In this document: in pieces, positions 1 to 64,000 of the stretch | Numbering within the stretch: the stretch's first letter is position 1 | Layout of the letters: the number at the start of each line of letters is the position of its first letter | NCBI GenBank assembly: GCA_045648665.1 | Contig: JAZROL010000008.1 | Coordinates: forward strand, 4,064-68,063 | Direction of reading: 5' to 3' | Origin: Candidatus Enterousia sp. | GTDB taxonomy: Bacteria; Pseudomonadota; Alphaproteobacteria; Rs-D84 | DNA: 64,000 nucleotides | Translations under genes and position numbers: made by a program | The notes under the pieces: model-generated | What the model saw: only the letters and a program-made list of their open reading frames with translations | What the model was told of the DNA's origin: nothing | Database searches by the model: none

Positions 1-1
1 G

Positions 2-97
2 TATGTGCGTCGTGTTCGTGAAATTGCCAAAGAGGAAGAAAAAGCCGAAAAATTGGCACGCGAAGGTGGCGAACAACAACAATTATTGGATATTTAA
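2..97 (+). CDS. 3' end of an unidentified CDS, 5'-truncated by the window edge (ends ...EEEKAEKLAREGGEQQQLLDI*)
   Basis: Open frame 2 runs from the window edge to TAA at 95-97. Lies upstream of rpmF. Product not recognisable. Confidence 0.3.
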   Translation, partial: YVRRVREIAKEEEKAEKLAREGGEQQQLLDI

Positions 98-165
98 ACA
101 AATAATAAACCAAAGGAAATGCCCGGCGACCGCTTGTGCGGAAAACCGGGCATTATAAACGAAAA

Positions 166-567
166 ATGAAACAAGAAATACCTGCGATTTTTTGCGATAT
201 AGATGGTGTTGTCACGCATAAGTTTGCTGTACCAAATTATGACCATTTTGGTGAGCCTAATACAGATATGATACCGGTATTGGAATGTCTGGGGCGCGAT
301 TTCACAATAGTATTTATTACCGGTCGTTGGGCAATGGGACAAGAAAATGCGGAAGATTTTATAAATAAACTTTTACCGAACATAAAAAAGAAAGTTTTTT
401 GTAAATCGCACGATTATCCCGGAACAACGGCTGAATTTAAATTGGCAACTATCATAGAGTTAGAAAAACAGGGGTATAAATTCCATTTTGGAATTGATGA
501 CCACAGCGCAGTTGTTGGTTTAATGCATAATCACGGTATGTTCATAGCCCAAGCTTTAAGTGATTAA
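166..567 (+). CDS. HAD-superfamily hydrolase/phosphatase
   Basis: ORF 136..567; probable start at ATG 166 (MKQEIPAIFCDIDGVV). HAD motif I DxDGV, motif VFITGR, and GIDDH near the C-terminus. Confidence 0.55.
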   Translation: MKQEIPAIFCDIDGVVTHKFAVPNYDHFGEPNTDMIPVLECLGRDFTIVFITGRWAMGQENAEDFINKLLPNIKKKVFCKSHDYPGTTAEFKLATIIELEKQGYKFHFGIDDHSAVVGLMHNHGMFIAQALSD

Positions 568-636
568 TCTAATTTTTTGCTTGCAAATGGGGAATAATTG
601 AATAGAATTAACAAAGTCAAATAAAAGGATTGTAAA

Positions 637-786
637 ATGGCAACTCCAAAAAGTAAAACAAGTAAAGCTCGTTCTGCACAACGTCGTTCACATGATGCTT
701 TGTCAGTAATGCCGGTCAGCGTGTGTAAAAAATGTGGTGAAAAGAAACGTCCACATCACGTTTGCCCTGCGTGTGGATCAAAATAA
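637..786 (+). CDS. rpmF: 50S ribosomal protein L32
   Basis: 49-aa ORF MATPKSKTSKARSAQRRSHDAL...CKKCGEKKRPHHVCPACGSK. Zn-ribbon L32 signature, RBS AAAAGGA upstream, immediately 5' of plsX (conserved rpmF-plsX linkage). Absent from the ORF track (<60 aa). Confidence 0.8.
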   Translation: MATPKSKTSKARSAQRRSHDALSVMPVSVCKKCGEKKRPHHVCPACGSK

Positions 787-850
787 TCTTGTAATCTAAG
801 GGATTAAAGGGCGGGGGTGGTTTTCATCAAAGCCCTTTTTTTATATAAAA

Positions 851-1927
851 ATGACAGAATCAAAAAGAATTATTTCAGTTGATGCAATGGGCGGCGATCA
901 TGCGCCCCAGGCTGTACTTGGTGGAATGAATCAATTTTTATATCAATACGGTGAAGACACTGTGTTTTTCCGTGTATTTGGTAATGAACGAGTATTGCGT
1001 TCAATGTTGAAAAAATTTCCACGTGTTGCACGTAATTGCGAAATTATTAATGCTAACGAGGTTGTATCTGGTACTGATAAAGTTCGCGATGTAATTCGTC
1101 ATGCCCAAGATACTTCGATGTATATGGCGATAATGGACGTGCGTGATGGTAATTCATCCGCTGTGGTTTCTGCTGGAAATACAGGGGTTTTGATGGCTTT
1201 ATCAAAATTGGCTTTGAAAACAGTAGAAGGTATTTCGCGTCCAGCAATAACAACAATGTTGCCATCTGGAAACGGGGACAGCAAGGTTGTAGGTCTGGAT
1301 TTAGGCGCAAATGTTCAATGCGATGAAGAAATTCTGTTTGATTTTTCTATTTTGGGTAGTGTTTATGCCGAAATCATCGGCGGAATGGAACGTCCGCGTG
1401 TTGGAATATTAAACATAGGCGAAGAAGAAACCAAAGGTAGTGAACCTTTGCAAAGATTAAACAAGATTTTAATGGAACATATCGATGAATTGCCTTACGA
1501 ATACATCGGGTTTGTGGAAGGCAACGATGTCACCGCTGGAAATGTTCAAGTTGTCGTCACAGATGGCTTTACAGGCAATGTAATGTTAAAAACGGTAGAA
1601 GGTACCGCCAAAATGATTTCTCGTATTGTAAAGGCAAATTACAAGCGTTCTTGGCTGGCAATATTAGGGACTTTCTTTTTGATACATTTATTCAAAAGAT
1701 TGAAACATAAAATAGATCCACGTTCATATGCTGGTGCTGTATTTTTGGGATTGAATGGATTTTCTATAAAAACACATGGGAACAGTGATGCTTTGGCTTG
1801 GTCGCATGCATTGGAATATGCAGCGAATTTATCGCGTTCTGATTTTTATGGAAAAATACGTGAACGCACAAGCGCATTATCAAATATAAAGAAAGAAATC
1901 AAAGAATTGGGTAAAAACGGGGAGTAA
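851..1927 (+). CDS. plsX: phosphate acyltransferase PlsX
   Basis: 358 aa. N-terminal ISVDAMGGDHAP motif typical of PlsX; full-length similarity pattern. Confidence 0.9.
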   Translation: MTESKRIISVDAMGGDHAPQAVLGGMNQFLYQYGEDTVFFRVFGNERVLRSMLKKFPRVARNCEIINANEVVSGTDKVRDVIRHAQDTSMYMAIMDVRDGNSSAVVSAGNTGVLMALSKLALKTVEGISRPAITTMLPSGNGDSKVVGLDLGANVQCDEEILFDFSILGSVYAEIIGGMERPRVGILNIGEEETKGSEPLQRLNKILMEHIDELPYEYIGFVEGNDVTAGNVQVVVTDGFTGNVMLKTVEGTAKMISRIVKANYKRSWLAILGTFFLIHLFKRLKHKIDPRSYAGAVFLGLNGFSIKTHGNSDALAWSHALEYAANLSRSDFYGKIRERTSALSNIKKEIKELGKNGE

Positions 1928-1943
1928 AAATCCCCGTTTTTTT
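1917..1943 (+). terminator. rho-independent terminator after plsX
   Basis: Hairpin acgggga-gtaaaaa-tccccgt followed by a T7 run. Confidence 0.6.
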
Positions 1944-2008
1944 AAGATTAGGTTCTCCGGGGGGCGGAACTTATTCTCTGGAAAACAAGGATAAAAACTG
2001 GCACGGGC

Positions 2009-2045
2009 GGTACAACCTGGACCAGTGAATGCCGTGTATGTCCAA
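2009..2045. repeat. IR-L: 37-bp perfect inverted repeat (ggtacaacctggaccagtgaatgccgtgtatgtccaa), partner at 2994..3030
   Basis: Base-by-base reverse-complement identity verified by hand. Encodes (G)TTWTSECRVCP in both cassettes. Confidence 0.9.
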
Positions 2046-2479
2046 GTGCGATTGTTTTGGTTGCAGACGGCAGTGCCGCTATGAACAAAACTGCATATGA
2101 ACTGGATAAATCTGTTGCTTATGCTACAGAAGCAGGCTTTGGCGTATCACAAGAAGAAAGAATTGTTATATTGCCAGGAAATGTTAGATATAGAATAGCA
2201 AAATCAGAAAATGATTCGAATGGTGGAGGTTGGGTAGATATTTGTACAGGTACAGGAAGCACATTAAAATGTAATAAAACTTGCGGTACTTCCGGTGATT
2301 CCTCATGTGCAGATGGAATAAATGATGACGGTGCATCAACTGAAGATGATATTAGAAAATTTGTTGCCCTTGTATCTTCTGGTGGTCAGGCTACATCATG
2401 TAGTTGTCCAATAGGTTATACACAAGTGGTACACAGATACACAACAACAGAACAGGATTCTTCTGGTAAACCAAAGGAT

Positions 2480-2503
2480 AACCCAAAGTGGAAATCTGGT
2501 GAT
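2480..2503. repeat. inner 24-bp inverted repeat (aacccaaagtggaaatctggtgat), partner at 2635..2658
   Basis: Identical 24-mer in inverted orientation. Encodes NPKWKSGD at the extreme C-termini of both cassettes. Confidence 0.85.
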
Positions 2504-2545
2504 ACAAGAACCTTCTGTGTGTTCACACCGGAAAGCAAATCATAA

Positions 2546-2575
2546 TAAAAAAACCGCCGAAAGGCGGTTTTTTAT
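2546..2575. terminator. bidirectional rho-independent terminator between the two convergent cassettes
   Basis: aaaaaaaccgccgaaaggcggttttttatt: GC hairpin flanked by A-run and T-run. Confidence 0.7.
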
Positions 2576-5298
2576 TAACTATCAGATCCCGTTGTGGATT
2601 TTTGCTCTGGTGTAAATACACAGAATTTCTTTACATCACCAGATTTCCACTTTGGGTTAGCTTTCGGCGTACCAGAAGCTGTTCCGTTTTCCGTTTCTGT
2701 AGTTGTATACCTGTGGGATATTTCCACATAACCAGAAGGACAATTACAACTTACAACTTGACCACCAGAAGATGTCAAATTAACAGTAGCAAAAACATCA
2801 TCTTCAGTTGTTTTGCCTGACTCATAAGCATTGGTTATACCACCATCTTGTTTAACGACACGATACGTGTTTCCACCCGCGAAAACAACAGCTGTACTTG
2901 TTGATGATGTGACACCATTGATAGCAGAATCAAGCGCATATGGTGTTGCCGGAACGGTTCCATTGGTGTCCATTGCTACCAATACAGTTGCTGTTGGACA
3001 TACACGGCATTCACTGGTCCAGGTTGTACCTGTCATGCCACTTTCATACAGATAATAATTTTCTGGGCATGATGTCAACATGCTGCCAACCCAGTCAGAC
3101 ATTTGACGCAATGTCAACTTGGTATTGTCGCTTGGTTTCCATCCACCAACGGACATACATGTTTGGATGTATGCACGGCAAGCGTTTACCGCAGTTTGTG
3201 ATGCCGTTGTGTAAACGTTTGATTCATCATATCCATTTGATGATAAACAAGATGTGACGTCACTACGGCAATCCTCGACATAATTGGACAAGATTTCATC
3301 TTGGGCCAATTTAATTTTGGTCAAAGTCGATGCCAAATACTGACGGACAACTTCATTATCTGGTTTATATGCTTTTTTGGATTTATTTGTTGTGTATGTG
3401 TAATCTTGGCATTGTTTCATAACAGATGCACACATACCATGAACTTTGTCATTTTCATCGATATAACCAATTTTTTGTAATAAATATGTGGCCATATCTT
3501 CATTTGGTTCTGTGCTTGTATAAACCTTCTTTGAACTCCAATTATTCAATGCCGCATTAATATATGCACCCAAAGTTTCTTCCTGGCCAGCCCCCCATGC
3601 ATTAAGCGGTTGTCCGCTCGCCGGATTGGATGTTTCGCTATCTTCTGTGCCACAAGTGCTGCCCTTAATAGGACTGCCTGTTTTTGCCTCTTTACCAACT
3701 TGTTTTGTTCCTTTGTAATTCCAAGTTTGGTACAATTCGTACATACCGCCACTGGTCCATTCAGTCGCATTTGAATGATATATTGGACACTCATTAGCGG
3801 ACATACCACCGGAAACACCAGGTGTTCCACCAATTACGATTTCACCATTTGCGATGTATTTACCGGTTGGATCCAAACATAATTCATAATCTGAACCGCA
3901 AACATATTCATCCTGCATACAGGCGTCAATTGCCGCCACGCATCCACGAACGTCATATGTGTTACGATTTTGTGCCAACATTAAACGTGCCTGTTGTAAA
4001 ATTGTTGATGCATTACGGACATTGTTGCGCATTTCATCGTTTGCTTCGTTCAAACTGCGTTCATAGATAACACATTGTTTGTCGATTTCCAAATCATATG
4101 AATTTGTGATAACATTTGCCTCTACACCCTGAGCTGTGCAATTTTGCAATACCTGGGTTTTACAACGATTAGCAGCTGATTTATATAATTGTTCACCACG
4201 TTGATTAATAACACTGGTTGTAGATTTGTTGTTTGTTGTATTAAAGAACGACGTCAAATCAAATCCTGCTGTAAAATCAGCGTCTAATAAACCAGATAAA
4301 TCAAACGATATACCACTGTTTGTTTCGTACGAAGATGCATTTGGTGATGACACGTCAATGATCTTACGTTTGATTGAATCCAAACTTGTTTTTAATTGTG
4401 ATTTATCCGTGTTGGAACGCATAGCGACTTCTGCTTCGGTTTCTGTGAACAAAGTTTCAATTTGTTCGCCGGTCAAACCGATATATTTGATCTTTTGTAT
4501 AACGTCTTGGAATTGTTCGGTCGCACTTTTTAAGGTTTCTTCTGTTTTTTCATAATTCTTTACGTTCTTTGAACAAGTACAACGACCCTGGTTATCGTCC
4601 AAAACATTACAATAATTATCCATACATGCCGCGTATTGCGCTTTGCATAAATCAGTTAATTCCGCCAAAGCATTTAAATTTGCCGATGTCTGATCAACTT
4701 CTTCCTGAGTAATTACAGGTGTTGATGCAACAGCGACAGGTGTTGATATACGTGCGGTTGAACGACGTCCGGCAATTCCGACACGAGATGCGGTTTCAGA
4801 ACCAACCTTTGAAGCACCAGTCGCGTTGTATTTTACATTAGAATCATTTAATGTCTTAATAGTTGTGGCATTAACCATACGTGGTCCAGTAGTTCCACTG
4901 ACCCCGACACGTGCAGTCACAGGCTTTGCAGATGTTGCAGAACGCGCAGATACACGCGTTGGTGTTGCGGTTCTTGCTGTTGTTCTGGATGTAGTACCAC
5001 GAGAAACCGTTGCGCGTGGGTTTGCAGCCATTGCACGAGAAGATGTATTCACGCGTGATGATGCAGTTGCTGCGCCGGTCGAAATTGCGCGTGACGAAGA
5101 ACGATTAATGTTCGTTCTTGGTTGCGCCTTTTGCACAGATTGTGATTCCACCGCTTCATTTTCGACAGCATCAACGGCATCAATCATGTCGTCTGTGTAT
5201 TCAACAATCTCGTCGTAATAGATTGGTGCAACCTCTGCAAATGCAGGCAAAACAAGCAATCCACTTAAAACAGTTATAAATCTTTTCATGGTATTCAT
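2575..5298 (-). CDS. large secreted Cys-rich protein (907 aa) with swappable C-terminal domain; N-terminal signal peptide, Ser/Thr/Arg/Ala-rich low-complexity region, Cys-rich body
   Basis: Signal peptide MNTMKRFITVLSGLLVLPAFA. Long S/T/R-rich tract, many Cys. C-terminal 190 aa paralogous to the 2003..2545 cassette. Confidence 0.75.
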   Translation of the reverse strand: MNTMKRFITVLSGLLVLPAFAEVAPIYYDEIVEYTDDMIDAVDAVENEAVESQSVQKAQPRTNINRSSSRAISTGAATASSRVNTSSRAMAANPRATVSRGTTSRTTARTATPTRVSARSATSAKPVTARVGVSGTTGPRMVNATTIKTLNDSNVKYNATGASKVGSETASRVGIAGRRSTARISTPVAVASTPVITQEEVDQTSANLNALAELTDLCKAQYAACMDNYCNVLDDNQGRCTCSKNVKNYEKTEETLKSATEQFQDVIQKIKYIGLTGEQIETLFTETEAEVAMRSNTDKSQLKTSLDSIKRKIIDVSSPNASSYETNSGISFDLSGLLDADFTAGFDLTSFFNTTNNKSTTSVINQRGEQLYKSAANRCKTQVLQNCTAQGVEANVITNSYDLEIDKQCVIYERSLNEANDEMRNNVRNASTILQQARLMLAQNRNTYDVRGCVAAIDACMQDEYVCGSDYELCLDPTGKYIANGEIVIGGTPGVSGGMSANECPIYHSNATEWTSGGMYELYQTWNYKGTKQVGKEAKTGSPIKGSTCGTEDSETSNPASGQPLNAWGAGQEETLGAYINAALNNWSSKKVYTSTEPNEDMATYLLQKIGYIDENDKVHGMCASVMKQCQDYTYTTNKSKKAYKPDNEVVRQYLASTLTKIKLAQDEILSNYVEDCRSDVTSCLSSNGYDESNVYTTASQTAVNACRAYIQTCMSVGGWKPSDNTKLTLRQMSDWVGSMLTSCPENYYLYESGMTGTTWTSECRVCPTATVLVAMDTNGTVPATPYALDSAINGVTSSTSTAVVFAGGNTYRVVKQDGGITNAYESGKTTEDDVFATVNLTSSGGQVVSCNCPSGYVEISHRYTTTETENGTASGTPKANPKWKSGDVKKFCVFTPEQKSTTGSDS
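2635..2658. repeat. inner 24-bp inverted repeat, partner of 2480..2503
   Basis: Reverse complement identical to 2480..2503. Confidence 0.85.
2994..3030. repeat. IR-R: 37-bp perfect inverted repeat, partner of 2009..2045, located inside the 907-aa gene at the constant/variable junction
   Basis: Reverse complement of 2994..3030 equals 2009..2045 exactly. Confidence 0.9.
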
Positions 5299-5384
5299 CC
5301 TTCCTTGTATGAATTAATTTTACCATATACGTGAAACCCACGCAAGAGAAAAAAACACAAAAAAATTACAAAAAAAGAAAAAAG

Positions 5385-5834
5385 TTAATTATTGATTTTT
5401 AAATTTGGTTTTTTAGTACGCAATTTTTCCAAAGAATTTTTTTGCGCCTTTGAAAAATCATCCGGATTCCAAATTTGAAATCCATTACCACGACCGACGA
5501 ATAAAGCCGTATCTGTTATATTTGCATGCTTTAATAAATCAGATGGAATAACTATGCGCCCGGTAACATCAAACATTAATGGACGTGCATCTGCAAAAAT
5601 CATTGCGGTTAAATCATCCATAGTGTCATCAAACATATCTGTATTGTCAGTTGCACCAGCTATTTTTTCCATACGGGACATGGACAGACCTTCTATGCAA
5701 TTATGTTTAAAAGAACGATAAAGAATAACGCCGGCAAAATTTTCATTTATTAATGAAGAACGAAAAGCAGCAGGCACAGAAATACGTCCTTTGGTATCCA
5801 AACGATTTTCATAGCAAGAAAGAAATAATCCCAT
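5385..5834 (-). CDS. mraZ: transcriptional regulator MraZ
   Basis: 149 aa with two DxxGR(I/L)xxP repeats (DTKGRISVPAAF and DVTGRIVIPSDL). Not followed by mraW/ftsL here. Confidence 0.8.
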   Translation of the reverse strand: MGLFLSCYENRLDTKGRISVPAAFRSSLINENFAGVILYRSFKHNCIEGLSMSRMEKIAGATDNTDMFDDTMDDLTAMIFADARPLMFDVTGRIVIPSDLLKHANITDTALFVGRGNGFQIWNPDDFSKAQKNSLEKLRTKKPNLKINN

Positions 5835-6206
5835 TCGATTTTTCCTTTGTAAACTTTGCGCGCTTTTTGTTCTTCGATTGCGAATATAGCAAACGCTTTT
5901 ATGGTTGTCAATGACAATTAATAATTATTTTATGGGATTTTATGGTTTTTATAATAAAATCAGCATTTTTAAAAATAAAATTAAAATAAATTAATTTTGT
6001 GCTTGACGTGCGATTCGTTTTTGTTCTAAGATGTTTGTATAGACAAGGAGAAAATAAAACCAAACCATTGGAAATCCGGATAAAACCAGAAATCCAGTGA
6101 AAATTAAAAAATCGAAAAAATTTAAAATAAAAAATTGTAAATACACTGGTAAACACAAAAATTTTAAGTTTTTTCTACAACAAAAAAGCAAAGGGGGGAA
6201 CGCCAC

Positions 6207-6542
6207 ATGCCAAAAAATATAAAAGAAATAATGATTGCCCTTAACAAAGTGTTGACTACGACTGTTTGGGTTAATGCCGATCGTCAAATCGTTTCTTTGA
6301 GTGATGAATTGCATATCGGTAACAATAATGCGCCACGTTCAATCGAAGATTTGTCGCGTGCTGCATTGATTGGTGCGTATGTTTCGTTGCAAATCAGAAC
6401 TGATAATTTTGATGTTGCTGCTGAAACATTAGATACCGCCGATTTGGCTTTACGTGTTAAAGAAATGGTTTTTGCAGAGGCTAAAAAGATTATGGATGCA
6501 GGTGAAGTGGACGAAAAAGCTTCAAATCGTATGGCTGCATAA
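6207..6542 (+). CDS. hypothetical protein
   Basis: 111-aa ORF with a -35 TTGACG / -10 TAAGAT promoter upstream and a terminator hairpin downstream (6575..6606). Confidence 0.4.
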   Translation: MPKNIKEIMIALNKVLTTTVWVNADRQIVSLSDELHIGNNNAPRSIEDLSRAALIGAYVSLQIRTDNFDVAAETLDTADLALRVKEMVFAEAKKIMDAGEVDEKASNRMAA

Positions 6543-6605
6543 CAAAGTTTCCGTCTTAACGGAAGGAAGGGAGTCCCGCCACAGTTTGTTTCTGTGGCGG
6601 ACTTT

Positions 6606-6944
6606 TTATCTGCCGGCATTCAAAAGGCGTACATCATCAAATTCTGGATGTTGTTTGAATATGTTCGAAATGTGCGGACAAATGCTCATGACTTTGCGGT
6701 GTTGTTCGCGCGCCATGTCTATGATTTGTTGTGTCAGATATAATTCTATGTTTTCGTTGGCATAGTCTGGTTCTATTTCTGCGTCGGAAATCATAATTTT
6801 GTCTGCGCCCATTTTTACGAAAAATATGTTGCCTATGCGTTTCCCATTACAGATTGCATATATGCGACAGCCGTTATCCGCTATTTCAAAGTGTATGTCT
6901 TGTTTTATCATGTCAAAACCCTTTGGTGCCGCGGTCGATACCAC
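6606..6944 (-). CDS. small GNAT-like N-acetyltransferase (YjdC-type)
   Basis: About 100-aa compact acetyltransferase-like sequence (…IFFVKMGADKIMISDAEIEPDYANENIELYLTQQIIDMAREQHRKVMSICP…). Confidence 0.45.
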   Translation of the reverse strand: MVSTAAPKGFDMIKQDIHFEIADNGCRIYAICNGKRIGNIFFVKMGADKIMISDAEIEPDYANENIELYLTQQIIDMAREQHRKVMSICPHISNIFKQHPEFDDVRLLNAGR

Positions 6945-6987
6945 TATACCAAAGGATATTTTTTTGACTATAAGATTGATTTCTTGG

Positions 6988-7917
6988 TTATATTAAATCG
7001 AAATTTCTGCGGATTATTTTAGCGCTTTTGCGTAAATCTGCCGCTTCGCGTGTGTCCATTTGTGGTCGCAAAGTCATAATAACACCGTTTGTGCCAATTA
7101 CGCGGGGCAGGGACATCGCAACCGCTGTTTTGCCGACACCGTCTATCACAGATGTTGTTAATATGCGATGTTCGTCATTTATTATGGCGTATAATAAATC
7201 TGCAACCGCTGCGCCAATTCCATCCCAAGTCGCCCCGCGTCCCTGGATTATTTCGTATGCCGCATTGCGAACGCGGTGTTCGATAGTGTTGCGCGTTGTT
7301 TGTGGCATAGATATTTTTGATTGTTTGCAAAAATCGTTTAACGCTATGCCCCCAATATAAACCGAAGACCAATTTATAACCGAAGAATCGCCATGTTCAC
7401 CCAAAACATAAGAATTAATAGAACGTGTTGATACACCCAACTGGCGCGATAAAATAATTTTGAAACGCGCTGAATCCAACATTGTCCCGGTGCCTATAAC
7501 GCGCCCAGCTGGCAAGCGGGATAATTTTTGTGCCAACATAACCATAACGTCCAAAGGATTGGTGACGATAATAATTTTTACTTTTTTGGAATCTACAACG
7601 TCCATAACGCGCGGGATAATATCTGAAATCACCATAGCGTTTTTTTGCAACAAATCAGTACGCGTTTCGCCAGGCTTTTGATTTGCACCCGCAGCAATAA
7701 TAACTATTTCTGAACCACGCAGTGCGCGATAACTGCTGGCCGCTGTGATTTTTATATCGTATGAAAAAGCAGATGCGTGTCCCAAATCTTCGGCGGCAGC
7801 GCGTGCGCGAATTCCATCGCGGTCAAATAAAACTATTTCATGTGCCAGACCAGTTTTTTGAACAGCCGTTGCAACCGCAGACCCAACAGAACCAACACCT
7901 ATAATTGCTATTTTCAT
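6988..7917 (-). CDS. L-lactate/malate dehydrogenase family NAD-dependent oxidoreductase
   Basis: MKIAIIGVGSVGSA Rossmann motif, GANQKPGETRTDL substrate loop, catalytic LGEHGDS. Confidence 0.8.
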   Translation of the reverse strand: MKIAIIGVGSVGSAVATAVQKTGLAHEIVLFDRDGIRARAAAEDLGHASAFSYDIKITAASSYRALRGSEIVIIAAGANQKPGETRTDLLQKNAMVISDIIPRVMDVVDSKKVKIIIVTNPLDVMVMLAQKLSRLPAGRVIGTGTMLDSARFKIILSRQLGVSTRSINSYVLGEHGDSSVINWSSVYIGGIALNDFCKQSKISMPQTTRNTIEHRVRNAAYEIIQGRGATWDGIGAAVADLLYAIINDEHRILTTSVIDGVGKTAVAMSLPRVIGTNGVIMTLRPQMDTREAADLRKSAKIIRRNFDLI

Positions 7918-7995
7918 AAAACCCTCCATATTTTTATGAAAATATTATATCACATTTTTTACATAAAAAAAACGGGGTTTTATCCCCGTTGGTTT

Positions 7996-9276
7996 TTAAT
8001 GTTTAGATAATTTGTTTATCAAATCTTTAATTTTATCTGTGTAATTATCTATATCCAATGTATTTGGTAAATTGGTTGTGTCATAATTGTTTACACGATA
8101 TTTTACTTCTATTTGGTTTTGAGCCAGATTTTTCTGGGATACAATCAAACGTATCGGTGCAGCAACCAAATCAGCATCAGCAAATTTCTCGCCCGCACGA
8201 TTATCACGAGCATCTAATAAAACTTCGACACCAGCATTTTTTAAATCATTATAAATTTTTTCTGCCAAAGGTAAGGTTTTATTTTCTTTGTCAGGCAACC
8301 CGATTACTTCAACTGCAAAAGGCGCGGTTTCCATATTCCAAATTGGTCCGTTATCGTCTGCGCTTTCTTCAATAATCGCAGCCATAACACGTGAAACACC
8401 AATTCCATAGCAACCCATGATAGGTGTTTTTTCTGTGCCGTCTTCGGCTGTATAAGTCATGTGCATAGAATCAGTATATTTTTTGCCCAATTGGAAAATG
8501 TTTCCAATTTCAATACCACGAACTTTGTTCAAAGTTTTTCCGCATTTTGGACATACGGTTGAATCTGTTTCTTCAAGTTCTTTGTTTGCACGGAAACCAC
8601 AATCGCAAATATACAAAGTATCTTCGCCCATTTCATTTATTAATTGAAATTCGTGTGCAATTTTCCCGCCCATATCGCCAGTTGCAGACATAACGTCTGT
8701 CACGTTTTTCAAGCCACATCTTTTGTAGATTTTATAGTATGCGTCAAAACAACGTTTATAATATTTTTCTAAATCTTCTTGTGTTTCATGGAATGAATAA
8801 CCATCTTTCATGATAAATTCACGTGTTCTGATTAAACCAGCGCGTACACGCAATTCATCACGGAATTTAGTTTGTATTTGATAAACCATGAAAGGCATTT
8901 GACGATAAGATTTAATCACAGAACGTGCATAATCTGTGACAACTTCTTCATGCGTTGGACAAATTACATAATCTGCACCGGAACGACTTTTAAATTTTGC
9001 AATATTATCCATGGAATCATAACGACCTGTTTCTTTCCACAAATCAGCGCCGCAAACAACAGGCATCAACATTTCTTGACCGTCAATTGCATTCATTTCT
9101 TCGCGAATAATATTTTCTATTTTGCGAACAACAGACCAACCCAATGGTGTTAATGTGTAACCACCTTGGAATGTTTGATATATATAACCACCTTTGACAG
9201 CGATTTTATGTCCGCGTGTTGTTGCACCTGCAACATCTCCGTATAATCTATTTACGCATAAATTTTCTATTTTCAT
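7996..9276 (-). CDS. proS: prolyl-tRNA synthetase, short form lacking the editing insertion
   Basis: Class II aaRS motifs; CPTHEE and other ProRS-like blocks. 426 aa, i.e. the editing-domain-less type. Confidence 0.7.
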   Translation of the reverse strand: MKIENLCVNRLYGDVAGATTRGHKIAVKGGYIYQTFQGGYTLTPLGWSVVRKIENIIREEMNAIDGQEMLMPVVCGADLWKETGRYDSMDNIAKFKSRSGADYVICPTHEEVVTDYARSVIKSYRQMPFMVYQIQTKFRDELRVRAGLIRTREFIMKDGYSFHETQEDLEKYYKRCFDAYYKIYKRCGLKNVTDVMSATGDMGGKIAHEFQLINEMGEDTLYICDCGFRANKELEETDSTVCPKCGKTLNKVRGIEIGNIFQLGKKYTDSMHMTYTAEDGTEKTPIMGCYGIGVSRVMAAIIEESADDNGPIWNMETAPFAVEVIGLPDKENKTLPLAEKIYNDLKNAGVEVLLDARDNRAGEKFADADLVAAPIRLIVSQKNLAQNQIEVKYRVNNYDTTNLPNTLDIDNYTDKIKDLINKLSKH

Positions 9277-9296
9277 CTTTTTTACCGCTCAGTTTT

Positions 9297-10136
9297 TTAT
9301 TTGTTTTCCATGTATTTGTCTGAAATTATTTTGTGCAGTGTATCTGCAATTTGTTTTCTGTCCATACCCGATAAATCGGGGGTTGGCAAAATTTCAATTT
9401 CAACCAAAAATCCGCCAAGCATCATAACATGAAATACTTGCATAAATGCACTGCGTTCAATTTTACAATATGGGCCACAATCCATCTTTTTATTATCAAA
9501 ATAAGCAAAATGATTTGCCATATCTTCTTCATTTATTTTTGTGCCGTCACGCAAACGATAATGTATCACAACCGGTTGAACCGTTGTGCCGGTTTTTTCA
9601 ACAACATCAAACATAGAACTTTTGAATTGTTTTACATAAGCACCATTGGTTGATGTCCCCTCTGGAAATATAAACAAAGGATAGTCAACAGATTCTAATT
9701 CTTTTTGTATAGAGTTTAATACCTCTATTGCATGTGATGGGCGGCGATCAATGAAAACAACACCAAATTTTTTTGCCATCCAACCAATCAAAGGCCAAGA
9801 TTCTATATCTTTTTTCCCAAAGAATGATCCGCCCAAAGCAGCGGCCATAGTTGAAATTTCAAAAATAGATATATGGTTGCAAACACAAAGCAAAGGACGT
9901 TTTGATGAAAGTTTTCCCTTGATTTTGTAACGAACCCCCATAAACCAATTAAACTGACGCATGAAGAAACGCATGTATTTTACTGAAAGTTTTCCACTTG
10001 GTATAAAGCACAAAATTAATGCGTTTATAACAACATAAGTCCAGGCAACAATAAACTTGATAAAAGCCCAAACTGTGTTGAATATGTTTTGTTTACGAAT
10101 TTTCATTCTGTTCACCTGACTGAGAATCTTCCACAT
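9297..10136 (-). CDS. lysophospholipid/1-acyl-glycerol-3-phosphate-type acyltransferase (PlsC/OlsA-like)
   Basis: HX4D-type motif CNHISIFE and FPEGT motif. Overlaps the upstream GNAT N-acyltransferase gene by 44 bp. Confidence 0.7.
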   Translation of the reverse strand: MWKILSQVNRMKIRKQNIFNTVWAFIKFIVAWTYVVINALILCFIPSGKLSVKYMRFFMRQFNWFMGVRYKIKGKLSSKRPLLCVCNHISIFEISTMAAALGGSFFGKKDIESWPLIGWMAKKFGVVFIDRRPSHAIEVLNSIQKELESVDYPLFIFPEGTSTNGAYVKQFKSSMFDVVEKTGTTVQPVVIHYRLRDGTKINEEDMANHFAYFDNKKMDCGPYCKIERSAFMQVFHVMMLGGFLVEIEILPTPDLSGMDRKQIADTLHKIISDKYMENK

Positions 10137-11070
10137 TTTCTTTATCTATATATTCAACATCGTCGGCATCTTCACGCATAAACAATTCTGCAAAAGAACG
10201 TATCGCTTTTGCTGTACCAGTAATCGGCGACATAATTATTTTGCCTAACATATGTAATGGGCCTTCTTTGATACCGAATTCTTCGAATGCATTTTCAGAA
10301 CCAGCAAAATGTTTTTGATATGTTTTATCAACATTTTTAGTTTGAACCATAACGAACACATCGTATGTACCAAAACCTTTGTCAATAAAGACACCGCGAC
10401 CAAATGTGGCACCCAGGCGCAAATAACCTTTGATTAAAGGCGTCATTTGTTTTTTTGCTTCTTCTTCATCAACGAATACTTTTGGTAAAATATTCATTTG
10501 AGTTAAACGTGGGTCGATGCTTGGATCCAGTTTTTCTTTCAATACTGTTGCACGCAAATGATAAGGTGATAAACAATTATAATACAAATAAGAAATTGCC
10601 TGTGCCGACAAAGCTGGTTTTGTTCCAACCCATGAAGGAACACCGAATAAAATTACAACTTTGCGTTTTACAACATATTCACACAAACCAGCCCAAAGCA
10701 AACGCATAACCAAACCATTTTCGCGATAGGCAGCATCAACACATGCGCGCGACATTTCTGCAATATTGCCTTTGACTTTTTTTATCTTTGATAAATTGTA
10801 TTCACGTTCGGTATAAAACCCTCCCATTTTTTCAGCGGCTTCTCTGTCAATTATACGATAAGTTCCAACGACTTTGTTGTTATGAAATACAGCCATATAA
10901 TCGGCATAGGTATCATAAGAATCGTATTCTTCGCCTAAGCTTTTTTGTTCTTCTGTGGCATAGGCGTCTTCTTCGACACAAAACACATCATAACGTAATT
11001 GACGCACTTGTTTGCGTTCTTCTTTTGTGCGTGTTAATCTTACTTCATAATCACGAACTTTTATAGCCAT
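10093..11070 (-). CDS. OlsB-like GNAT N-acyltransferase (aminolipid N-acyltransferase) with C-terminal extension
   Basis: Hemolysin-like GNAT N-terminal region (RYDVFCVEE...). Start chosen at MAIKVRDY, which has an AAGGA RBS. Translationally overlapping the downstream PlsC-like gene. Confidence 0.55.
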   Translation of the reverse strand: MAIKVRDYEVRLTRTKEERKQVRQLRYDVFCVEEDAYATEEQKSLGEEYDSYDTYADYMAVFHNNKVVGTYRIIDREAAEKMGGFYTEREYNLSKIKKVKGNIAEMSRACVDAAYRENGLVMRLLWAGLCEYVVKRKVVILFGVPSWVGTKPALSAQAISYLYYNCLSPYHLRATVLKEKLDPSIDPRLTQMNILPKVFVDEEEAKKQMTPLIKGYLRLGATFGRGVFIDKGFGTYDVFVMVQTKNVDKTYQKHFAGSENAFEEFGIKEGPLHMLGKIIMSPITGTAKAIRSFAELFMREDADDVEYIDKENVEDSQSGEQNENS

Positions 11071-11133
11071 TATAAATCCTTTAATAATACATACCGCTAA
11101 TGGTACCAAAGAAAAATGTCATAAGCAATGTTT

Positions 11134-12189
11134 TTATTTTAATTTATCAGCCAATTCAGCAATAGCGATTGCATACCAAGATGAATTGTTCCATTTCTTT
11201 ATTCTGTAAAAATTTGGATATGTTAAATATGCTTTTATAACCGGTTGTGGTGCAATATCTGTATCTGCATCGGGTTCTGGTGCAGGTTCTTTTGATTCTT
11301 GCTCTTTTATTGCCTTTGTGTCAGCAATCAAACCCAATTCTATATCAGCATTGCCAATTTGTGAACCATCTGTATTTAATACGCCCAAATTTGCCCATTC
11401 TGATAAAGTCTTTTTAGTGTCGCCATTTAATAAATCATAATCAAAATCAGCGGGAACGATGACGCGTTGTACTATTTTTTCGTTTTTATTCCATCCCAGT
11501 TTATTAAGATAATTTGCGGCACTGTACATCGCATCCCCAACACTGTTTATTATATCTATACGATTATCTTTGTTTCCATCCATACCATATTGCGCCAAAG
11601 TTGTAGGTATGAATTGAAAATGTCCCATTGCGCCAGCCCAACTGCCATGAATACTGGTGATTGATAACTTATTTTTATCAGCGGTCTTCATCAAACTTAA
11701 TAATTGTTTAGAAAAAAATTCTGCACGTCGTCCGTCATAAATCAAAGTTAGAAAAGCGTTGGTTAACTGGTGTTTTGATTTTGTTTTTCCGTAATTAGAT
11801 TCCAATCCCCAAAACGCTAAAATAACATTTTTTGGGACACCAAATTTTTTTTCCGTGTTACCCAACAAAGTTGGATATTCGTTGCGCTTTTTTATGCCTT
11901 GTTGTATACGGTCTTTCGTGACGGTGCGATCCAAATATTGTTCCAAAGTTAATTTAAATTCAGATTGATTTTTATCCGCTTTTACAATAGCTGGAATAAA
12001 CAAAGGATTTTTTAATGTTTCGTCTATGACAGATTGTGAAATATTTTGTTCTGTTGCTTTTGTGCGGATATCTAATAATACATTATCCCAACGTTCGTCA
12101 TCAAAAGCGCCACGTTCTGCAAATGCAGCATTCAAAGAAAAAATGCAACAAAACAAAATCCCGTAAAAAACAGAAAATTTATTTTTCAT
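11134..12189 (-). CDS. lytic murein transglycosylase (MltB/SLT family 3)
   Basis: Signal peptide; WGLESNYG catalytic motif; GAMGHFQFIP motif. Confidence 0.8.
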   Translation of the reverse strand: MKNKFSVFYGILFCCIFSLNAAFAERGAFDDERWDNVLLDIRTKATEQNISQSVIDETLKNPLFIPAIVKADKNQSEFKLTLEQYLDRTVTKDRIQQGIKKRNEYPTLLGNTEKKFGVPKNVILAFWGLESNYGKTKSKHQLTNAFLTLIYDGRRAEFFSKQLLSLMKTADKNKLSITSIHGSWAGAMGHFQFIPTTLAQYGMDGNKDNRIDIINSVGDAMYSAANYLNKLGWNKNEKIVQRVIVPADFDYDLLNGDTKKTLSEWANLGVLNTDGSQIGNADIELGLIADTKAIKEQESKEPAPEPDADTDIAPQPVIKAYLTYPNFYRIKKWNNSSWYAIAIAELADKLK

Positions 12190-12204
12190 AATTTCCCATT
12201 GTTG

Positions 12205-13698
12205 TTAAAAAGAATATTTTAAACCGATATGCAATCCAAAAGAACGCCATGTTGCTTCTTTTAAAGATTCCGATATGTATTCGGTATATGCTGGTTGTTT
12301 TTCAATATAGTAATTTCCCAAATCATCTTCTACAAAATAGTAAGATTCCGCGACATATAATTCCCCCGGTATTTTACCAACATGGAAATAATCTGTATTT
12401 GCTTTCAAAGATAATTGCATGCGGTCAGACAGATTATATGTATATTCCATTTCTGCTTCGTATGCAAACGCACCATTATCGCCTTCATCTAAGAAACTAG
12501 GGTTTTGTTGCCAGTCATCACGATTCGGCCATGTTCCTTCGGATGAATACTTTGGCATGCTGACCTGGACATAAAAACGCAATTTATCAGCCAGTGTCAT
12601 TTGTTTTTCCATTTCCAAACCTAAATAAAAACCAGACCAAGTAGTTTCATAAATATGTGTTGTTCCACCAACACGAATAACCCCATCGCCACCAATAACT
12701 ACACAATCGCCCTGGACAACGCCCCATGGTAAATCGCCCATAGCAGGATTGTATCCCTGGGTGGTTAATGTTCCTTCTAATGGGAAAATGATACCATCTA
12801 TGCCAGGACCATAAGTATTCCCAACAACCATGATGTCTTCCGGCCCCATACAAACCTGGTACAATCCGGCATCGTCGGCGATATTAACATTTGTTGGAAC
12901 CGCATAATATGTGGTTGTTTCGTCCAAAGATGCAGAATCACCAAATACATAATCACCACTGGCCGTCATCAAAGGCAGATATATACCAGGATTAGGATAC
13001 AAATGGTCGCCCATCTTTAAATTATGTTTGAAAATTTCATAACCGATATGCGGTGATATTTTCCAACCGCCTAAATCCCAAACATGATGTGCAGATACCC
13101 CAAATTTCAAGCGATTGGTATCGCCAGTTTCATTACCAATAGAAACAGTGAAAATTCCTTCTGCTGGATATGAGTAATCGTATGGTTCCAAATCATAATC
13201 CATAGACATGCCACCACTGGATAATTTTCCATATGTATAATCTGCGTACACACCCAAATCAAAACCACGAATATCAAAAACGTGTTTTGCGCCAACATTG
13301 ATTTCGTTGAAAATCATGTCGTCCCATTCCAAAATGGAATTAACGCCAGTTTTAAATTCAAAATCCGCAAATCTGCGTGCATATGCAGCATAAACAGTTG
13401 TATTGTTTTCATCTGTTGGTGTTGCAACACCATTTTGTGTCATTGTACCACGTGATGGTTCCGGAATATATCTGGTGCTTGGCACCTGATAAGAATAAGA
13501 GTCAGATGATAAAACTTGTTTTTTACCAGTGTTACCAACATAATCAGTATATCCATAATTTTTGTATTTACCATATGCGGCACGATTTGAAGTAATCGTT
13601 CCATCTTGTTGATAATAAGAAGGAACACCTTCCTTTGACGCAAAACACGCCAGAGGTAGCATAAAACCACTAAAAACAGATATAATTCTTTTTCTCAT
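12205..13698 (-). CDS. outer-membrane beta-barrel protein (unknown porin-like)
   Basis: Signal peptide MRKRIISVFSGFMLPLACFA. Aromatic-rich alternating strands. C-terminal ...GLKYSF with terminal Phe. Confidence 0.6.
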   Translation of the reverse strand: MRKRIISVFSGFMLPLACFASKEGVPSYYQQDGTITSNRAAYGKYKNYGYTDYVGNTGKKQVLSSDSYSYQVPSTRYIPEPSRGTMTQNGVATPTDENNTTVYAAYARRFADFEFKTGVNSILEWDDMIFNEINVGAKHVFDIRGFDLGVYADYTYGKLSSGGMSMDYDLEPYDYSYPAEGIFTVSIGNETGDTNRLKFGVSAHHVWDLGGWKISPHIGYEIFKHNLKMGDHLYPNPGIYLPLMTASGDYVFGDSASLDETTTYYAVPTNVNIADDAGLYQVCMGPEDIMVVGNTYGPGIDGIIFPLEGTLTTQGYNPAMGDLPWGVVQGDCVVIGGDGVIRVGGTTHIYETTWSGFYLGLEMEKQMTLADKLRFYVQVSMPKYSSEGTWPNRDDWQQNPSFLDEGDNGAFAYEAEMEYTYNLSDRMQLSLKANTDYFHVGKIPGELYVAESYYFVEDDLGNYYIEKQPAYTEYISESLKEATWRSFGLHIGLKYSF

Positions 13699-13758
13699 GT
13701 GTTTCAGTATAAAGTATTTTAACATAAAACACAACTTAAAAAAAGTGTTTAGTTTTTA

Positions 13759-14847
13759 TTGCAAATGATTTTTTCGCAATGTATTATAGTTTTCATGATT
13801 TATCCGCATAATTTATATATTCATGTTCCTTTTTGTATCTCAAAATGTAAGTATTGTGCATTTTATTCTTCTGCTGTATCGCCAGATTGGAATAAGTATA
13901 AAAATGATATTTGTAATGAGTTAAAGTTTTGGTCTGGAAAAATAGCAAAATGTTCAGTGCCCACCATATTTTTCGGTGGTGGGACACCTTCGTTAATGCC
14001 GATAGATGTTTTCACGGATATAATGAATTGTATTCATGAAAATTTTGTTGTTGATGATAATTGTGAAATAACCATTGAATCAAATCCTGGGACTTTGGAT
14101 AAAAATAAATTATTTGATTTTGTTTCCAATGGCGTTAATCGATTATCTGTTGGTGTTCAATCGCTTGATGATAATGAATTAGAATTTTTAGGGCGCAAAC
14201 ATAATGTTGCACAATCCCTGCAGTTGTTAGAAACCGCGTTAAATATGAATTTGCGGGTGTCTGCTGATTTTATATATGGATTGCCAAATCATAATATTCA
14301 AACGGTGACTAAGTTATGTCGTGATATAAATGCGCTGGGGTTAAAGCATGTATCTATGTATGAATTGACGATTGAAAAGAACACGCCGTTTGGAAAAATG
14401 AATTTGAATATGCCTGATAATGATGCAATGGCGGATATGTATGTGGCAATCTATGAAAATTTAAAATTACCAAGATATGAGGTTTCTAATTATGCCATAC
14501 CTGGTGAAGAATGCAGGCATAATAAAAATATATGGTTGGGAAATCCGTACATAGGTATTGGACGTGGTGCGGCAGGACGCCCGTACATAGATAATGTTTG
14601 GTTTGATGAAATGGGTAATAATGAACGTTGTGAAAAAATATCAAATGAAACACGCGCAGTTGAAAAAATTATTACTGGCATGCGAACTGTTTATGGTGTA
14701 ATGTTGGATGCAGATATTGAAAAACAACTGAATTTTGATTGGATAGAAACACATAAGGATTTAGTTGTTTTGTCCGCCAAACATTTGTGTGCAACAAAAA
14801 AGGGCATGTTGTTGTTGGATAATATAATAACGGATTTAATAAAATGA
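13759..14847 (+). CDS. hemW: radical SAM heme chaperone HemW / HemN-like (oxygen-independent coproporphyrinogen III oxidase family)
   Basis: LYIHVPFCISKCKYCAF CxxxCxxC radical-SAM motif; GGGTPS motif. True start may be the downstream Met (13795). Confidence 0.75.
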   Translation: MQMIFSQCIIVFMIYPHNLYIHVPFCISKCKYCAFYSSAVSPDWNKYKNDICNELKFWSGKIAKCSVPTIFFGGGTPSLMPIDVFTDIMNCIHENFVVDDNCEITIESNPGTLDKNKLFDFVSNGVNRLSVGVQSLDDNELEFLGRKHNVAQSLQLLETALNMNLRVSADFIYGLPNHNIQTVTKLCRDINALGLKHVSMYELTIEKNTPFGKMNLNMPDNDAMADMYVAIYENLKLPRYEVSNYAIPGEECRHNKNIWLGNPYIGIGRGAAGRPYIDNVWFDEMGNNERCEKISNETRAVEKIITGMRTVYGVMLDADIEKQLNFDWIETHKDLVVLSAKHLCATKKGMLLLDNIITDLIK

Positions 14848-16826
14848 AAAACAAAATATTAAATTTAATCGGTGTGTTGGCTGTGTTTATCGCGGTTATC
14901 GGTGCCGTATTTATAACAAAGGAGAAAGTAATGCAAATCGGTATAAAACCTGAAAATATGGACATGAATACAAAACCAGGTAATGATTTTTATGATTTTG
15001 CTACATTGGGTTGGCGAAAAAATAATCCAATCCCAGATGATTATACACGATATGGTTCTTTTGATGTTTTAAGGGACGATAATTTAAAACGTGTTCGTGA
15101 AATTGCCGAAACCGATAACGGCAAGATAGGTTTGCTTTATAAAATAGCAATGAATACTGAAAAATTAAATGCTGAAAAAACAAATCCTGTTAAATCATAT
15201 TTAGATGAAATAGATAATATAAAAACTATCGCAGATTTAACAAATTATTTAGGTAAAATGCATGCTTTTTCATCTGCATTTTGGGATGAAGGTGTTGGAT
15301 TAGATGAAATGGACAGTGAACATTATTTGTTTAACATAGTGCAGGGCGGCACAGGTCTGTCGCGTGACTATTATTTTGATACCGATGATAAATCAGTAGA
15401 AATTAGAAAAAAATATAAAGAATATATCAAAACACAAATGAAAAATTTTGGTGTAAATATCGATGTTGATAAATTGTATGCTTTGGAAGAACGCATGGCA
15501 AAATCTTTTTATACCAAAGAAAAATTACGTAATCCGTTAGAAAATTATCATAAAAAATCTTTTGATGAACTAAAGACAGAATTTGCAGGGTTCGATTGGG
15601 ATACTTATTTCACAGCGCGCGGCTTGAAACCTGAGTTTGTTAATGTTGCACAAATTGAACCAATCAAAGAATCCATAGCTATTATAAATGATACAGATAT
15701 GGAATTAATAAAAACATATTTAAAATTCAGAATTATAAATTCATCTGCTTCTTTGTTAGATGAAAAAACCTATGACATAGCATTTGATTTTTACAATCGT
15801 GTAATGTCCGGTCAAAAAGAACAAAAACCACGTTGGAAACGCGCTGTGGGAATGATAGATGGTTCCCTTGGTGAAATGGTGGGGCAATTATATGTTGATA
15901 AATATTTTCCGGCGGCGGCCAAAAAGCGTATGGAAAATTTAGTTAAAAATTTACAACGTGCCTATGAAATTCGCATAAAAAGTTTGAATTGGATGAGTGA
16001 TGATACCAAGAAACAAGCAATCGAAAAATTACATACTTTCAAAGCAAAAATAGGTTATCCAGATAAATGGCGTGATTATTCTGCGCTGGAAATCAAAGAT
16101 GATTCTTTGTTTGCAAATATGATGCGTGTTGCTGTGTTTGAAGATAGATTTTGGTTGGATAAAGTTGGTAAGAAAAAAGATTCAACAATTTGGTATATGA
16201 ATGCGCATACTGTTAATGCTTATTATGACCCATCAAGTAACGAGATTTGTTTTCCCGCCGGTATATTGCAATATCCGTTCTTTGATATGAATGCAGATGA
16301 TGCATTTAATTACGGTGCGATTGGTTCGGTCATAGGACACGAAATGACGCATGGGTTTGATGATTCGGGGCGTCATTTTGACAAAGATGGTAATATGAAA
16401 GATTGGTGGAACGAAACAGATGCGAAAAAATTTGAAGAACGTGCAGATGTTATGAAAAACCACTTTAATAATATTATTGTTGCGCCAAATACACATGCAA
16501 ATGGTGAATTTACTTTGGGTGAAAATTTGGCGGATTATGGTGGAATAACAATCGCGTATGATGCTTATAAAAAATTTGGTGAAAAATCAGAATCTGCAAT
16601 TGGTTTAACGCCGGATCAAAGATTCTTTGTTGCGTATTCAATGACCGAGGCTGGCAATATTTTAGATGCAGAAGTATTGAATCGCACAAAGACAGATGAA
16701 CATTCTTTGTCGCGTTGGCGTGTAAATGGAATATTGCCGCATGTTGATGCCTGGTATGAAGCATTCGGTATTACACCAAATGATGATTTATATATATCAC
16801 CAGAAAAACGTGTTAATTTATGGTAA
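14844..16826 (+). CDS. M13 family zinc metallopeptidase (PepO/endothelin-converting-enzyme-like), N-terminal membrane anchor
   Basis: HEMTHGFDD (HExxH) zinc motif, NAYY motif, GENLADYGG motif, 660 aa. Confidence 0.85.
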   Translation: MKNKILNLIGVLAVFIAVIGAVFITKEKVMQIGIKPENMDMNTKPGNDFYDFATLGWRKNNPIPDDYTRYGSFDVLRDDNLKRVREIAETDNGKIGLLYKIAMNTEKLNAEKTNPVKSYLDEIDNIKTIADLTNYLGKMHAFSSAFWDEGVGLDEMDSEHYLFNIVQGGTGLSRDYYFDTDDKSVEIRKKYKEYIKTQMKNFGVNIDVDKLYALEERMAKSFYTKEKLRNPLENYHKKSFDELKTEFAGFDWDTYFTARGLKPEFVNVAQIEPIKESIAIINDTDMELIKTYLKFRIINSSASLLDEKTYDIAFDFYNRVMSGQKEQKPRWKRAVGMIDGSLGEMVGQLYVDKYFPAAAKKRMENLVKNLQRAYEIRIKSLNWMSDDTKKQAIEKLHTFKAKIGYPDKWRDYSALEIKDDSLFANMMRVAVFEDRFWLDKVGKKKDSTIWYMNAHTVNAYYDPSSNEICFPAGILQYPFFDMNADDAFNYGAIGSVIGHEMTHGFDDSGRHFDKDGNMKDWWNETDAKKFEERADVMKNHFNNIIVAPNTHANGEFTLGENLADYGGITIAYDAYKKFGEKSESAIGLTPDQRFFVAYSMTEAGNILDAEVLNRTKTDEHSLSRWRVNGILPHVDAWYEAFGITPNDDLYISPEKRVNLW

Positions 16827-16857
16827 ATAAAAAATCGTCCATTTGGACGGTTTTTTA

Positions 16858-17139
16858 TTAAGAAACTTTTTTTCTAAATTCACTGCTGGGGTGAAATGTT
16901 GTGACATTTCGTGCGGATATAACCGCCGGTATCCCAGTTTTTGGATTGCGGCCAATGCGTGCAGATTTTGTTAAAATCTTAAATGTTCCCAGTCCGGTTA
17001 TTTTCACGTCTTCGCCATTAATCAGCGATTGTTCGATTTCATCAAAAATGATATCTATCATTTTATAGGCATCAGTTGCGGTTAAACCAAATTTATCTCT
17101 TAAACTGTTTGCTAAATCAATGCGAGTTATTGTTGCCAT
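16858..17139 (-). CDS. HU/IHF family DNA-binding protein
   Basis: 93 aa; GFGxF and RNPKTG arm motifs. Confidence 0.8.
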   Translation of the reverse strand: MATITRIDLANSLRDKFGLTATDAYKMIDIIFDEIEQSLINGEDVKITGLGTFKILTKSARIGRNPKTGIPAVISARNVTTFHPSSEFRKKVS

Positions 17140-17242
17140 AATATAAAAACCCTTTGTTTCGTGTATTATACAAATTCATAACCAGATTGCAATCAGTATT
17201 TGTTGATTTATTTATTTTATTGTTATAAAATCTCCGGCACGT

Positions 17243-17318
17243 GTCCCTATAGTTCAACAGGATAGAACAAATCCCTCCTAAGGATTAGATGCAGATTCGA
17301 ATTCTGCTGGGGACGCCA
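17243..17318 (+). tRNA. tRNA-Arg (anticodon CCT)
   Basis: Hand-folded 76-nt cloverleaf: acceptor GTCCCTA/TGGGGAC, D-stem GTTC/GAAC, anticodon stem AATCC/GGATT with loop CTCCTAA, T-arm GCAGA-TTCGAAT-TCTGC, discriminator G, CCA encoded. Confidence 0.8.
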
Positions 17319-17354
17319 CCGATTTTCACCGAAGCGAAGCGAGGGCTGAAAATC

Positions 17355-17448
17355 GAGTGTCCCGCCGTAGCCTTTGGCGAAGGCGGACGGAAAGCCCAAG
17401 TGGTCGTGCAGTGTCCCGCCGTAGCCTTTGGCGAAAGCGGACGGAAAG
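17355..17448. repeat. GC-rich tandem direct repeat (2 copies of ~40 bp: gtgtcccgccgtagcctttggcgaa[g/a]gcggacggaaagc) just 3' of tRNA-Arg
   Basis: Two near-identical units about 54 bp apart, each with an internal ccgcc...ggcgg hairpin. Translated spuriously as MSRRSLWRRRTES.../SRRSLWRKRTES in the ORF track. Confidence 0.7.
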
Positions 17449-17470
17449 CTTGAATATAAAAGGAAAACAG

Positions 17471-17797
17471 ATGAAAAATAAAGCGGTCAAATTTGGTATA
17501 ATTGCGTCATTGTTGCCACATCTTTTTTGTTGTATATTGCCGGTAGTTTTATCTTTGGTTGGTTTGTTTGTTCCTGAAATAGCGCATACTGAATTGGTTC
17601 CAGAATGGGTTGAAACTTGGTTGTTTGTGTTTTCTGCGTTAATGTTGTGTTTATCGTGGGTTTTGATATTGCAAGATTGTCCTTGTACAGAATGTCATGA
17701 TAAAAATACACACAAAGGTCAGAAAATTATATTATCGGTCATAACCGTATTATTTATAATCAGCATAATTTTGCATTTAATGGCACATGCGGATTAA
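17471..17797 (+). CDS. MerT-like small membrane protein (3 TM, paired cysteines)
   Basis: Start at ATG 17471 with RBS AAAGGAAAA. LFCC in TM1 and CPCTEC in the loop, arranged as in mercuric/metal transporter MerT. No other mer genes nearby. Confidence 0.4.
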   Translation: MKNKAVKFGIIASLLPHLFCCILPVVLSLVGLFVPEIAHTELVPEWVETWLFVFSALMLCLSWVLILQDCPCTECHDKNTHKGQKIILSVITVLFIISIILHLMAHAD

Positions 17798-18555
17798 TGT
17801 TTTTTTATTCGTGATGGCGCGGGTATTGTTGTTGTGTTATCGCTTTGATCGCTGCTTGTTGACTGACCAAGAACACTGCCTCCTACATAATTAGCACCAA
17901 TAACGAAATAACACTCATTCTCTTCATTTGAGGTGTCTGATTTTGAATCAATATTGATGTAAGTTCCAGTTGTGTCGTTGTATTCAGTCATATAACAATG
18001 TGCAATGGTATTGAAACTGGTCCAAGAATTAGAAAATTGTGATGCCGCAGCTGTTTTCCCACTGCCTGGGCATGGTGCACATGTGATAGTAACATAATTT
18101 GGATTACAAAATTTTTCCAATATTTCATCGCGATATGTTTTATATTCGCTAGAAGGAGCATAATTTTCAACTTGGTTTTCTTTGATACCAGTGTTTGGTG
18201 TAAAATACATGTTAGGGAGATTGTCACCAAAAGTGAAAAATTTTCTTAAATTTTCCATATTTACTTCGTTTGCATTGGTGGAATAATCAAAGTAATCAGG
18301 TGTTTTTTGTGTGTATGTGTGTTCAATACTATCAGTGCCTTCGGTGATAATGTTTATATTGGTTGTTGTATATCCTTTTAACCAGTTTGTTCCAACATAA
18401 TAATCACCACATTTCGAAACATATTCGCCCGCTTTACATATTTGTATATCGGGGTCAGGTGGTCTAACATATATCGCGTTTGCAACGAATATATGACAAA
18501 AGAACACCGCAAAAGCAGCCATAAAACGCCATAAAAAAATGCTGTTTTTCCCCAT
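17794..18555 (-). CDS. secreted Cys-containing hypothetical protein
   Basis: N-terminal signal-like hydrophobic segment, no recognisable domain. Confidence 0.45.
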   Translation of the reverse strand: MGKNSIFLWRFMAAFAVFFCHIFVANAIYVRPPDPDIQICKAGEYVSKCGDYYVGTNWLKGYTTTNINIITEGTDSIEHTYTQKTPDYFDYSTNANEVNMENLRKFFTFGDNLPNMYFTPNTGIKENQVENYAPSSEYKTYRDEILEKFCNPNYVTITCAPCPGSGKTAAASQFSNSWTSFNTIAHCYMTEYNDTTGTYINIDSKSDTSNEENECYFVIGANYVGGSVLGQSTSSDQSDNTTTIPAPSRIKKH

Positions 18556-18686
18556 TTTTCTTCCTTAACACTAATTGTATCCGGTTTGTTTTTTTATATC
18601 AAGAAAAAAATAAAAAACACTTGCTTTTGTGTAAGTATTATTTCTATAATCTTTTTGCAATACGAAAAAAATGAAAGGAGATTTTT

Positions 18687-19148
18687 ATGAAAATATTGAC
18701 ATCTGTATTATTAGGTTTAGGAATTATTTCCGGGGCAAACGCTGCAAATATAACTGTGTTTTATTCGCCGACATGTCCACATTGTCATAATGTGCGTAAT
18801 TTCATAAATAATGAATTGATATATGAATACGATGATATTAAAGTGTTTGAGGTAAATGCATCAAATCCGGATAATAGACAAGATTTTATTGATGTGCTTT
18901 CTAAATGTGAATATAAAACCGGTGGCGTTCCTGTGCTGGTCATAGGTGAAAAATGTTTCCAGGGTTATTCTGATTCTATGCAAGGTGCAATCCGCAGCGC
19001 AATAGAAATTGATTTAACAGATGCCCAGAAAAAATCCGCTGCTGATAACAAGGCTGCATTTGATAAAGATCAAGAATCATTTGTTCTTTCTCGTTTAGAC
19101 AGAAGACAAGCTGTCACCAACAAAGACAACGTAAAAAAAAACAAATAA
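18687..19148 (+). CDS. secreted thioredoxin/glutaredoxin-fold thiol-disulfide oxidoreductase
   Basis: Signal peptide; CPHC active-site motif; GGVPVLVIG cis-Pro region. Confidence 0.6.
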   Translation: MKILTSVLLGLGIISGANAANITVFYSPTCPHCHNVRNFINNELIYEYDDIKVFEVNASNPDNRQDFIDVLSKCEYKTGGVPVLVIGEKCFQGYSDSMQGAIRSAIEIDLTDAQKKSAADNKAAFDKDQESFVLSRLDRRQAVTNKDNVKKNK

Positions 19149-19248
19149 GCAAGATTGATGTCGCTAATATTTCTTTGTTTGTTTTGATGGGAATATTGAT
19201 TGTTGGCTTGGGAATCTTGGTGTTCAAAAAACAAAAATAGGTACATCT

Positions 19249-19953
19249 ATGTTTGATTTAACGTTTTTGGATTATATATACGTTGGTGTAGTGATTATCT
19301 CCACTATATGGGCGACTGTTCGTGGTGGAATTTATGAAACTATTGCGACTATGTCTTGGGTTGTGGCGGCATTTGCTGCGCGATTCGTATCACCGTATTT
19401 GGATAAGTTATTACAATCATGGTTCAAATTACCAGATTCAACAGTTGGAACTTTGGTTGCATCTTATTTCATAGTGTTTTTTGTGATATTGGTTGTTGTA
19501 GGTATAATTAATCAAAAAATACGTGAACGTATCCAAGACAGTGTTTTATCTGTAACCGACAAAACTTTGGGGGTGATATTTGGAATTATTCGCAGTGTTG
19601 TTGTTATGGGGTTTGTATACTGGGGAATGTTGTGGTATTATTCTGATGTTCCGCGTGGTTTACCAACATGGATTGCGGATGCACGAACCCGTCCTGTAAT
19701 GCAATTAACCGCGGTTAAAATGGATGAATGGTTTTTCTTTGGAAAAAATAAATTGTTGCAACGTGATATGACCGGTGCAAAGGAAGCAAAAGAAATTTAT
19801 AACAACTTGATAAACCCTGTCGTTGAAAAAAAGCAAGATAAACAGAAAAAGAACGAACCAGAAACTGGGTATAAATCTTCCGAACGTGCAGCGCTGGAAA
19901 ATCAGTTGTTGCAAATAGAATCAGTTGCTAATGCGATACAGGAAGAAAAATAA
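19249..19953 (+). CDS. cvpA: CvpA family membrane protein
   Basis: 4-TM N-terminal region with CvpA-like pattern plus a charged C-terminal tail. Confidence 0.6.
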   Translation: MFDLTFLDYIYVGVVIISTIWATVRGGIYETIATMSWVVAAFAARFVSPYLDKLLQSWFKLPDSTVGTLVASYFIVFFVILVVVGIINQKIRERIQDSVLSVTDKTLGVIFGIIRSVVVMGFVYWGMLWYYSDVPRGLPTWIADARTRPVMQLTAVKMDEWFFFGKNKLLQRDMTGAKEAKEIYNNLINPVVEKKQDKQKKNEPETGYKSSERAALENQLLQIESVANAIQEEK

Positions 19954-20021
19954 AATTTAATATTTAAACAGAATAAAGTCCTGTTGAATAACAGGGCTTT
20001 TGTTTTTTATAATTTATATAT

Positions 20022-20448
20022 GCGAAAGATAAAAATATTTACAACTATTTTATTATTGTATGAATTTATAATATTAACAATATTGCAAGTGCCTAATTAT
20101 TGCGCTGGGGTTTTTAATATCAATTTTTGCAACGTTGGTTTCAGGTATTTTTTATTGTGTATTGTGGTGCCGGTATTGGTATGGTTGTTTTTATGGTGGT
20201 TACCGGATATATCAAAAGTCTTTTGTAAAAAATGTGAATGTGATAATTTGGAATCAAAAGAACATTTACACGAAAATAATACAACTGAAAATATGTCAAC
20301 GAAAGCGTTAGAACACTTAATAACAACCGCCATAATCATAGGAATACAAAAATTTGCAAAAAATCATCCACATACACAAAATATATTTAATAATATTTTT
20401 GATGCCTTTACAAAAACGTCTAATAAATCAAAATCTAAAAAGAATTAA
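20022..20448 (+). CDS. hypothetical membrane protein
   Basis: ORF 19984..20448; the first Met lies in the cvpA terminator, so start placed at MRKIKIF. Two TM segments, CKKCEC motif. Confidence 0.3.
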
Positions 20449-20522
20449 AATATTATTTTTTTGTGATTAATCACATAAAAAAAACGCCTGACGGCGATTT
20501 TTTTTTACTAACTAAAATTTCT

Positions 20523-20597
20523 GGTGCCAGTTGTCGGACTTGAACCAACGACCCTCTGATTACAAATCAGATGCTCTACCAACTGAGCTAAACTGGC
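20523..20597 (-). tRNA. tRNA-Thr (anticodon TGT)
   Basis: Reverse complement folds as GCCAGTT...; anticodon stem TCTGA/TCAGA with loop TTTGTAA; T-arm GTTGG-TTCAAGT-CCGAC; CCA encoded. Confidence 0.8.
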
Positions 20598-20662
20598 AAG
20601 GCAGTGCATATATTATAGTTAAATAAGAAAATTTGCAAGTAAAAAATGCAAATATTGTTTTT

Positions 20663-21262
20663 TTATTCAATTTCAAAATCGCGCATATTTTCAATTACCG
20701 TTTGAGCCAGATAAGAATCTTTGGTTTTTTTATATAATAACTGGTAATCTGGTTTTTTATCCATATCGATATCACATATTTTATATAATACTTTCATTAA
20801 TTCGTATCTTGCAAATCCGCATTTTTTTATTTGTGGATTATAACCAATTGCATAAGCGGGTATCCCATTGGTGGAAACTATATATGTTTTGAACCCTTTG
20901 CGCATTTCAAAAGATACGTCTGAATCAATTAATGTTGTTTGATAAAGTTTGTAAACGTCTTTTTTAGTATCGCGGATTATTTTGCGGATTTTATATGAAA
21001 AATCGACCGTTTCAAATATTGTTTGTGGGTTTAAATAAAATACGTTTGTTATGCCGTATTTTCCAAGTTCTTTCGTCAATAAATCATAGGGTTCAAAAGT
21101 GTACTTGCCATCGATTCTATTAAAAACAACATCAAATAATACCCCGTTATCATTATATATAACATAAGCTTCGCCGGTGGCTTCTTCTGCATATTTGATT
21201 TTGGAATATGTCATTATTTCAGAAAATATTTCATAAATTTTTTGATTGCTTGGTTGTGTCAT
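20663..21262 (-). CDS. hypothetical protein
   Basis: 199-aa ORF, no recognisable motif. Confidence 0.4.
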   Translation of the reverse strand: MTQPSNQKIYEIFSEIMTYSKIKYAEEATGEAYVIYNDNGVLFDVVFNRIDGKYTFEPYDLLTKELGKYGITNVFYLNPQTIFETVDFSYKIRKIIRDTKKDVYKLYQTTLIDSDVSFEMRKGFKTYIVSTNGIPAYAIGYNPQIKKCGFARYELMKVLYKICDIDMDKKPDYQLLYKKTKDSYLAQTVIENMRDFEIE

Positions 21263-21379
21263 TTTGTTTTACCTTGTTGATCTGTATTGTTGCACAGAAT
21301 TTTAAATTGTCAATACGTTAAATAACTATATCTTGAATTTCAGTTTTTATCTGGTAAAATCGCGACAAAAGGAATAAGT

Positions 21380-22624
21380 ATGATAAAAAAGCCTGAACTT
21401 TTAGCACCTGGTGGCACTTTGGATGCTTTCAAAACCGCGATTTTATACGGGGCGGATGCGATTTATGCTGGTTTGCCGGGGTTTTCTATGCGCGCGCGTG
21501 CTAAAATCACAGTGGACGAAGTAAAGCAGGGCATAGATTATGCGCATGAACATGGAAAGAAAGTGTATCTGGCCTTTAATTTGTTTGCGCATGATCGCGA
21601 TTATGAAAATATGGGGCGTGTAAGTGAGGTTTTGAATTATCTGCGTCCTGACGCGCTTATTATATCAGATGCAGGCGTTTTAATGTGGGTTCGTGAACAT
21701 CATCCTGATATTCCAATTCATATATCGACCCAGGCTAATATTTGTTCTGCTGCAACCGTCAAATTTTGGCAAAATGTGGGCGCTGTGCAATGTGTTTTGG
21801 CGCGAGAGGTTTCCCACAATGAATTCAAATCTATACGTGAACAATGTCCGGATATCGGTTTGGAAATATTTATACATGGTGCAATGTGTATGTCTTATTC
21901 AGGGCGTTGTTTGTTGTCTAATTATATAACGGGGCGTCCATCAAATCGTGGCGCATGTGCGCAATTATGCCGTTGGAAATACGATGTGATTTTGCGTGAA
22001 AAACAATCCGGTATTGAAATGCCTATTGAAGAAGACGAACGTGGTGCATATATCATGAACAGCAAAGATTTATGTTTGATGCCACGCCTGGCAGAAGTTA
22101 TAGAATCGCAACCAGATACATTGAAAATAGAAGGGCGTAATCGCAGTGAATATTATGTTGGTTCTGTGACACGTGCATATCGTAATGCGATTGATGCATA
22201 TATGCGTGATCCGGAACATTTTGACCCAAAACCTTTTATGGATGATTTAAATTTGTTGGAAACACGTGGATATACAACCGCTTTCTTTGATGGGCCATTG
22301 CCAAGCGATGCGCACGATTATGAAAGTACACATTCAAATTCGAATTATTGTGTTGCGGGTGTTATCACAAATGTTGATAAAGAAAAAATAACTTTTGAAT
22401 TGCGTAATGAAATCAAAGCGGGCGATACCGTGAATTTTCTGTTGCCATATACAATGGATAAAGTGTCGGTTACGACGGATAAAATTATAAATGCCAAAGA
22501 CGGTAACGAATTACCAAAAATGTCTGCAGGGCAGGGCAATTCGCTTTTTATTCCAATTGAAAAAATACCGATACAATATCGTGATAAAATGGTCCCATTA
22601 GTTTTGGCATATAAACATAAATAA
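21380..22624 (+). CDS. peptidase U32 family protein (RlhA/TrhP-like)
   Basis: N-terminal ELLAPGG...AGADAIY motif. Cys cluster HGAMCMSYSGRCLLS characteristic of U32. Confidence 0.8.
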   Translation: MIKKPELLAPGGTLDAFKTAILYGADAIYAGLPGFSMRARAKITVDEVKQGIDYAHEHGKKVYLAFNLFAHDRDYENMGRVSEVLNYLRPDALIISDAGVLMWVREHHPDIPIHISTQANICSAATVKFWQNVGAVQCVLAREVSHNEFKSIREQCPDIGLEIFIHGAMCMSYSGRCLLSNYITGRPSNRGACAQLCRWKYDVILREKQSGIEMPIEEDERGAYIMNSKDLCLMPRLAEVIESQPDTLKIEGRNRSEYYVGSVTRAYRNAIDAYMRDPEHFDPKPFMDDLNLLETRGYTTAFFDGPLPSDAHDYESTHSNSNYCVAGVITNVDKEKITFELRNEIKAGDTVNFLLPYTMDKVSVTTDKIINAKDGNELPKMSAGQGNSLFIPIEKIPIQYRDKMVPLVLAYKHK

Positions 22625-22640
22625 TTTTTTATTAAATAGC

Positions 22641-23216
22641 ATGAACAAAGAAATAGTTTTTAAAAAATTAAATTTGATAACGGGATTGCAAACTATGCAA
22701 ACTGCTTTTGATATCATAAATAAAGAACGAGAAAGGCTTTCTCCTTGGTTTTGGTGGATGTCTAAAGAAATTACACCAAATAAAATTAAATTTTTTATTT
22801 TTATGATATTATATTTAGCTGATACAAAACGCAAAGAAATTACACATAGATTTAATTTCAAAAAATTATATGATGAACAATTTTTAATATTGGTTGATGG
22901 TAAATTCTGTGGAATGACCGGGTTGGATAATATTAGCGATATAAACAAGAATGCAGAAATGTGGCGTTTTATATCAAAAGAAAATGAAGGTATGGGAATT
23001 GGAAGTGCATCTATAAAATTTCTAGAAAATTATTCTTTGGAAGAGAAAAAATTGGAAAAATTGTATGCCAAAATAAATATAGAAAATACACGCAGTATAA
23101 ATTGTGTTCAAAGAAATGGTTTTTTACTAAAATCTATACAATATGGAGTTCGAACATCAAAACATAATCCAAAAATTGCAAATATAACAACCTGGGAAAA
23201 ACAATTGGTCAGATAA
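22641..23216 (+). CDS. GNAT family N-acetyltransferase (RimJ/RimL-like)
   Basis: Acetyl-CoA-binding-like block GMGIGSASIKFLENY. Confidence 0.5.
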   Translation: MNKEIVFKKLNLITGLQTMQTAFDIINKERERLSPWFWWMSKEITPNKIKFFIFMILYLADTKRKEITHRFNFKKLYDEQFLILVDGKFCGMTGLDNISDINKNAEMWRFISKENEGMGIGSASIKFLENYSLEEKKLEKLYAKINIENTRSINCVQRNGFLLKSIQYGVRTSKHNPKIANITTWEKQLVR

Positions 23217-23242
23217 AAAACACCCGCGTTTGCGGGCGTTTT

Positions 23243-25021
23243 TTATTCTGTTTTCTTCATTTCGGGAATTTCAATATAATCATTATACTTAGCTAGGGGT
23301 CTGTCGCCAGTTACGCATACAAAATTAGACAAAGAATCATTGTATTCACGTACTGCGGTGACCCAACGTTCCTGGACCTCAGATGTTGCGCCCATGTATC
23401 CAGACAATCCACCCAAAGCACCGCCAGCCGCAGTTCCAACCAATGTGGCCTTGGTTCGTGCTTGGTTGTTTAAATCAATCAATGCGCCATCGGATGCATC
23501 ACGCGATAATGGTTTAAACTTGTATGTTTTTTCGTCGTCTTGTTTCGTTATTTTATCCCCGACGGTGCCATCGTTGAAACGTTTATAATAACCCAACAAA
23601 GTTGCGCCTTCTATCGGGCTGGTGTTTATAGCTGCATCATTGTTCCAATCTGATATTTCGTATCCAAGCGCTTTAGGTTTCAAATATGAAAACACAGCAT
23701 AAGCAGGGGCTTGTTGGTCAATCAGGTTTGCACTTTCTATTAGGTAGTATGTGTTTTGATCTGCATTTGGATCAAATGATGTTTTTTTGAAAATGACACT
23801 ATTGTCTTCATTATTGTCGTATTCTTGTTTTGCATAAACTGTTGCTTTGGAATATGGATTTTCTGTTTTTTTTGCATGTGGGGCAAAATATACACCACCA
23901 ACTTTGACATTGGTTAATGAAGGGGCTGTTTCACAAGAAAAATTGTTGTTGTTCTTTTTTGTAATCTGTTCTGGTGGATTAGTAGGGCCTGATACAGTAC
24001 ATTTTTGAGTGTCCGAACCATCATGTTTAACAAGATAGTAGACTCCATCGGTATTTGCCACTTCGGGGCCAACAGTTTGTTGTTTTACTGGGATACAGTT
24101 GTATTCTGTGTCGTCAACTTTACATTTAACAGTTGTTAAAATGTCGTCAGAACCAGACATACCCGCAGCCATATTTCCAATCAATGCACCGGCGGTTGCA
24201 TTCACAGCGGTTGATTTTATTGTGTCGCCTGCGACTTTGCCAGAATAAGAACTGGCTGCTTCTATACCAGCTGCGCCTGCTGCACCAGCAGCGGTTGTAA
24301 TTAAACGTGATGTGCCACCACCAAATCCCATATATTCAGTTGAACCAGCTTGTTTTGGCCCCAATAAGTTCCCCGCAGCAGCGCCGATTATCGCAGCCGC
24401 CGCAATTTTTAAGCCTGCATTTTGTTTTTGTTCTTCATTCATAACGGCAACAACGTCTTCCATTGTTGGGGCATTATCAGCCGGAACTGCAACTTTGCCA
24501 TATTTTAAATTATACGAATATGACAATTCAGGAAAAGAATCTACGTTGCATTTCATAGTGTCGCCAGCTGCCAATGTAGCGGTTGCCAGCAGCTCTTTGG
24601 TATTTGCATCCCTTAATTCAACAACGGACACACATTGTTCGGTTGGATTACGACGAACACCAGAATCTGGAACGGCCCATTTGAATACACCACGGGGGTA
24701 AATCATAGAACAAGCATCCAAATCCGCTACCGTCACAGATTCAGATGTGTTATTTAAAATATCTTCCGCTAATTTTTTATTATCAACGGCCACCGGCAAA
24801 TTTTCGGTTGCACTGTTCGTTGTTGCGGTTGTACCCATTGTATTTGCATATTGACCCTGTTGACGCATAGCGTTGACTTGATTATATGCCTCTGCATAAG
24901 TACGATTGTTGCGGATATTAACGCGGGCATCAGCCGGCATATTCGAAACACATGCCAAAATCAAAGAAAATAAAGATATTTTACATATTTTATTTGTCAT
25001 TCTCTCTTTTGTCCCCGCCAA
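23243..25021 (-). CDS. secreted hypothetical protein with Gly/Ala-rich glycine-zipper-like segments
   Basis: Signal peptide; AAAIIGAAAGN and TAAGAAGAAGIEAA tracts; 592 aa. Confidence 0.5.
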   Translation of the reverse strand: MAGTKERMTNKICKISLFSLILACVSNMPADARVNIRNNRTYAEAYNQVNAMRQQGQYANTMGTTATTNSATENLPVAVDNKKLAEDILNNTSESVTVADLDACSMIYPRGVFKWAVPDSGVRRNPTEQCVSVVELRDANTKELLATATLAAGDTMKCNVDSFPELSYSYNLKYGKVAVPADNAPTMEDVVAVMNEEQKQNAGLKIAAAAIIGAAAGNLLGPKQAGSTEYMGFGGGTSRLITTAAGAAGAAGIEAASSYSGKVAGDTIKSTAVNATAGALIGNMAAGMSGSDDILTTVKCKVDDTEYNCIPVKQQTVGPEVANTDGVYYLVKHDGSDTQKCTVSGPTNPPEQITKKNNNNFSCETAPSLTNVKVGGVYFAPHAKKTENPYSKATVYAKQEYDNNEDNSVIFKKTSFDPNADQNTYYLIESANLIDQQAPAYAVFSYLKPKALGYEISDWNNDAAINTSPIEGATLLGYYKRFNDGTVGDKITKQDDEKTYKFKPLSRDASDGALIDLNNQARTKATLVGTAAGGALGGLSGYMGATSEVQERWVTAVREYNDSLSNFVCVTGDRPLAKYNDYIEIPEMKKTE

Positions 25022-25043
25022 ATATCATCGCCACAGGCAATAA

Positions 25044-26207
25044 TTAGAATTCGAGTCTTAAACGAATACCAACATCCATAGCGCTTAATCTGCCACTTTC
25101 AAACCAGTTTGTATAATGGAAAACACTGTCGTAAGGTGCTTCGTATTCATCGCCTGCACCGTCACTAAGCCATTCTGTTTGGGAAACGACGATTGAACCA
25201 GATGTTCTTACTTTACCTAAATTCGCATAACGGATAAAGAAATCCAATTTTAATCCATCGTGCATATCCGTTGTAACACCAGCTTCTAAACTGAACGCCA
25301 ACTGTTCCATTGTGCCACCGTTGTGATATGCGTAAATATCAGATACCGCGGTTAAATAGCCCGGATCTATTGCGCCAGGGCCCGCACCACCGGTTTCATC
25401 ATAGAAGTTATCATCAAAAACAACATAATCAGCAATAGTGTTTAATGCTAAACCAACACCGGCGCCAATATATGGACGTAAAGAACCACCCGCCATATAC
25501 CCAGTAAATGAATCAATATTATAATATACGTTCAACATTGTTGTGTTTGACGTTATTGCACCGCCACTGACCGTTGCATCAACAAAATCGTCGCCAGTTG
25601 AAGTTTGAACGCGATCGGCATACGACATTCCGGAATAACGCAAATAAGAAAAGTCTATGCGGACATCACTGTTAATTGCGGCACCAACGGAAATTTGCAA
25701 AGGAATTATAGTATCTTTTTTGAAATCTGAATCCTGGAACGAGCCTGGTGCCAAAAATGCCTTGTTTTCGCCCGAATAATCAGCAGACATTTTTCCGCCC
25801 AACATGATATTATATCCGGCAGATAATCCAACGTATAAACCACTGTCCGCCAGACGGTCATAATCTGTTGATTGGTAATATTGACGACCAGCATTAGTAG
25901 CGGAAGAACCCACACGCGGCAAAGAACCAGTAATACGATTTGGTTGTGTCGCCGCGACATTTACCATAGGGCGACCGTTTGCAGCAGATGCCGCCGCCAA
26001 CTGATTTGGCATAATATTTGTGCGTTGTGCCGCTTGTTGACTATAAACCGGACGTTGTTGTTGGGTTGGATATTGATTTATAACATAACCCTGGCGCGCC
26101 ATTTGTTGTGGATTGTACACAGGATAATTCGAATACGCCGCACAAGACGCAAAAGGCGACATCGACGCAATTCCCATAAACAGCGCGAAAAAGTTGACTT
26201 TTTTCAT
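25044..26207 (-). CDS. outer-membrane beta-barrel protein
   Basis: Start at MKKVNFFALF (RBS AAAGGA); C-terminal ...IRLRLEF. Confidence 0.6.
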   Translation of the reverse strand: MKKVNFFALFMGIASMSPFASCAAYSNYPVYNPQQMARQGYVINQYPTQQQRPVYSQQAAQRTNIMPNQLAAASAANGRPMVNVAATQPNRITGSLPRVGSSATNAGRQYYQSTDYDRLADSGLYVGLSAGYNIMLGGKMSADYSGENKAFLAPGSFQDSDFKKDTIIPLQISVGAAINSDVRIDFSYLRYSGMSYADRVQTSTGDDFVDATVSGGAITSNTTMLNVYYNIDSFTGYMAGGSLRPYIGAGVGLALNTIADYVVFDDNFYDETGGAGPGAIDPGYLTAVSDIYAYHNGGTMEQLAFSLEAGVTTDMHDGLKLDFFIRYANLGKVRTSGSIVVSQTEWLSDGAGDEYEAPYDSVFHYTNWFESGRLSAMDVGIRLRLEF

Positions 26208-26344
26208 ATTCCTTTCAAATTCCTTTGCCATATTATAACATAAAACCTTGCCCAAGGAAAGTTGAAAATACATTTTGTAGCATAAAAAATTGCACCCGTC
26301 ATGGGGTGCAATTTGTCCAATATAAGTTATTTTGTTTTTGTTGT

Positions 26345-27400
26345 TTAGAATCTTGCATTCAAACGAACGCCCAATTCCATTTTGCAATTAGTCGCATTTT
26401 GGGATTGAGATTGTGTATCATCCATTGTGTATTCAAAGAATGTTGCCAATTGAACATCATCAGTCATTTGATACCCAACAGATGTTTTGATTACATATTC
26501 GTCCCAACCATCTTTCATGTTTTTGGTTGCCGCCAATAAACCATCAATGATGTCTTGTGTAGTTACAGAATATGGTGGTACTGGTATTGGCAGAGATTTG
26601 TTTTGTATTTGGGTATGAATGCCTTTTACGCCATTATCTGAATGTTCTATATATTCAAAACCGGCACCAAATGACCATTTGGTATTCATTTGATACATAA
26701 CATCAAAACCGGCAACCGTTTCATGTGTTGATTTCAAATTAACAGAGATTTCATCTGGAAAACCAAACTGTGCCATTGTATATGGCAATCCTTTTGATGC
26801 AAGTGGTTGCATAGATTGTGCAATGCCAATTTTGTTATTGTGGTTTCCAAATGTTTGCAGGTATTCTGCATGTGCCGCCAATGTCCAATCAGAAATATGT
26901 TTACCAAAACGAACACCACCGATTGCGCCCCAACGACCGTTGGAATAATTTGCAAAGTTAAAACCTTTGTCTGTATATGTGCCCTTCATTGGTGTGATTC
27001 CGGACAAATATGCGTCTGCATATAAATCCAAAATGAAAGGATCGTCTTCAGTCAAAGCGCGGAACATCATACCAATACGACCACGATGCATACCTTTGCG
27101 ATCTATTTCGCCGTCTTTGGTGTATCCGAAATGACCATGAACATCCAATCTGTCTGTGATGCCATAGCCTAAATCACCTGTGAAACGCCATACTGGGAAT
27201 TCTCCGTTTCCATCTGCGTTCTTTTTAATAGTAGCGTCTGTTTTTTCCACTGTTTTATACATAATGGCTGCGCCAGTTTTCAAATACACTTCACGATTCT
27301 TTGGCATGTAAAGTGGATTTTCCATATTTGATGCCGCGAATGCAGAACCCGAAACAACGGTTGCAGTTGCTGCTATCAAACATTTTAAGGATTTTTTCAT
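26345..27400 (-). CDS. outer-membrane beta-barrel protein (porin-like)
   Basis: Signal peptide ending AFA; C-terminal ...GVRLNARF. Confidence 0.6.
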   Translation of the reverse strand: MKKSLKCLIAATATVVSGSAFAASNMENPLYMPKNREVYLKTGAAIMYKTVEKTDATIKKNADGNGEFPVWRFTGDLGYGITDRLDVHGHFGYTKDGEIDRKGMHRGRIGMMFRALTEDDPFILDLYADAYLSGITPMKGTYTDKGFNFANYSNGRWGAIGGVRFGKHISDWTLAAHAEYLQTFGNHNNKIGIAQSMQPLASKGLPYTMAQFGFPDEISVNLKSTHETVAGFDVMYQMNTKWSFGAGFEYIEHSDNGVKGIHTQIQNKSLPIPVPPYSVTTQDIIDGLLAATKNMKDGWDEYVIKTSVGYQMTDDVQLATFFEYTMDDTQSQSQNATNCKMELGVRLNARF

Positions 27401-27643
27401 TCCTTTTTCTCCTTTTTTATTTCATTAAATAACCAACCCCCATTATTGGCAAGATTGGCGTCATACCCACACCACCCATTATTGGCAACAGTATGTTTTG
27501 TGGTATAACGTTTTATATTGTTAAACATTATGTGACATAAGTCAAAACATAAATTAACTTGACAAGTGTCTTGAAAAATGTAAATCAAATCCTATATCAA
27601 TAATGGAGTGGGTGAACAAATCAGAAAACCAAAGGAGTCCGCC

Positions 27644-28213
27644 ATGATGCAGACATTGGATATGAATATCAAAAAAAATGAATTACAACAAAAACAATTC
27701 ATTATGATTGGTGGCACCATTGAAAATCAAAAAAAATTATCACCAGAAGAAATAAAACAAATTAGAAAAAATTACAGAGAAATGTATTACGGTTTGACTT
27801 CGTTAAATTGGTCCAAGGGTATGACTTTGGGAATGGCCTGGCAAAAAGCTTTGGAACAAATAGAAAGTTTTATTGTTGGAAAGACAAAAAAAGCGAATCA
27901 TCCTGTTAATGAATGTTTAATAAAAATACATACCCGTTTCAAAAAAGAAATGTCCAGACACATAATGAATCGTGCCGGAAAAGAATCGGAATCAAAATTA
28001 AGCCCTAGATTGATGAAAATTTTTGCAGAAGACGGAATAAAAATGACGCAAAAGGGCAAGGATGTTTTAAATCAGTTTTATCAAAAATACATGCCACAAC
28101 AAAATATTTCTGATAAACAAAGTGTTCATAAATTTGAAATAGTAAAACAAAAGGCACAACAGTTAATGCAACAAATAATGTTGCAACAAAAAACAATGCA
28201 ACGTGCCGCATAA
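27644..28213 (+). CDS. hypothetical protein, paralog 1 of tandem pair
   Basis: Start at ATG 27644 (RBS AAAGGAG). Shares the block GLTSLNWSKGMTLGMAWQKALEQIESF with the next gene. Confidence 0.5.
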   Translation: MMQTLDMNIKKNELQQKQFIMIGGTIENQKKLSPEEIKQIRKNYREMYYGLTSLNWSKGMTLGMAWQKALEQIESFIVGKTKKANHPVNECLIKIHTRFKKEMSRHIMNRAGKESESKLSPRLMKIFAEDGIKMTQKGKDVLNQFYQKYMPQQNISDKQSVHKFEIVKQKAQQLMQQIMLQQKTMQRAA

Positions 28214-28224
28214 AGGGGATAGTC

Positions 28225-28740
28225 ATGGATTTTGAATTTGAAAAAATAATGGCGAAAATATCTGGTGCAAATACCGAACTGTTTGCCGAAAATGTAATCA
28301 GTATCCAAGATAAAAATCAAATAAATTTTGCTTTGAATCAGATGTTCACAGGTCTGTCGACTTTGGAATGGCTAAGTGGTGGAAAATTAGCGGATGCTTG
28401 GAATGTTGCATTGGATAAGATGCGTGATTTTGTGTTTTCTATACCAGATAAAAATTATGTGACAGATTATTTGCAAATTGCGGTTTTTGAACACAGAAAA
28501 ATAACACGTCGCATAATACAAGACAGTGTTCATGCTCAAGAATTTCTTAATTGCGATGAAACAAAACGTAATGAATTAACAACAATGGCAAAACAAAAAA
28601 TAGACGAAGCGATTCAGATAATAAAGGATATTCTGGCAAAACCAAATTTTGTTAAAACAGTTACCGTTCGTGAAAATAATAAAATGAAAATTAAACAAAA
28701 AGAACGCGAACATGAATACGAACGCGAAAGAACAAAATAA
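28225..28740 (+). CDS. hypothetical protein, paralog 2 of tandem pair
   Basis: Block GLSTLEWLSGGKLADAWNVALDKMRDF homologous to the upstream gene. Confidence 0.5.
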   Translation: MDFEFEKIMAKISGANTELFAENVISIQDKNQINFALNQMFTGLSTLEWLSGGKLADAWNVALDKMRDFVFSIPDKNYVTDYLQIAVFEHRKITRRIIQDSVHAQEFLNCDETKRNELTTMAKQKIDEAIQIIKDILAKPNFVKTVTVRENNKMKIKQKEREHEYERERTK

Positions 28741-28762
28741 AAAATCGCCATCTGGCGATTTT

Positions 28763-30127
28763 TTATTTTTGGTTTATTATTTCTAAGACACGTCTAACAA
28801 TGTCGTCTTTGTTAATTCTTTCTTGTTCCATTGTATCGCGATAACGAATTGTGACGGTACCATCTTCCAAAGTTTGATGGTCAACAGTTATACAAACTGG
28901 TGTTCCAATTTCGTCATGACGACGATAATTTTTACCAATATTCCCAGAATTTTCTAATTCGATTTTTCCAATACCTAATCCGCGTAATTCATCAACGATT
29001 TTATTTGATAAATCTACAATTTCTGGAACGTTGCGAACCAAAGGTATTACGGCGGCCTTTACCGGTGCCAACCAAGGTTTCAATTTTAATACTGTGCGCG
29101 ATTTTCCATCGCCCAGGTCTTCTTCGTCATATGCCTCTATCATAACCGCCAACATTGCACGATTAACCCCCATTGCAGTTTCTATGACGTATGGAACAAA
29201 GTTTTCACCTGTTTGTGCATCGCTGTATGATAATTTAGTTGTGGAATCTGTGTTTTCCATAACGTTAGCAGCCAATTTGAATTCTTTTTGACCTTTGGTA
29301 TGAGAACCTAAATCAAAATCCTGACGATTATGAACGCCTTCGACTTCGTCAAATCCGTCTGGGAAAGCGTATTCTATGTCAACCGCCGCTTTCGCATAGT
29401 GTGCCAATTTCACATGTGGCAAGAAACGTAATTTTTCAGCTGGTATTCCCAACACATTCACCCACCACGCCAGACGTGCTGATTTCCAATATTCAAAATA
29501 TTTTTCATCATCCGCTGGATTAACAAAGTATTGCATTTCCGCCTGTTCGAATTCGCGCATACGGAAAACAAATCCGCGCGGGGAAATTTCATTACGGAAT
29601 GCCTTTCCAATTTGTGCAATTCCAAAAGGTAATTTATGTGGTTTTGAATCCAGAACATTTTTGAAATTAACGTAAGTTGTTGTCGCTGTTTCGGGACGCA
29701 AATATGCATTAATTGCGCCGTCTGCCATTGCGCCAATAGATAATCCCATCATCAATTGATATGCACGTGGTTCTGTTATATCAGTACTGCCGCAGTTATC
29801 GCATTTTGTTGGGTCTTTCATTTTATCCTGACGCATGCGTGCACCGCATTTTTTACATTCGACCAATGGGTCGGAAAAACTGCTTTCGTGGCCTGAATAT
29901 TTCCACATTAAACGATTGGAAATTAATGCTGCATCCAGGCCTTCGATGTCATTACGGGAATAAATCATAGCATTCCACCAAGCATTGCGAATATTGCGCA
30001 TTAATTCGACACCGTATGGACCGTAATCATAGGCACCACCCAATCCGCCATAGATTTCAGAGCCTGTGAAAATAAAACCACGTCTTTTGCAAAGTGCGAC
30101 TATGTCATTAACTGATTTTGCTGGCAT
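28763..30127 (-). CDS. glyQS: glycine--tRNA ligase (alpha2 type)
   Basis: RRGFIFTGSEIYGGLGGAYDYGPYGVELMRNI and class II motifs; 454 aa. Confidence 0.85.
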   Translation of the reverse strand: MPAKSVNDIVALCKRRGFIFTGSEIYGGLGGAYDYGPYGVELMRNIRNAWWNAMIYSRNDIEGLDAALISNRLMWKYSGHESSFSDPLVECKKCGARMRQDKMKDPTKCDNCGSTDITEPRAYQLMMGLSIGAMADGAINAYLRPETATTTYVNFKNVLDSKPHKLPFGIAQIGKAFRNEISPRGFVFRMREFEQAEMQYFVNPADDEKYFEYWKSARLAWWVNVLGIPAEKLRFLPHVKLAHYAKAAVDIEYAFPDGFDEVEGVHNRQDFDLGSHTKGQKEFKLAANVMENTDSTTKLSYSDAQTGENFVPYVIETAMGVNRAMLAVMIEAYDEEDLGDGKSRTVLKLKPWLAPVKAAVIPLVRNVPEIVDLSNKIVDELRGLGIGKIELENSGNIGKNYRRHDEIGTPVCITVDHQTLEDGTVTIRYRDTMEQERINKDDIVRRVLEIINQK

Positions 30128-30189
30128 TTTTTTACCTTTTATTTAAATTCATTGCCAAATATATTAAATCTTTTTTATGTGTTTGCAAC

Positions 30190-30369
30190 CTATAAATCAG
30201 GTTCAATTGCACTGACCGGGCATACAGCAGCGCAAGTGCCACATCCCATGCATTTTGTTTTGTCTATTGCGCATTTGCCGTTTGCTGCATCAATAATAGC
30301 CATTGCAGGACAAATACCCATACAAGTATGACAACCAATACATTTATTTTGATCTATTTTATAAGCCAT
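30190..30369 (-). CDS. 2x[4Fe-4S] ferredoxin
   Basis: 59 aa, MAYKIDQNKCIGCHTCMGICP...CMGCGTCAAVCP: two CxxCxxCxxxCP clusters. Missed by the ORF track (<60 aa). Confidence 0.75.
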   Translation of the reverse strand: MAYKIDQNKCIGCHTCMGICPAMAIIDAANGKCAIDKTKCMGCGTCAAVCPVSAIEPDL

Positions 30370-30382
30370 TTTGTTTTCCTTT

Positions 30383-31090
30383 CTAGTTTCTGCTGTTTAA
30401 TAAACTTAATATGTATTCAAATAAAGCGACAAACGATATATACATGTGCAAAGCACCTAATACCGCCAGTTGGTCTTTTTGATATTCGTCGCCCATTACC
30501 GCATAAGCGCGCTTTAATGTTTGCATATCATACGCGGCGAACAAGGCGAATACTAACACACCGATTAAGCAAACGATAGTATTAAATGTTGCGCCCAACG
30601 GGATAAACATAGATACTACGCCAACCAAAATTAAACCAATCATACCCAGGAACAAGAATATTCCCAAAAACGAAAGGTCTTTGACTGTTTTATATCCAAA
30701 TAAACTCATGCAACCGAACATAATTGCGGCCAAAACTATCGCCAATAGTATGGATACAGGACTTGATACAAAAACCAAAGGTGTTATTATTATCCCCATC
30801 AATACTGCGTACAAAAACAGCAATATTGCGGCTGTCGAAGGTTTCATTGAAAAAGCGCGTACCTGGGCCCAAATTGATAAACCCAAGCCACCAAAAGCGA
30901 TAATATAATATGTTGCAGATAAACCACCGTTATGTATCAATCCCAACCAAGCGCCGGATATCAACATAACAAACGTAGTTAAAGCGGTTATGCCAACTGC
31001 GCCCGCCATTAAACCAAAAATGCGTTTAAAATAAGATTCTATGCCACCTGATTTTTGTTGAGTTTTAGTAATTGATTTTTTTGTGACCAT
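30383..31090 (-). CDS. BAX inhibitor-1/YccA family membrane protein
   Basis: 7-TM pattern with BI-1 family blocks. Start at MVTKKSI with AAGGAG RBS. Confidence 0.65.
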   Translation of the reverse strand: MVTKKSITKTQQKSGGIESYFKRIFGLMAGAVGITALTTFVMLISGAWLGLIHNGGLSATYYIIAFGGLGLSIWAQVRAFSMKPSTAAILLFLYAVLMGIIITPLVFVSSPVSILLAIVLAAIMFGCMSLFGYKTVKDLSFLGIFLFLGMIGLILVGVVSMFIPLGATFNTIVCLIGVLVFALFAAYDMQTLKRAYAVMGDEYQKDQLAVLGALHMYISFVALFEYILSLLNSRN

Positions 31091-31178
31091 TATATTTCTC
31101 CTTTTGATACGGACAATATAATACACGATGGGGAATAATTCAAGATTAAACAAAAATTAAAATATTTTTATTAAGCAC

Positions 31179-31221
31179 TTGACAAATATGTTTTTGTCAA
31201 TTATATTGTGCTTGTCAAAAA
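31179..31221 (+). promoter_or_regulatory. consensus sigma70-like promoter (TTGACA-17-TATATT) overlapped by palindromic operator TTGACAAA-N6-TTTGTCAA plus a third half-site
   Basis: Spacing counted by hand. Palindrome arms are exact reverse complements. Confidence 0.6.
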
Positions 31222-31239
31222 TAACAAAAAGGATTGGTT

Positions 31240-31518
31240 ATGAATAATCAAGATGCTATTGTCGCTATTAATGGTGCGTTTGCAACGCCAAAGCAAACTA
31301 TTATATCGCAACAGAAAAAAATTATTGCGATACAGATAAAGGAAAAAGCCAAACAAGAACAAATGTTGAAAAGTTTGGAACCTGAAAGTGCGGCATATAA
31401 ACAATGCCAAGAAAATATAAAAAAATGCGATAAAAAGATAACAGAATGCAACCAATTGATTTTTGTAATGGAATCGCAACTGAATATACAAACAAACGCA
31501 AGATTTAGAATTTTTTAA
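31240..31518 (+). CDS. small hypothetical protein
   Basis: ATG 31240 with AAAAAGGA RBS; 92 aa. Confidence 0.45.
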   Translation: MNNQDAIVAINGAFATPKQTIISQQKKIIAIQIKEKAKQEQMLKSLEPESAAYKQCQENIKKCDKKITECNQLIFVMESQLNIQTNARFRIF

Positions 31519-31542
31519 ACTAAAAACCAAAGGAAAAAAGAA

Positions 31543-31824
31543 ATGTCAAATTCACGTGTATCAAAATATTGGGATCATGTACAACAACCAAAATTAACTA
31601 ATAGAAACGAAATACTTGTTATGGAAATGCATGTCGAAGAAAAAGAAGTTTTGGCTTATAACGTCAAAAGTTACGAAAATGCGCAAAAAAGGTTAGCGGA
31701 AGAATTGGCCTGCGGTCTTAATGGCAGTCAAAAAATAATTGCACGTTGCAATGATATTATAACACGTTTAGCACCTGAGTATCAAAAATATTTACAAATG
31801 AAAGAATTAGGTCTTGTTCGTTAA
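31543..31824 (+). CDS. small hypothetical protein
   Basis: 93 aa, RBS AAAGGAAAAAAG; terminator hairpin downstream (aaagtcgcttcggcgacttt). Confidence 0.45.
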   Translation: MSNSRVSKYWDHVQQPKLTNRNEILVMEMHVEEKEVLAYNVKSYENAQKRLAEELACGLNGSQKIIARCNDIITRLAPEYQKYLQMKELGLVR

Positions 31825-31914
31825 AATATTTCATAAAGTCGCTTCGGCGACTTTAATTTTTTATTGAAAACAAAACTGTTTTAATAATACAATGCCATAA
31901 AAGGAATTTTTATT

Positions 31915-32739
31915 ATGGCTATTATTATCAATCCTATTAACCCTGTTGCTTTTTCAGTGTTTGGGTTGCCAATACGTTGGTATGCGCTGGCGTATGTAGC
32001 GTCTTTTACTTTGGGTTTTGTTTTGTTTAAATACCTGGTACGACGTAATGATTCACAAATTTATTTGAACAAAAAACAACTAGATGATGTATTGTCTGCT
32101 TTTATATTGGGCGTTATTATCGGTGGGCGATTGGGATATGTTTTGTTTTATAATTTTTCTTATTTCTTTGCGCATCCGCTTGAAATATTTGCGCTTTGGC
32201 ATGGTGGAATGAGTTTCCATGGTGGTTTGTTGGGTGTAATAGTTGCGACCTTTTTATTTGCGCGTAAACAAAAATTCCCAGATAAATCAGTAGCACGAAA
32301 CGGTTTGCGTATTCTTGATTTATTGGCAACTTTGGCACCATTGGGATTGTTTATGGGACGTATAGCTAATTTTATAAATATGGAGATAATGGGGCGTCCA
32401 ACCGATTCGCCACTAGGTGTGGTTTTTCGTGGACGAACAGATATCCCACGCCACGCCAGCCCCCTATATGAAGCAGCGTTGGAAGGTGTTGTTTTATTCA
32501 TAATAATGGGGATTTTATACAATAAAACAAATCTTAAAAAATATCCAGGTGCATTGGGTGGAATTTTGTGTGCTTTGTATGCGGTATTTAGAATAATATG
32601 CGAACAATTCAGGCAACCAGATGCACAAATAGGTTTTTTGACATCTTGGGGACTCACAATGGGGCAAATGTTGTCTGGCATTATGTTTGCAGCGGGATTG
32701 ACTATTTTTATTTGCGCAGTTCGGAAAAATAAATTATAA
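31915..32739 (+). CDS. lgt: prolipoprotein diacylglyceryl transferase
   Basis: Lgt signature GRIANFINMEIMGRPT; multiple TM segments; 274 aa. Confidence 0.85.
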   Translation: MAIIINPINPVAFSVFGLPIRWYALAYVASFTLGFVLFKYLVRRNDSQIYLNKKQLDDVLSAFILGVIIGGRLGYVLFYNFSYFFAHPLEIFALWHGGMSFHGGLLGVIVATFLFARKQKFPDKSVARNGLRILDLLATLAPLGLFMGRIANFINMEIMGRPTDSPLGVVFRGRTDIPRHASPLYEAALEGVVLFIIMGILYNKTNLKKYPGALGGILCALYAVFRIICEQFRQPDAQIGFLTSWGLTMGQMLSGIMFAAGLTIFICAVRKNKL

Positions 32740-32767
32740 TAAAATTGAATAACGAAAGGAGTCCTCC

Positions 32768-32966
32768 ATGAAAATCAAAACAGAAGTTGATGAATTTATC
32801 GCTAAAAATGATAAAGATAGCATAGTATCTATCGAAGTGGAAGATTAACATTTTATTAAAAGGATATGCTATGTGTATAATTTTCGATGACAATCAGGAC
32901 TAAAATTCATAAGTAAAAGGACCTATTATGGGAACAGATATATATTTTGACGACACAGAAGGATAA
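32768..32966 (+). other. three tandem micro-ORFs (26, 10 and 12 codons), each with its own Shine-Dalgarno sequence
   Basis: 32768..32848 MKIKTEVDEFIAKNDKDSIVSIEVED; 32871..32903 MCIIFDDNQD; 32928..32966 MGTDIYFDDTEG. SDs are AAAGGAG, AAAAGGA, AAAAGGA at 6-8 nt. Confidence 0.3.
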
Positions 32967-32975
32967 ATAAAACAT

Positions 32976-32994
32976 TTGACATTTGAATTGTCAA
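32976..32994 (+). promoter_or_regulatory. palindrome TTGACA-N6-TTGTCAA upstream of tRNA-Ser
   Basis: Exact inverted half-sites; the same half-site as the operator at 31179. Confidence 0.4.
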
Positions 32995-33035
32995 AATGTA
33001 AACTTTGCCTGCTTTACAGAAAAAGGTAGAGTTTA

Positions 33036-33074
33036 GGATGGTTGGAAGCCGCGGTCGAATGCGACGGTCTTGAC
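33036..33074 (+). repeat. duplicated 5' fragment (~39 nt) of tRNA-Ser
   Basis: ggatggttgg[a]ag[c]cgcggtcgaatgcgacggtcttga matches tRNA-Ser positions 1-39, then diverges. Confidence 0.75.
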
Positions 33075-33156
33075 TGCGAAGCGAGGTAAGAGCAAACTTT
33101 AGTTTGCGCATTACCAAAACCGTCGGTTTGAAAGAACCGTCGCGAAAAAGAGTTTA

Positions 33157-33246
33157 GGATGGTTGGCAGAGCGGTCGAATGCGACGGTCTTGAAAACCGC
33201 TGACGGGGCAACTCGTCCGGGGGTTCGAATCCCTCACCATCCGCCA
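33157..33246 (+). tRNA. tRNA-Ser (anticodon TGA)
   Basis: 90 nt. Acceptor GGATGGT/ACCATCC, anticodon loop CTTGAAA, long variable arm, T-loop TTCGAAT, CCA encoded. Terminator hairpin follows. Confidence 0.8.
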
Positions 33247-33575
33247 GGAATAAAAACTTTAAAACACCCCCCCATCGGGGGTGTTTTTAGTTTTTACTGG
33301 CGGATGGTGAGGGATCGGTCAGAGCGAAGCGCATGACCAATCCGCAGATGAACAATTAAGAAAATGTTAAAAAATCGAAATTTATGAGATTTTTTTAATT
33401 TTCGTTATTTGTTTATCAAGAACAACCTTATTATACATAAAATGCTGTCAAACACCCAAACGGGTGTTTTTTTTGTCCCGTATAGTTTGGGATGAAGAAG
33501 CGGCATTTGTCTACTATAAAAGTTGACATTTTTTATTTTTGTGTTATATTTGCTTTATGAATCAAAGACACAGAT

Positions 33576-34370
33576 ATGATACCAAATATTAAACATGCAA
33601 AAAAACATTTTGTTAATCATGGTTTTGCCCAGTATTCTACGGCATACGTTGCGACAAACGAAGATTTGCGTAATGCGTTGAAATGTATGCCAAAAGACGT
33701 CAATAGGGCGCTGACTGTGGCTGCATCCGGGGATCATCCTATGTTTGCCGCATTATATGGTGCAAAACAAGTTGATACATTTGATATATCTTTTAATGCT
33801 AAATTAATTATGGACATAAAAACAAACGCTTTGTCTTTGTTAGCATATGAAGAATATTGTCAGTTGTTAAAAAATCTTTATGAATCCAAAGACATAGCGC
33901 GCACAAAAAATATGCCGCAAATAATAGAAAAATTAACACCGTTTGAACAAGAATATATTAAAGAAATGCGTGGCAATAATCTGTTTGGCAAACAGATAGA
34001 CCATGTTTTTGTGCCAACAGAACCAGAATTTCAAAAAATGCGACAAGTTATAGAGAAACCCTTTAATTTTATCGGTACAGACATACAAGAATTACATAAA
34101 AAATTAACAAAAACTTATGATTTTATACACGTGTCGAATATATTTGATTATATTGGGACATATCAAAACTGTGTTAATGTTTTATATTCTTTGATACCGT
34201 ACACTGTTCCAGGCTGTAATATATGTATCGGATGTTTTACAAAAGATTCAGAAGCAATTTGTGAGAAATTTATTTGGGAACAAGAATTGCACCGCAACAA
34301 AGAGCAAATATGGATAGCCAATAATGTTGAAATGGTGACAAATACTTGCGTTATGCATCGTGTCCGATAG
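33576..34370 (+). CDS. hypothetical protein with class-I SAM-dependent-methyltransferase-like motifs
   Basis: Motif-I-like ALTVAASGDHP and DFIHVSNIFDY; 264 aa. Assignment tentative. Confidence 0.35.
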   Translation: MIPNIKHAKKHFVNHGFAQYSTAYVATNEDLRNALKCMPKDVNRALTVAASGDHPMFAALYGAKQVDTFDISFNAKLIMDIKTNALSLLAYEEYCQLLKNLYESKDIARTKNMPQIIEKLTPFEQEYIKEMRGNNLFGKQIDHVFVPTEPEFQKMRQVIEKPFNFIGTDIQELHKKLTKTYDFIHVSNIFDYIGTYQNCVNVLYSLIPYTVPGCNICIGCFTKDSEAICEKFIWEQELHRNKEQIWIANNVEMVTNTCVMHRVR

Positions 34371-34468
34371 CGATAAATAAAAAAAAATCCAGTTGTGTCA
34401 CTTTTTTTCTATTGCGGATTGGGAATTTATTCTTTACAATTGAAACGGTTTAACCAAAAGGAGAAAAC

Positions 34469-34609
34469 ATGAAAAAATTATTATTAGCTTTGTTCGCAGT
34501 TTTAACATTGGCTGCATGTACTGGTTCTTATCGTTCCGGCAATTGTGAATATGATTTCTTGTTGCACAAAGATATTTCAATTTCTAAATTGATTGGCAGT
34601 TGTAATTAA
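34469..34609 (+). CDS. small lipoprotein (46 aa)
   Basis: RBS AAAGGAG; MKKLLLALFAVLTLAACTG lipobox (LAAC). Confidence 0.4.
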   Translation: MKKLLLALFAVLTLAACTGSYRSGNCEYDFLLHKDISISKLIGSCN

Positions 34610-34937
34610 GATTCAATAAAAAACAACATGTTATTAAGAAACTGCCTTGTTTGGCGGTTTCTTTTTTACGAAAAAAAAGTGTTGCGTTTAATGTTTTTTT
34701 TGTTTTAAAATCAAATTGCAAAGCATGTTCAACAATGAACGCTTAATCCCTAAGTCAGGTCGGGCATGCTTTGCTTTTTTTAATTTTTTTTGTTTTATAC
34801 AGAACCGGGTTTTCCGTGGAAAAAGAAATTTTTTATAAAAATCAACACTTTTTTTTCATAAAAAATAAAAATTTTTTTACAAGGCGGATTTGGAAAGTGA
34901 TTGAAAATATGATATAATACCAATCAAAGTAGAAGAA

Positions 34938-35648
34938 ATGTACCATAAAAACATGCGATTTTCGTTGGTTTTTTCGGTGTTGTGTCTAGGTTTTGCGCCT
35001 GACATAATGGCTGCTCCGTCTGTGCGGGTGCTTGGCGGTGGTGCCTCTGGTGCTACTACATCCGGAACGACAGTATCTGCATCTGGGGTGACGGGTTTGT
35101 CTGGAACCAAGGCTGTGCCAGTGAATACAGCGAATCGTGTAAATACATCTGTACTGGGTACTGGAAATTTAGCGACCAAGAAAACATCGGCTGTGAAAGT
35201 TGGCTCTACGCCTGCGGCAACGATTGTGCAACCGGTTGCGAGAACAACTGCAAATGCTAATACCAGTCGAATCGGCAGTATATCCGCAAACGCAGTTAAT
35301 GGGACAGGTCGTATTCCAACTATGAAATTACCGAGTAAAATCCAAACAACGTATCGCCCGGTCCAGGTTGCAACGCCGACCGAACCAACACCTGCACCAG
35401 AGGTTGATTTATCTAATTACTATACCAAGCCTGAAATAGACGAAATGTTAGAAGGTTTGGATATAAATGTTGAAACGGTGACTAATTTGACCGAAGTGGC
35501 GAATCAAACAGTGCAACAACTGTATGAAACAACGAACACTATATATAATGTGAAAACAAATCAACGCGAATTGGTTTATGTTGCAGACATAGACGATTTT
35601 GACCATGGAATGTTTGACAGTTTAGAAACCGCGGAAGAAACAGATTAA
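34938..35648 (+). CDS. secreted low-complexity (S/T/G/A/R-rich) protein
   Basis: Signal peptide. Composition resembles the N-terminal low-complexity tract of the 907-aa protein. Acidic C-terminus. Confidence 0.5.
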   Translation: MYHKNMRFSLVFSVLCLGFAPDIMAAPSVRVLGGGASGATTSGTTVSASGVTGLSGTKAVPVNTANRVNTSVLGTGNLATKKTSAVKVGSTPAATIVQPVARTTANANTSRIGSISANAVNGTGRIPTMKLPSKIQTTYRPVQVATPTEPTPAPEVDLSNYYTKPEIDEMLEGLDINVETVTNLTEVANQTVQQLYETTNTIYNVKTNQRELVYVADIDDFDHGMFDSLETAEETD

Positions 35649-35685
35649 ACAAAAAACTAAATAAAACAAAAGAGGAGAAGAAAAA

Positions 35686-36312
35686 ATGAAAAAAGTATTA
35701 TTGTCAGGTTTTGTGATGGGGGTGTTGGGTGCAACTGCAGCAAATGCAGACACAACAACACAATTAACCACAAAAGGTTATGTTGATACTGGTTTACAGG
35801 CCGTATACAACAAAGCAAAGGGTTTGGCAAACGATGCTAAAACAGCAGCCCAAGCAGCCCAAGCAACCGCAAACGAAGCGAAAACAACAGCGGGCAATGC
35901 TTTGGATTCTGTCACAACTTTGCAAAGTAATTTAAATGATTTAGATGAATATGTGGGCAGCAAAACCGCAAACGTCGATGGACAAGTGGTGCCTGCGTCT
36001 GGCTTGTCCGCGGATGTTGAAAATTTGGAAACAGCTGTTGGCGATAAAACAAATTTGGAAACAACAAATAAAGCAAATTTGGTTGGTGCGATTAACGAAA
36101 TCAAAGGTTCAATCGACACCATCAATACAGCCGTTCAAAATCAACAAGTTCAGGCTGGTGCCGGTGTGGCCGTCAGTGGTTCAACAGTCAGCGTTAACGG
36201 ACTTGATGCGACAACCGCTGCCGATACGAATGGTATTTATGTATTCCAGGGTAACCAAGCAACAAAATTAAACGTTGCAACAACATGGAGTGATCCAGAT
36301 TGGTTAAATTAA
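35686..36312 (+). CDS. secreted repetitive coiled-coil/stalk-like surface protein (family member 1)
   Basis: Signal peptide ending ANA; post-signal motif TTKGYVDTGLQAVYNKAKG; Ala/Thr/Asn-rich repeats. Confidence 0.55.
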   Translation: MKKVLLSGFVMGVLGATAANADTTTQLTTKGYVDTGLQAVYNKAKGLANDAKTAAQAAQATANEAKTTAGNALDSVTTLQSNLNDLDEYVGSKTANVDGQVVPASGLSADVENLETAVGDKTNLETTNKANLVGAINEIKGSIDTINTAVQNQQVQAGAGVAVSGSTVSVNGLDATTAADTNGIYVFQGNQATKLNVATTWSDPDWLN

Positions 36313-36571
36313 TCTAGATCAAAGATTTTCATTTTTGTCTTCTTTTTGAAACCGCCATCCTCCCCCGGCGGTTTTTTTAATGTTCACCCCCACCTTGGGG
36401 GAGAACATTTTTTTTGCAAAAAAATACAATAAAAAAATGCGGTTTTTGAAAAAGTCAAGTGAAAAAATTTAAAAAAAGTGTTTTGTATGAAAAAAATAGG
36501 TCTTTTTTCTGGTATAATAAGAGTATTAAAAAGCTTGGCTTGGGGAAAGCAATATAAAAAAACAAGAGAGA

Positions 36572-37486
36572 ATGAACATGAAAAAATTATTAGGCGTTTC
36601 AATTGCTGCTATGTTGGCCGTAAGTCCAATGTTAGCAAGCGCTGCGGTAACTGCGACAAGTTCCCAAATTGCAGCAGCGAACACAGATGTTACTTCAAGT
36701 AATAATGTTGCAACAACGTCGTATGTTAAGGGTGCTTATAAAGCAATGGCTACGGAAGTGAACAAAGTTCAAACAGATGTCGCCAATGTTATATCTGATA
36801 TCAATGTTGCGGAAGCAAATGAAGTAACTGGCGGTGTTGTAACACACTCTAACAGTGTTGCACAAAACTTGGTTGCTTTGGATAATGCTGTGAAAAATGC
36901 TGCAAGCACTGCATCTACTACATATCAATTGCAACAAGATTCTAATGTTGTCGCTGGCGCAAATGAAACTTTACATCATTTGACAGCTGGAACTGGTGTT
37001 GCAACTAACTTGAAAGCTTTGGATGCACAAGTTTATGCAAATGAAACAGCAATTGGTACAAATACTTCTAATATTTCCGGTTTGACTACACGTATGGGAA
37101 CGGCAGAAGGTAATATCTCAACTTTGACAACTGCTGTTGGTGATGCAAATTCTGGTTTGACAAAAGGTGTTGCTGATAATACAAGTGCGATTTCCGGATT
37201 GGGTAGTCGTTTAACAACAGCTGAAGGCGATATTGATGCGTTGGAAACCGCTGTCGGTAATATCAATACTGCGTCTGCAAATTATGCTACAAAGTTAGGT
37301 GTTGTTGCAACAATCAATAATTCAACAGCAAGCGGAACAGTAAGAGTTTACAATGATTGGACTGATGAAACAAATGGTTACGCAGATGTAACTGTTAGCA
37401 GTACTGTCACTGCACCTGCTACTAATGCTTACTATGGTACTCTTGCAGCACAATCTGGTACAACACAAACAGATCCACAACCATAA
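36572..37486 (+). CDS. secreted repetitive stalk-like surface protein (family member 2)
   Basis: Signal peptide ending ASA; motif TTSYVKGAYKA; internal repeats NxSxISGLxxRxxTAEGxIxxLxTAVG. Confidence 0.55.
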   Translation: MNMKKLLGVSIAAMLAVSPMLASAAVTATSSQIAAANTDVTSSNNVATTSYVKGAYKAMATEVNKVQTDVANVISDINVAEANEVTGGVVTHSNSVAQNLVALDNAVKNAASTASTTYQLQQDSNVVAGANETLHHLTAGTGVATNLKALDAQVYANETAIGTNTSNISGLTTRMGTAEGNISTLTTAVGDANSGLTKGVADNTSAISGLGSRLTTAEGDIDALETAVGNINTASANYATKLGVVATINNSTASGTVRVYNDWTDETNGYADVTVSSTVTAPATNAYYGTLAAQSGTTQTDPQP

Positions 37487-37573
37487 TATCTAAAAAACAC
37501 AATTTTAGTTCTGGACAATTAGGTTTGGTTTTTGCTATAACTTAATTGTCCGAACTAAAGTTTTATAAAAGAC

Positions 37574-37909
37574 ATGAAGGGAATATTTTTTATCTTTGCT
37601 GGAATTTTGTTGGTTTCCCCTGCAATGGCAGAGGGTGCTTTGCAATTGGAATTAACACCAACAACCAATATCGTGACTACGTCTTACGTTCGTGGGGCCT
37701 ATAATGTGTTGGATGGTTCAAAGCAAGAAAAATTAACCAGTTCTGGTAATTCCGCAAATGTCGTTGTTGATTCGAATACTTCCACAAAACCTTTGGTTTC
37801 TGCAATTTCTGCAAGTGATGGAACCGTTACGATTACCAAAAGTGATGTGACTATTCCGGTTGGTTCCGCCAGTTCCCCAACAGGCCGCGCCAATATTTGG
37901 GTGGAATAA
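37574..37909 (+). CDS. secreted surface protein (family member 3, short)
   Basis: Signal peptide; motif TTSYVRGAYNVL shared with the 36572 protein. Confidence 0.5.
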   Translation: MKGIFFIFAGILLVSPAMAEGALQLELTPTTNIVTTSYVRGAYNVLDGSKQEKLTSSGNSANVVVDSNTSTKPLVSAISASDGTVTITKSDVTIPVGSASSPTGRANIWVE

Positions 37910-38066
37910 ACCAAGTTGTTTTTATCAAATTTTTCGAATCGGCTTCCCAGCCGTTTTTTTATTCCCCGCCCGGGGCGGGGTGGCGCCAAAGGCGACGGGG
38001 AGGGTTGGATAAATAAAAAAACACCCCATCACAGGGGTGTTTTACATAATCTAACAAATCGTATCA

Positions 38067-38681
38067 TTAAAATACAAATTTAACACCGCCACCCAATATG
38101 TAATGTGTGTTTATGTCATAATGGGAACGTGTAGGTGCAAATAAACGGCCGGTTGCTGATAATGTTATGTAATCAGTCAATTCGAAATCCAGACCCGCTT
38201 TGAATGCAAATAATGGTGAATATACTGTTTCGTTTGGATCTTCTTTCCAATCATAAACGTAATTCATAGAACCCATACCTGCGCCCAAGACTAAATCTAT
38301 GCGGGATGTTTTATCGCCACTTATACGGATATAATTATCGTAAGTTGCGGACATTACCAATGTATGGATTTCACCATAGTTTAAATTTGTGAATTTATCG
38401 CTGATTTTTTCGCCGTCTGTTTTATCCATACTCAAAGTGATTCCGCCGTTATAGATTTCATCATGTGAACCAAAACGGACGCCTGCTTCAAATCCATAGG
38501 CAAAGAAATCTGTTGGTAAATCTCTGGATTTTTCAAGTGCTATATTTTCAGTAGCATTGGAATATCCTGTGCCTGTGAAGCCCATTGTTGCGCCAACAAA
38601 TGGATGATATTCAAATGCAGATGCACCAGCCACAGATGCGATTACTGTTGCTATACCTGTTAAAAACATTTTTGATTTCAT
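38067..38681 (-). CDS. small outer-membrane beta-barrel protein (OmpW/opacity-like, 8-strand type)
   Basis: Signal peptide ending ASA; C-terminal GGGVKFVF. Confidence 0.6.
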   Translation of the reverse strand: MKSKMFLTGIATVIASVAGASAFEYHPFVGATMGFTGTGYSNATENIALEKSRDLPTDFFAYGFEAGVRFGSHDEIYNGGITLSMDKTDGEKISDKFTNLNYGEIHTLVMSATYDNYIRISGDKTSRIDLVLGAGMGSMNYVYDWKEDPNETVYSPLFAFKAGLDFELTDYITLSATGRLFAPTRSHYDINTHYILGGGVKFVF

Positions 38682-38906
38682 GTGTTTTCCTCCTTTCCAT
38701 GTTCTATGCGCGTATTATAATACCTTTATATACCAAAGACAATGTTTTTATTTTTTATCTTGTGAATTTTTTCCTGGGAAAAGGCGCCTGTACCAAAATA
38801 AGAGGATATGAATATTATATGTGTTGGTTGGAGAAATACTTTAACAAGGGTTTTTAACCAATCAGGAAAATTCTTTCTGACAAAAAAGGTCGCATCTGCG
38901 ACCTTT

Positions 38907-40703
38907 TTATTCTTCTTGCTTTTTTTCTTTGCCTTTGAACTGCATATCATAAAGCATTTTATATGCGCCGTTCTTAATCGCTAATAATTCATCATGCGTT
39001 CCGGATTCCACAATTTGCCCGTCGTTTACAACTATGATTTTAGTCGCGTTTTGAATCGTGGATAAACGGTGCGCAATCACAAACACTGTTTTATCATGCA
39101 TCAGGTTTTCTATCGCTTTTTGCACGACCGCTTCGGATTTATTATCTAATGCGGATGTTGCCTCGTCCAAAACCAAAATAGGGGCATTTTTCAAAAAGGC
39201 ACGTGCAATCGCAACACGCTGACGTTGTCCACCCGAAAGCATTATGCCACGTTCGCCAATTTGAGTGTCCAGGCCGTCTTTTAATGTTGCCAGAAAATCG
39301 TCCAAATATGCCATTTTAACCGCTTTTTCCACTTCTTCCGCGGTGGCGTGTTCGTTGCCCAACATAATGTTTTCACGTATTGTACCACCAAACAAAAAGT
39401 TATCTTGGAATACCACACCTATGTTTTGACGTAATGATTTCAAAGTGAAATCGCGGATGTCTGTGCCGTCAACCGTTATATCGCCGCCAGTCACATCGTA
39501 AAAACGTGGTAATAAATTAACAAATGTGGTTTTTCCACCGCCTGAATTGCCGACTATCGCAATAGTGTCACCATGATTAACCTTTAAATCGATGTGTTTC
39601 AACACAGGCACATCAGGCAGATATTCAAATGAAACGTCATTAAATCTTATTTGTTTGTGCGTGCGTGGCATTTCTATGGCGTTTTTAGTGTCAACTATTG
39701 TTGGTTTTGCATCCAATATGTCGAATACTTGTTCAATCGCCCAGAAAGATACCAAGACCGCATTATAATTGTTCCCTATGGTTTTAATAGGTGTATAAAG
39801 CAAGATTAAAGATGTCAAAAATGACACAAATCCACCAGGCGTTAACTGGCCCGTCAAAATCAAGTGCGAACCAAACCATAATGCCAAGGCGATACCTACT
39901 GACAAAATTATATGCATCACAGGTGTTAACCAACGTGTGCGCTTGAACAATTTCATGCCAAGGTTAAATGTATCGTCCAACACAGCCAAATATCTTTTGT
40001 TTTGGTATTTTTCAAGGTTGTACGAAATGATTGTTTTATTTCCCGCGTATGTTTCGTTGTATTTAGTGGTCAATAATGCGCCCGCCTGCATAGATTTATT
40101 TAATATCGGTGTCACGCGTTTTTTTAACGATGCCATTGGTAAAAACGCACCTAATAATATAGTCACGCACACCAATGCCAATTGCCATGAATTGTAAAAC
40201 AAAACAATAATCAAAGAAAATGATGTGAAAAATTTCTGGACAAAAGTTTTGATATTGTTAAGAAGCCCGGCGCATGCTGTATCCGCATTACCGCTGAATT
40301 TAACCAAAATATCGCCTGAATTTTTGGAATTAAAGAATTCTGTTTCAAATGTTAACATTTTCTTGAACAAGTCGGCTTTTAACAAATTTGTAATTTTTCC
40401 GCCAACCCAAGTATTCAAATAATTCAATATGTATGTTAATGCACCCTGGACACAGGTAAAACCTATAATCAACAAAGGTATATACCAACCCGCTGTCAAA
40501 GTCTTTTCAACCATAACCGCATCAGTATATGGACGTATTGCCCATGCGATAACCGCATCCATTGAACCCACAGGTATCGCCAATAATATAGTTAGCAATG
40601 CGCGAAACCAATATGGTTTAATATACTTCCACATACGTTTGTAATTTTTTACAAACATATTTTCAAGAACTTGTTTTCTTAAAGATTGCGACAATTTTTG
40701 CAT
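38907..40703 (-). CDS. ABC transporter, fused permease/ATPase (MsbA-like exporter)
   Basis: 6-TM N-terminal domain; Walker A GNSGGGKTT; signature LSGGQRQR; Walker B ILVLDEATSALD. Confidence 0.85.
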   Translation of the reverse strand: MQKLSQSLRKQVLENMFVKNYKRMWKYIKPYWFRALLTILLAIPVGSMDAVIAWAIRPYTDAVMVEKTLTAGWYIPLLIIGFTCVQGALTYILNYLNTWVGGKITNLLKADLFKKMLTFETEFFNSKNSGDILVKFSGNADTACAGLLNNIKTFVQKFFTSFSLIIVLFYNSWQLALVCVTILLGAFLPMASLKKRVTPILNKSMQAGALLTTKYNETYAGNKTIISYNLEKYQNKRYLAVLDDTFNLGMKLFKRTRWLTPVMHIILSVGIALALWFGSHLILTGQLTPGGFVSFLTSLILLYTPIKTIGNNYNAVLVSFWAIEQVFDILDAKPTIVDTKNAIEMPRTHKQIRFNDVSFEYLPDVPVLKHIDLKVNHGDTIAIVGNSGGGKTTFVNLLPRFYDVTGGDITVDGTDIRDFTLKSLRQNIGVVFQDNFLFGGTIRENIMLGNEHATAEEVEKAVKMAYLDDFLATLKDGLDTQIGERGIMLSGGQRQRVAIARAFLKNAPILVLDEATSALDNKSEAVVQKAIENLMHDKTVFVIAHRLSTIQNATKIIVVNDGQIVESGTHDELLAIKNGAYKMLYDMQFKGKEKKQEE

Positions 40704-40869
40704 TTCTATTCCTGTTATTTAACGCAGCTTTAGATTAGCCGATTTATAACTAAAAGTCAATATTTGTATAAAAAGCGAAAAAAGCAAAATTTTTATGATT
40801 TTATCCTTGCTTTTATTGTTGTTTTCTTTCAAAATACGCCCGGTTTAATTAATTTACAAAGGAGAAACC

Positions 40870-43530
40870 ATGTCTAATAAATGGGTTTATACATTTGGAA
40901 ATGGTGCCGCAGAAGGCCGTGCAGATATGCGTAATCTGTTGGGCGGAAAGGGTGCTAATTTGGCAGAAATGAATTTGGTTGGTTTACCTGTGCCGGCCGG
41001 GTTTACAGTCACAACGGACGTTTGTACTTATTATTACGAAAATGGACAAACTTATCCGGCTGATTTGTTGGATCAAGTAAAAGCAGGTATCGCACATATT
41101 GAATCTATTATGGGTAAAAAATTTGCAGATACTGAAAATCCATTGTTGGTGTCTGTTCGTTCCGGGGCGCGTGTTTCTATGCCTGGAATGATGGATACTG
41201 TGTTGAATTTGGGTTTGAACGATGAAACAGTAAAAGCGTTGGCTAAATCCGCAAATAATGAAAGATTTGCTTATGATTCTTATCGTCGTTTCATTATGAT
41301 GTTCAGTGACGTTGTTTTGGGTGCAGATATTGATTTGTTTGAACATACTTTGGAACGTATGAAAGAAGACAAAGGATACAAAGTTGATACTGAATTAACA
41401 GCAGACGATTTGAAGGATTTGGTCGAAAAATTCAAAGAAATCGGTGTTAAAATTGGTAAAGTTTTCCCACAAGATCCTTGGGAACAGTTGAAATTGGGTA
41501 TCGGCGCTGTATTTGGTTCTTGGATGTCCAAAAAGGCCATTACTTATCGTAAATTGAACAATATTCCGGGTGATTGGGGAACCGCTGTGAATGTCCAGGC
41601 GATGGTGTTTGGAAATTCTGGTGATGATTCTGCAACTGGTGTGTGTTTCTCTCGCGATCCTGCAACCGGTGAAAACAAGTTTTATGGCGAATATCTGATT
41701 AATGCCCAGGGTGAAGACGTTGTGGCTGGTATTCGTACACCACAGCCAATGGCAAAAGATGATTCTGGACGTGTGTCTTTGGAAGAAGCCATGCCGGAAG
41801 TATATGCTCAATTGGTTGATGTTCGCAATAAATTGGAACAACACTATAAAGATATGCAAGATATGGAATTCACAATTGAACATAAAAAATTGTGGATGTT
41901 GCAATGCCGTAATGGTAAAAGAACTGCGGCCGCGGCTGTGCGTATGGCCGTGGAAATGGTCGAAGAAGGCTTGCTAACGAAAGAAGAAGCTATCTTGCGC
42001 GTTGGTGCAGACCAATTAAACCATTTGTTGCATCCTATGTTGGATCCAAAGGCAGAAAAGAAAGTAATCGCAACTGGTTTGCCTGCATCCCCAGGGGCTG
42101 CGGTTGGTCAGGCTGTATTTAATGCGGAAGATGCAGAAGCCTGGAAAAAAGAAGGCAAAAAAGTTATGCTTATCCGCGTTGAAACGTCCCCTGAAGATAT
42201 TGCAGGTATGAATGCGGCCCAGGGTGTTATTACTGCACGTGGTGGTATGACATCGCATGCTGCAGTGGTTGCTCGTGGTATGGGAACACCTTGTGTTTCT
42301 GGTTCTCCGGACATTAAAATTGATTATGAAACAAAAACAATGAAAACAACATCTGGTGCGGTTATCCACGAAGGTGATTGGGTTTCTATCGATGGTGCCA
42401 AGGGGCAAATTATCGAAGGCGCAATTCCAACAGTATCTGTTGAATTAACTGGTAATTTCGGCACATTGATGAAATGGGTTGATGAAATCAAATGTTTGAC
42501 AGTGAAAGCAAATGCTGAAACACCAAAAGATGCGAAACAAGCGCGTGATTTTGGTGCAGAAGGTATCGGTTTGGCACGTACTGAACATATGTTCTTTGAT
42601 CCATCTCGTATTCAAGATATGCGCGAAATGATTTTGGCAGATGACGAAGGTGGCCGTCGCGCTGCGCTGGATAAATTATTGCCATATCAAAAAGCAGACT
42701 TTATCGAATTGTTCAAAATTATGGATGGTCTGCCGGTGACAATTCGTTTAATCGATCCACCACTACACGAATTTTTGCCACATACCGAAGAAGACATGGC
42801 TGAATTGGCAAAACATATCGGTAAAGATGTTGAATTTGTAAAGGCGCGTAGTGAAGCGTTGAAGGAACAAAATCCTATGTTGGGACATCGTGGTTGCCGT
42901 TTGGCGATAACATATCCTGAAATTTGCGAAATGCAGACACGCGCAATATTGTCTGCGGCACTTGAATGCAAACAACAGGGTATACGCGTATTCCCAGAAA
43001 TCGAAGTTCCACTGGTTGGTTCAAAGAAAGAAGTGGATATTGTTAAATCTGTGATTGATGCGACTGCATCTGCTTTGTTTGCGGAAACGGGCGATTCAGT
43101 TGAATACAAAGTTGGTTCAATGATTGAATTGCCGCGTGCGGCTTTGTTGGCAAATGAAATCGCGGAAAGTTGTGAATTCTTTGAATTTGGAACAAACGAT
43201 TTGACACAAACAACATTGGGTATGTCACGTGATGATACAGGTAAAATCTTGGATGAATACCGCGCACGTGGTGTGTATGTTGCCGATCCTTTTGCATCTG
43301 TTGATCAATTGGGGGTTGGTTTGTTGATAAAAGACGCCGTTGCAAAAGCACGTGCAACCAAGGGTGAAAATATACACCTGGGTGTGTGCGGTGAACATGG
43401 CGGAGATCCTGAATCCGTTGAATTCTTCCATGCGGTTGGATTTAATTCGGTTTCATGCAGTCCGTTCCGTGTGCCAATTGCACGCCTTGCGGCGGCTCAG
43501 GCAGCGGTCAAAAACCCACGCAAAAAATAA
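40870..43530 (+). CDS. ppdK: pyruvate, phosphate dikinase
   Basis: 886 aa; N-terminal LGGKGANLAEM; central phospho-His domain GGMTSHAAVVARGMG; PEP-utilising C-terminal domain. Confidence 0.9.
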   Translation: MSNKWVYTFGNGAAEGRADMRNLLGGKGANLAEMNLVGLPVPAGFTVTTDVCTYYYENGQTYPADLLDQVKAGIAHIESIMGKKFADTENPLLVSVRSGARVSMPGMMDTVLNLGLNDETVKALAKSANNERFAYDSYRRFIMMFSDVVLGADIDLFEHTLERMKEDKGYKVDTELTADDLKDLVEKFKEIGVKIGKVFPQDPWEQLKLGIGAVFGSWMSKKAITYRKLNNIPGDWGTAVNVQAMVFGNSGDDSATGVCFSRDPATGENKFYGEYLINAQGEDVVAGIRTPQPMAKDDSGRVSLEEAMPEVYAQLVDVRNKLEQHYKDMQDMEFTIEHKKLWMLQCRNGKRTAAAAVRMAVEMVEEGLLTKEEAILRVGADQLNHLLHPMLDPKAEKKVIATGLPASPGAAVGQAVFNAEDAEAWKKEGKKVMLIRVETSPEDIAGMNAAQGVITARGGMTSHAAVVARGMGTPCVSGSPDIKIDYETKTMKTTSGAVIHEGDWVSIDGAKGQIIEGAIPTVSVELTGNFGTLMKWVDEIKCLTVKANAETPKDAKQARDFGAEGIGLARTEHMFFDPSRIQDMREMILADDEGGRRAALDKLLPYQKADFIELFKIMDGLPVTIRLIDPPLHEFLPHTEEDMAELAKHIGKDVEFVKARSEALKEQNPMLGHRGCRLAITYPEICEMQTRAILSAALECKQQGIRVFPEIEVPLVGSKKEVDIVKSVIDATASALFAETGDSVEYKVGSMIELPRAALLANEIAESCEFFEFGTNDLTQTTLGMSRDDTGKILDEYRARGVYVADPFASVDQLGVGLLIKDAVAKARATKGENIHLGVCGEHGGDPESVEFFHAVGFNSVSCSPFRVPIARLAAAQAAVKNPRKK

Positions 43531-43683
43531 TATTTTTGCATTAAATGAAACACCCCGTTTATTCGGGGTGTTTTTTGTAGGTAAAAATAAATGTGAAACC
43601 GTTCCTGCGGAAATGCGTTTTGTGTTGCGATATAATGGTGTTGTCTTAAAAGACTTTAACCATTTAAACCACAGGAGTATAAA

Positions 43684-43917
43684 ATGGGAGCATTTACACA
43701 CTACGTATTGAAACCTTTGTCTTTGATTGGGGCATTGAACTGGGGCTTGGTCGGATTTTTCAGATTTGACTTTGTCGCATGGTTGTTTGGCCCAATGACA
43801 TGGTTATCTCGTTTGGTTTATGCAATTATCGGTTTGGCCGCTTTAATCTGGCTCTTTATCTGGATTTTTGGCGATAAACCAGCTTGCACAAACGAATACA
43901 ACAGACGTCGTAATTAA
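43684..43917 (+). CDS. DUF378 family small membrane protein
   Basis: IGALNWGLVGFFRFDFVAWLFG motif typical of DUF378. Confidence 0.6.
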   Translation: MGAFTHYVLKPLSLIGALNWGLVGFFRFDFVAWLFGPMTWLSRLVYAIIGLAALIWLFIWIFGDKPACTNEYNRRRN

Positions 43918-44418
43918 TTCTTTTTTTCATCAAAGACACATGAATGCCCGTCAGGGCATTCTTTGTTTTTGCAAATTATTTTTTTTCTGGTACAATACTA
44001 ACCAAGCGAAAGCAGAAGAGAGAGAATACATGGGGTGATGGCTTTCGCAACGAATCTATTTTCACTACATGTGTTTGGGTCGTCCCATCATCCCATTTTT
44101 TGTCCATTTTTGCTGTTTTTTATCATTACGTGGTCGCTTTATAAAATAAAAATGCCTTTATTCAACGAGATATAACAAAAAATCAATATATTGACACGAA
44201 TCGTTTGAAAAATATCTATATTTTGATTTTTTTACGTTTCCGAATCGCTTTTTTTATGCTTTTTTCGCAAAAGTTTATACAAAAAAACATTTAGTGCCCA
44301 AAAGTGGTGCGAATCGGTGTTGTGAAAAACGTCCCAAACCCGCGCACAATATGCCTTTGAGAAATGCAAGTGAAAAAATAAGAAAAAAATTTTTTTTAAT
44401 AAGGTTATTTTATATCAA

Positions 44419-44467
44419 ATACTGTATATTGTGTTCAAAGGAACCAAAAATATACTATATATAGTAT
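44419..44467 (+). promoter_or_regulatory. two NrdR-box-like 16-bp palindromes (atactgtatattgtgt and atactatatatagtat) 33 bp apart, ~25 bp upstream of nrdD
   Basis: Both match the aCwAtATaTwGt core of NrdR operators. Tandem arrangement as in NrdR-regulated RNR operons. Confidence 0.55.
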
Positions 44468-44491
44468 TTTTGTCAAATAAAGGGTATAGGT

Positions 44492-46546
44492 ATGGCAAAC
44501 GATAAAAGCGAAGTTAAAATTCAAGTTGTGTCCACTTTGACTTGCGAATTGGAATCTATCAAAAAGCGTTCTGGGGAAATTGTCCCGTTTGATGCAAAGA
44601 AGATTTTTGAAGCAATTAAAAAGGCTGTGGCGGTCACACATGAATTGTCGGATGCTGATGTCGTTAAAATGACCCAGGACGTTTTGAAACGTTTGGATAA
44701 AAAATATGCCGGTCAAATTCCAGATGTCGAAAATATTCAAGATATAGTTATTCAAACTTTGATGGATTCGCATGCGTATAAAACCGCCGAAGCGTACATA
44801 GTTTATCGTCAAAAACGTGCTGAAATTCGTGATTCTTTGGTTGATGCTGTTGCAGTAATTGATGGCTATGTTTCCGAAGCGGATTGGCGCGTCAAAGAAA
44901 ATGCAAATATTGGATATTCTATTGGTGGATTGATTTTGCGTTCTTCCGAACGTATGACCGCTGAATATTGGTTGAATTTATATCCAAAAGATATTGCAGA
45001 TGCGCATAAATCTGCCGCTTTTCATATTCATGATTTGGGGTGGTTAACCGGATATTGTGCTGGTTGGTCTTTACGTGAATTGTTATACGAAGGATTTAAT
45101 GGTGTTCCGGGCTATTTACAGTGTGAACCTGCTAAACATATGGCGACCGCTATTTCGCATATGGTGAATTTCCTTGGCACTTTACAGAATGAATTTGCAG
45201 GGGCACAGGCATTTTCATCGGTTGATACATATCTGGCACCATACGTGCGTATTGATAAATTGTCCTATGCAGATGTTAAAAATGCGATGCAGACGTTAGT
45301 GTTTAATTGTTCTGTGCCTTGTCGTTGGGGAACACAAACGCCGTTTATTAACTTTACTTTCGATTGGACTTGCCCGAAAGATTTGCGCGAACAACGTCCT
45401 TTTGTAGGCAAAAAGATGGTTGATTTTACCTATGGTGATTTACAGGCCGAAATGGATATGATTAACAAAGCCTTCATAGAAGTTATGACCGAAGGTGATG
45501 CCCAGGGTCGTCCATTTACTTTCCCAATTCCAACATATAATATTACTGACGATTTCCCATGGGAACATCCAAATGTAAAGCCTTTGTTTGATTTGGCGGC
45601 AAAATACGGAATACCTAATTTCCAAAATTTCCTTAATTCTGATTTGAATCCAACGGATGTGCGTTCTATGTGTTGCAGATTGCGTTTGGATGTGCGTGAA
45701 TTGCTGAAACGTGGTGGTGGTTTGTTTGGTTCCGCTGAAAAAACAGGTTCTATTGGTGTTGTGACTATTAATTTGGCACGTTTGGGTTATACTCACAAGG
45801 GCGACCGCGAAGGTTTGTTACGTGAATTAAAACGTTTGCTGGATTTAGCACGTGATTCTTTGGAAATCAAACGTAATATTATTTCAAAGAATATGGAACG
45901 TGGTTTGTATCCATTTACTAAACGTTATTTGGGTAATTGGAATCATCACTTTTCAACCATCGGTGTTAATGGCGCGAATGAAATGGTTATGAATTTTACT
46001 AATGGCACCGATAATATCGCAACAGTGTTCGGTAAAAATTTAGTTTTGGAAGTTATGGATTTCATCAGAACTAATTTGGCCGATTATCAGGAAACAACAG
46101 GAAATCTGTATAATTTAGAGGCAACACCAGCCGAAGGATGCGCATATCGTTTTGCAAAGACAGATAAAAAGAATTTCCCAGATATTATAACTGCGGGGAC
46201 TGAAGATGCACCTTATTATACAAATTCAACACAATTGCCTGTGTATTTCACGGATGACCCATTTGTCGCACTGGAACACCAGGAAGAATTACAACGTAAA
46301 TATACCGGTGGAACAATGTTGCACCTGTATATGGGCGAACCTGTATCGTCGGGTGAGGCCGCGGAAAAGATTGTCCGGACTATATTTGAAAATTACAAAG
46401 TGCCATATATGACATTGACACCTACATTTTCAATTTGTCCAAAACATGGATATTTGCCGGGAAGACATGATTTTTGTCCTAAATGTGATGCAGAAATCGT
46501 GGCTAACAGCAATGATTGTCAATGCAAATGTGACGACCATAAATAA
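44492..46546 (+). CDS. nrdD: anaerobic ribonucleoside-triphosphate reductase (class III) catalytic subunit, lacking the C-terminal glycyl-radical segment
   Basis: ATP-cone N-terminus; NrdD body; C-terminal Zn ribbon CPKHG...CPKCD. No RxxGY motif before the stop. Confidence 0.85.
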   Translation: MANDKSEVKIQVVSTLTCELESIKKRSGEIVPFDAKKIFEAIKKAVAVTHELSDADVVKMTQDVLKRLDKKYAGQIPDVENIQDIVIQTLMDSHAYKTAEAYIVYRQKRAEIRDSLVDAVAVIDGYVSEADWRVKENANIGYSIGGLILRSSERMTAEYWLNLYPKDIADAHKSAAFHIHDLGWLTGYCAGWSLRELLYEGFNGVPGYLQCEPAKHMATAISHMVNFLGTLQNEFAGAQAFSSVDTYLAPYVRIDKLSYADVKNAMQTLVFNCSVPCRWGTQTPFINFTFDWTCPKDLREQRPFVGKKMVDFTYGDLQAEMDMINKAFIEVMTEGDAQGRPFTFPIPTYNITDDFPWEHPNVKPLFDLAAKYGIPNFQNFLNSDLNPTDVRSMCCRLRLDVRELLKRGGGLFGSAEKTGSIGVVTINLARLGYTHKGDREGLLRELKRLLDLARDSLEIKRNIISKNMERGLYPFTKRYLGNWNHHFSTIGVNGANEMVMNFTNGTDNIATVFGKNLVLEVMDFIRTNLADYQETTGNLYNLEATPAEGCAYRFAKTDKKNFPDIITAGTEDAPYYTNSTQLPVYFTDDPFVALEHQEELQRKYTGGTMLHLYMGEPVSSGEAAEKIVRTIFENYKVPYMTLTPTFSICPKHGYLPGRHDFCPKCDAEIVANSNDCQCKCDDHK

Positions 46547-46587
46547 GTTAACAAATAAACAAAAATTAAAACGAAAGGAGGAAAACC

Positions 46588-46767
46588 ATGAACCCACAAA
46601 CAAGAACACGCTGCGAAACATTTTCACGCTCTATGGGATATATTCGCCCAGTAAGAAATTTCAATATCGGGAAATATGCTGAATTTTGCGAAAGAAAAAC
46701 TTTCACAGAATCAAACGCATTGTCAACTGGTTCTCGTCACGCTGAATTATTGAAAAAAGCAGCCTAA
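46588..46767 (+). CDS. stand-alone NrdD glycyl-radical domain (59 aa)
   Basis: Own RBS AAAGGAGG 7 nt upstream. TRCETFSRSMGYIRPVRNFNIGKYAEFCERKTF matches the NrdD C-terminal consensus R(V)CGYL.P...N.GK.EE..R, with the radical Gly in MGY. Missed by the ORF track (<60 aa). Confidence 0.65.
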   Translation: MNPQTRTRCETFSRSMGYIRPVRNFNIGKYAEFCERKTFTESNALSTGSRHAELLKKAA

Positions 46768-46780
46768 GGGTCGGTTTTTC

Positions 46781-47485
46781 ATGAAAGAAATTCAAATCGG
46801 CGGCTTGGTTTCCTTTACGACAATTGATTATCCTGGGAAATTGGCCGCTGTTTTATTTTTAAAGGGATGCCCGCTGAATTGCGAATATTGTTCTAATTCG
46901 CATCTTATTGCAGTGGAGCAGGGTGAATATGACCCAGAAAAAGTTTTCGATTGGATACGTGCGCGCGTCGGTAAATTAGAAGGTATCGTCTTTTCTGGTG
47001 GTGAAGCGTTAATGCAGGCGGACACAACAATCGATTATATGAAACGCGTCAAAGAACTGGGGTTCGCAATTGGGTTGCATACCAATGGTTTTTATCCTGA
47101 TTTGTTAAAGAAAGTATCAAGTATTGTTGATTGGATTGGTTTGGATTTCAAAGCAACCAAAGAACATTACAAAGATTTAACCAAGATAGATATAGCGTAT
47201 AATCGTATGATTGAATCTTTGCAATATTGGGTGTCAACAGGGCGCGGATTGGAAGTGCGTACTACATGTGATCCGCGTTATGTTTCAAAAGAAGATTTAT
47301 TGGAAATCGCAAAAATTGCGTCTGGTTTTGGTGTTAAACATTTCGCTGTGCAAAAATATACACCATATCATGAATGTGAATGTCATCAAACAACACCCGC
47401 ACAACGTGAACAATTTTTCAATGACGATGAATTAAAGAAAAAGATAGAAAGTTTATTTGAAAGTGTGATTTGGAGAAACGCATAG
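46781..47485 (+). CDS. nrdG: anaerobic ribonucleotide reductase activating protein (radical SAM)
   Basis: CPLNCEYC radical-SAM cluster; GGEAL motif; adjacent to nrdD. Confidence 0.85.
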   Translation: MKEIQIGGLVSFTTIDYPGKLAAVLFLKGCPLNCEYCSNSHLIAVEQGEYDPEKVFDWIRARVGKLEGIVFSGGEALMQADTTIDYMKRVKELGFAIGLHTNGFYPDLLKKVSSIVDWIGLDFKATKEHYKDLTKIDIAYNRMIESLQYWVSTGRGLEVRTTCDPRYVSKEDLLEIAKIASGFGVKHFAVQKYTPYHECECHQTTPAQREQFFNDDELKKKIESLFESVIWRNA

Positions 47486-47487
47486 TT

Positions 47488-47886
47488 TTATAGGTATTTT
47501 TTCCATTTTTTATCTCTGTAAACGTCGATAGCGGTTTGAAACCAAAAATCGCGAATATTTCTGGCAGATACTGCCCTCATAAAAGAAATATAGATTTTTG
47601 GATTTAGGCATACATTATCACAAAGATACACATTTTGTATGCCCCAGTTTTCCTTTTCGATTTTGGATAACAATTTACCTATAAATTTATCGCTGTAACA
47701 ATATTTATCCATAAAAAAAGCGGCTTTTTGCATAAAAATATAAACTCTGCCGGGTTTATCAATCATGCCAGACGAAGAAACAAGAATTAATAAAATGTCA
47801 GACAATTTAAAAGTGTTAAAAGTCTGTTCGTTGATTTTTTGAAATTGAACATCCCGAATACAAATGGTCTTGGTTTGATTTACCAT
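47488..47886 (-). CDS. hypothetical protein
   Basis: 132-aa ORF. Preceded on its 5' side by structured repeat copy A and a terminator-like hairpin. Confidence 0.4.
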   Translation of the reverse strand: MVNQTKTICIRDVQFQKINEQTFNTFKLSDILLILVSSSGMIDKPGRVYIFMQKAAFFMDKYCYSDKFIGKLLSKIEKENWGIQNVYLCDNVCLNPKIYISFMRAVSARNIRDFWFQTAIDVYRDKKWKKYL

Positions 47887-47917
47887 TATTTACCCCACAT
47901 AATGTTATAAAAACAAA

Positions 47918-48141
47918 GACCGTCATAAAAAGGCGGTCGGGGAGTTAGAAAATCAGAGTATTTTGATTCCGCATGACCTTTATATATACGCCAACGGCTC
48001 CCCAACCAGCGGTTGGGGGATTTAACGATACCTTTGTACCGAATACTCTGGGCTTTCTAAAGCCCCAGAATCCAATCCCTTGGATTCTGGAGTCATTATA
48101 AACATATTTATTAAAAATTGCAAATTTATATTCTGGTGGCT
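47918..48141. repeat. structured dispersed repeat, copy A (partner 61012..61291)
   Basis: Shared blocks ggcggtcggggagtt, gattccgc, cctttatatatacgc.aacggctccccaacca, agcccc.gaa.ccaat.cc-hairpin, attataaa, ta(t/a)t(t/a)ctggtg. The hairpin arms differ between copies but stay paired (gaatcc/ggattc vs gaacc/ggttc). Confidence 0.6.
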
Positions 48142-48350
48142 TTTGGTGAAACGTATAATCCCACGAACAAAGTTCGTGGGTCCTTCCTCCTCGTAAGATT
48201 CGAACTGCGCTAGGCTTGTTTTTGCCAACTATCGTCCCGACTATGAGTAAGTGAAAACGAGTGTATACGAAGTTTAAACGCTAACGAATGCCGCGCAGGC
48301 GTAAGCCGAGCGAACCGCGGTTCGCTTCCAACCAGTAAGATATTCGGAAT

Positions 48351-48380
48351 ATAAAAAAATACCATCTTTCGATGGTATTT
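48351..48380 (-). terminator. rho-independent terminator downstream of tRNA-Leu/rpmB (minus strand)
   Basis: Perfect hairpin aaataccatc-tttc-gatggtattt followed on the minus strand by a T-run. Confidence 0.6.
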
Positions 48381-48390
48381 TCTTATATTC

Positions 48391-48475
48391 TGGTGGCTCT
48401 GGTCGGAATCGAACCGACACTCCTTTCAGAACTTGATTTTGAGTCAAGCGCGTCTACCAGTTCCGCCACAGAGCC
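48391..48475 (-). tRNA. tRNA-Leu (anticodon CAA)
   Basis: 85 nt on the minus strand: GGCTCTG acceptor, anticodon stem CTTGA/TCAAG with loop CTCAAAA, long variable arm, T-arm TCGG-TTCGATT-CCGA, CCA encoded. Confidence 0.8.
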
Positions 48476-48493
48476 AGAACTTTCGCGAACCAC

Positions 48494-48868
48494 TTATTTA
48501 GCAGCCGCTTTTTTCGCTTCCACCTTTTTTACCAATCTTGCACTGCGTGTTGGTTTGTGAACTGGCTTCTTAGCAGGTTTGTCCGCTTTACCGTTCTTTT
48601 TTTCAATGGCTTTTTTAATTGCAGCCATTTCAGGTGTTAAACGAGATATAGGTTTTGCCATTACATAGGCATCCAATCCACCATGTTTTGTTAATGTACG
48701 CAATCCAGCCGTTGAAATACGCAAGCTAAAATCGCGACCCAAAATATCACTGTGGAATGATAATTTTTGCAAATTTGGCAAGAATGTACGTTTTGTATGA
48801 CGCATAGAATGCGATACATTCATTCCAACCATAGTCTTTTTTCCAGTTACTTTACATACGCGTGGCAT
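48494..48868 (-). CDS. rpmB: 50S ribosomal protein L28 with Lys-rich C-terminal extension
   Basis: MPRVCKVTGKKTMVGMNVSHSMRHTKRTFLPNLQ matches the L28 N-terminus. Start at the internal Met of ORF 48494..48916. Confidence 0.75.
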   Translation of the reverse strand: MPRVCKVTGKKTMVGMNVSHSMRHTKRTFLPNLQKLSFHSDILGRDFSLRISTAGLRTLTKHGGLDAYVMAKPISRLTPEMAAIKKAIEKKNGKADKPAKKPVHKPTRSARLVKKVEAKKAAAK

Positions 48869-48938
48869 ATTAAATCCTTTAATTACTGGGCAATAATTTA
48901 TACTATAATTTGCCAAAAGTCAAGTAATGTTTTTACTT

Positions 48939-50381
48939 TTATGACATTTTTGTTTGATGCGGTTCGGAAAGTAAATCTGTCACAACTTTCACAGGTGTAA
49001 AAGTTGTCCCAGGAACAGCGACTAGTATTGTATTCCATTTTGCCATCGCTCCGTTCCAAAGCCCTGGTCTTTCCATTGCACGCAAATCAATCCCGTTTTT
49101 CGATTTTTCAGATATAAACCCAGTATCTTCATCAATATATTCGTTTAAATTGAATTTGTTGCCAAGGTAATCTTTGGTTGCACATACCAAATCTACGGGG
49201 TTAAAGAATGAAGATGTTTGCATTATATCTTTTGATTCTGGTGCAATTTGGCTTGATTCAACAATTTGCAAAGAGCAAATACCGTTTTTGTCTTTTACCC
49301 AAAATGGCCCGCCACCAGGTGCGCCAGTGTTTTTTACTACACCGCAAACGCGCAATGGTCGATTTAATATTTTTTTGTATTCATTTGATGTTAATTTGTT
49401 ATCTAGTTTAATATTCAGTTTTGTTGTTATAAATTCATGCGCTTTATCAATGTCGTTGCAATCATCGTTTAATAAATCAAAAATTTGTTTTTGTATTTCG
49501 ATTAATATACCTGCTAATACTTTTTTGTATTTTATTGTGTCGTTACGCAAAGATTCAATTATTACATTGTCTATGTTTTTTATAAATATTAAATCAGCAT
49601 CTAAATCATTTAAATTTGCGATTAATGCACCATGTCCCGCAGGGCGGAATAACAATGAACCGTCGGAGTTTCTGAACGGTGTATTATCAAGGTTAACAGC
49701 AATAGTATCCGTTGATTTCTTTTGTTCTGACAAAGAAATATTATATTTTAATCCATATTGTTTTTCGTATTCAGGTATCACACTATTTAATAATTCTTCA
49801 AATGCAGGTCTGTGTTCTGGCGAAATAGTGAAATGTATATTTACATTATTACCAGATGCGGCATATTGTGCCCCTTCGCTTAAATGTTCTTCTACTGGTG
49901 TCTTTTCGCGATTTTCATATTTATGGAATTTGACAAGGCCTTTGGGTTTGTTTCCGTAATTCAAACCTTTGTCTGTTAAAATGTATTTTATAATATCCAT
50001 ATCAGATTTATTGTTCGGTAAAATTTTTTCTAAATCATCCCAAAAAGCAAATTTTTCAATATTTAATATTGTTGTTTCGGATATTTTGTTTGGGATATTT
50101 GTAGCCATAAAATCAAACAAATCTTTGAACATACGTGTTGCAGCACCAGATGCAGGAACAAATTTTAATATTTTTTTATTTTTTGCGTATTCATCATACA
50201 TGCTGATATATTTTTCAGCTTCTTCGTTTCCGCATTCAATAATACCATCTGTAACAGAGGCAGGTTTAACGATATTTATAAAAGAAAAGCCCGATTTAAA
50301 TTTCTGAATTTGATTATTAACATTTTCGATTGTTAAGCCATGATTTTGAATTTGTTTTATATCTTGTTCTGAAAAATTCAT
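48939..50381 (-). CDS. UDPGP-family nucleotidyltransferase-like protein (DUF4301-like)
   Basis: KFVPASGAATRMF (GGxGTRxG-like) and RPAGHGAL (PxGHG) resemble UDP-sugar pyrophosphorylase folds. Assignment tentative. Confidence 0.4.
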   Translation of the reverse strand: MNFSEQDIKQIQNHGLTIENVNNQIQKFKSGFSFINIVKPASVTDGIIECGNEEAEKYISMYDEYAKNKKILKFVPASGAATRMFKDLFDFMATNIPNKISETTILNIEKFAFWDDLEKILPNNKSDMDIIKYILTDKGLNYGNKPKGLVKFHKYENREKTPVEEHLSEGAQYAASGNNVNIHFTISPEHRPAFEELLNSVIPEYEKQYGLKYNISLSEQKKSTDTIAVNLDNTPFRNSDGSLLFRPAGHGALIANLNDLDADLIFIKNIDNVIIESLRNDTIKYKKVLAGILIEIQKQIFDLLNDDCNDIDKAHEFITTKLNIKLDNKLTSNEYKKILNRPLRVCGVVKNTGAPGGGPFWVKDKNGICSLQIVESSQIAPESKDIMQTSSFFNPVDLVCATKDYLGNKFNLNEYIDEDTGFISEKSKNGIDLRAMERPGLWNGAMAKWNTILVAVPGTTFTPVKVVTDLLSEPHQTKMS

Positions 50382-50538
50382 AATGAACCCCTTGGTGTTT
50401 TGTGTCGGTCAAATTCTATATCAAAATTTTGTGTGTAGCAATAATATTATAGGATTTTTTATTTTGGGTTTATTGTCCGATGGCTTGAATTTTTCAAATA
50501 TGTGACTATATAAACATAGAAATAAAACAAGAGGTAAT

Positions 50539-52599
50539 TTGATGAATCCAGATGAAGTACAAGAAACACCGCAACAGGCGATTGAAAAATATACAACTGA
50601 TTTTACTAAATTGGCGGCAGACGGAAAATTAGACCCGGTCATAGGGCGCGAAGAAGAAGTTCGCAGAACAATTCAAGTTTTATCGCGTCGTACCAAGAAT
50701 AACCCAGTGTTAATTGGTAATCCTGGTGTTGGTAAAACAGCGATTGTTGAAGGTTTGGCGCAACGTATTGTTTCCGGTGATATGCCTGAAAATTTATTAA
50801 ATAAAAAATTATTGTCGTTGGATATGGGGGCTTTGATGGCGGGCGCTATGTTTCGTGGTCAATTCGAAGGGCGCCTTAAAGCCATATTAAAAGCAGTCAA
50901 AGAATCAAACGGTGAAATAATTTTGTTTATCGATGAATTGCATACTATGGTCGGTGCCGGCAAAGGCGAAGGTTCAATGGATGCCGGTAATTTATTAAAA
51001 CCTATGTTGGCGCGTGGCGAATTGCATTGTGTTGGTGCGACCACTTTGGACGAATATCGTCAATATATTGAAAAAGATCCAGCTTTGGCGCGCCGTTTTC
51101 AACCTGTTTATGTGGATGAACCAACGGTTGATGATACTATTTCTATATTGCGCGGATTAAAAGATAAATACGAAGGCCATCATGGTGTTCGTATTGCAGA
51201 TTCTGCGCTGGTGGCGGCTGTGAAATTGTCTAATCGTTACATAACCGACAGATTTTTGCCAGATAAAGCAATCGATTTAATTGACGAAGCCGCCGCGCGT
51301 GTTCGTATTGAAATTGCTTCAAAACCTGAAAAACTTGATGAATTAGACAGACATTTAATGCAATTAAAAATCGAACAACAGGCACTTAAAAAAGAAAAAG
51401 ACGAAGAATCTAAAAAACGTTTGAAAGATTTAGAGTCTTTGATTGAAAAATTGGATGCAGAATCAAAAGAGATGACCGCAAAATGGGTTGATGAACAAAA
51501 AAAGATGAAGGGTTTATCTGATGCCATGGCCGCATTAGATGCGGCACGTGCAGAGGTTGCCATCGCGATGCGCAATGGTGATTATGAAAAAGCATCGGCA
51601 CTGCAATACGGCAAGATTCCGCAATTAGAGGAAGAAATAAAAAAGCAAAACACAGAATCCAAAGAATATAAAACTGTGTTGCCAGAACATATTGCGGCGG
51701 TTGTGTCTAAATGGACGGGGGTCCCCGCGGACAGATTATCAGTCGAAGAACAATCTAAATTATTAAATATCGAAGATGAATTGCGTAAACGTGTTGTCGG
51801 GCAAGATTATGCTTTGTCTGTTGTTGCACGTGCAATACGTCGTTCGCGTGCAGGTTTATCGGATCCACGCAGGCCATCTGGTTCGTTTATGTTCTTGGGA
51901 CCAACCGGTGTCGGTAAAACAGAGGTCGCAAAAGCATTAGCGGAATATTTATTCAATGATGATACTGCGATGACACGTATTGATATGAGTGAGTATATGG
52001 AACCTCATTCTGTCGCACGTTTAATTGGTGCACCTCCGGGATATGTTGGATATGAAGCGGGCGGTGAATTAACTGAATCTGTTCGTCGTCGCCCTTATCA
52101 GGTGTTGTTGTTTGATGAAATAGAAAAAGCACACCCAGATGTATTTAATGTCTTTTTACAAATACTGGACGATGGACGCCTTACAGACGGGCAGGGACGT
52201 ATTGTTAATTTCACAAATACTATCATAATTATGACAAGTAATTTGCCAAATATGGAAGCAGTGAAAAAACAATTTAGACCTGAATTTATCAACCGTATTG
52301 ATGAAATAGTGTTCTTTAATGCGCTGGGTAAAGACGTAATGGCGGACATTGTAAAGATTCAATTAAAGATTCTTGAAAAACGTCTGGCTGAACGTCAAAT
52401 ATCTTTGCGTGTGACGGATAAAGCAATCAAATGGTTGGGTGATAATGGGTATGATGCAGTCTTTGGTGCGCGTCCATTGAAACGCCTTATCACAACCGCA
52501 GTGGAAGATAAAATCGCAGATTTGATTTTATCTGGCGCAGTTGGCGAAGGTTCAACCGTTAACGTTGACGTTCATGGCAAAGAATTATTGATACAGTAA
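50539..52599 (+). CDS. clpB: ATP-dependent chaperone ClpB lacking the N-terminal domain
   Basis: Two AAA+ modules (GNPGVGKT and GPTGVGKT), coiled-coil M-domain. 686 aa vs ~860 for full ClpB; begins at the NBD1 linker. Confidence 0.85.
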
Positions 52600-52715
52600 T
52601 TTGTATGAATATTAAATACCGTCCTTTTTTAGGACGGTATTTTTTCGTATAAAATCTTCTTGCGCTGGTTGGTGTTTTTTTGTTAAATTTTTCATCGGAA
52701 GAAAAGGATTTTATC

Positions 52716-53540
52716 ATGCAAAATATGACACTTGATTCTGTGATTTCTACACTGGGGCGAATTGTTGCCGATTTTGGTATGAAATTACTGGCGGCGATTG
52801 CTATATGGATTATTGGTTTCTGGATTGTAAAGAAAATAGTTGCGTCCATCAGTTATGGTATGAAATTACATAATGTGGAACCTTCATTGGCATCTTTTTC
52901 GTTGTCTTTTATAAGTATTACATTAAAAGTTTTTGTGGTAATCATAATTTTGACCACTATGGGTGTGCAAATGACATCAATAGTTGCTGTGTTAGGGGCG
53001 GCATCATTGGCCATAGGTATGGCTTTGTCCGGTATGTTGCAAAATGTGGCGGGCGGTATGGTTATATTGTTGTTTAAACCTTTTAAGGTCGGCGATACAA
53101 TTATCACTGCGGATGGGCGGACGGGCATAGTTCAAAAAATTATGATTTTTACAACCCAGATAAATACTTTTGATAATCAAATTTTGTTCTTGCCAAATGG
53201 CGCATTAGCAAATGGTGTGATAACTAATTTAACCATGGGTGAAAAACGTAGGACAGATTTGTCCGTCGCAATATCATATGGAGACAATGTTGAAAAAGCA
53301 CGTGATTTAGTGTTAAAATTATTAAAAAAAGATAAACGTGTTTTAAAAGATCCGACGCCTGTTGTATTTTTATCTTCGCTGGATGATAGTTCTGTGACTT
53401 TGATAATTCGTTATTGGACAATGTTTGATAATTTGTTGTCTACCAAAGCAGACGTGTTAGAATCTATATATAAGGAATTCCCGAAAAACAAGTTGAATTT
53501 TCCATTCCCACAAATGGATGTTCATATGAAAAAGAGTTAA
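52716..53540 (+). CDS. mscS: small-conductance mechanosensitive channel
   Basis: 3 TM plus MscS beta-domain block FKVGDTIITADGRTGIVQKI. Start at MQNMTLDS (RBS AAAAGGA). Confidence 0.75.
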   Translation: MQNMTLDSVISTLGRIVADFGMKLLAAIAIWIIGFWIVKKIVASISYGMKLHNVEPSLASFSLSFISITLKVFVVIIILTTMGVQMTSIVAVLGAASLAIGMALSGMLQNVAGGMVILLFKPFKVGDTIITADGRTGIVQKIMIFTTQINTFDNQILFLPNGALANGVITNLTMGEKRRTDLSVAISYGDNVEKARDLVLKLLKKDKRVLKDPTPVVFLSSLDDSSVTLIIRYWTMFDNLLSTKADVLESIYKEFPKNKLNFPFPQMDVHMKKS

Positions 53541-53568
53541 AAATAAAACGTCCAAGTGGACGTTTTAT

Positions 53569-54429
53569 TTATTTAGAATATTGATTAATTTTTTGTACTA
53601 AATTATTAAATCTTTGTTTTGCACGATTAAATAAATTTGGTTTTTGTTGTTTGTGTTTTTCTGGTAATTTTTTATAGATTTGTTTGCATATATTACCAAC
53701 AGTTGTAAAATTCATAGCGGTAACATAGATTGCAAATTTTTCTTTAATCCATGCAAAAAATTCCAAAGTTTCATCGGCATCCATTCTTAAATCAGTGTAC
53801 CAATTCGATTCTGGTTTTACCTGGTTTATGCTGTATCTAGCCGACAAGTGATTTGATACGATTTCAAAAATATCTTGTTCTGTGTATGTTTTGATACCTT
53901 TGTTGTTTTTCAATTGGTGTGTTTTTTTTCTTTGTATTGCATAAAATATTTTTTCACAAAAATCATCAAGATTTATAAAATATGTTCTTTGTAAAATGAT
54001 ATTAAATGTTTTATCTGCCCAAGCAATAAGGTCGGAACGATCGAAATCTTGAAAATGCAAATCAATAAAAAAGTTATCTGTCGGTCTGGCATTCATAATA
54101 CCATATTTATCTTTTAAGTGTTCATCCAAGATTTTGAAAACATCATTTTTTGAATCGATTTCTTTTGGATTTAAATAATCACAGAAAATATCACAAAATT
54201 CTTTCAATGTTTTTGATTGTTCAAATATTTCAACATCTTTGGTTTCAACAGAAACTTTATAATGTTTTTCCATTTTCATTAAAAATTCATATTTGCCCAA
54301 AGAATCCAAATCCAAATCCCAATAAAAAGAACAGGCGTCTTCTGTTATGCTTTCTTCTTTAAGATCTTGCATGTCGGCGACAATTTTTTTAGCAGTATTA
54401 AAAATTTCTTTATTATTGTATTCCATAAT
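53569..54429 (-). CDS. protein with tandem acyl-carrier-protein-like repeats
   Basis: Repeated DLDLDSLGKYEFLMKMEKHY, DLHFQDFDRSDLIAWADKTF and DLRMDADETLEFFAWIKEKF blocks (ACP DSL-helix-like). Start moved to MEYNNKE to avoid overlap with the upstream ACP gene. Confidence 0.4.
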   Translation of the reverse strand: MMEYNNKEIFNTAKKIVADMQDLKEESITEDACSFYWDLDLDSLGKYEFLMKMEKHYKVSVETKDVEIFEQSKTLKEFCDIFCDYLNPKEIDSKNDVFKILDEHLKDKYGIMNARPTDNFFIDLHFQDFDRSDLIAWADKTFNIILQRTYFINLDDFCEKIFYAIQRKKTHQLKNNKGIKTYTEQDIFEIVSNHLSARYSINQVKPESNWYTDLRMDADETLEFFAWIKEKFAIYVTAMNFTTVGNICKQIYKKLPEKHKQQKPNLFNRAKQRFNNLVQKINQYSK

Positions 54430-54437
54430 ATTCAACC

Positions 54438-54752
54438 TTATTTTTGATTTTGAATTGTTTTTAATGTCATTGCTGTTTTGCGGGTTCTGGTAATTGCAGA
54501 TACGAAAGTATTGTAAACATCGTTCAAAGAATCTATTTCGCCAGTATCCGCCCATTCCATATGGACATTGTATCTTTCTTCCAATTCAACAATCAATTCG
54601 GCAATGTCCAAAGACGACAGATTCAACGCTTCACGAAAAGAATCGTTTTCTGTCAACAGTCCAGCTTTTTGAAAGCCCAACCATTTACCGTGTTGCAAAA
54701 TATCTTTCGCAACGTCTATAATTTCTGGTTTTGAAAATTTTTTTATGCTCAT
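54438..54752 (-). CDS. acyl/peptidyl carrier protein-like (104 aa)
   Basis: NLSSLDIAELIVELEERY matches the ACP phosphopantetheine-attachment helix (Ser in the LSSLD motif). Confidence 0.5.
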   Translation of the reverse strand: MSIKKFSKPEIIDVAKDILQHGKWLGFQKAGLLTENDSFREALNLSSLDIAELIVELEERYNVHMEWADTGEIDSLNDVYNTFVSAITRTRKTAMTLKTIQNQK

Positions 54753-54813
54753 AGTTTTTGTTTTCCTCTTGTAGCGTTCTTATTCTAAATCTGCAAATAC
54801 GTTTGTCAAATAT

Positions 54814-55746
54814 TTATCTTATTTTTTTTCGTTGTGATTTTATCAAACTGATAACAGATTGGTTGTTTTTATATATGTGTAAAAAACTGTGTTTTGCGTT
54901 TGGTAAAACGATAAATTTGAATAAATTTCTGTTTGGTTGTTTTTGTAATTCTTCAAATTTTTCTTGCATTTGTTCTGGTGGAGATTTTCTGTCTTTTTCA
55001 CCGGCCACGATAGTGATATAAGTGTTCCATTTGTTCATCAAATCTGGCCTGAAAGGATATTCTTGCATTTCTGTAATAAACTTAGGCAATATTGAAACAT
55101 ATCGTGTTTGTCCAGATGACCAAGCATCAAAAATATTCATAATAGGCAATATTTTGTGTGGATTATCGAAATTGTTTGATTCACTTCTTTTATAGATCAT
55201 TTCTTTGAAACAATCAAACCATTCTGTGCTCACCCATGGCGCAAACAACATAACAGAATTAATATGTGTTTGTTCGCCTTTTTTTGTTATGTTATTAAGT
55301 GCGTCTATTACACCAGTAGCACCAGCACTGTGTCCAACAAGAATATTTGATTGATTAATAGTATATTGTGCAGTGAATTTTATACTGCTTTCCAATAAAG
55401 ATACAAATTCAGGATATGTATTTTGTTGTGCTTTTTCAAAGGAGGGCATTTCATAAAATTCGCCTAAAAAAGTGTTGAAAGTAATAACGTTGTGACGATG
55501 TGTTAATGCCCAAAAAGTCAACATTTTCATCAATGGGTCGATGTCTGTGTTTGTTGCAAGACCGGGACTTAAAATAATATTACCATAAGGCTTGTTTGCA
55601 AATGTTGCATAATAAGTTATTTTAGCAGAATTGTTTATTTTTGTTCCAGAATAACAAACGGTTTCCCATTTTATGGTTTTTGCCTTCAGTTCTGGTAATA
55701 ATTCTTCAAAATTATTCGGTATGCCGAATTGTTTGTATCTGTCCAT
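54814..55746 (-). CDS. alpha/beta hydrolase (lipase/esterase/thioesterase-like)
   Basis: Nucleophile elbow VGHSAGATG (GxSxG); 310 aa. Confidence 0.6.
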   Translation of the reverse strand: MDRYKQFGIPNNFEELLPELKAKTIKWETVCYSGTKINNSAKITYYATFANKPYGNIILSPGLATNTDIDPLMKMLTFWALTHRHNVITFNTFLGEFYEMPSFEKAQQNTYPEFVSLLESSIKFTAQYTINQSNILVGHSAGATGVIDALNNITKKGEQTHINSVMLFAPWVSTEWFDCFKEMIYKRSESNNFDNPHKILPIMNIFDAWSSGQTRYVSILPKFITEMQEYPFRPDLMNKWNTYITIVAGEKDRKSPPEQMQEKFEELQKQPNRNLFKFIVLPNAKHSFLHIYKNNQSVISLIKSQRKKIR

Positions 55747-55886
55747 ATTTAGTTTCTTTGTTTTTATGATTATAGACTAAATATATATTTTGTCAATATG
55801 TTTTACGTTTTTTTGTGTTTTTAATTGACTTTCTGTAAATAAATGTATAAAATGTGTGGGCTTTCAGATGAAAGTAGCAAAGTTCT

Positions 55887-55910
55887 GGGGTTGTAGCTCA
55901 GTTGGTAGAG
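55887..55910 (+). repeat. duplicated 5' fragment (24 nt plus 11 nt upstream flank) of tRNA-Ala
   Basis: gcaaagttctggggttgtagctcagttggtagag occurs at 55876..55910 and 55963..55997. Confidence 0.8.
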
Positions 55911-55972
55911 GTAAGTTGCTTTACAGTGCAGCGGGTCTGTCAAAAGGGTTAAATCCTTAAATGCAAAGTTCT

Positions 55973-56048
55973 GGGGTTGTAGCTCAGTTGGTAGAGCACC
56001 TGCTTTGCAAGCAGGGGGTCGTCAGTTCGAGCCTGATCAGCTCCACCA
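55973..56048 (+). tRNA. tRNA-Ala (anticodon TGC)
   Basis: 76 nt, G3:U70 identity pair, anticodon loop TTTGCAA, T-arm TCGTC-AGTTCGA-GCC..., CCA encoded. Confidence 0.85.
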
Positions 56049-56114
56049 GAATAAAAGAAGCCGAAAAGGCAAGAACGAAAAAGAGAGACACCTTCTTGGG
56101 CAACCATCACCGTC

Positions 56115-56153
56115 TCGTCAGTTCGAGCCTGATCAGCTCCACCAGAATAAAAG
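56115..56153 (+). repeat. 39-bp direct repeat of the tRNA-Ala 3' end plus 9 nt flank (att-like scar)
   Basis: tcgtcagttcgagcctgatcagctccaccagaataaaag present at 56019..56057 (within and just after the tRNA) and again at 56115..56153. A terminator hairpin (gggatgaaaatcccctttttt) follows only the second copy. Confidence 0.8.
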
Positions 56154-56254
56154 GGGATGAAAATCCCCTTTTTTGATATCATATGAAAGTCAAGAAATTT
56201 AATGTTTTTTTATTTCGTTGTGTAATAATGTTCTTATATGATTGTGAATTTATA

Positions 56255-57037
56255 ATGAAAATAGGCGTTTTTGATTCTGGTTTAGGCGGTTTAGTTATAG
56301 CAAAGTCTTTGATGGATTCTTTGCCTTGTTATGATTATGTTTATTTTGGTGATACCGAACATTTACCGTACGGCGACAAAACAAATTTACAAATAAAAGA
56401 ATACACTGAAAATGCTGTGCGGTTTTTAATAAATCAAAATTGCAAAATAATAATTATTGCATGTAATACTGCATCTGCAGTGTGTTTGCGTTATATTCAA
56501 CAGGTCTTTTGTCCGAATTTGTTTCCAGATATAAAAGTTTTGGGTGTGATTATACCAACAATAGAAATCGCTTTAGATTATCAAGATAATAAAATAGGTG
56601 TTGTTGGGACAAACGCCACTATTAAATCTGGTGTGTATAATATAGAATTAAAGAAGAAAAAAACAGATATAGATGTCATCAGTATGGCAACGCCTGAATT
56701 GGTGCCTTTGATAGAATCTAATGATTTTGTCGGTGCAGAAAATATAATAAAGCAATATTGTAAAAAGTTGACAGGTATTCCTGTTTTAATATTGGGCTGT
56801 ACGCATTATCCGTTGGTAAAAGGTTTGTTTGAACAATATCTTCCAAATACAAAAATAATATCACAAAACGATTTTATGGGATATAAATTAAAGGACTATT
56901 TATCAAGACATTGCGAGATAGAAACAAAATTGACCAGAAATTCATCAAGAAATTTTTTTGTAAGCAAGATTAATCAAAAATATATAGAAATTGCAAATTT
57001 ATTGTTCCCAAGTGCAATAATAAAATCAACAAGATAA
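56255..57037 (+). CDS. murI: glutamate racemase
   Basis: MKIGVFDSGLGGL N-terminus, IACNTAS and GCTHYP catalytic Cys motifs. Confidence 0.85.
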   Translation: MKIGVFDSGLGGLVIAKSLMDSLPCYDYVYFGDTEHLPYGDKTNLQIKEYTENAVRFLINQNCKIIIIACNTASAVCLRYIQQVFCPNLFPDIKVLGVIIPTIEIALDYQDNKIGVVGTNATIKSGVYNIELKKKKTDIDVISMATPELVPLIESNDFVGAENIIKQYCKKLTGIPVLILGCTHYPLVKGLFEQYLPNTKIISQNDFMGYKLKDYLSRHCEIETKLTRNSSRNFFVSKINQKYIEIANLLFPSAIIKSTR

Positions 57038-57126
57038 AAAAACTTGTATTTTTATTTTTTATATTATAAAATCAGTCCCGACAATAACAAATAAATACAA
57101 ATTCGCCAAAAGGGGGTGAATACATA

Positions 57127-57333
57127 ATGGTTAAAGTTTTGGTCCGTGATAATAATGTTGAACAGGCTTTGCGTGTTGCAAAACGTAAATCACAAAAAGA
57201 AGGCCTGTATCGCGAAATGAAAGAACGTCAACGTTATGAAAAACCAACAACTAAACGTAAACGTTTGAAAGAAGAGGCTGTTCGTAACGAAAAGAAACGT
57301 CAATCAAAACAACGTATGGTCTTTGGTTTCTAA
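57127..57333 (+). CDS. rpsU: 30S ribosomal protein S21
   Basis: 68 aa, [10 protein letters not shown] motif, terminator downstream. Confidence 0.8.
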
Positions 57334-57436
57334 TTACAGAAATTTTGAAAAAAGCCGTCCAATTGGGCGGTTTTTTTTATTAAACTTGAACTCTGTATTT
57401 GTTGTGGTTGTATCTGGACAATAAAAAAGGACAGAT

Positions 57437-58588
57437 ATGACAATGAATAAATCAAAATTTTTAAAAGAAACAGAACTTTGCCAAATGGTGCAAAAACTGT
57501 ATCAACAACAACAGTTGTTATTCAAGATGATGCAAAGTTTTACGAACCAAATAAAATCTACAAATGTAAAAAATAAATCAAACCCACCAACAATCGACTA
57601 TGTATTGAAACGGTTTGTGAACAAAGACAAACAAAACAGTGAAGAACCAGAACGTAAATATAATGCAATAAGCAAATATATAAATGCAGTTGGTTTGAAT
57701 TTGAATGAAAGTTATAATAACTTACATAACGAATTGATATTATCAAAAATTATAAATGCTATTATTGCGCGAACTGATATCAAGGGAAACCAGAAAATTC
57801 GTCATGCGCGATGGATTACTGGTTTTGCAAAGTTCGCTGTGTTCGCGTATCCTGATTTATATAAAACAGATGTTTTAGTTGGTCTGCCTTTGATAGAAAA
57901 AACTCCTAAAAGCGAAAGACAGCCACATACACCATACACAGATTTACAATTAAAGCGTATATTTGATCCGTCCAGGAAATTTTTTCGTAAATATCCGGAT
58001 TTATATTGGGGGTGTATGATAGCACTTTTTACAGGTGCGCGAAAAAATGCGGTATTCACATTGCAATACAAAGATATTTTTATCAAAGATGGATTTTGGT
58101 GTATAAATTTTATCCAAGATTGCCCCGGAATAAAAAAACTTAAAACAGAAGATTCAGAACGTATAGTTCCAATTCATTCTGCGCTGATAAAAATGGGCTT
58201 TTTAGACTACATTAAAAGAAAAATTCATAATTCAAGCACTGGTTTTATATTTGAAAAAATTTGTTTTAATGCGATGGGAAATTTGAATTCGCATATGGTT
58301 AGAAATTTTTTTTATTTTCTGGAACGCATAGGTATAAGAAATTTTGAATCTGGGCGTTATGATTTTCATTCTTTTCGTAAAAACGCAAATATAACAATGG
58401 AAAAATGTGGCATGATACGTTCGTACATAGACAAAATAATCGGTTGGCAGAGCAGGGGCAGTGAAGGTGAACGTTCTTATTCAAATTATACGATAAAGCA
58501 ATTAGCGGACCAGTTGGAATTGTTGCGTTACGATTGTTTGAAAAAAGAATTTAAACAATGGAAAAAGATTATGGCGACAATAGGCTGA
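57437..58588 (+). CDS. phage-type tyrosine recombinase/integrase
   Basis: Catalytic-domain signatures TGARKNA (box I Arg), HSFRKNA (H-x-x-R), C-terminal RSYSNYT (Tyr). Confidence 0.75.
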   Translation: MTMNKSKFLKETELCQMVQKLYQQQQLLFKMMQSFTNQIKSTNVKNKSNPPTIDYVLKRFVNKDKQNSEEPERKYNAISKYINAVGLNLNESYNNLHNELILSKIINAIIARTDIKGNQKIRHARWITGFAKFAVFAYPDLYKTDVLVGLPLIEKTPKSERQPHTPYTDLQLKRIFDPSRKFFRKYPDLYWGCMIALFTGARKNAVFTLQYKDIFIKDGFWCINFIQDCPGIKKLKTEDSERIVPIHSALIKMGFLDYIKRKIHNSSTGFIFEKICFNAMGNLNSHMVRNFFYFLERIGIRNFESGRYDFHSFRKNANITMEKCGMIRSYIDKIIGWQSRGSEGERSYSNYTIKQLADQLELLRYDCLKKEFKQWKKIMATIG

Positions 58589-58598
58589 TTTTGTTATT

Positions 58599-59192
58599 AT
58601 GAACAATATGAATAATAAAAACAAACCGACCTTGTGTGGCATAGTTGCAATTGGTCCCGATAATGTTATAGGGCAATGTGGGAAAATGCCTTGGTATTCA
58701 AAGCGGGATTTTTACCATTTTAAAAATATTACAACCCCATGGCCATGTGTGTTTGGACGTAATACTTTTGATGGTTTGCCTAAAAAGCCTTTGCCAAATC
58801 GGCTTAATATAGTGTGCAGTTCGACACATAAAAATGAATTGATAGACGGTGTTTTTTATGCAGATTCTATTGAGACGGCAATAAAGTATTGTGATGAATT
58901 TGATAAAGTTTTTATTTGTGGTGGCAGTGTTTTATACAAATATGCGCTGGAAAAAAATTTAATAGATATTATGTATTTAACTAAAATTCATAGTGATAAT
59001 TTATTACAACAAATCAAACAAACACCAAAAGCGTTTACACGTTTTCCTTTTGATATAAATATGTTTTTTGATGACAAACAATGGATAACTGAACAGATTT
59101 TTTATGATACAGATAAATTGCCAATTGAAAAAGAAAACATAACATCTAATTTTTTCAAATGTGTTCGTGTGCATTCACAAAAAACAAGATAG
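58599..59192 (+). CDS. folA: dihydrofolate reductase
   Basis: GIVAIGPDNVIGQCGKMPW, VFGRNTFDGLPKKPLPNRLNIVCSS and FICGGSVLY align with DHFR conserved blocks. Confidence 0.65.
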   Translation: MNNMNNKNKPTLCGIVAIGPDNVIGQCGKMPWYSKRDFYHFKNITTPWPCVFGRNTFDGLPKKPLPNRLNIVCSSTHKNELIDGVFYADSIETAIKYCDEFDKVFICGGSVLYKYALEKNLIDIMYLTKIHSDNLLQQIKQTPKAFTRFPFDINMFFDDKQWITEQIFYDTDKLPIEKENITSNFFKCVRVHSQKTR

Positions 59193-59470
59193 TTTTATTC
59201 GTGTGGATATTCCAAGAATTTTCGTGTTCTGGGGGGCGGTCTTCATCACAAAAACATTGTGTCATTGCGAAGATTGTTTGACGAAATTGCGCTTCGCGCA
59301 ATGACCGGTAAACAATCTGTGGCAACCCAGAATATATTTACTTGTAGTGCTTGCACGACTACTTTGTTATAAACAAGTATCGACTGTCGCCGAAAGTTGT
59401 GGAGAATACCCCCACCTCCCCCCGTTCCGGGGGACTCCTCCGCAGGAGGAGAACTTTATTACCCCCCCTG

Positions 59471-60196
59471 TTATTGTGGTTGTGTTGTACGTAATCTCCA
59501 CCCTGCAAATATATATCCTGGTTTTGTTGGGTTGGTGTCTGGCAAAGTAATGCGTTGACCGTAAATACATTTTTGGGCGGCGGGTTGTACTGTCAGTGGT
59601 GTTGTTGCATTTTCATCCAAATACCATTGTAAATTTATCACTTTATAACATTGCTCAACCGACGTAGACCCAACCGGTGAATACGGCGTATCGTTTGGAC
59701 AGGGATTTAATCCCTGAGGGGTTGTTTCGTTAAATGTAAGTTGTCCACCAGTGCAATAATAGTTTTCCAAACACTGTCTGCATTCATCAACCCCGGCGGG
59801 TAAATAATATCCCGGATTACAATTATGGACATTTGGTGTAAATGTTGCCGTAATATTTGAAACATTATTATATGCTCTCAAAAAATCTTCTTTACAACCA
59901 TTTCTTATATTTTCCGTGACTTGCACTTTGAATTTATTACCCTGATCTAAATATTCATCAAAATAAAAAGTCCCACCATTACAATCATAAACATCGGGAC
60001 ACACAACACAACCGTCATTATTCGCCGGAACATAATACCCAGAATTACATTGATATTGATTAGGTGCAAAGGTAGCCAACAGCAAAGTATCATTATTTAA
60101 ACCAGATGAACAACCATTTGGGACATTAGACACTATTACTTGGTCTGCAAATGCAGGTAAAGGTATTATTAAAAATAATAACCATTTATATTTCAT
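59471..60196 (-). CDS. secreted Cys-rich protein with C-terminal Flg_new (Listeria/Bacteroides-type) repeat
   Basis: Signal peptide; many Cys; terminal ...PGYIFAGWRL. Start overlaps the stop of the upstream gene (TAATG). Confidence 0.55.
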   Translation of the reverse strand: MKYKWLLFLIIPLPAFADQVIVSNVPNGCSSGLNNDTLLLATFAPNQYQCNSGYYVPANNDGCVVCPDVYDCNGGTFYFDEYLDQGNKFKVQVTENIRNGCKEDFLRAYNNVSNITATFTPNVHNCNPGYYLPAGVDECRQCLENYYCTGGQLTFNETTPQGLNPCPNDTPYSPVGSTSVEQCYKVINLQWYLDENATTPLTVQPAAQKCIYGQRITLPDTNPTKPGYIFAGWRLRTTQPQ

Positions 60197-60975
60197 TATT
60201 GTAAAACCGGACCCGCTACAAATTGACCTGTGCCTTGGTTGTAATAAAATTTTTGTTCGACTTTATCATACATACAAGGGGTTCTATTATAATCAAGAGC
60301 GGGTATAAAATCACGGACAAGATTGTTATTATCATCATAAATCTTCACATAATATATCCTTCCTTTCATTGATTCTGATGTTAAACTTGATGAACGATTA
60401 TAAGTAAAAATATAAATTGAACCATTGTTAGAAATATAATTTGCATCTTGTGTAGATATAACTTTTTCGTTGTTAATTTTTAGATATTTATCATTATGAA
60501 CAAAACTAACTTGGAACAAATAATCTTGTCCAATATCAAATGTCGATGTTGAAGAGTAATCGCTTCCAGAAGAAATTGCCCAGTTATTTGTTGTGCGATA
60601 TCTACCGAATTTATTGCCCGCTGCAACACTTGGAAAATCACCGCCAAGAACACCAGCCCAACTGTTTTGAGAACCAACAAATCTCATCTTACCGACGGCT
60701 GTATATCCTTGTTGTTTTGGTGTATAACCTGTATTTATGTACTGTGTTCCTGTGCTTTCCAAATACTCAATCGGTCTGTAATTTAATATTTTCCATCCAG
60801 TAAAAGTATACCCGTATCTTGTTGGAGCAGTTGCTGGTAATATTAAATCGCTATCTATTACACATGTTGAATTTTCGTATACAGTTCCGTCATCATTTAA
60901 CCAATGCAAGTTTATTGTATCTGCGCATACCGTATTACAGAATAGTAATGATAATAATATTAAAAACCGTTTCAT
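60196..60975 (-). CDS. secreted protein with Flg_new-type repeat (GYTFTGW)
   Basis: Start at MKRFLILLSLLFCNTVCA (RBS GAGGGG); YGYTFTGWKI motif. Confidence 0.55.
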   Translation of the reverse strand: MKRFLILLSLLFCNTVCADTINLHWLNDDGTVYENSTCVIDSDLILPATAPTRYGYTFTGWKILNYRPIEYLESTGTQYINTGYTPKQQGYTAVGKMRFVGSQNSWAGVLGGDFPSVAAGNKFGRYRTTNNWAISSGSDYSSTSTFDIGQDYLFQVSFVHNDKYLKINNEKVISTQDANYISNNGSIYIFTYNRSSSLTSESMKGRIYYVKIYDDNNNLVRDFIPALDYNRTPCMYDKVEQKFYYNQGTGQFVAGPVLQ

Positions 60976-61011
60976 CTCTTTCCCCTCTTTTTTGAACGAC
61001 ACTAAAATTAC

Positions 61012-61291
61012 ACCGCCAAGAAACTGGCGGTCGGGGAGTTCTCAAATCATAATACGTGAATGATTCCGCGGCCTTTATATATACGCTAACGGCTCCCCAA
61101 CCAAGTGGTCAGGGATACAAACGGTGCAAGAACACCGAAAAATACCAAATAACGATGCCTTCGCACCGCACGTATTAAAGGCTTGAGATAGCCCCGAACC
61201 CAATTCCTCAGGTTCTTGTTCATTATAAAATATCGTGTTTTAAATGTAAACAGAAAAAACTTTGTGATACATAACAAAAATAATCTGGTGC
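61012..61291. repeat. structured dispersed repeat, copy B (partner 47918..48141)
   Basis: See copy A. Located immediately 5' of the minus-strand gene 60196..60975. Confidence 0.6.
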
Positions 61292-61323
61292 ATTCAGGAA
61301 AAATATGTTAAAACAAAATTATT

Positions 61324-61590
61324 ATGAAAAATAATACGATTTTACATCTTGTGTTAACAGCTTTTTGGTTCAACAAAATTGTGTCTGGGGAAAAGACGGC
61401 GGAATATCGTAAATGTTCTACATATTGGAACCGGCGATTAACAAAAGGACATTATGATACTGTTGTTTTTCATCGTGGTTATACTAGTATAACCGCCGAA
61501 TATAAAATAATTTCTATTAATATAACAACAGAAAAAAATGATTTAAATTTAGCCAAATGCTGGGAAATTAAATTGGCGCCACGTTCATAA
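61324..61590 (+). CDS. ASCH (PUA-like) domain protein
   Basis: 88 aa; ILHLVLTAFWFNKIVSGEKTAEYR matches the ASCH N-terminal beta-barrel pattern. Confidence 0.5.
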   Translation: MKNNTILHLVLTAFWFNKIVSGEKTAEYRKCSTYWNRRLTKGHYDTVVFHRGYTSITAEYKIISINITTEKNDLNLAKCWEIKLAPRS

Positions 61591-61603
61591 CAAACTAAAT
61601 TTT

Positions 61604-62638
61604 TTAATTTTGTCTTTTATTCGATTCAAGTATTATACTATTTATCTTTGCGCCCAAAATAACATCTGGCGATGATATGATATTTTTACTTTGAATCGCG
61701 TTTTGAAATTGTAATACATCGTTTGCTATATTTGGAAATTGTACAGCCTTTAATTTTATATGCACTTTATCATCTGGGTTTAAATATTTTGTGTTACCTG
61801 CATTGCCTTTTTGAACGAATACGCCGCCAAGTCCTGAATCTTTATTATAACTGTGTTCGATTACATAATCGTTAATTGGAAAATCAGGGTTTTGCAAATG
61901 TTCTTTATAAATCGGTTGATAGAAAGTAATTGATTCTTTGTTCGGTATAAATGTTTGAATCACAGGATTGGTGATTTTATTTCGACCTTTGATAAAATCT
62001 GCAGATAAAGTACCTGTGAAAACATCTTCTATCTTTACATTGGCGAGCCCAGGAAATCCAAGTCTTGAAGAAACCAAATTATTATTAGAGGCATTGAAAA
62101 AGTAATAATCGTTTATAACCATTGAAAAAGCAGATGGACAATAATTAAATAACTGCGTTTGTGTGCCATTAAAATAAATGCCTTTGTTTTCGTCGTTGGA
62201 CAATTGTAGTTTTTGAATTGATAACATTCTGTCTGTTTTTGCAACGCGAGAATCAATAAAGAAATGTGGCATAACATCTTGTTTTAATTTTGAGTCATGA
62301 TACATATTTGAAAGCCATAATCCAACACGAACTTTGTCAAACCAATCCATTAATAAACTTGCTGCTGAACCAGAAATAGCTTGCCCTGATAAAATTTTTT
62401 CTAATACTGGTTTTACAGCCGATTCCATTTTTGCATATTTAGAATTACATTCTGTGCATGCAGGAAAAGTAAAACGCATAAAAGGAATATGTTTTTCTGC
62501 GTCAGGGTATAAAGAAAATATATCCCCAGTATCTGATTTTTCTCGTCCTGTCATTCTAATCAGCCATTGCGGAATAACATGTTCCAGATTTTTATCTTTC
62601 GGTTTTTCGCCACAAAATATGCAAAATTTTTCAGACAT
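61604..62638 (-). CDS. HNH-nuclease-domain protein (344 aa) with large uncharacterised C-terminal region
   Basis: N-terminal CxxC...EHVIPQW...CTECN HNH/Zn-finger arrangement. Remaining ~270 aa not recognisable. Confidence 0.55.
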   Translation of the reverse strand: MSEKFCIFCGEKPKDKNLEHVIPQWLIRMTGREKSDTGDIFSLYPDAEKHIPFMRFTFPACTECNSKYAKMESAVKPVLEKILSGQAISGSAASLLMDWFDKVRVGLWLSNMYHDSKLKQDVMPHFFIDSRVAKTDRMLSIQKLQLSNDENKGIYFNGTQTQLFNYCPSAFSMVINDYYFFNASNNNLVSSRLGFPGLANVKIEDVFTGTLSADFIKGRNKITNPVIQTFIPNKESITFYQPIYKEHLQNPDFPINDYVIEHSYNKDSGLGGVFVQKGNAGNTKYLNPDDKVHIKLKAVQFPNIANDVLQFQNAIQSKNIISSPDVILGAKINSIILESNKRQN

Positions 62639-63246
62639 TTTAATCCTTCTTGTGTTAAGATTGTTTTACAAAAATATAGTTTGTCAACATAATTTTTGTT
62701 GTTAAAACCATAAGAAGTAATTTAGATACAGATATTGGTCAATTTTACCAGAATTTAAAGGACTGTATAAAAATCGCAGATTTTAGCCATTTTTTGATGA
62801 ATAGTTCGAGGTTTTACCAAAAAAAGCAACTTTTAAAATTGCTGACCTCGAACTTTTTTGTGGATGGAAAAAATGTAGTAATTTCAATGAATTACCCCTT
62901 CTAAACATTGTCTGAAAGGGGTGGTTATCTAACTTGGCTCAGAAATATAAACTTTGGTCGTGTAAGGGAAGTGTTAGATTTACTTGAGTTGGGTAAAAAT
63001 GTTTCAAATTTAATGCAGCGTCTTCGAATAGAAAATGTGTCAACCCAGCAGAAATCAGGCAAAATCGTCAAAATAACACCAAATTCTTATCTCTAATCAA
63101 CCGATGTGCGGATTAACCACAAAAAGTAAAAAAATATTCAAATTGCTTGACGTCGTATTGTTTTCATATAAGAATGAACGTAGAGTCGCTTTCAAAAACA
63201 TTATTTACTAAAGTGGTTCTATGAAACATATTATACGGAGAACCAT

Positions 63247-64000
63247 ATGAAGAATATATTCATAGATGGCAGTAAAGGAACGACGGGTCTTCAAATATTT
63301 GAACGGCTTTCCAAAAGACGTGATATAGAACTTATTACGCTGCCCGAAGAACTTAGGAAAAATCCTGATGCCCGCAAGGAAGCATTAAATCAGGCAGATA
63401 TTGCTTTTCTGTGTTTGCCTGACGCAGAAAGTATCGAAGCCGTCAAAATGGTTGAAAATCCAAATACTGTTATAATAGATGCATCGACTGCACACAGAAC
63501 AAATGATAATTGGACTTATGGTTTTGCTGAATTACCATGTCAGGAAGAAAAAATAAGAAACTCTAAAAGAATCGCGAACCCTGGTTGTCACGCCAGTGGT
63601 TTTATTGCTTTGGTTGCACCTCTTGTACAATATGGACTGGTTCCACCAAACACGATTCTTTCTGCATATTCTTTAACAGGCTATTCTGGGGGCGGAAAGA
63701 AAATGATTGCAGAATATGAATCTGATGACAGACCTGCCCTGTTTGCGGCACCAAGAATCTACGGACTTTCGCAAGAACATAAACATTTACCAGAAATGCA
63801 AAAAGTTTGCGGATTGAAAAACGCACCTTTGTTTTCGCCAATTGTTTCCAATTTTTACAAAGGCATGACCACAGTTGTATTTTTACCTGCACGATCATTA
63901 TTTGGTAAAATTGAAGATATTAAATACTTATATAAATCATTATATGTAAATGGTTTGGTTCATTTCGCCAAAAACAACGACGAAAATGGATTTTTGTCTA
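63247..64000 (+). CDS. argC: N-acetyl-gamma-glutamyl-phosphate reductase (short type), 3'-truncated by the window edge
   Basis: MKNIFIDGSKGTTGLQI, active-site NPGCHASG Cys motif. Open to the window end. Confidence 0.75.
   Translation, partial: MKNIFIDGSKGTTGLQIFERLSKRRDIELITLPEELRKNPDARKEALNQADIAFLCLPDAESIEAVKMVENPNTVIIDASTAHRTNDNWTYGFAELPCQEEKIRNSKRIANPGCHASGFIALVAPLVQYGLVPPNTILSAYSLTGYSGGGKKMIAEYESDDRPALFAAPRIYGLSQEHKHLPEMQKVCGLKNAPLFSPIVSNFYKGMTTVVFLPARSLFGKIEDIKYLYKSLYVNGLVHFAKNNDENGFLS

Follow-up and report, generated by a model that had tools for sequence, protein, structure and literature searches.

The gene at 2575-5298 on the minus strand of the window (the whole 64-kb stretch of DNA analysed here) faces an open frame on the opposite strand that resembles its own 3' end, which raises the question whether the tail of the encoded 907-aa protein can be switched by DNA inversion. 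The host is a Candidatus Enterousia-like alphaproteobacterium of the gut or rumen (order Rs-D84) with a tiny genome. Enterousia and Rs-D84 are uncultured gut and rumen Alphaproteobacteria with genomes of <1 Mb, without respiration and without a TCA cycle (PMC12306168), and are for these reasons presumed to depend on partners or on their host (PMC12306168). The gene occupies a conserved chromosomal position, in the order mraZ-gene-plsX. The constant part of its product is composed of a Sec-type signal peptide, predicted as MNTMKRFITVLSGLLVLPAFA/EV, an acidic and then Arg/Ser/Thr-rich low-complexity stretch, and a conserved Cys-rich, mostly helical region. The protein family, which appears to be restricted to the Enterousia lineage, comprises >1200 homologues with a strongly conserved N-terminal portion of ~750 aa, followed by a C-terminal tail whose sequence and length are both hypervariable. 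This tail is one of the features that differ most from strain to strain: where constant parts are 97-99% identical, tail identity is just 37-62%. The 907-aa protein had no matches in Pfam, NCBIfam, PHROG or PDB, and the variable tail had no similarity to phage sequences. With no recognisable domain and an unusable model from structure prediction, the 'receptor-binding-like tip' proposed in the earlier note is a guess.

The locus is made up of the following features (coordinates, strand, description, basis).

1913..1943, plus: plsX terminator, hairpin and T-run (fold -17.1 kcal/mol, z = -3.4)
1998..2008, plus: 5' stub of the silent copy, with partial likeness to the constant region (repeat extension, alignment, spacer of the relative L001)
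2009..2045, plus: left arm of the outer repeat (IR-L), bordering the silent cassette on its 5' side (exact repeat search)
2046..2545, plus: cassette B, silent alternative tail, 166 codons and stop (no internal stops when read in frame with the repeat)
2479..2503, plus: left arm of the inner repeat, 25 nt perfect, encoding NPKWKSGD (repeat search)
2548..2573, no strand: bidirectional intrinsic terminator (A-run, GC hairpin, T-run) common to both converging cassettes (terminator scan; fold -16.9 kcal/mol, z = -5.4)
2575-5298, minus: expressed gene, 907 aa (ORF call)
2578..2993, minus: cassette A, variable C-terminal tail of the expressed product, 139 codons followed by a stop at 2575-2577 (ORF and alignment)
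2635..2659, minus: right arm of the inner repeat (repeat search)
2994..3030, minus: right arm of the outer repeat (IR-R), inside the expressed gene, codons 757-768 (exact repeat search)
3031..5298, minus: constant part of the expressed gene, codons 1-756 (ORF and conservation among homologues)

The outer repeat is a 37-mer, GGTACAACCTGGACCAGTGAATGCCGTGTATGTCCAA, whose copy at 2009-2045 (plus strand) is the exact reverse complement of 2994-3030 (minus strand), with 0 mismatches, as first reported in the earlier note. The number of matches expected by chance is zero, and no further copy was found in the 64-kb window when up to 3 mismatches were allowed. Outer and inner repeat are the two strongest inverted repeats of the window, and at lower identity the outer one extends to 1995-2065 / 2974-3044 (71 nt, 85%). 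Both arms were also correctly described as encoding the same peptide in frame (G-TTWTSECRVCP). The repeat spans the last of the family's invariant CxxC motifs, just before the variable tail. The closest relative (L001, 80% identity) lacks the cassette, yet its orthologue departs from the 37-mer at only 2 nt; together with the conserved motif, this shows that coding constraint accounts for part of the 37-bp identity. Nevertheless, degenerate codons were identical between the two copies at 11 of 11 positions inside the repeat versus 42 of 65 outside (P ~0.009). Inspection by eye revealed no hix/gix-like dyad in the 37-mer except for a 5-bp TGGAC/GTCCA pair.

On the plus strand, the frame is open from 1952 to 2545 (197 codons), with neither an ATG ahead of the repeat nor a promoter-like site upstream, in line with its earlier description as promoterless and ATG-less. 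An open frame such as that of cassette B has a chance probability of 8e-7, and the five remaining frames are interrupted by 3-18 stops. Cassette B has homologues in cassette A and in the tails expressed by L001 and by a further locus, L002. The middles of the two cassettes, previously considered unrelated, proved to be homologues that have diverged: 53% of residues match across 148 aligned positions, and all indels are in frame. The dN/dS of the pair was 0.62 at a dS of 0.72, a value that would be compatible with relaxed constraint on one copy; same-codon identity was 65%, versus 44% in an equally diverged orthologous tail, suggesting some homogenisation. Spacer homology with the cassette-less L001 stops at 1997, and the silent copy thus starts ~11 nt before the repeat. 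Scan and fold located the bidirectional terminator anticipated between the converging frames at 2548-2573, where it forms a near-perfect palindrome. Cassette B thereby sits between two terminators, of which that of plsX (1913..1943) shields it from read-through. A second inverted repeat had been given as 24 bp; it is real, with a perfect length of 25 nt, and forms the core of an 82-nt repeat of 78% identity (2460-2541 / 2597-2678) unrelated in sequence to the outer 37-mer. Recombination at the inner repeat is predicted to exchange just the last ~14-20 codons, giving a 901-aa product. Simulated inversion of 2046-2993 resulted in an uninterrupted in-frame product of 934 aa, with no immediate stop, and a silent frame of 170 codons; the in-frame grafting of an alternative tail was thus predicted correctly.

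On balance, we think that the locus is probably a gene-altering invertible cassette ('partial intergenic inverton') that switches the variable tail of a conserved, lineage-specific secreted protein. Promoter, signal peptide and the 756 constant codons would remain fixed at 3031-5298, next to a 948-bp segment (2046-2993) carrying the two facing tail cassettes around one bidirectional terminator. Recombination between the 37-bp repeats at 2009-2045 and 2994-3030 would flip this segment, such that a 934-aa protein with tail B would replace the 907-aa protein with tail A, and tail A would become silent. We infer from this arrangement that flipping takes place, and it may serve variation of an exposed tail, either for evasion of phage or host or for a change of binding partner. 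The responsible activity appears about equally likely to be RecA-type homologous recombination between the repeats or a recombinase supplied from another part of the genome.

The same layout recurs in three other species of the same protein family (L027, L044 and L103): each carries a truncated, inverted silent tail placed tail-to-tail with the expressed one, an inverted repeat exactly at the joint between constant and variable part, and a bidirectional terminator hairpin between the cassettes. The repeats measure 31 nt at 93% plus 281 nt at 92% in L027 (silent frame of 240 codons), 59 nt at 98% in L044 (188 codons) and 51 nt at 96% in L103 (158 codons), and, as a point against an invertible cassette, their sequences differ among the window, L027 and the L044/L103 clade. 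Including the window, silent frames were stop-free in four of four loci (chance 1e-5 to 1e-7; 3-23 stops in other frames), and upstream of the repeat no silent copy retains more than a few codons. The two cassettes of L044, like those of L103, are nearly unrelated outside the repeat, so that the repeat there represents more than residual paralogy; it is present at the 5' joint only, with no 3' anchor except the terminator. The L027 cassettes have a mosaic block structure; their dN/dS, 0.24 within the 281-nt block and 0.41 past it, indicates that both copies are under protein-level constraint (purifying selection). The strains L103 and L104 are 99.66% identical over 5 kb and then carry different in-frame tails from 21 nt into the repeat; the tail of L104 is a third cassette and not a simple flip of L103. 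Within the 1.59 Mb of fetched loci, a 12/13-mer, GGGTC(N)GGGCAG, is confined to these junctions.

Gene-altering programmed inversions have already been predicted at >11,000 loci (PMC9881135). The class, also named 'partial intergenic invertons' (Milman et al. 2023, PMC9881135; Chanin et al., bioRxiv 10.1101/2023.03.11.532203), is characterised by inverted repeats of at least 22 bp, at most 15 kb apart and linked to opposite-strand coding sequences, whose flip alters coding (Milman et al. 2023, PMC9881135); size asymmetry with a truncated partner is a signature, and cases without a nearby recombinase are documented (PMC9881135). In the window, the repeats are 37 bp long and perfect, 948 bp lie between the arms and the flip recodes the last 139 codons. 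The size asymmetry described by Milman et al. 2023 is likewise found, a gene of 907 aa facing tail-to-tail a promoterless frame of 197 codons, and each part to be exchanged has a repeat at its 5' end. As to the nearby recombinase considered by these authors, a Pfam scan of all ORFs of at least 150 aa in the 64-kb window detected a single recombinase, as noted before: a phage-type tyrosine integrase at 57437-58588, 54 kb away and beside a tRNA with att-like scars. The scan detected no invertase within 5 kb of the cassette; none was apparent over the same distance around L027 and L044, where ORFs were matched to the housekeeping order of the window by size and position only. As in the described class, the silent copy has lost the region upstream of the repeat. 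The class is, however, defined by within-species variants or by reads of both orientations, whereas the present locus is known from a single-orientation assembly, and neither this protein family nor Rs-D84 / Enterousia (metagenome-assembled genomes only) is among the described targets and taxa.

Several well-studied switches share part of this design. The type IV pilin (Q/I) of Moraxella bovis and M. lacunata is controlled by a single invertible segment of ~2 kb with one end inside the pilin gene, and the recombinase Piv (DEDD, IS110-like) is encoded adjacent to it. There, as proposed here, the constant N-terminal part and the promoter are fixed and two alternative C-terminal parts are exchanged, but the target protein is another one and no such gene was found among the window ORFs of at least 150 aa. 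In the G segment of phage Mu and the C segment of P1, an adjacent serine invertase (Gin or Cin, ~190 aa) acts on 26-bp, imperfectly palindromic gix or cix sites with the help of an enhancer. Like the switch proposed here, these segments join a constant 5' part (Sc in the phage) to one of two variable 3' parts through repeats inside coding sequence, though in a phage context, whereas the present locus is a conserved chromosomal one and its tail is unlike phage sequences. A Hin/Gin/Cin/Pin switch was rejected, as the window contains no resolvase-family ORF of at least 150 aa and the dyad does not exceed 5 bp. The shufflon of R64 / IncI1 plasmids (pilV) consists of several segments with seven or more sfx repeats and an adjacent tyrosine recombinase gene, rci. 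Its inversions, at short repeats that lie inside the reading frame, exchange the C-terminal end of a surface protein, as proposed here; an R64-type shufflon was nevertheless rejected, given one segment, only two copies of the 37-mer (at most 3 mismatches), a different inner repeat and no adjacent recombinase. The locus is thus best read as a single-segment gene-altering cassette rather than a true multi-segment shufflon. The earlier comparison with Mu G, R64 and other invertible systems accordingly stands for layout and frames, but not for a shufflon (no Rci-type enzyme, no sfx-like sites) or a Gin/Hin-type serine invertase. Mycoplasma pulmonis vsa depends on a linked recombinase, HvsR, 34-bp vrs sites and many silent genes, and the sap inversion of Campylobacter fetus is RecA-dependent, uses conserved regions of ~600 bp and moves a promoter. 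As proposed here, these systems vary surface proteins in host-associated or small genomes and bring promoterless silent 3' parts to one expression site with a constant 5' part by inversion, and sap demonstrates that such inversion needs no dedicated invertase and can rely on homologous recombination; the loci described here differ in having a single silent cassette and repeats 31-59 bp long, with a further one of 281 bp in L027. A diversity-generating retroelement, in which a reverse transcriptase accompanies template and variable repeats that share one orientation and differ specifically at adenines, was rejected: no reverse transcriptase was found among the window ORFs of at least 150 aa, the repeats are inverted, and the differences comprise all substitution types as well as indels.

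The most serious alternative to an invertible cassette, which we regard as possible but unlikely, is a static by-product of tail-allele exchange, in which a tail allele, foreign or duplicated, was taken up the other way round, for instance by pairing at the palindromic terminator, and too recently to have decayed, with no meaningful switching and no selective upkeep. Tail alleles are indeed replaced between close strains also where there is no silent cassette (e.g. L022/L023), the arrangement is rare and missing in the closest relative, no recombinase is nearby, and both the window-pair dN/dS and the share of coding constraint in the 37-bp identity would fit such an origin. However, the cassette-bearing loci (4 of ~150) are all intact and none is decayed, each silent copy is trimmed to near the repeat, and the tail change between L103 and L104 falls exactly at the repeat. 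By our estimate, moreover, a neutral 534-nt copy at the observed dS of 0.72 should hold several stops and frameshifts, whereas the indels are all in frame, and the purifying selection on both L027 copies argues in the same direction.

Clearly less probable is that the silent cassette serves as a donor for non-reciprocal gene conversion at constant orientation, with the 37-bp and 25-bp patches as anchors. In pilE/pilS of Neisseria and vlsE of Borrelia, arrays of several promoterless cassettes feed an expression site by segmental, non-reciprocal transfer. The window, in comparison, has one cassette, although its variable core is flanked by homology patches and codon identity is raised; the mosaic of L027 would also fit, and conversion requires no dedicated invertase. 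Against it, L044 and L103 have no 3' anchor apart from the terminator, a single silent cassette yields very little diversity, and the tail-to-tail arrangement with a common bidirectional terminator is needed by inversion and not by conversion.

It is highly improbable that metagenome assembly joined two strain alleles of the tail head-on via the palindromic terminator: the source is a metagenome-assembled genome with tails polymorphic between strains, but the likeness of the silent copy to the constant region falls off past the 37-mer, and the copy then runs into a unique spacer homologous to that of L001, there is no long exact k-mer to make such a join, and the same structure is present in four assemblies from different studies. 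Equally hard to sustain is an independent small gene, as called by the public annotation (P0121; 162 aa from TTG 2057, within cassette B), since it has neither a promoter-like site nor a convincing ribosome-binding site, lacks a signal peptide although homologous tails belong to secreted Cys-rich proteins, and its frame continues without a stop across the repeat as far upstream as 1952; the silent frames of L027, L044 and L103 also begin at the repeat.

Protein queries for the flipped state in public data retrieved nothing beyond the silent ORF and the resident gene. No flipped assembly or protein was found for the window species, L027, L044 or L103, and the exact window proteins did not occur on other contigs; as each species is represented once, this search has little power. 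A literature search for Rs-D84 and inversion returned nothing. The programmed variation postulated in the earlier note thus gained strength from the recurrence in three species and from the hypervariable tails, while inversion itself gained none from the empty flipped-protein searches.

A tail switch, if real, would mark this protein as the main interface under selection by phage, host immunity or partner recognition, and would provide a PCR-testable handle on phase variation in an organism accessible through metagenomes only. For the inverton field, the locus adds a target family without an adjacent recombinase, and a comparative series (window, L027, L044, L103/L104) in which the repeat lies exactly at the module joint. 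As a broader and quite tentative proposal, the reduced-genome gut bacteria of Rs-D84 might vary the exposed tail of a major secreted protein, conserved and specific to the lineage, by cassette switching without a local invertase, by means of RecA or a distant recombinase, with more than two cassettes per population in one clade (L103/L104) and the GC-rich junction core GGGTC(N)GGGCAG as recombination signal; this would amount to Mycoplasma-like variation of antigenicity or partner specificity in an uncultured, obligately dependent lineage.

We confirmed the observation of the earlier note that a perfect 37-bp inverted repeat brackets two alternative C-terminal coding segments. The features of the locus are as follows.

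1913-1943: plsX terminator hairpin
1952-2545, plus strand: open frame that contains the left repeat
2009-2045, plus strand: left copy of the 37-mer GGTACAACCTGGACCAGTGAATGCCGTGTATGTCCAA
2046-2545, plus strand: silent alternative tail (tail B)
2548-2573: hairpin with an A-run and a T-run
2575-5298, minus strand: gene for a 907-aa secreted protein
2578-2993, minus strand: expressed C-terminal tail (tail A)
2994-3030, minus strand: right copy, the exact reverse complement of the left
3031-5298, minus strand: constant part of the gene (codons 1-756)

Frame analysis showed that both copies of the 37-mer are coding and read in frame as G-TTWTSECRVCP, and that the gene and the plus-strand frame converge on the hairpin between them, as had been claimed. 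No third copy was present in the 64-kb window (≤3 mismatches), and shuffled sequence gave none. The outer repeat has a lower-identity extension (1995-2065 / 2974-3044; 71 nt, 85%). Another inverted repeat (2460-2541 / 2597-2678; 82 nt, 78%) holds a perfect core, previously put at 24 bp, of 25 nt (2479-2503 / 2635-2659); it and the 37-mer repeat are the two strongest inverted repeats of the window. Reverse-complementing 2046-2993 in silico grafted the alternative tail in frame, as predicted, giving an uninterrupted 934-aa product and leaving tail A as a silent frame of 170 codons. In this predicted state, the silent side reads 1998-2008, the 37-mer and CAGCAACTGTATTGG, the expressed side reads constant region, 37-mer and GTGCGATTGTTTTGG, and the protein passes from ESGMTGTTWTSECRVCP to SAIVLVADGS. 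The cassette middles, described earlier as unrelated, turned out to be homologous: tails A and B align end to end with 53% identical residues over 148 positions, every indel being in frame.

No promoter-like site was found between the plsX terminator and the 37-mer. The silent cassette is absent from L001, the locus of the closest relative (protein 80% identical, same order mraZ-gene-plsX-rpmF). Given that spacer homology with L001 extends to window position 1997 and similarity to the constant region starts at 1995, the silent copy begins approximately 11 nt before the repeat. The corresponding spot of L001, between plsX and the gene, is occupied by a GC-rich insertion of ~190 nt (~8850-9040 of that locus) with internal CCCCACAGGGGGAG-like repeats, which may be a miniature mobile repeat; its core 14-mer has no match in the window (≤2 mismatches). 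The corresponding gaps of loci L016 and L002 also show GC-rich stretches.

Related loci come from Candidatus Enterousia and from gut or rumen Alphaproteobacteria MAGs, which places the lineage in the order Rs-D84, whose members have genomes below 1 Mb and lack the TCA cycle and respiration (PMC12306168). Homologues of the 907-aa protein number more than 1200 at the 90% cluster level and form 632 clusters at the 50% level. Searches of Pfam, NCBIfam, PHROGs, PADLOC and, by profile, the PDB gave no match for the protein, and a tblastn comparison with phage sequences showed no similarity. Judged from its sequence, it probably has a signal peptide of the Sec type, an acidic and an Arg/Ser/Thr-rich stretch, and a conserved region rich in Cys. 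The earlier description of the tail as receptor-binding-like found no footing in structure prediction, the AlphaFold2 model (mean pLDDT 46.9) being too poor to use.

The N-terminal ~750 aa are strongly conserved in the family alignment and end at an invariant CxxC, the very motif encoded by the 37-mer. Beyond it conservation collapses, the tails past the constant part are anywhere between 3 and more than 1000 aa long, and strains with 97-99% identical constant parts often have tails that are only 37-62% identical. These findings indicate that the tail is a hypervariable, exchangeable module throughout the family; long-tailed members likewise lack a Pfam domain. The idea that close strains with different tails keep each other's tail in silent form was rejected for those encoding P0090, P0110 and P0087, whose loci have no room for such a cassette, and tail variation there is therefore allele replacement. 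As for gene order, in the window mraZ (5385-5834) is directly followed by the secreted-protein gene, not by rsmH and the division/cell-wall cluster, and likewise in L001 and L166; the order mraZ-gene-plsX-rpmF is kept across many Enterousia loci. In some species (L047, L049, L052, L062, L127), complete or partial paralogues of the gene lie in tandem on the same strand.

We surveyed 169 fetched family loci together with the window, ~150 of them with a complete gene, searching each at the DNA and protein level for copies of its own tail elsewhere in the locus. The same design was found in three further species.

Silent tail cassettes in three further species
L027 (UBA1218): joint repeat 31 nt (93%), plus 281 nt (92%) further in; silent frame 240 codons; stop-to-stop 34 nt
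L044 (rumen MAG): joint repeat 59 nt (98%), encoding ...DGSGSPATMGAVSCEPCPA; silent frame 188 codons; stop-to-stop ~120 nt
L103 (JGI rumen metagenome): joint repeat 51 nt (96%); silent frame 158 codons; stop-to-stop 45 nt

In all three, the silent frame, in phase with the repeat, opens no more than a few codons ahead of it, and a GC hairpin with flanking A- and U-runs lies between the cassettes. Including the window, the silent frame is stop-free in 4 of 4 cases (chance 1e-5 to 1e-7 given composition), and the other five frames of these cassettes hold 3-23 stops each. The paired cassettes of L044 and of L103 are nearly unrelated outside the repeat, and the silent cassette of L044 resembles the tails that other species (L034, L089) express. 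Gene order in L027 and L044 is that of the window, their flanking ORFs matching its housekeeping genes by size and position alone; the L103 contig ends before plsX. The gap between gene and plsX is by default 40-130 nt in the 63 loci with that arrangement, among which only the window, L027 and L044 have a tail-like frame in it, and no further case emerged among the remaining members of the L044 clade examined closely. The design is rare (4 of ~150 loci) yet recurrent, in two clades. A 103-nt perfect inverted repeat in L058 (8178-8371) was not counted, as it reaches the end of the contig and may well be a convergent paralogue; the inverted copy is of part of the constant region, with a DUF559-like ORF, identified by eye, in between.

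Our favoured reading, with moderate confidence, is that the locus holds an invertible cassette for the C-terminal tail of a conserved secreted protein of Enterousia. Most economically, reciprocal recombination between the 37-bp arms would flip 948 bp, whereupon the fixed promoter, the signal peptide and the 756 constant codons would become joined to tail B; the common terminator would function in both orientations and tail A would be stored.

The main rival, which we hold possible if rather unlikely, is that tail B is a static captured or duplicated allele. Pairwise comparison of the window cassettes gave a dN/dS of 0.62 (dS 0.72), which may be compatible with relaxed constraint on one copy. 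A neutral copy at half this dS is estimated to gain several stops and frameshifts, and the silent copy of the window has none of either. For the L027 cassettes, the 281-nt block had a dN/dS of 0.24 and the part beyond it one of 0.41, values that are hard to reconcile with an unconstrained copy.

Evidence that tails change at the repeat comes from L103 and L104, two loci from different rumen samples (Ga0310786 and Ga0265300, respectively) that are 99.66% identical over 5048 nt. From 21 nt into the L103 repeat their divergence is complete, and L104 continues in frame into a third, unrelated tail (L103 5903-7380 versus L104 4477-5570). Each of the two contigs breaks off inside the cassettes or shortly after them, as a tangle in the assembly graph at this point would lead one to expect. 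We found the 12/13-mer GGGTC(N)GGGCAG at only five sites in the 1.59 Mb of fetched loci, all of them junctions: both arms of L044 (7287, 8539), both arms of L103 (6455, 7311) and the joint of L104 (5029). These joints sit at non-homologous tail positions in two species, which suggests that the motif may act as a recombination signal in the clade of L044, L103 and L104; the alternative is a common linker-coding origin. The repeats of the window and L027 are without it. A core common to all four repeats was rejected, nothing being shared besides the coding constraint ATGTCCA (Cys-Pro).

The silent copy could also serve as a gene-conversion donor, with the 37-bp and 25-bp patches as anchors, a second possible route that we consider doubtful. 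Degenerate codons are identical at 11/11 positions inside the 37-mer and at 42/65 identical residues outside it, so that the 37-mer is more uniform than coding constraint explains (P ~0.009), albeit not dramatically. The corresponding same-codon identity with the equally diverged orthologous tail of L001 is 44%, and cassette-less L001 differs from the 37-mer at just two bases. Assembly artefact was considered and rejected as very improbable, and just as improbable is that the plus-strand ORF, annotated publicly within tail B as the 162-aa P0121 (from TTG 2057), is an independent small gene.

Returning to inversion, the predicted junction of constant region and tail B, searched against 5.8 billion proteins, matched solely the silent ORF on this contig. 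A query that joined the silent cassettes of L027, L044 and L103 to the L104 tail, and whose concatenation may lower sensitivity, returned only the resident L027 gene. By exact look-up, P0001 and P0121 were unrecorded and P0122 was found on its own contig alone. Throughout these queries and look-ups, each species is represented just once.

A Pfam scan of every ORF of at least 150 aa bore out that no recombinase is adjacent: it found no local invertase, and the one recombinase in the window is a phage-type (phrog_1) tyrosine integrase at 57437-58588. Its phage type and its position, 1.4 kb from a tRNA-Ala (55973-56048) that has copies of its own halves on both sides, make it a probable island integrase; it might conceivably act as the invertase of the 948-bp segment. 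Two features, the lack of a local invertase and repeats that are not conserved, speak for homologous recombination or an enzyme acting in trans; two others, the short, sharply bounded repeats and the core common to L044 and L103, speak for a site-specific enzyme. Around the tRNA-Ala, 55877-55910 equals 55963-55996 (34 nt, 100%) and 56019-56067 matches 56115-56163 (49 nt, 92%). Past it follow the integrase, DHFR, two Listeria-Bacteroides-repeat proteins and an HNH-like ORF, and 55877-58588 probably represents scars of an integrated element.

Elsewhere in the window, the motif AAAAAAAGTGTTG occurs five times (≤1 mismatch; ~1 expected), apparently always between listed ORFs as judged by position (34658-34692, 34835-34869, 13738, 36471, 55465). 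A pair of these, separated by 142 nt and lying upstream of the ORF at 34938-35648, makes up a 35-nt inverted repeat (86%) that could be a promoter/operator element or a small promoter inverton. The 3' end of a tRNA-Ser (33157-33246) recurs in inverted orientation 37 nt downstream (33229-33253 / 33291-33315; 25 nt, 92%), perhaps as a terminator-like hairpin or the remnant of an attachment site. The 508-aa product of 12205-13734 hits PF17251, the Protochlamydia outer membrane protein family (E = 8e-10), an unusual match for an alphaproteobacterium. An Rfam scan of 1-6500 gave no match.

Functionally, the window locus is closest to the pilin Q/I switch of Moraxella and the G segment of Mu, in each of which a single segment supplies one of two alternative 3' parts to a constant 5' part. 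The locus also shares the structural features of gene-altering programmed inversions, namely opposed coding sequences that carry a repeat of 22 bp or more and are unequal in size, the silent partner having lost the region upstream of the repeat (PMC9881135); the same class was named 'partial intergenic invertons' by Chanin et al. Some invertible regions have no nearby recombinase (PMC9881135). The interpretation of the earlier note is partly supported. Its likening to a shufflon does not hold in the strict sense: the defining features of a strict shufflon, a Hin/Gin-type switch and a diversity-generating retroelement were each looked for and are lacking. The class of system is known; the lineage and the protein family for which we propose it have so far been unstudied.

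Follow-up and report, generated by a model that had tools for sequence, protein, structure and literature searches.

The window (the whole 64-kb stretch of DNA that was analysed) carries a shortened nrdD, a small open reading frame (ORF) and nrdG, the gene for the radical-SAM activating enzyme, in this order and on one strand. Textbook class III ribonucleotide reductases (RNRs) carry the glycyl radical on the enzyme's own C-terminus; at this locus the loop for it is encoded by the small ORF. The features are the following.

44419..44467, + strand: two NrdR-box-like 16-mers, at most 4 mismatches to ACACTATATATAGTGT
44419-44434, + strand: NrdR-box-like ATACTGTATATTGTGT, 73 nt 5' of the nrdD ATG
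44452-44467, + strand: NrdR-box-like ATACTATATATAGTAT, 40 nt 5' of the nrdD ATG
44492..46546, + strand: nrdD large subunit, 684 aa, ORF read from the sequence
46547..46587, + strand: spacer between nrdD and the small ORF, 41 nt, A-rich
46574-46581, + strand: Shine-Dalgarno (SD) site AAAGGAGG, 6 nt 5' of the ATG at 46588
46588..46767, + strand: small subunit ORF, 59 aa, starting with ATG
46781..47485, + strand: nrdG, radical-SAM activating enzyme, 234 aa, 13 nt 3' of the small ORF
47531..47552, + strand: terminator-like hairpin 3' of nrdG (consensus scan only, weak)

The nrdD ORF is closed by TAA (46544-46546; protein end ...CPKHGYLPGRHDFCPKCDAEIVANSNDCQCKCDDHK). The small ORF lies in frame +2 relative to nrdD, and the spacer contains a stop in the frame of the small ORF. 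NrdG matches TIGR02495 (NrdG2) with 177 bits (cut-off 131).

The two NrdR-box-like 16-mers of the window are 33 bp apart. Of 78 related loci, 58 have paired sites of this kind (at most 4 mismatches) 5' of nrdD, and 52 of these 58 have the same 33-bp spacing. The sites were scored against the consensus ACACTATATATAGTGT (Rodionov and Gelfand) and not against a curated model; the paired sites are probably repressor sites of the operon. The consensus scan for terminators, a weak one, gave no terminator-like site at the nrdD/small ORF and small ORF/nrdG junctions, and two weak sites inside genes (nrdD, 44996-45015; nrdG, 47308-47320). No regulatory RNA was found in the operon region by Rfam. The sole Rfam match around the operon is a tRNA (48394-48475).

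Anatomy of the large and small ORFs

The large ORF covers positions 1-529 of 562 in Pfam NRDD (PF13597; E 2e-169) and positions 3-658 of 684 in NCBIfam NF006126 (1030 bits, cut-off 548). It includes an ATP-cone (aa 22-110), the SMCCR finger loop in the alpha/beta barrel (aa 392-396, nt 45665-45679) and a zinc ribbon of the form CPKH...CPKC (aa 649-665, nt 46436-46486). The finger-loop MGCR/MCCR catalytic motif has been defined by Burnim et al. (2022, preprint, doi 10.1101/2022.04.23.489257). Residues M393, C394, C395 and R396 are invariant in alignments of lineages that are 57-100% identical, and the predicted zinc ligands (C649-P-K-H652 ... C662-P-K-C665) are conserved in all loci, aligning to the CxxC/CxxC site of P. 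copri and to CEDGH...CPVC of T. maritima. With MCCR and zinc ligands invariant, the large subunit looks catalytically active. Its conservation ends at ...FCPKCDAE, and the 16-aa tail beyond is non-conserved, varying among loci in both length and sequence. The homologue search with the large subunit returned matches that are all at least 91% identical and all shortened likewise, fused relatives not being among them. A second complete nrdD or an RNR of another class was not found within the 64-kb window.

The small ORF matches the end of the same profiles: positions 531-562 of 562 in Pfam NRDD (E 7e-5), 548-580 of 581 in TIGR02487 (E 3e-5) and 645-682 of 684 in NF006126. The two ORFs thus match complementary parts of the NrdD profiles, which supports an NrdD in two pieces. 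The radical loop of the small protein reads RSMG17Y (Gly codon 46636-46638) and is followed by IRPVxNFNIGKxxEFxERKTF and by a conserved tail, ...TGxRHxELLKKAA. Eight residues (R14, M16, G17, G28, K29, E32, E35 and R36) are invariant among 74 small-ORF homologs. Close homologs form at least 110 clusters, every one short and none full length, which speaks against a chance ORF. PF01228 (Gly_radical) gave no match to the small ORF at E up to 1, the matches being NRDD and a weak Lipoprotein_10.

The small ORF aligns to residues 612-643 of T. maritima NrdD (RIVG621Y). A profile built from the small ORFs had no match among PDB sequences, and the breakpoint was mapped with a junction-spanning pseudo-sequence against the same sequences. 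In this collinear but statistically weak alignment, the break falls between CPVCG609 and K612 of T. maritima NrdD, 10 residues before Gly621, and the large-subunit tail and the small-protein leader together stand where the fused enzyme has just 2 residues.

The preliminary description, made from the letters of the window, had NrdD ending right after its Zn ribbon and lacking the radical segment, and a detached 59-aa ORF 41 nt downstream, in another frame and with its own ribosome-binding site, that encodes the C-terminal radical consensus of NrdD. The coordinates and profile matches above bear this out. Its statement that the glycyl-radical domain is detached holds for the Gly loop and the C-terminal tail, and has to be narrowed for the zinc-ribbon half, which stays on the large subunit.

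Conservation and distribution of the split

Relatives of the small ORF were found at 263 loci in species-representative genomes, mostly metagenome-assembled. The set compared here comprises 83 loci, namely the best 80 of these 263, two additional loci (L001 and L008) and the window; most are from Candidatus Enterousia, gut Alphaproteobacteria with reduced genomes. The preliminary description had proposed looking for the same split in related genomes, and it is there: the order shortened nrdD, small ORF, nrdG is kept in the best 80 of the 263 loci wherever the contig continues, with nrdG directly 3' of the small ORF in 79 of these 80, that is, in all that extend past the small ORF. All 83 loci have a stop codon at the end of nrdD (TAA in 81), an SD-like GGAG and an ATG for the small ORF, and an intact R[SAC]MG[YF] motif within it, and in none does the barrel polypeptide contain a glycyl-radical loop (RxxGY). 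The spacer is 22-59 nt long and its sequence is not conserved. For the small ORF, dN/dS has a median of 0.115 (dS about 1.3), which is strong purifying selection.

The split is also found in other lineages. In Sutterellaceae, an NrdD of 675 aa is followed after a 2-nt gap by a 57-aa small ORF and by NrdG; the small protein occurs in 403 blocks of a contig collection, the longest of the contigs being about 2 Mb. The exact-sequence contig look-up with the window's own small protein gave no match. One further bacterial lineage has NrdD (687 aa), a 63-aa small ORF, NrdG and a thioredoxin-reductase-like gene. A profile search (E up to 1e-3) yielded 4090 representatives at 50% identity, and the best 150 of them are all 47-152 aa long.

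Free-standing copies occur in phages and prophages, where the small genes adjoin those for holin, lysozyme, HNH, integrase and XkdX proteins. The Enterousia-type motif was found with neither nrdD nor nrdG in flanks of up to 10 kb at 18 IMG/VR and 4 Logan loci. The wider small-ORF family matched 326 IMG/VR contigs, and among the best 80 of these, 72 carry orphans, with stop-to-stop lengths of 53-145 codons. The phage copies keep the radical-loop consensus of NrdD, glycine included, and have tails unlike the bacterial one. A member of the wider family found only 2 weak matches among GenBank phages, and the nearest PHROGs family is phrog_4132, listed as of unknown function.

Alternative explanations

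When an ORF appears split in a metagenome-assembled genome, the default expectation is a frameshift from sequencing or assembly, or else a recently formed pseudogene, with a normal fused nrdD as the real gene. The preliminary description had kept this alternative, and it is favoured by the window itself, where adjacent ORFs in different frames jointly make up a full NrdD profile. The comparative data across the 83 loci are against it. These independent loci come from different species and assemblies, and every one of them has the split: nrdD closes with a stop, an A-rich spacer follows whose length differs between loci, and the small ORF has its SD-like site and ATG. The small ORF occurs in each of the three possible relative frames (0, 1 and 2 in 27, 29 and 27 loci), no more than 2 residues of the fused enzyme are replaced, the small ORF is under purifying selection, and its clusters of short homologs include no full-length protein. 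Genomes of Candidatus Enterousia are 0.75-1.0 Mb and without respiration (PMC12306168), and genomes so reduced are unlikely to keep an operon of three dead genes. Frameshift and pseudogene are rejected on the comparative data, with a probability that we regard as negligible, and with them excluded, the reading of the preliminary description that the Gly loop resides on a separate small subunit stands.

Programmed recoding (frameshift, hop or read-through) could instead produce one fused NrdD from the two ORFs. In 37 of the 83 loci no stop in the frame of the small ORF separates its start from the 3' end of nrdD, gene callers sometimes lengthen the small ORF to 75-92 aa, and the gap in Sutterellaceae is merely 2 nt. 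However, the relative frame is not conserved, and in 46 of the 83 loci the ORFs could not be joined by one frameshift; a TAA parts 27 pairs that are in frame, and in 19 further loci, the window included, the spacer has a stop in the frame of the small ORF. A recoding site is likewise not conserved, the spacer and the peptide segments on either side of it (6-20 aa and 3-20 aa) being variable, whereas the strong SD-like site and the ATG are universal and the phage copies stand free, with no upstream nrdD. Recoding has been rejected as very improbable. Joining of the products by a split intein or by trans-splicing was also rejected, as neither ORF has an intein/HINT match at E up to 1 and the junction segments are not conserved. 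No mobile element was found at the nrdD/small ORF junction. An internal intein, unrelated to the split, was detected in the NrdD of one locus (L180).

A different possibility is that the small protein is a regulator or decoy (a competitor for NrdG, a radical buffer or a phage inhibitor), NrdD being inactive or served by another radical source. Phage orphans could in principle titrate the host NrdG or block the large subunit, and their tails differ from the bacterial tail. Against this, the large subunit keeps its invariant catalytic and zinc residues, yet has no glycine loop of its own, and the operon always pairs the small ORF with nrdG. All 83 bacterial copies, and the phage copies too, keep the whole radical-loop consensus, which a decoy would not need. 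A reduced genome is also unlikely to retain an inactive 684-aa enzyme, and we consider a decoy improbable. The split may, on the other hand, be real and functional but a neutral fission, spread by descent and horizontal transfer, with the phage copies hitch-hiking. Functional split RNRs for which a repair role is not known do exist (NrdJa/NrdJb and NrdA-a/NrdA-b of phage Aeh1), and neutral fission is the most serious of these alternatives, though still on the unlikely side. The numerous and diverse phage orphans with an intact radical loop are an argument that the free-standing module is itself under selection; the break sets apart precisely the segment that O2 destroys, and the split persists across Alpha- and Betaproteobacteria.

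Proposed function and known systems

The reading preferred here, to which we assign a probability of roughly 0.85 from sequence comparison, is that the locus codes for a class III RNR built from two polypeptides, both obligate, with its radical loop supplied in trans. The small protein carries the only Gly loop for the adjacent enzyme and would thus be an obligate subunit and not a spare. The 684-aa subunit would provide the allosteric ATP-cone, the barrel with the thiyl-radical cysteines of the MCCR finger loop, and the zinc ribbon, and the 59-aa subunit only the glycyl-radical loop and the C-terminal tail. The three genes would be co-transcribed, probably under NrdR, with the small protein translated from its own ribosome-binding site. 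NrdG is expected to take the C-alpha hydrogen from Gly17 of the small protein, the loop of which would then enter the barrel beside Cys394/Cys395, as the attached loop does in fused NrdDs. The fused NrdD of P. copri has a highly mobile glycyl radical domain (PMC11226230), and this fits a loop able to work detached. An AlphaFold2 model of the joined large and small ORFs, from a shallow alignment of 18 rows, has a mean pLDDT of 59.7, with residues 673-743 below 50, a quality too low to bear on docking.

By analogy with known spare parts, the split plausibly makes the radical loop replaceable after O2 damage, which phages may exploit. O2 would cut the backbone at the radical glycine, so that the split enzyme would forfeit only a 59-residue peptide and could be re-armed by swapping it. 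For the orphan copies of phages and prophages, we infer that the host NrdG would presumably activate them and the host large subunit dock them, sustaining the dNTP supply. NrdD-type autonomous glycyl-radical proteins may accordingly form a large, unrecognised class of exchangeable cartridges, with which bacteria swap the part and which phages, by genes of 150-250 bp, plug into the host; this wider proposal is tentative, at slightly less than an even chance. If it is true, glycyl radical enzymes have in these proteins a second spare-part system, and ribonucleotide reduction has its first. Bacteria with a split NrdD (Rs-D84, Sutterellaceae and others) would then discard a damaged loop and not the whole reductase, and the cartridges of gut and rumen phages would be minimal auxiliary metabolic genes that keep dNTP synthesis going during infection.

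A natural two-piece RNR would indicate that a radical loop can be delivered in trans, and would offer a ready system for studying access of NrdG to the glycine, entry and exit of the loop at the barrel, and repair by exchange. Such questions on glycyl radical enzymes have so far been approachable only via pyruvate formate-lyase (PFL) and GrcA. Among the abundant lineages of the gut and rumen, Candidatus Enterousia (genomes of about 0.9 Mb) and Sutterellaceae normally have the split, and the orphan cartridge genes that hundreds of viral contigs carry would be unusually small for auxiliary metabolic genes. The split also matters for annotation: proteins of 45-90 aa are now labelled 'hypothetical' or 'anaerobic ribonucleoside-triphosphate reductase', and shortened nrdD genes are at risk of being called pseudogenes. 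A split or shortened nrdD of this kind, or a spare part for NrdD, was not found in the open-access literature searched, subscription-only papers being outside its scope.

Canonical fused NrdDs with NrdG (T4, E. coli, T. maritima 4COI/4U3E and P. copri 8P23) have the same ATP-cone, barrel, MCCR loop and zinc ribbon, the RxxGYxxPVxxFNxGKxxExxxR consensus and an adjacent NrdG activase. Here, in contrast, the polypeptide is broken 10 residues before the radical glycine and the remainder is a separately translated 59-aa protein; where T. maritima NrdD has two linking residues, the split locus has a variable tail, then a stop codon, the spacer and the leader of the small protein.

GrcA/YfiD of E. 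coli and Y06I of phage T4 are autonomous glycyl radical cofactors for PFL (PMC8683613; PMC13450708), and a June 2026 review has spare-part proteins known only for formate lyases. Like the small ORF product, they are small free-standing proteins with a glycyl-radical loop that could work in trans with a large partner; both types have phage versions, and both would follow the logic of replacing the cleaved part. The small protein differs in belonging to the NrdD C-terminus family (RSMGY) and not to PFL Gly_radical (RVSGY), and NrdD-type small proteins have 45-90 aa compared with about 127 aa in GrcA. It is also the sole loop of its adjacent enzyme, whereas GrcA is a spare beside a loop-bearing one. 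The analogy with GrcA/YfiD that the preliminary description had drawn is therefore apt as a possible mode of action, the more so for the phage and prophage orphans, and fails where it implies a spare, the bacterial protein being obligate and homologous to the NrdD C-terminus.

Other split RNRs include class II NrdJa/NrdJb of Pseudomonas aeruginosa, class Ia NrdA-a/NrdA-b of Aeromonas phage Aeh1 and split phage nrdD (PMC4520616, PMC3045599, PMC3653736), and Burnim et al. (2022) regarded split domains as distinct to class II. As at the present locus, two neighbouring ORFs share the catalytic gene between them, and their products would have to assemble. In those systems the barrel is cut, a C-terminal redox or zinc domain is separated, or a homing endonuclease, intron or intein is inserted, whereas here, with no mobile element at the junction, in another class and at another breakpoint, it is the radical cofactor itself that is detached.

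Layout of the operon and position of the break

The two-ORF layout and the AAAGGAGG reported in the preliminary description are both found in the window sequence.

Features of the window's nrdD operon and its neighbours
40870-43530: pyruvate phosphate dikinase-like gene, 886 aa, operon neighbour
43684-43917: hydrophobic ORF, 77 aa, operon neighbour, followed by a hairpin terminator at 43942-43961
44492..46546, + strand: nrdD large ORF, 684 aa, ending ...CPKHGYLPGRHDFCPKCDAEIVANSNDCQCKCDDHK, then TAA
41 nt between the large-ORF stop and the small-ORF ATG: spacer, with AAAGGAGG at 46574-46581
ATG at 46588: small ORF, 59 aa, in a frame other than that of the large ORF, MNPQTRTRCETFSRSMGYIRPVRNFNIGKYAEFCERKTFTESNALSTGSRHAELLKKAA
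46781..47485: nrdG, 234 aa, downstream of the small ORF (TIGR02495, 177 bits vs. a cut-off of 131)
48394-48475, minus strand: tRNA, operon neighbour

In profile searches the large ORF comprises an ATP-cone and Pfam NRDD positions 1–529 of 562, and it matches NCBIfam NF006126 over positions 3–658 of 684 (1030 bits). The small ORF matches the end absent from the large one (Pfam NRDD positions 531–562, E 7e-5), as well as positions 548–580 of 581 in TIGR02487 (E 3e-5) and 645–682 in NF006126; these matches to the final positions of NrdD profiles confirm its earlier assignment as the C-terminal radical segment. Two near-palindromic 16-mers (44419-44434 and 44452-44467), 33 bp apart and resembling NrdR boxes, lie just 5' of the window's nrdD, and 52 of 78 related loci have a pair at this spacing upstream of nrdD.

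The breakpoint was placed by reference to the fused Thermotoga maritima NrdD (PDB 4COI). Large-subunit residues 602–666 align with T. maritima 548–609, ending at CPVCG609, and small-subunit residues 8–39 with 612–643 (KVDEYMRIVG621YLVPVSAFNK...); this alignment is weak alone but collinear with the profile matches. The break therefore falls within the 2-residue link between zinc ribbon and radical loop. The "glycyl radical domain" of P. copri NrdD includes zinc site, Gly loop and tail (PMC11226230); the claim that this domain is detached thus holds for loop and tail but not for the zinc site, which is absent from the detached piece. Cys9 of the small ORF (46612-46614), eight residues N-terminal of the radical glycine, is kept (CExF/W) by at least 90% of the small subunits of narrow and wide families alike, and corresponds to Val613 in the fused T. 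maritima enzyme.

Conservation of the split

Close homologs of the small ORF form 110 clusters, every one of 44–92 aa, and those with names belong to uncultured Alphaproteobacteria. Scanning a single genome for each GTDB species turned up 263 loci that encode relatives. The same split recurs in related genomes, truncated nrdD preceding the small ORF in all of the best 80 of these loci, with nrdG next in the 79 whose contigs are long enough; the 80 represent Candidatus Enterousia and other uncultured Alphaproteobacteria of rumen and gut. L035 and L105 carry the Enterousia-type operon in MAGs filed under Bacteroidales and Muribaculaceae, probably through binning contamination.

Across 83 loci (the window, these 80, L001 and L008), the large gene stops at TAA in 81, the A-rich spacer measures 22–59 nt, and both an SD-like GGAG 5' of the small-ORF ATG and an intact R[SAC]MG[YF] motif are present in all. 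Relative to the large ORF, the small ORF lies in frame 0, 1 or 2 in 27, 29 and 27 loci, and in 46, the window among them, no single frameshift could join the two. A sequencing artefact is rejected, since split, SD-like site and motif are kept in 83 loci while frames and spacer vary. For the small ORF, pairwise dN/dS has a median of 0.115 (dS ~1.3), and in the large subunit the catalytic MCCR finger loop and the ligands of the CPKH...CPKC zinc site are invariant even between lineages only 57% identical. No second nrdD was found within the 64-kb window. Enterousia genomes are of 0.75–1.0 Mb and fermentative (PMC12306168), so persistence of a dead operon is not expected.

Conservation of the large subunit reaches ...FCPKCDAE, beyond which follow 6–20 unconserved residues. 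In the window this tail (aa 669–684; 46496-46543) is cysteine-rich (NDCQCKCDDHK), the CQCKC motif being confined to its own subclade and other Enterousia tails being unrelated. At aa 41–59 of the small ORF (46708-46764), and likewise in its bacterial homologs, lies a further conserved tail, ...TExNxLxxGxRHxELLKKAA; among the distant members several finish in AA as well (KIAA, RMAA, NIAA), an ending that recalls an ssrA-like C-terminal degron. The ...TGxRHxELLKKAA tail is missing from phage copies, which have basic ones instead (KKLLKKGA, MPCGKKKGGKK).

Wider family and orphan copies in phages

A profile built from small ORFs and searched against 1.84 billion representatives gave 4090 matches at E up to 1e-3 and 631 at E up to 1e-10; the best 150 of the 4090 are all of 47–152 aa. 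In the 54 of these that were examined, an initial Met and a short unique leader precede [ED]R[TQ]xCE[VI][WF][TS]R[VSA]MGY[HYFI]RP[VI]xxFNxGK[KR]xE[FY]xERKxF. A word-indexed search with the wider profile yielded at least 7999 clusters at 90% identity.

The 57-aa P0438 is assigned to Sutterellaceae because its S18 and L9 neighbours are named Candidatus Aphodousia, Sutterella, Duodenibacillus and Burkholderiaceae; the contig collection indexes it in 403 blocks, and the contigs reach about 2 Mb. The operon (L114–L117, 2971-5972) encodes a 675-aa NrdD ending ...CPLCDAELIQQKKAQAACDCKEEK (tail ...ACDCKEEK), the small ORF after a 2-nt gap, and NrdG. The SD-like site lies within the nrdD 3' end (gaggaaaagTAAaaATG), suggesting translational coupling. 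Cultured genera of this family (Sutterella, Duodenibacillus) offer a possible route to experiments. One further bacterial lineage (P0248) has NrdD of 687 aa, a 63-aa small ORF and NrdG, then a thioredoxin-reductase-like gene and SufB. At L112 (4960-5886) such a flavoprotein gene and SufB come directly after nrdG, which fits a thioredoxin-dependent NrdD subtype. On the 588-bp contig of P0251 the small ORF is flanked by ORF fragments of 34 aa (5') and 78 aa (3').

NrdD-type loop genes of 45–90 aa also adjoin lysis, tail, integrase and HNH genes in phage and prophage loci (L004–L007, L009–L029, L110, L118–L197), mostly without nrdD or nrdG nearby; HMMs detected neither NrdD nor NrdG in 26 phage loci totalling 330 kb. 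P0105 and P0110 adjoin holin, lysozyme, HNH and Mtd_N genes, P0271, located at the integrase end of a gut Alphaproteobacterium's prophage, is accompanied by XkdX, cell-wall hydrolase and reverse transcriptase genes, and P0508 is DAE04103.1 ("Siphoviridae sp. ctmpG14"). Enterousia-type copies of 45–89 aa occur on 18 IMG/VR contigs (CExFSRSMGYIRP[VI]xNFNIGKRxE[FY]EERKTF). The wider family matches 326, and in 72 of the best 80 the small ORF is alone; these 72 ORFs span 53–145 codons stop-to-stop and are therefore not ends of full-length genes. Truncated NrdD is nearby in the other eight, several with insertions. Large IMG/VR contigs carry truncated NrdD genes with insertions of about 130–320 aa (L180/L181, 8760-11261; L119, 3359-5812; L122, 2949-5954; L123/L124). 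L180 has an intein as its insertion, with matches to Intein_splicing and PT-HINT, and there the small-subunit gene lies 2.6 kb 5' of nrdD, not after it. In PHROGs the nearest family is phrog_4132 ("unknown function").

Proposed mechanism and known systems

On the best-supported reading, the operon encodes a class III RNR with two obligate subunits. Allostery and catalysis would fall to the large subunit, and the small subunit would be the NrdG substrate, its Gly17 loop inserting into the barrel beside Cys394/395 of the large subunit. Such an arrangement is structurally plausible because the glycyl radical domain of fused NrdDs is mobile and has to exit the barrel for activation (PMC11226230). 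Since glycyl radical enzymes are cleaved by oxygen at the radical glycine (PMC13450708), with a detachable loop only a peptide of 59 residues would be lost.

That phages carry the gene free-standing suggests action in trans, with the large subunit and NrdG coming from the host; the phage copies may instead be decoys or inhibitors, and the bacterial split itself may be a neutral fission with no selective role. Assembly, trans-activation, exchange and phage benefit are inferred. The main uncertainty over the split NrdD is its function, not its genomics.

The split is real and conserved, and apparently undescribed so far. Full-text searches of open-access literature returned nothing on split or truncated nrdD, and database names are automatic ("hypothetical protein" or "anaerobic ribonucleoside-triphosphate reductase"). 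Split RNRs on record are class II NrdJa/NrdJb and phage genes interrupted by mobile elements (PMC4520616, PMC3045599, PMC3653736), and the broad RNR surveys consulted mention split chains for class II only. A 2026 review confines known spare-part proteins to the formate lyases. The proposed analogy with GrcA/YfiD stands for a possibly similar mode of working, but there is no homology, and in bacteria the small subunit is not a spare. T4 Y06I is likewise non-homologous and may be alike in mode of working. With class III RNRs the system shares every sequence feature except the class-defining radical loop within the catalytic chain.

Follow-up and report, generated by a model that had tools for sequence, protein, structure and literature searches.

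A repeated unit upstream of accessory genes

What does a repeat do when it stands twice, within one stretch of DNA, immediately upstream of accessory genes? In the 64 kb window (the whole stretch of DNA that was analysed), a first-pass annotation had described the interval 47918-48390 as one copy of a structured repeat of roughly 270 bp, the other copy lying some 13 kb away. Our reading, to which we give a probability of about 0.65, is that this repeat would encode a new class of cis-acting transcription-attenuation leader governing genes of secreted and surface proteins; judged from comparative sequence data, the most likely role of the RNA would be to switch these downstream genes on or off.

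The repeat is real and present in two copies, both on the minus strand and 5′ of minus-strand genes: copy A (47907-48123/48125) precedes a gene starting at 47886, and copy B (61000-61250) one starting at 60975. Pattern searches and the covariance model described below agree that the window holds just these two copies, a further model match at 52581-52650 (20 bits, 26% G+C) having been judged spurious. The size initially given was too large, the repeat covering about 220-250 bp with its promoters and not reaching 48390; the repeat itself stops near 48125, which leaves 250 bp at the upper side of the annotated interval to something else, discussed below. The copies share 74% identity over ~250 aligned columns, including GGCGGTCGGGGAGTT, identical in both (at 47932 and 61026), and a 32-mer, CCTTTATATATACGCNAACGGCTCCCCAACCA, common to both (at 47977 and 61072) with at most one differing position, for a chance expectation of 0. 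The ordered blocks that had been listed as shared are present, save that the last one, ta(t/a)t(t/a)ctggtg, lies outside the repeat family. On the minus strand, both copies display the same order of elements: a sigma-70 promoter, a multi-helix RNA of 180-217 nt, an intrinsic terminator, a ribosome-binding site (RBS) and an ATG. The terminator and T-run expected ahead of each gene were recovered as well, with a distance from stem to start codon of 31 and 35 nt instead of the ~40 nt first estimated.

Distribution of the RNA and layout of the unit

Relatives were searched by a genome scan, a metagenome scan and a protein-anchored search. The central 21-mer, scanned against 185,579 species genomes, returned one true homologue, in the rumen MAG 'uncultured proteobacterium RUG12675', where it likewise stands 5′ of a Flg_new gene, and one chance match inside a coding region. 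In metagenomes, the pattern GGTTGGGGAGCC...CTCCCCGACC gave 67 loci, ~65 of which are true; L001 and L054 proved to be chance pattern matches, and L053, which fits the pattern and fails the covariance model, is doubtful. This model (R1; 216 positions, 60 pairs) recovers both window copies, the true pattern loci and four divergent copies outside the pattern. A pattern-free set was assembled from loci fetched solely via their downstream proteins, i.e., six homologues of the Flg_new protein (which has 1219 homologues, some in MAGs named 'Alphaproteobacteria bacterium' by NCBI) and two of the 132-aa protein encoded after copy A. The RNA was present in 8/8 distinct protein-anchored loci, with scores of 42-172 bits, ending 16-25 nt before the ATG, and two extra copies were located elsewhere in these loci. 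Altogether, more than 75 homologues with the same layout throughout have been identified, in uncultured gut and rumen Alphaproteobacteria represented by many metagenomes and MAGs, RUG12675 (CACZJK01) and GCA_017528045.1 among them. One RNA-bearing locus also contains a permuted tmRNA, a form typical of Alphaproteobacteria and a few other groups, and L046 carries two tandem units.

Regarding transcription, a sigma-70 match of at least 9/12 was found in 61 of the 73 upstream regions (84%), vs 16% of shuffles. The promoter of copy A (48095-48123, minus strand) combines a -35 TTGCAA (48118-48123) and a -10 TATAAT (48095-48100) with a 17-nt spacer, and that of copy B (61222-61250, minus strand), with 11/12 matches, a -35 TTTACA (61245-61250) and a -10 TATAAT (61222-61227), also 17 nt apart. 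In 55 of the 61 promoter-bearing regions, the -10 ends 6-7 nt ahead of the start of the RNA model and, given this fixed distance, the transcript should begin at the first hairpin, P1. At the other end, a hairpin and a U-run follow CUCCCCGACC in essentially all copies; this G+C-rich hairpin with its U-run on the transcribed strand is an intrinsic terminator, the stem of which (helix 10) covaries, with double changes in 4 pairs. In copy A, the terminator (47907-47938, minus strand) is made of GACCGCC-loop-GACGGUC (47918-47938) and then UUUGUUUUU, while in copy B (61000-61032, minus strand), where it was found by a terminator scan, it reads GACCGCCAG-UUUC-UUGGCGGUG (61011-61032) and then UAAUUUUAG.

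Located between a promoter and a co-oriented gene, the RNA occupies the position of a 5′ UTR. A co-oriented ORF follows it in the pattern-derived loci, the start codon lying 27-55 nt past CUCCCCGACC in 39 of ~63 and, in most of the remaining ones, 76-297 nt past it, with hairpin-rich sequence between. The gap from terminator to start codon is too short for a second promoter. About 19 loci, in which an additional 80-250 nt separate the terminator from the ORF, count against the attenuator reading.

A covarying multi-helix fold

The RNA opens with the 5′ hairpin P1 and continues into a long closing stem (P2a/b/c), hypervariable in sequence and always paired, its two inner segments being rewritten in nearly every copy. 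This stem encloses a junction composed of P3 (CGGUGC-tetraloop-GCAUCG), an optional P4, P5 (AUCCCUGACC...GGUUGGGGA) and P6, and the terminator hairpin abuts it directly. Copy B (61000-61216, minus strand; cmsearch 189.8 bits) belongs to the full-length class and contains, all on the minus strand, P1 at 61196-61215, a segment called a at 61192-61195, the long-range stem with its 5′ strands at 61169-61188 and its 3′ strands at 61040-61058, P3 at 61153-61168, P4 at 61122-61137, P5 at 61093-61115, P6 at 61066-61092 and a segment called d at 61029-61038. Copy A (47907-48088, minus strand; cmsearch 153 bits, E 4.7e-48) is a short 'A-type' RNA devoid of P4. On the same strand, it has P1 at 48068-48087, segment a (GGGG) at 48063-48066, the long-range stem at 48042-48059 (5′ strands) and 47946-47962 (3′ strands), P3 at 48026-48041, P5 at 47998-48019 and P6 at 47969-47997, with the loop GUAUAUAUAAAG; a segment b, GGUUGGGGAG, lies at 47998-48007, and segment d, CUCCCCGACC, at 47935-47944, is complementary to b and overlaps the 5′ arm of the terminator. 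Relative to shuffled sequence, the folds of copies A and B have z-scores of -4.8 and -5.3, respectively.

Covariation supports a conserved structured domain. In the 64-sequence model alignment, 96.5% of cells hold standard pairs, vs 84.0% in column shuffles (0/500 shuffles reach the observed value), and double, compensatory changes occur in 38/60 pairs. The ten distinct protein-anchored sequences are 94.2% paired vs 74.1% when shuffled, with 40/60 pairs compensated. Both alignments were fitted to the model, which biases these values in its favour; when partners are slid by 1-3 columns, pairing falls to 33-53%, and fitting alone would hardly yield these slid controls or a long stem with four to five pair types in each column. 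The paired cells comprise 394 G·U vs 27 A·C, such an excess meaning that the folding strand is the sense strand of the downstream gene.

The differing yet paired arms gaatcc/ggattc and gaacc/ggttc, first noticed between the two copies, correspond to helix P1, in which compensatory changes affect 8/8 pairs among 64 homologues; these arms are hence conserved well beyond the window, just as the element itself extends to more than 75 homologues instead of two copies. The proposal that structure is under selection here, and not a recent duplication, is strongly backed by this covariation and by the number of homologues. A recent local duplication without function would account for two copies standing 13 kb apart with exact blocks in common; it is refuted, with next to no probability left to it, by the 74% overall identity, by stems that are fully rewritten and still paired, and by the more than 75 homologues spread over many metagenomes and MAGs.

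Two further interpretations of conserved words inside the RNA were discarded. The 'TATATATA box' (GUAUAUAUAAAG) is not a promoter: it is the loop of P6, its spacing to a -35 is poor, and GNRA loops substitute for it in a subclass and in orthologous copies. Indeed, this loop is swapped for a GNRA tetraloop or an extended arm in that subclass and in the copy A orthologues of L070 and L071, behaviour that suggests a peripheral tertiary-contact loop and not a DNA box. A leader peptide was rejected, no conserved ORF being present inside the RNA; a 9-codon ORF occurs in A-type copies only and arises from an AUGC insertion.

No catalogued RNA family corresponds to this element. At gathering thresholds, Rfam 15 recognises only five tRNAs in the whole window, so that the Rfam search proposed in the first-pass annotation assigned neither copy to a family, and permissive Rfam 15 scans (E up to 10) of both copies, L070 and 16 homologous loci gave nothing near any gathering score. 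At the same E-value limit, a T-box leader (RF00230) and c-di-GMP-I and c-di-GMP-II riboswitches (RF01051 and RF01786) gave no match and were rejected, the downstream genes encoding, in the case of the T-box, secreted and unknown proteins. The recurring weak match is sRNA-Xcc1 (RF02221), with 22.2 bits at 47928-48006 and 27.1 bits in L025; membership was rejected since 22-27 bits compare with a gathering score of 53 and cover the 3′ third of the element alone. The signature words were absent from the literature searched, the first 200 of the 408 supplementary files of a human-microbiome structured-RNA survey (PMC8040213) contain no match, the core 21-mer is unmatched in viral contigs, and no similarity was found in phage and plasmid collections. 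We conclude that the element is a genuine structured RNA family not catalogued before.

Downstream genes and their ribosome-binding sites

The genes that follow the RNA mostly encode signal-peptide proteins with Flg_new/InlB-B (Listeria-Bacteroides) repeats, others being YadA-like sequence word proteins, a lipoprotein and an XRE-type regulator; in L078, the unit precedes VirB8, CagX and TrbI genes on the same strand. Copy B is followed by a two-gene operon (59471-60975, minus strand). Its first gene (60196-60975, ATG at 60975, RBS GAGGGGAAAGAG) encodes a signal-peptide protein with a Listeria-Bacteroides (Flg_new) repeat, and the second (59471-60196, minus strand) a Cys-rich/Flg_new protein. 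The gene after copy A (47488-47886, minus strand), with a G-rich RBS, GUGGGG, ahead of its ATG at 47886, encodes a 132-aa protein of unknown function. This protein has no sequence match in Pfam, NCBIfam, PHROG or the PDB and falls in a family of just 11 clusters among 1.84 billion representatives; its AlphaFold2 model has a pLDDT of 72, and the best Foldseek match of this model in the PDB was no better than E = 0.14. Homologues of this protein form a cytoplasmic family of 120-133 aa, which also follows the RNA, and it is with this family that the short A-type subclass lacking P4, copy A included, is associated. Among all downstream genes, no metabolite hint was found, a point against the attenuation reading. 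The presence of one module before many different secreted and surface genes would tie the set to one signal.

These genes also share an unusual RBS. GGGG occurs in the Shine-Dalgarno region of 19/43 leader-following genes vs 4/90 other genes of the same genomes (Fisher p = 6e-8), where the Shine-Dalgarno is mostly AAGGA, and 9/11 pattern-independent copies have it. The GGGG word matches segment b of the RNA and is complementary to its segments c, d and e (see below). The association speaks for a single unit made of leader and gene, and against a stand-alone sRNA.

Such an sRNA gene, whose product would act in trans or sequester a protein while the nearby gene is incidental or served by basal read-through, is nonetheless the explanation to be weighed here. 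It would be consistent with the strong promoter and good terminator that the RNA possesses of its own, with a terminated fold that is the most stable by ~11 kcal/mol, with a multi-copy occurrence known from some sRNA families and with the weak sRNA-Xcc1 matches of 22-27 bits. We consider it unlikely: a co-oriented gene always comes after the RNA, at a short and fixed distance that offers no space for a second promoter, the G-rich RBSs are specific to the downstream genes, the long stems are hypervariable among copies of one genome and as such unfit for a shared trans-acting seed, and segment b would have two mutually exclusive partners. The comparative data, i.e., layout, covariation and strand-specific G·U pairs, agree instead with the riboswitch-like or attenuator leader, with a terminator before accessory genes, that had been proposed at the outset.

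A possible switch between two pairing schemes

The RNA contains several mutually complementary segments, C-rich for e (AGCCC), c (AUCCCUGACC) and d (CUCCCCGACC), and G-rich for a (GGGG), b (GGUUGGGGAG) and the RBS of the gene. The near-invariant b can pair with the upstream c, giving P5, and also with d, whose last four bases, GACC, also open the terminator stem. The minimum-energy fold contains the pairings a:d and c:b together with the terminator. This arrangement suggests the logic of a three-segment attenuator, in which c would act as anti-antiterminator, b:d as antiterminator, and d with the downstream arm as terminator.

Every one of the ten distinct b/d haplotypes allows 8-10 of the 10 bp of the alternative pairing b:d, and four positions show compensatory changes (G-C to A-U; G-C to U-A; A-U to G-C or U-A; and G-C to U-A). 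Two divergent copies have a, c, b and d altered together at the equivalent position, a joint change that would follow from b having to match both partners. It should be taken into account that most homologues were selected with b and d fixed by the pattern, leaving ~14 sequences as a test of b/d covariation. Two local hairpins would go with b:d, namely GGGGCU:AGCCC, whose loop is the P2b strand, and AAUCA:UGAUU, whose loop is the P2c strand; compensatory changes are seen in both. Taken together, b:d and these two hairpins are 96.1% paired and include 10 double-change pairs vs 2.1 in shuffles. Conversely, a:d is the weakest helix of the main fold (86.8% in the protein-anchored set), and the local hairpin GGGGCU:AGCCC competing with it also covaries. 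The local hairpins might, instead of alternating with the long stem, coexist with it as loop-strand contacts. A fold forced to contain b:d is 11.1 ± 3.1 kcal/mol less stable than the minimum-energy one, and a factor or a kinetic route would therefore be needed to reach it.

We propose a default state with c:b, the closing stem and the terminator all formed, in which transcription would stop ~15-25 nt before the RBS. Under a signal, b would pair with d in a three-way junction with P6 and the small AAUCA/UGAUU hairpin; this pairing would block the terminator, and RNA polymerase would then read into the gene. The signal might be a small molecule bound as ligand, an antiterminator protein that binds the RNA, or else an effect of kinetics or of temperature.

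A bolder version of the attenuation reading, which we put forward only tentatively and hold to be the less probable side of the question, would make the element a new riboswitch class or a protein-dependent antitermination system, through which a single signal would reach secreted, adhesin-like and secretion-system genes. The RNA may then switch between the two covariation-supported folds, and the 125-132 aa protein associated with A-type leaders could be a trans-acting partner. A second messenger or a host-derived molecule would be examples of such a signal.

An att-like scar beside copy A

The remaining part of the annotated interval is explained by a neighbouring tRNA gene. The first-pass annotation had pointed out that the end of copy A duplicates the 3′ end of tRNA-Leu-CAA, and the duplication holds: the 15-nt word TATATTCTGGTGGCT occurs in exact form at both 48127 and 48384, and two matches were obtained in none of the shuffles. 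The second of these direct repeats (48127-48141 and 48384-48398, minus strand) is the 3′ end of tRNA-Leu-CAA with its trailer, and a segment of 242 bp (48142-48383) separates them, the whole (48127-48398) lying outside the RNA family. A syntenic locus, L071, shows the order L28, tRNA-Leu, A-type leader, 132-aa gene, NrdG and NrdD, and lacks both the 15-nt repeat and the 242-bp segment. In L070, the A-type module follows tRNA-Met, and ~155 bp lie between duplicates of ~30 nt from the tRNA 3′ end; L072 has three occurrences of the tRNA-Tyr 3′ end, separated by segments of 165-220 bp, one of which is 83.5% identical to positions 48238-48314 of the window. With direct repeats of a tRNA 3′ end bounding DNA that a syntenic relative lacks, 48127-48398 is, judging from this arrangement, an att-like scar left by a small insertion devoid of genes, of a kind that recurs in the lineage. 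Neither a gene nor an integrase was found inside the 242-bp segment, which would be a remnant or a non-autonomous element. The att-type origin initially considered for the repeat applies, then, to the adjoining 242-bp segment and not to the repeat itself. As a component of the RNA family, the tRNA-3′-end word was rejected: it is present in 4 of 71 homologous upstream regions, those of the two window copies and of the tRNA-adjacent loci L070 and L071, and absent from the other 67.

These tRNA-linked duplications bear on whether the repeat itself could act at the DNA level, as an integron attC-like cassette recombination site or a miniature mobile element that folds as DNA. The varied, cassette-like downstream genes and the tandem units of L046 would suit such an element, as would the tRNA genes and att-like duplications adjoining copy A and its orthologues, the resemblance of CCCCAAC...GGTTGGGG to attC core sites (6/7 positions) and the integron-borne nature of the sRNA weakly matched in Rfam. 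We regard it as very improbable. Promoter and terminator are conserved in position and orientation, and the gene-sense strand alone folds (394 G·U vs 27 A·C), an asymmetry that a single-stranded DNA site would fit too. The core-like words CCCCAAC and GGTTGGGG stand 3-30 nt apart vs 57-141 bp for the RYYYAAC...GTTRRRY of attC, neither integron-type arrays nor target-site duplications flanking the units were found, tRNA-end words are missing upstream of 67/71 copies, and plasmid and phage collections are without match. An integron attC site or cassette was accordingly set aside, each unit having its own promoter and the two copies lying 13 kb apart among housekeeping genes; the sole integrase in the window (57437-58588) is phage-type and adjoins tRNA-Ala.

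Comparison with known systems

As a transcription-attenuation leader, the element would have its closest counterparts among terminator riboswitches, T-boxes and related attenuators. Terminator riboswitches such as those for c-di-GMP (class I, GEMM, RF01051, and class II) likewise form a 5′ leader with a conserved multi-helix domain and a terminator directly after it, and c-di-GMP riboswitches are likewise present in several copies per genome before secreted, adhesin-like or secretion-system genes. In contrast to them, the element matches no riboswitch of Rfam 15, is much larger (~200 nt) and has its triple complementarity of b, c and d inside the conserved core, and not in a separate platform. 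T-boxes (RF00230) and three-segment attenuators (1:2, 2:3, 3:4) share with it a leader of ~200-300 nt and would share a choice between antiterminator and terminator; b, as segment 2, fits both c (segment 1) and d (segment 3), and segment 3 overlaps the terminator. Unlike a T-box, the element has no specifier loop, no T-box sequence and no aminoacyl-tRNA synthetase or amino-acid gene context, and it differs from attenuators by having no conserved leader peptide and by the spacing of b and d, which are separated by ~60 nt and two hairpins.

sRNA-Xcc1 (RF02221), from a Xanthomonas integron cassette, likewise has an outer G-rich/C-rich stem, two enclosed hairpins and a U-run, and aligns to the part from b to d; its integron context distinguishes it from the element, for which none was seen. 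Processive antitermination leaders comprise the 5′ UTRs of Bacteroides UpxY, LoaP leaders, EAR and the phage put RNA. By analogy only, such a conserved leader is also repeated before several surface-structure loci and has terminators to overcome, with the difference that the units described here have no linked NusG-like gene.

To our knowledge, large and well-folded bacterial RNAs missing from every database are now rare. Earlier ones mostly proved to be riboswitches, ribozymes or parts of ribonucleoproteins. We know of no regulatory mechanism described in these gut and rumen Alphaproteobacteria known only as MAGs. The apparent targets of the RNA are surface and secreted proteins, i.e., the genes likeliest to matter for life in the host, and the identity of the signal would give a first handle on environmental sensing in these organisms. 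With more than 75 representatives, covariation, gene context and a terminator logic at hand, the proposed mechanism is directly testable in vitro. Among systems of this kind, the element stands out by its size, its copy number, its two covariation-supported pairing schemes and a host lineage known only from metagenomes.

Probable insertions at tRNA genes

Regarding the tRNA-Leu of the window, exact 15-nt repeats of its 3' end (48127-48141 and 48384-48398) flank a gene-less segment of 242 bp (48142-48383), which is missing at L071, the locus syntenic with the region of leader copy A. Part of this segment (48238-48314) shares 83.5% identity with a segment located downstream of tRNA-Tyr at another locus, L072, where the 3' end of that tRNA is repeated three times. 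Both segments look like small non-autonomous insertions having tRNA 3' ends as targets.

Regarding tRNA-Ala (55973-56048), a second copy of its 5' part occupies 55877-55910, 86 bp upstream, and one of its 3' half occupies 56115-56163, 96 bp downstream; a phage-type integrase gene (57437-58588) lies 1.4 kb farther along. In the relative L071, the S21 and DHFR genes directly follow tRNA-Ala. Together, the partial duplicates, the nearby integrase and this direct gene order suggest that an island has integrated at tRNA-Ala in the window. At 61324-62638, on the strand opposite leader copy B, an 88-aa ASCH-domain gene (PHROG 625) located directly upstream of the copy B promoter is followed by a gene for a 344-aa protein with a weakly HNH-like N-terminus; both genes look accessory or phage-derived.

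A distinct piece of ~70 nt, CAAGTAGATT...GAGGGA, was found repeatedly in several loci, just downstream of a tRNA gene in four of them (L071:9640-9710, L070:9612-9700, L043:12027-12089 and L057:502-564) and also at L007:831-919 and L074:11514-11589. It contains two hairpins, with covariation between L070 and L071 (GAUUUUGG/CCAAAAUC vs GAUUACAC/GUGUAAUC), and matched no Rfam family. Separately, just downstream of the window's tRNA-Arg (17243-17318), a G+C-rich hairpin-forming unit of 40 nt, AGTGTCCCGCCGTAGCCTTTGGCGAAGGCGGACGGAAAGC, is present in two copies (17356-17449) that are 98% identical and 54 bp apart.

Sequences and genes following the leader

GGGG occurs in the ribosome-binding sites of 44% of the genes downstream of the leader vs 4% of the other genes of the same genomes (p = 6e-8), and is complementary to the C-rich segments of the leader. 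Such G-rich sites are located at 47890-47900 and 60978-60990 in the window and also in loci L070-L081. Moreover, in ~19 metagenome loci, an extra 80-250 nt separates the leader terminator from the ORF (e.g., L012:640-790, L046:3335-3425, L048 and L065); hairpins abound in this sequence, UUCUCCCCCUGAGGGGGAG and GGACCGUGAAUCCGUC among them, and it may represent a second regulatory element.

In two loci, phage-like gene blocks adjoin the operon formed by the leader and a gene for an Flg_new (Listeria-Bacteroides repeat) protein (L074:1040-7904 and 15452-16483; L081:1-9594). Both blocks include genes for T7-type capsid proteins, along with a tail protein in L074 and a terminase fragment in L081, and L074 additionally has a reverse-transcriptase gene ~5 kb away. 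Finally, at L078:9785-16245, the leader is followed on one strand by an Flg_new gene, a 256-aa gene and the genes for VirB8, CagX (VirB9-like) and TrbI (VirB10-like). Since the leader stands 5' of these same-strand genes, some of the components of a type IV secretion system may also come under its control.
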